This document shows positions 1 through 5,037 of a stretch of DNA of 5,037 nt, in pieces. The notes below the pieces were generated by a model. It saw only the letters and a program-made list of their open reading frames with translations, was not told where the DNA came from and ran no database searches. A program made the position numbers and the translations under genes. The DNA is from Candidatus Odinarchaeota archaeon. Its GTDB lineage: Archaea; Asgardarchaeota; Odinarchaeia; Odinarchaeales; Odinarchaeaceae. Position 1 is the stretch's first letter. Every line of letters starts with the position of its first letter. The stretch spans positions 1 through 5,037 of the forward strand of contig JAWBON010000079.1 in the NCBI GenBank assembly GCA_038826135.1, written 5' to 3'.

Positions 1-10
1 ATATTTTCAA
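1..10 (-). CDS. Possible 5' end of a gene running off the left edge (TTG AAA ATA..., M-K-I...)
   Basis: The minus strand reads GGTGAGGTGA-TT-TTG-AAA-ATA, a strong archaeal-type Shine-Dalgarno (13-22) just before a TTG at 10..8. TTG is also used as the start of the permease. Only 3 codons are visible. Confidence 0.3.
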
Positions 11-163
11 AATCACCTCACCGACAGCAACAGGAAACAACCTACGATTATCAAAGCAAAAAGAAATCTGAAAATAATTAAACACACATTCATATCTATA
101 ACTTCAAATAATTTAGTTTAAAACCATCACCCACACAACCCCATTCATCTAACAAATACACCG

Positions 164-180
164 TTAAAAACAGTTTTTAA
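164..180. repeat. Perfect 8-bp inverted repeat with 1-nt spacer (TTAAAAAC-A-GTTTTTAA)
   Basis: Read directly from the sequence. It lies in the apparently non-coding region upstream of the MNT gene. The repeat is certain but its function is unknown. Confidence 0.55.
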
Positions 181-330
181 TCAACAAAATAACTAACAAA
201 TATACGGCACACGTAATAATCGAATATAAGAGCGAACACACTTAATGTAAAAAGAATAGATGAATACAACTATCACCTTCTATAATTTTCAACCAGCCCT
301 AGAGTAAGAGCTAATAAGGAACATAAAGTT

Positions 331-382
331 GAAAGTAAATATATTTGAATTTTAGTAACCTATATCAGCATATTATTGAGGT
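331..382 (+). promoter_or_regulatory. Putative BRE/TATA promoter and Shine-Dalgarno of the MNT-HEPN pair
   Basis: Purine-rich GAAAG (331-335) is followed by TAAATATA (336-343). GAGGT at 378-382 lies 6 nt before the ATG at 389. Confidence 0.4.
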
Positions 383-388
383 CACAAC

Positions 389-710
389 ATGGTTGAATCA
401 ATCGATCTTATAAAAAAGAAAATTTATGAGATTTTCAATATTAAAAAATAAAAATTGATAAAATCATACTTTTCGGTTCAAGAGCCAGAGGGAGGCGACG
501 AAATATAGTGACTGGGATATTTTGATAATAGTTGATGATAATATGACATTTAATGAGAAAAGAGAGTTAAAAAGACTTATCAGAAAAACACTCGCAGAAC
601 TCTTAATACCAGTAGATATTATAGTAAAAAATAAAGAAGAAATAGATTATTATAAAGAATTCATAGGCTCAGTTGTAAGAGAAGCTCTTAAAGAAGGGGC
701 TGTTATATGA
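389..710 (+). pseudogene. Minimal nucleotidyltransferase (MNT, Pol-beta superfamily) antitoxin-type gene with two -1 frameshifts
   Basis: Three frames join into one protein: MVESIDLIKKKIYEIFNIKK (389-448, then TAA 449-451), IKIDKIILFGSRARG (448-492) and EATKYSDWDILIIVDD...PVDIIV...KEGAVI* (492-710). Adding one A to the A6 run (443-448) and one G to the G3 run (490-492) gives 107 aa. That protein has the MNT hallmarks LFGSRARG, DxD (SDWDIL) and a later VDII strand. The ORF-track entry 522..710 is only the C-terminal fragment. Confidence 0.85.
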
Positions 711-1105
711 GCGAAAAAATTAACCTCTTGGTTAAAAAAGCCATAGAAGATTTTAAAACAGCCAAGATGAAATGAATTTACCTGAAAATGAAGCCGTAAC
801 AAGTTCAATCTGTTTCCATTGCCAACAATTTGTAGAGAAAATGTTGAAAGCGTTTCTAACGTTAAAAAAAGTAGATTTTGGAAAAACCCATAACATAGAG
901 TACCTATTAAAATTATGCACACAAAAAGACGGTGATTTTGAAAAAATAACACTCCCAGATTTAACAATAATATGCTGTTGAATTAAGATATCCCGACGAG
1001 TTTTACACCCAATCTTTTAAAGAGGCGAAGGAATGTTTCGAAGCGGTTTCAAAATTCAAAGAATTCATTCTTAAAAAATTAAAAATCAGAGAAACTAATT
1101 TATAA
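707..1105 (+). pseudogene. HEPN-domain protein (MNT partner) with a -1 and a +1 frameshift
   Basis: The ATG at 707 overlaps the MNT stop (ATGA). Pieces are MSEKINLLVKKAIEDFKTAK (707-766, frame stops at TGA 773-775), DEMNLPENEAVTSSICFHCQQFVEKMLKAFL...KTHNIEYLL...DLTI (766-969) and YAVELRYPDEFYTQSFKEAKECFEAVSKFKEFILKKLKIRETNL* (971-1105). CFHxQQxxEKxLKA, THxI/L and RYP are typical of the MNT-associated HEPN family (PF05168-like). The repaired length is about 132 aa. Confidence 0.85.
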
Positions 1106-1107
1106 AT
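1094..1107 (+). promoter_or_regulatory. BRE + TATA box upstream of the citG-family gene
   Basis: ACTAAT (1094-1099) matches the BRE consensus RNWAAW and is directly followed by TTATAAAT (1100-1107). Typical archaeal spacing puts the transcription start near 1126-1130, at the ATG at 1128. No Shine-Dalgarno precedes ATG 1122 or 1128, which fits a leaderless mRNA. Confidence 0.55.
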
Positions 1108-1121
1108 GGTAAAAAGTAGTT

Positions 1122-2097
1122 ATGAATATGCGATATACAGATATAGCCTGTAAAGCGTTAATATCTACACTTCTTGAGGTGAGCGGCTGGCCGAAACCTT
1201 GATTACAATCAAGGCGGTAAACCCGGAAACATACACCGGCAAGCCGACTACCCTAACACAAGATACGAGCATTTTATAATAGGTTCCATACCTGTCTATT
1301 ATTATTTTCTTAAAACAGCTAAAAAAACAGAGCTTCTAAGCCGTAGAGGAGAAGATTACAGTAAGCTGCAATTAGGTAAACTAATTTATCAGTCAGCGAA
1401 AGAATCCTACACCTGGCAGAGTGGTGGAAACATAAATCTCGGAACCTTAACTCTTTTAATCCCTTTAATAGCCGCGTACACCATAGCTGAAATCAGAAAC
1501 ATTAAAGATCAAGATAAACTCAGAGAAGAATCACATAGAATTGTAAAATCAACAACAGTTGAGGATGCGATCTATTTTTATAAAACTGTTAACCTTGTTA
1601 AACCCGGAGGCTTAGGAGGGAGCAGCGAATACGATATCACCGATCCCTTATTCCCAGCGAAAATCCGTCGAGACTGTAAAACACTATACGAACTGTTTAA
1701 AATAAGCGCTAAATGGGATAGCATATCAAAAGAATGGTTAACAGCCTATCAAATAACATATACAATAGGAGAGCCCGCATTCACCTCAACACTACAAGAA
1801 ACAAAAGACATAAACACCGCCACAGTCCACACCTTCCTAAAAATACTCAGCACAACACCAGACAGTTTAATTAAACGAAAAACAGACGAGCAAACAGCGG
1901 AGAAAATCACAGCTAAAGCCCGACAAGCCCTAAAACTGGGGGGATTAACCACACCCGAAGGAAGAGAATACATAAAAACATTTGATGAAGAGCTTCAAAA
2001 AAGCAAAGGCCTGTTAAACCCGGGCAGTACAGCTGATCTAACAGCAGCCTCAATAATGACTGCGTTAAATAAAAAAGATAAACTACCAATATATTAA
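1122..2097 (+). CDS. citG: Archaeal-type CitG family protein (triphosphoribosyl-dephospho-CoA synthase family), two exons: join(1122..1195,1221..2097); alternative start at 1128
   Basis: Exon 1 encodes MNMRYTDIACKALISTLLEVSGWP(K). I translated the frame from 1222 to TAA 2095-2097 by hand and found no stop. It reads PGNIHRQADYPNTRYEHF...GGNINLGTLTLLIP...VKPGGLG...TTPDSLIKRK...LNPGSTADLTAA. LEVxxxPKPGNxHR, NxNLG, PDSLIxRK and NPGS/TTADL are CitG-family motifs. The spliced CDS is 951 nt (316 aa). The ORF track misses it because the long frame has no in-frame start until near its end. Confidence 0.85.
1196..1220 (+). other. Candidate 25-nt bulge-helix-bulge (BHB) intron in the citG-family mRNA
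   Basis: The central helix is GCCG(1190-1193)/CGGU(1215-1218), with 3-nt bulges AAA(1194-1196) and AAA(1219-1221). The intron stem is CCUUGAU(1197-1203)/AUCAAGG(1208-1214) with a UACA loop. Cleavage after the 2nd nucleotide of each bulge joins CCG AA|A CCC GGA, restoring both the frame and the motif. The insertion carries an in-frame TGA (1200-1202). Confidence 0.8.
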
Positions 2098-2115
2098 ATT
2101 TGATAATTAAAAATT

Positions 2116-2126
2116 AAAAGAAAAAA
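2116..2126 (-). terminator. Oligo-T tract downstream of the SDR gene
   Basis: The minus strand reads TTTTTTCTTTT starting 12 nt after the SDR stop, in the short gap between convergent genes. Archaeal terminators are U-tracts. Confidence 0.45.
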
Positions 2127-2137
2127 GATTAAAGATG

Positions 2138-2147
2138 TTTATTTTTT
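2138..2147 (+). terminator. Oligo-T tract downstream of the citG-family gene
   Basis: TTTATTTTTT lies about 40 nt after the citG stop and overlaps the SDR stop codon on the opposite strand. Confidence 0.35.
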
Positions 2148-2945
2148 AGATTTTCTAAAAGGATTTTCACCTTTAGGAGGAAGATGGTCTTTAACAACCC
2201 CGCCCCGAGCTGTCTCCCCGTTATCAAGTATTAAACAGGTACCCACTGCGTGACTTGATTCATCGCTAGCAAGGAATAAAGCACCATAAGCCATTTCAAG
2301 AGGTGATGCGAGCTTACCCATATCCTCCCATTCTTTCTCAGGATCCGCTGATGCAGCTGTAGCCTTCCTAAGAAGCGGCGTGTCTACATAACCAGGGCAT
2401 AATGCGTTTATTCTTATATTATATTTAGCATAATCTATTGCCATGGCTTTAGTCAACATAACAACACCGCCTTTAGAAGCATGGTAAGCTTCCCATCCTG
2501 GTTGAGCTACAAATCCCCAGTTAGAAGCAGTGTTAACTATTACACCTCCACCCTGTTTTTTCATAACAGGTATAACTGCTTTAGAGCAATAGAAAACACT
2601 AGATAAGTTAATAGCTAAAACCTTATTCCATAATTCGATGCTAGTCGACTCAGCGTCACCTAATGGACCTATTCCCGCATTATTGTGAAGTATATCAACA
2701 CGACCGTATTTATTAACAGCAAAATCTATAAGATTTTTACAATCCTCCCACTTAGAGACGTCGGTTTTACAGAAGACCGCTTCACCGCCTCCTTTTTTAA
2801 TTTCATCGATTGTTTTCATAGCATCAGTCTCATTAATATCGCCTATAACTATTTTAGCACCTTCTTTTGCAAACAGCTTTGCGGTTGCAGCGCCTATGCC
2901 AGTAGCTGCACCCGTTATCACAGCTATTTTTCCTTTCAACCTCAT
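2139..2945 (-). CDS. Classical short-chain dehydrogenase/reductase (SDR), 268 aa, substrate unknown
   Basis: Contains the TGAATGIG Rossmann motif, NNAG, the catalytic Ser region (NTAS), YxxxK (YHASK) and NALCPG. GGAGGTG lies 6 nt upstream of the ATG. Confidence 0.95.
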   Translation of the reverse strand: MRLKGKIAVITGAATGIGAATAKLFAKEGAKIVIGDINETDAMKTIDEIKKGGGEAVFCKTDVSKWEDCKNLIDFAVNKYGRVDILHNNAGIGPLGDAESTSIELWNKVLAINLSSVFYCSKAVIPVMKKQGGGVIVNTASNWGFVAQPGWEAYHASKGGVVMLTKAMAIDYAKYNIRINALCPGYVDTPLLRKATAASADPEKEWEDMGKLASPLEMAYGALFLASDESSHAVGTCLILDNGETARGGVVKDHLPPKGENPFRKSKK

Positions 2946-2951
2946 TAATTA

Positions 2952-2958
2952 CACCTCC
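2952..2958 (-). promoter_or_regulatory. Shine-Dalgarno of the SDR gene
   Basis: The minus strand reads GGAGGTG-TAATTA-ATG. Confidence 0.8.
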
Positions 2959-2970
2959 CAAGTTTATTAG

Positions 2971-2984
2971 AAAAAATAAAAAAA
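2971..2984 (-). terminator. Oligo-T tract between the permease and the SDR
   Basis: The minus strand reads TTTTTTTATTTTTT starting 13 nt after the permease stop and ending before the SDR Shine-Dalgarno. Confidence 0.45.
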
Positions 2985-2997
2985 TATAAGAAAATTT

Positions 2998-4593
2998 TCA
3001 GTCGGGTGGTATATCCTTGAATCTTAAATCTATTGGAATACCTTGACGTCTTCGATACCATGTTGCCACATAGTATAGTACAACTGGGGTAATGCACAGG
3101 AACATCACTGTTGAAATTAGATATATCGCTTCCTGATAACCTCCAGCTACCACAGGTAGAATACTAGCGTAAACTATGTATGCGCTTAGTCCAGCTGTCA
3201 AAGCGCCTAAAACTGTTACTAGAGGAATTGACCCCAATTTTATTTGAACTATTGAAGGTGATTTCTGGAATATTGCACGCTGCCTATATGGGAACAGTAT
3301 ACCTGCAATACCGACTATAAACCAACCTATGAACCATGTTGTGATTGCGTAGTTTATGTAGTATAGCACAGAGGTGAACGTGTTTAATAGGAAGAATGTA
3401 TAAGCCATTGCAGCGCCCAGTAAAACAGCAGCGTAGGGTGAGCCTTTCCTATTAACCTTGTTTATTGCGTTAGGTAAGATACCGTCGAAAGACCATGCGA
3501 ACAGGTTTCTCACAGGACCGAATGGTAATCCAATAGCACCACTATGAGCACTAGCCATGAAGCCCATTGGAACTAGAGTCAGTAAAACTGGATTATCCGT
3601 CATATATAATACTATATGCGCTGGACTTGGGTGAACTCCGAAAGGCTGAATACCAGCCCAATCTAAAGTAGAGATTGCACCCCAGAACTCTCCACCAGTT
3701 CCAACCCATGAACTGCCGTACATAACCTCCCAGAACACCATAAGCATACAGAGAGATCCTATCACAGCCAAGGGTTGAGCTCTAGTTACGTTCTTTATTT
3801 CACCAGCCATATTAGTTGTATATGTATTGCCAAGGGTGTTTAGATTAACATACGTTGCACCGCAAGCTATAGTGGCTAAAAGACTGTAACCAGGAGTCCA
3901 GCCTAAACTCTGAGCCGGAATTAGTATGTCATTGGTATAATTTATACCTGATACTGCTAAAAGTCTCGACTGGAAAACTGCAGGACCTGCATTAAAACAT
4001 GCTACCGCGTATGCTATAAGCCCTATTACAGCTATAAAGAATTCAGCCCAACAGACATATATAAACGTCCTTACCCCTCTGTAAATTGCGTAGAAAGACA
4101 ATGCAAGAATAATTGAACCGACCCCGAATATCAGTAAAACTTCATTGTTTAACGCCAGACCGATATTTATAAGTGTTGTATTGCCACTTGCAATACCGTT
4201 GTTTAAAAATATGTAACCTGCACCCCAATTAATAGTCCAATTTGTAAGGACGCCGCCCCACGAAATACCTATAATAGTCAAAGTCCAGCAAGCGAATAGA
4301 CCCCATAATGGACTGATTATCCGACTGACATAAATATATTCACCGCCACTCCTCGGCATGCTGATCGATAGCAGAACATATAACCCCGCTATCGGAAACA
4401 TCATGAAAACCAACGAAACAGCTAGCGGCATATCTGCACCAGGATATAATGCTGGCCCCCAGATAATATAGTTCATACAGTGTAAAACACCAGGGTTCAC
4501 TGTTGCATAAATCAAGGCGTCCCAACCACTTACAGCTCTGGTTAAACCAGAGGCTTTTCTAACGAAGACTGTTCCTTCAGCCGTGGTTGCCAA
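2998..4593 (-). CDS. APC-superfamily amino acid/polyamine permease, 531 aa
   Basis: The N-terminal FVRKASGLTRAVS segment, the PRSGGEYIY loop, NTYxxxMAGE and the RNLFAWSFDGILP...KVNRKGSP motif are typical of APC transporters. The protein has many long hydrophobic segments. The TTG start has GGAGGAG 5 nt upstream. Confidence 0.92.
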   Translation of the reverse strand: MATTAEGTVFVRKASGLTRAVSGWDALIYATVNPGVLHCMNYIIWGPALYPGADMPLAVSLVFMMFPIAGLYVLLSISMPRSGGEYIYVSRIISPLWGLFACWTLTIIGISWGGVLTNWTINWGAGYIFLNNGIASGNTTLINIGLALNNEVLLIFGVGSIILALSFYAIYRGVRTFIYVCWAEFFIAVIGLIAYAVACFNAGPAVFQSRLLAVSGINYTNDILIPAQSLGWTPGYSLLATIACGATYVNLNTLGNTYTTNMAGEIKNVTRAQPLAVIGSLCMLMVFWEVMYGSSWVGTGGEFWGAISTLDWAGIQPFGVHPSPAHIVLYMTDNPVLLTLVPMGFMASAHSGAIGLPFGPVRNLFAWSFDGILPNAINKVNRKGSPYAAVLLGAAMAYTFFLLNTFTSVLYYINYAITTWFIGWFIVGIAGILFPYRQRAIFQKSPSIVQIKLGSIPLVTVLGALTAGLSAYIVYASILPVVAGGYQEAIYLISTVMFLCITPVVLYYVATWYRRRQGIPIDLRFKDIPPD

Positions 4594-4598
4594 AAAGT

Positions 4599-4633
4599 CT
4601 CCTCCAAAAATTTAATTTGTTCCATATTATAAA
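4599..4633 (-). promoter_or_regulatory. TATA box and Shine-Dalgarno of the permease
   Basis: TTTATAAT (4633..4626, minus strand) is spaced to give a transcription start just upstream of the GGAGGAG Shine-Dalgarno (4605..4599). Confidence 0.55.
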
Positions 4634-4672
4634 TGGTCATATTTAAGCATAATAGTATAACTAGAGATAGTT

Positions 4673-4699
4673 AATATACTAAATTAAACTAAGTATATT
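4673..4699. repeat. Perfect 8-bp inverted repeat with 11-nt spacer (AATATACT-N11-AGTATATT), candidate operator
   Basis: Read directly from the sequence. It sits near the middle of the divergent permease/HDAC intergenic region. The operator role is inferred. Confidence 0.5.
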
Positions 4700-4753
4700 C
4701 ATCTATAGCAACTAACCATATTAAATGTGCTAAAAATAAATTTCAAATATAGA

Positions 4754-4768
4754 AAAGAAATTTATAGA
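4754..4768 (+). promoter_or_regulatory. Putative BRE/TATA promoter of the HDAC-family gene
   Basis: Purine-rich AAAGAAA is followed by TTTATAGA (4761-4768), about 30-37 nt upstream of the ATG at 4799. Confidence 0.45.
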
Positions 4769-4798
4769 AAAAATATCAAATCAATTACAGTGATATTT

Positions 4799-5037
4799 AT
4801 GAAAATAGTTTATGACACACGTTTCGAATTAGAGTACTCTGATGAGCCAGCTGCTGAGAGCGGGAGGATACAGGCTATTTATAGTGAGCTTAAAGACCTC
4901 TACAAGATTGTTAAACCGGAGCCAGCCTCCGAAGATGATCTTAGCCTTGTTCATACTAAAGCACATATAGAGAGTATTAAAGGAAGCGGCTTATATGAGA
5001 TAGCCAGGCTGGCTGCAGGGGGAGCTGTTAAAGCTTC
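4799..5037 (+). CDS. Histone deacetylase / acetylpolyamine amidohydrolase (HDAC/AcuC) superfamily protein, 5' part only
   Basis: Hand translation gives MKIVYDTRFELEYSDEPAAESGRIQAIYSELKDLYKIVKPEPASEDDLSLVHTKAHIESIKGSGLYEIARLAAGGAVKA, open to the window edge. PxxAxxxDLxxVHTxxHI and AxLAAGG are N-terminal HDAC-family motifs. The catalytic His/Asp motifs lie beyond the window. Confidence 0.8.
   Translation, partial: MKIVYDTRFELEYSDEPAAESGRIQAIYSELKDLYKIVKPEPASEDDLSLVHTKAHIESIKGSGLYEIARLAAGGAVKA

What the first reader, a model, noticed from the sequence alone, without database searches (positions are those of the whole stretch)
1183..1230. tRNA-type (bulge-helix-bulge) intron interrupting an archaeal protein-coding gene (citG family)
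Seen in the sequence: the citG frame breaks exactly inside its most conserved N-terminal motif, with LLEVSGWPK in one frame and (K)PGNIHR 25 nt later in another. The insertion carries an in-frame stop. It folds with the exon edge into a BHB: central helix G1190.U1218, C1191-G1217, C1192-G1216, G1193-C1215; two opposite 3-nt AAA bulges; and a perfect 7-bp intron stem with a UACA tetraloop. The outer exon-exon helix is weak (G1189-C1222, possibly extended by G1186-C1223, G1185-C1224 and C1184-G1225 around a CU bulge). Established knowledge: the archaeal tRNA splicing endonuclease (EndA) cuts BHB motifs after the 2nd nucleotide of each bulge, and RtcB ligates the exons. The well-characterised mRNA example is cbf5 in Crenarchaeota. 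Applying that rule here removes 1196-1220 and yields GWPKPGNIHR plus a stop-free 316-aa protein. Inference: this mRNA is spliced by the tRNA machinery, which would extend archaeal pre-mRNA splicing to a metabolic/cofactor gene. Automated pipelines would call it a pseudogene or miss it. I cannot tell whether this instance has already been reported.
Basis: partly seen in the sequence, partly recalled or inferred. Interest (0 to 1): 0.95.

Follow-up and report, generated by a model that had tools for sequence, protein, structure and literature searches.

The report
tRNA-type mini-intron in Asgard citG gene
A CitG-family enzyme gene of an Odinarchaeum (Asgard archaeon) is interrupted by a 25-base hairpin with the shape cut by the archaeal tRNA-splicing enzyme; relatives keep it in a way that only fits removal from the mRNA, which the literature I searched reports for only two other archaeal mRNAs.

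Summary
Window 1196-1220 is a 25-nt insert in the Lys codon of the conserved motif LLEVSGWPK|PGNIHR of the genome's only CitG-family gene (PF01874). It folds as a bulge-helix-bulge (BHB). Cutting after the second base of each bulge gives a stop-free 316-aa protein colinear with intron-less orthologues.

The window is a whole contig of an Odinarchaeum MAG. Eight distinct Odinarchaeia loci carry an insert of 19-27 nt at the same codon. Three have lengths divisible by three with in-frame stops. The BHB is kept, with three compensatory pair changes. All other orthologues whose junction was read (34) are intron-less.

The gene is under strong purifying selection (dN/dS 0.10-0.14 at dS about 1). Exon 2 has no start codon before codon 279. 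The genome encodes two EndA paralogues and RtcB.

In this genome I confirmed BHB introns in kae1, gatA, gcvPA and a PF04008 gene. This scan had already reported such introns in other genes of other Odinarchaeia genomes; I found no citG follow-up.

Verdict: very probably a real EndA/RtcB-spliced mRNA intron, a new member of the cbf5 kind.

The parts
1099..1106 (+). TTTATAAA, a candidate archaeal TATA box 16-22 nt upstream of the two ATGs; suggests a leaderless or near-leaderless mRNA
   Evidence: Direct reading; inference only, not tested.
1122..1195 (+). Exon 1: ATG 1122 (a second ATG lies at 1128) to the first two bases of the Lys codon; encodes MNMRYTDIACKALISTLLEVSGWP plus AA of Lys
   Evidence: Homologous to the N-termini of intron-less orthologues (...LLEVSG[WYF]PK). 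74 nt in the three genus-level loci.
1184..1189 (+). 5' strand of the weak outer (exon-exon) helix: C1184, G1185, G1186 pair with G1225, C1224, C1223; G1189 can pair with C1222
   Evidence: MFE fold. In 8 sequences, pairs 1184:1225, 1186:1223 and 1189:1222 are kept in all; 1185:1224 is kept in 4 of 8.
1190..1193 (+). 5' strand of the central 4-bp helix (GCCG), still exon sequence
   Evidence: 100% of cells paired in 8 sequences, with G-C/G.U alternation at 1190:1218.
1194..1196 (+). 5' bulge AAA; predicted cut after A1195
   Evidence: Invariant in 8 sequences.
1196..1220 (+). Intron, 25 nt; carries TGA (1200-1202) and TAA (1218-1220) in the exon-1 frame
1197..1214 (+). Intron hairpin: 7-bp stem 1197-1203/1208-1214 with loop UACA 1204-1207
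   Evidence: In relatives the stem is 2-7 bp with other sequences; three pairs change on both sides.
1215..1218 (+). 3' strand of the central helix (CGGU), intron sequence
   Evidence: CGGY in all 8 sequences although non-coding.
1219..1221 (+). 3' bulge AAA; predicted cut after A1220
   Evidence: It is AUA in L009, where only a cut after base 2 or 3 restores the conserved Lys.
1221..2097 (+). Exon 2: last base of the Lys codon, 291 further codons and stop TAA 2095-2097
   Evidence: Pfam CitG 17-283/284, E = 1.8e-61. No ATG/GTG/TTG before exon-2 codon 279. dN/dS 0.10-0.14.

Best explanation
[quoted passage not shown] The transcript folds so that two 3-nt bulges lie on opposite strands of a 4-bp helix (GCCG/CGGU), flanked by a 7-bp intron hairpin and a weak exon-exon helix. 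The heteromeric splicing endonuclease EndA is inferred to cut after the second base of each bulge (after A1195 and A1220). RtcB is inferred to join the exons and probably circularise the 25-nt intron. The joined mRNA encodes a 316-aa (314-aa if translation starts at ATG 1128) protein with the motif LLEVSGWPKPGNIHR restored. Shown here: the structure, its conservation at one codon in 8 Odinarchaeia loci with variable length and some compensatory changes, colinearity of the predicted product with intron-less orthologues, purifying selection, the lack of any start codon for exon 2, and the presence of the enzymes. Inferred: the cleavage and ligation themselves, the exact cut positions, and the enzyme's function. 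The intron was probably gained once in the Odinarchaeia stem. It is one of several such mRNA introns in this genome.
For: (1) Structure: the MFE fold is the BHB, and all coordinates were read directly.
(2) Product: removing 1196-1220 gives a 316-aa open frame. The junction motif matches 25 intron-less Asgard orthologues with no gap and 9 more metagenome sequences. Pfam CitG starts at profile position 17 at the first residue of exon 2.
(3) Relatives: all Odinarchaeales genomes with the gene (5 of 7 searched) have an insert at the same codon, and so do 3 further distinct loci. Lengths are 19, 19, 24, 25, 25, 26, 27 and 27 nt. The 24- and 27-nt inserts keep the frame but carry stops.
(4) Structure counts on 8 sequences: 89.9% of cells paired against 22-48% with slid partners. 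The central helix is 100% paired. Three inner-stem pairs change on both sides.
(5) Selection: dN/dS is 0.10-0.14 at dS about 1 within each genus.
(6) Exon 2 has no ATG/GTG/TTG before codon 279.
(7) Enzymes: there are two EndA paralogues, one with the Y/H/K catalytic residues, and RtcB. Asgard EndA is reported as the broad-specificity (alpha-beta)2 type (PMC5829648).
(8) Same genome: kae1, gatA, gcvPA and a PF04008 gene are each split by a canonical BHB, with adjoining Pfam coordinates on the two halves.
(9) The insert occurs in independent assemblies, including a one-contig genome of the same genus (G002/L008), so it is not an assembly artefact.
Against: The outer exon-exon helix is weak and interrupted, so the motif is a somewhat relaxed hBHBh'. 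Compensatory changes are few, and all come from one lineage (L059/L062); the first five sequences showed none. The shuffle control for the number of pairs with double changes is not significant (122/500). One relative (L010) has an inner stem of only 2 bp. Because both bulges are AAA, the cut register cannot be read from the product in this window.
Confidence: 0.88

Rival explanations
1. Pseudogene: a CitG-family gene inactivated by a small insertion, with the BHB-like fold a coincidence.
For: The gene is broken under normal translation. The neighbouring MNT/HEPN genes in the same window really are decayed by several frame shifts.
Against: dN/dS is 0.10-0.14 at near-saturated dS in three pairwise comparisons within the genus and one in the sister genus. 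Exon 2 stays open for 291 codons in a 37% GC sequence. The interruption lies at the same codon in 8 diverged loci, with different insert sequences and lengths that all keep the BHB. It is the only CitG copy in the genome.
Confidence: 0.03
2. Translational recoding: the ribosome shifts frame or hops over the insert (as in phage T4 gene 60), taking off at AAA 1194-1196 and landing at AAA 1219-1221, helped by the hairpin and the nearby stop.
For: In the window the take-off and landing codons would match (AAA/AAA). A stable hairpin and a stop codon one codon downstream lie between them.
Against: In L009/L061 the 3' triplet is AUA, so there is no matching landing codon, while the splice rule still gives AAA. 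Gap lengths vary from 19 to 27 nt. The conserved elements are the 4-bp helix and two 3-nt bulges, which have no role in hopping. In gatA of the same genome the restored Ser codon is built from A of one exon and GU of the other, which no hop can produce. A simple +1/-1 shift cannot explain the 24- and 27-nt in-frame inserts with stops.
Confidence: 0.03
3. The gene really starts inside exon 2, as in the public annotations; exon 1 and the hairpin are a 5' leader or regulatory element.
For: NCBI records for two relatives give proteins of 272 and 284 aa that begin inside exon 2.
Against: Those models begin at what are Ile codons in the orthologous reading frame and lack the family's most conserved N-terminal motif. 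In the window there is no ATG/GTG/TTG in exon 2 before codon 279. Exon 1 encodes the homologous N-terminal segment (...LLEVSGWPK) seen in all intron-less orthologues. Pfam positions 1-16 are missing from exon 2.
Confidence: 0.03
4. EndA cuts the BHB but the exons are not joined: the motif is a decay or down-regulation signal, as in yeast tRNA-endonuclease-initiated mRNA decay, and little or no full-length protein is made.
For: Cleavage without ligation is documented for eukaryotic TSEN targets (PMC10485636). Nothing here shows ligation.
Against: A purely destructive site would leave the single gene copy useless, yet both exons are under purifying selection. The predicted ligation product restores the conserved motif exactly in all 8 loci. 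RtcB is present. Essential genes (kae1, gatA) in the same genome carry the same kind of insert.
Confidence: 0.03

Closest known systems
cbf5 pre-mRNA intron of Crenarchaeota (Desulfurococcales, Sulfolobales; Watanabe 2002, Yoshinari 2006, Yokobori 2009 = PMC2738675)
   Same: A short BHB-type intron inside the coding sequence of a protein gene, in a lineage with a heteromeric splicing endonuclease. It is restricted to one clade and absent from orthologues elsewhere. The exon-side motif is often relaxed.
   Different: Different gene family (CitG-family enzyme versus pseudouridine synthase) and different phylum (Asgard, class Odinarchaeia). Here it is one of several interrupted protein genes in the same genome rather than a single case. 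cbf5 splicing has experimental support according to those papers; this one has none.
HVO_1309 mRNA of Haloferax volcanii, cleaved by the splicing endonuclease (Schwarz 2020 = PMC7714728; discussed in PMC10485636)
   Same: A non-tRNA, non-rRNA transcript carrying a BHB that the tRNA splicing endonuclease recognises. The review states that RNA-seq reads show the spliced form as the major product.
   Different: It is a euryarchaeon with an alpha2-type enzyme. I did not check where the element lies relative to the coding sequence. In the window the intron splits a conserved catalytic-family motif, so splicing is obligatory for any full-length protein.
Archaeal pre-tRNA BHB introns (hBHBh' motif)
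   Same: The same geometry: a 4-bp helix between two 3-nt bulges, cuts after bulge base 2, and a size within the tRNA-intron range (11-175 nt per PMC2738675). This genome's tRNA genes are heavily interrupted.
   Different: The host is an mRNA. The outer helix is made of coding sequence constrained by the GWPKPGN motif and is weak. ARAGORN and Rfam find no RNA gene here.
HAC1/XBP1 unconventional mRNA splicing (Ire1 plus tRNA ligase/RtcB)
   Same: Spliceosome-independent removal of a short intron from an mRNA by a protein endonuclease, followed by ligation by the tRNA ligase; it changes the reading frame or product.
   Different: The nuclease (Ire1) and the recognition motif (paired stem-loops) differ. 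That system is regulated by stress, and no sign of regulation is known here.
Bacterial CitG/MdcB triphosphoribosyl-dephospho-CoA synthases
   Same: The Pfam CitG domain covers nearly the whole protein. The closest solved structure is 3h9p, a 'putative triphosphoribosyl-dephospho-CoA synthase'.
   Different: NCBIfam equivalog scores are 28-45 bits against cut-offs of 272-477, and only the C-terminal third aligns. Substrate and pathway in Asgard archaea are unknown.

Membership tests
BHB (hBHBh') intron, substrate of archaeal splicing endonuclease | Two 3-nt bulges on opposite strands separated by a 4-bp helix | tested here: met
   1190-1193/1215-1218 with bulges 1194-1196 and 1219-1221. Kept in all 8 related sequences.
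BHB (hBHBh') intron, substrate of archaeal splicing endonuclease | Flanking helices on both sides (intron-side h' and exon-side h) | tested here: inconclusive
   The inner helix is a perfect 7 bp. The outer helix is only G1189-C1222 plus 1184-1186/1223-1225 across an internal loop, so the form is relaxed. Such forms are reported to be accepted by (alpha-beta)2 enzymes (PMC5829648).
BHB (hBHBh') intron, substrate of archaeal splicing endonuclease | Cutting after the second base of each bulge yields a functional product | tested here: met
   A 316-aa open frame results, and the junction motif is colinear with intron-less orthologues. In L009 (AAA/AUA) the rule restores Lys.
BHB (hBHBh') intron, substrate of archaeal splicing endonuclease | Structure conserved in relatives despite sequence and length change | tested here: met
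   Inserts of 19-27 nt. 89.9% of cells paired against 22-48% in slid controls. Three pairs change on both sides, all in one lineage.
BHB (hBHBh') intron, substrate of archaeal splicing endonuclease | Organism encodes EndA and an RNA ligase (RtcB) | tested here: met
   PF01974 hits on C45 and on C48/C72, the latter being one gene across two overlapping contig ends. RtcB at E = 4e-149.
BHB (hBHBh') intron, substrate of archaeal splicing endonuclease | Cleavage and exon ligation observed in RNA | not testable with these tools
CitG family (PF01874) | Match to the family profile above the curated cut-off | tested here: met
   208.7 bits against a cut-off of 27, profile positions 17-283 of 284 on exon 2.
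True CitG/MdcB (triphosphoribosyl-dephospho-CoA synthase equivalogs) | Score above the NCBIfam equivalog cut-off | tested here: not met
   TIGR03132 45 against 282 bits; NF002315 41 against 280; TIGR03125 31 against 272; NF007503 28 against 477.
Translational bypass (T4 gene 60 type) | Matched take-off and landing codons in all members | tested here: not met
   AAA/AAA in the window but AAA/AUA in L009/L061.

The most novel reading that the evidence does not exclude
Odinarchaeia have made the tRNA-splicing pair EndA/RtcB an obligatory mRNA-splicing system for a set of metabolic and essential genes. They may also use it as a switch: for citG and the others, the share of transcripts spliced (set by temperature-dependent folding of the weak exon-exon helix, or by EndA/RtcB/Archease activity) would control how much protein is made. 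That would be an archaeal counterpart of HAC1/XBP1 regulation in the closest prokaryotic relatives of eukaryotes.
Probability: 0.12. Interest if true: 0.92.

Novelty: new member of a known kind. Interest (0 to 1): 0.8.

Why it matters
According to the review I read (PMC10485636), splicing by the archaeal tRNA endonuclease is documented for two archaeal genes, cbf5 in some Crenarchaeota and HVO_1309 in Haloferax. Six full-text searches found no report for Asgard archaea.

This gene adds a metabolic-enzyme family and a new phylum. It sits in a genome where at least four other protein genes, two of them normally essential (kae1, gatA), are interrupted in the same way. If the splicing is real, EndA/RtcB is an mRNA-processing system that an Asgard lineage cannot do without. 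That bears on how protein-gene introns can arise and persist without a spliceosome.

There is also a practical consequence. Public annotations of these genes are wrong: NCBI lists N-terminally truncated CitG-family proteins for two relatives. In this window no standard ORF caller would report the gene at all. Gene catalogues and metabolic reconstructions of Odinarchaeia therefore miss or truncate such genes.

Tried and rejected
- Metagenome scan with the exon-2 alignment: the one close relative (L049) starts just after the intron, and the other nine loci are intron-less. It added no intron variants.
- Genome-contig scan: its main use was to name the lineage.
- ARAGORN and Rfam on the window found nothing.
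- My first genome-wide BHB scans, filtered only by open frames, gave thousands of false hits, mostly junctions between neighbouring genes. A scan requiring the exact MFE structure was too strict and missed kae1 and gatA. The usable version combined ORF restoration, a codon-usage score and a constrained fold, with geometry controls. A first attempt at those controls timed out.
- A looser scan produced many unverifiable candidates. I count none of them except the radical-SAM CxxxCxxC case, which I flag as seen only.
- Structure counts on the first five sequences showed no double-sided changes. These appeared only after adding loci fetched through truncated database proteins.
- Rejected readings: pseudogene, frameshift or hop, internal start, assembly artefact, and group I/II intron (19-27 nt is far too small). 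Reasons are given under the rivals.
- A search for intron sequence similarity to other BHB sites in the genome found only shared shape, not shared sequence.

Full report
**What is in the window.** The 5037-base window is a complete contig (C79) of a 1.26-Mb, 105-contig genome that is 93% complete and 38% GC. On the + strand, a frame opening at 1113 holds ATG 1122 and ATG 1128. It reads MNMRYTDIACKALISTLLEVSGWPKP and stops at TGA 1200-1202. A second frame, shifted by +1, is open from 1183 to 2097 and reads ...GGKPGNIHRQADY... for 304 codons. The standard ORF list does not report this gene, because the long frame has no ATG, GTG or TTG until exon-2 codon 279. From the Lys codon onward the long frame matches Pfam CitG (PF01874) at E = 1.8e-61, profile positions 17-283 of 284. 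The first 16 profile positions are therefore missing from it. It is the only CitG-family locus in the genome.

**The structure.** So are the bulges A1194-A1196 and A1219-A1221, the stem 1197-1203/1208-1214 (seven Watson-Crick pairs) and the loop UACA. ViennaRNA returns exactly this structure as the minimum-free-energy and centroid fold of 1176-1236 (-17.5 kcal/mol, z = -2.45). In that fold the outer helix is 1184-1186/1223-1225. This is the layout of an archaeal bulge-helix-bulge motif, with a weak exon-side helix. Cutting after the second base of each bulge removes 1196-1220 (25 nt). It joins CCG AA|A CCC GGA and gives a 316-aa stop-free protein containing LLEVSGWPKPGNIHR. Because both bulges are AAA, any common register gives the same product here.

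**Who carries it.** A close relative (77% identical protein) is titled Candidatus Odinarchaeota archaeon J65_bin.29. The public protein of another is labelled Candidatus Odinarchaeum yellowstonii. The window is therefore from an Odinarchaeum, an Asgard archaeon.

- The gene was found in 49 of 61 related genomes.
- The five Odinarchaeales genomes that have it (of seven in the order) all show an open frame that breaks at the query's first residue. All others have 316-380-aa frames.
- Reading the DNA shows an insert at the same Lys codon in all five: 25 nt (window), 27 nt (L008), 25 nt (L009) and 19 nt (L010, L011).
- The 25 other Asgard loci that I read (L012-L036) have the contiguous motif LLEVSG[WYF]PKPGN[IV]HR or a near variant, with no gap relative to the predicted spliced product.
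- The same holds for nine further metagenome loci (L050-L058), which are also intron-less. L038-L040 are intron-less too, but may duplicate sequences already counted.
- Truncated database proteins led to three more distinct Odinarchaeia loci with inserts of 26 nt (L059), 24 nt (L060) and 27 nt (L062) at the same codon.

**Why the insert must be removed from the RNA.**

1. Three of the eight inserts (24, 27 and 27 nt) keep the reading frame but contain stop codons, while the others shift it. No single frameshift rule explains all eight. Excision explains every one.
2. In L009 the 3' bulge is AUA. The canonical cut still produces AAA (Lys, the residue conserved in nearly all orthologues), while a ribosomal hop would have no matching landing codon.
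3. Spliced coding sequences give dN/dS of 0.10-0.14 at dS about 1.0 within each genus. The gene has stayed functional through long divergence with the insert in place.
4. Exon 2 cannot be translated on its own in this genome.
5. The non-coding 3' part of the insert (CGGY plus A[A/U]A) is invariant or nearly so in all eight sequences, although synonymous sites are saturated between the families.

**Structure counts.** On the eight-sequence alignment, 89.9% of pair cells are standard pairs, against 22-48% when the 3' partners are slid by 1-3 columns. The central helix is paired in every sequence, with G-C alternating with G.U at one position. Three inner-stem pairs change on both sides (C-G to U-A, G-C to A-U, A-U to U-A). 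These compensatory changes all come from the L059/L062 lineage, so they represent few events. The first five sequences showed none, and one of the shuffle measures is not significant. The covariation evidence is therefore supportive but thin. The stronger evidence is the constant BHB core around a hairpin that varies in length (2-7 bp stems) and sequence.

**The machinery.** The genome has RtcB (E = 4e-149; its open frame of 995 aa has a large insertion between profile positions 50 and 49, possibly an intein). It also has two EndA paralogues. One lies on C45. The other is split over the overlapping ends of contigs C48 and C72 and carries the catalytic Tyr, His and Lys context. Kaneta et al. 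report that Asgard archaea have the (alpha-beta)2 enzyme with the L1 loop that confers broad substrate range (PMC5829648). Most tRNA genes that ARAGORN finds here are interrupted.

**Not an isolated case.** Earlier notes of this scan listed other candidate mRNA introns in this genome, so I ran my own scan of the genome. It looked for 3/3-bulge BHB motifs whose canonical excision joins two coding frames.

- At -16 kcal/mol or lower it returns six hits, against one each for 1/1, 2/2, 4/4 and 5/5 bulge geometries.
- Pfam searches of the separate halves confirm four of them. For kae1, TsaD positions 6-61 adjoin 64-264. For gatA, Amidase 5-153 adjoins 156-445. For gcvPA, GDC-P 9-99 adjoins 101-428. 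For a PF04008 gene, exon 2 begins at profile position 19 after a 26-aa exon 1.
- In gatA the restored Ser codon is assembled from A and GU of different exons.
- A radical-SAM gene on C33 regains its CxxxCxxC motif in the same way. I saw this only in scan output.
- Follow-up reports of this scan on other Odinarchaeia genomes describe such introns in gatA, gcvPA, kae1, pyrG, eS30 and an adenosine-kinase-family gene. None concerned citG.

**What is known.** The review PMC10485636 states that the archaeal endonuclease functions in splicing of at least two genes, cbf5 of some Crenarchaeota and HVO_1309 of Haloferax, and that more probably remain to be found. PMC2738675 describes the clade-restricted gain and loss of the cbf5 intron and its often relaxed motif. 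Six full-text searches found no paper reporting BHB introns in Asgard protein genes. A 2026 preprint on Asgard tRNA introns does not mention mRNA, cbf5 or CitG. Absence from this library is not proof of absence from the literature.

**Annotation.** NCBI gives the Ca. Odinarchaeum yellowstonii orthologue as a 272-aa protein beginning MGYIPVY. It gives that of another Odinarchaeia MAG as 284 aa beginning MHRFANF. Both start inside exon 2, at what are Ile codons in the orthologous frame, and both lack the conserved N-terminal motif.

**Function of the protein.** It belongs to the CitG family by Pfam. It scores 28-45 bits against NCBIfam CitG/MdcB equivalogs whose cut-offs are 272-477 bits. The nearest solved structure is 3h9p, a putative triphosphoribosyl-dephospho-CoA synthase. 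I therefore call it a CitG-family enzyme of unknown substrate.

**Limits.** Nothing here shows an RNA molecule. The cut sites, the ligation and the fate of the intron are inferred from the motif, from comparative data and from established knowledge of EndA and RtcB.

**Verdict.** This is very probably a true mRNA intron removed by the splicing endonuclease (confidence 0.88). It is a new member of the kind first described for cbf5, in a new gene family and phylum, and part of a multi-gene set in Odinarchaeia.

Noticed in passing
window 389-1105 (+): A MNT (nucleotidyltransferase) / HEPN toxin-antitoxin pair upstream of citG is broken by about four or five single-base frame shifts (near 449, 500, 770 and 965). 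Each looks like a lost base in a short homopolymer run. HEPN matches Pfam on two different frames. The other genes of the window are intact, so these are probably true pseudogenes rather than assembly errors. In relatives (L060, L061) an L22e-like gene directly precedes citG and the pair is absent.
   Followed up: partly
G000:C27:10905-11974 (-), = L042: kae1/tsaD is split by a 26-nt canonical BHB with an 8-bp outer helix and an 8-bp intron stem. Pfam TsaD positions 6-61 lie on exon 1 and 64-264 on exon 2. Splicing gives AFSQGPGLGPCLRAG.
   Followed up: yes
G000:C35:8907-10426 (+), = L043: gatA is split by a 29-nt BHB inside GSDTGGS|VRQP. Pfam Amidase positions 5-153 and 156-445 lie on the two halves. 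The Ser codon is rebuilt from A plus GU.
   Followed up: yes
G000:C60:1383-2825 (-), = L044: gcvPA is split by a 30-nt GC-rich BHB (-26.7 kcal/mol) inside YTP|YQ. Pfam GDC-P positions 9-99 and 101-428 lie on the two halves.
   Followed up: yes
G000:C3:13657-14208 (-), = L041: An adenosine-specific-kinase family gene (PF04008) is split by a 27-nt BHB with a GGGG/CCCC central helix. Exon 2 starts at profile position 19 after a 26-aa exon 1.
   Followed up: yes
G000:C33, minus strand, reverse-complement positions 3067-3096: A 29-nt BHB whose removal restores a radical-SAM CxxxCxxC motif (GCTFRCAYCQN). Seen only in scan output; the halves were not checked against Pfam.
   Followed up: partly
G000:C89:112-1007 (+), = L045: A PALP (PLP-dependent enzyme) gene whose exon 2 begins at Pfam position 81 follows a 29-nt BHB candidate. 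The N-terminal 80 profile positions are unaccounted for, either because of the contig edge or because of a further intron.
   Followed up: partly
G000:C16:2586-5357 (+), = L004/L005: RtcB lies in one 995-aa open frame, with Pfam positions 1-50 and 49-426 about 1.4 kb apart. This suggests a large in-frame insertion, possibly an intein, in the ligase needed for splicing.
   Followed up: no
G000:C48:1-135 (-) and G000:C72:2-247 (+): The catalytic EndA subunit gene is cut by an assembly break. The two contig ends overlap by an identical stretch (...[42 protein letters not shown]).
   Followed up: partly
G000, many contigs: Most tRNA genes that ARAGORN finds carry introns, often at non-canonical positions, and several 'tRNA-Stop' calls look like mis-parsed multi-intron genes. 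This fits a lineage with a broad-specificity endonuclease.
   Followed up: no
G000:C5 (+) 10820, C66 (-) 4064, C45 (-) 3519 (strand-specific scan coordinates): These are the strongest hits of the altered-geometry control scans (2/2, 4/4-5/5 and 1/1 bulges; -17 to -21 kcal/mol). They may be real relaxed BHB introns rather than noise.
   Followed up: no
L008 (P0001) and L059 (P0002): Public NCBI protein records for the citG orthologues of Ca. Odinarchaeum yellowstonii (272 aa) and an Odinarchaeia MAG (284 aa) are N-terminally truncated models that start inside exon 2.
   Followed up: yes
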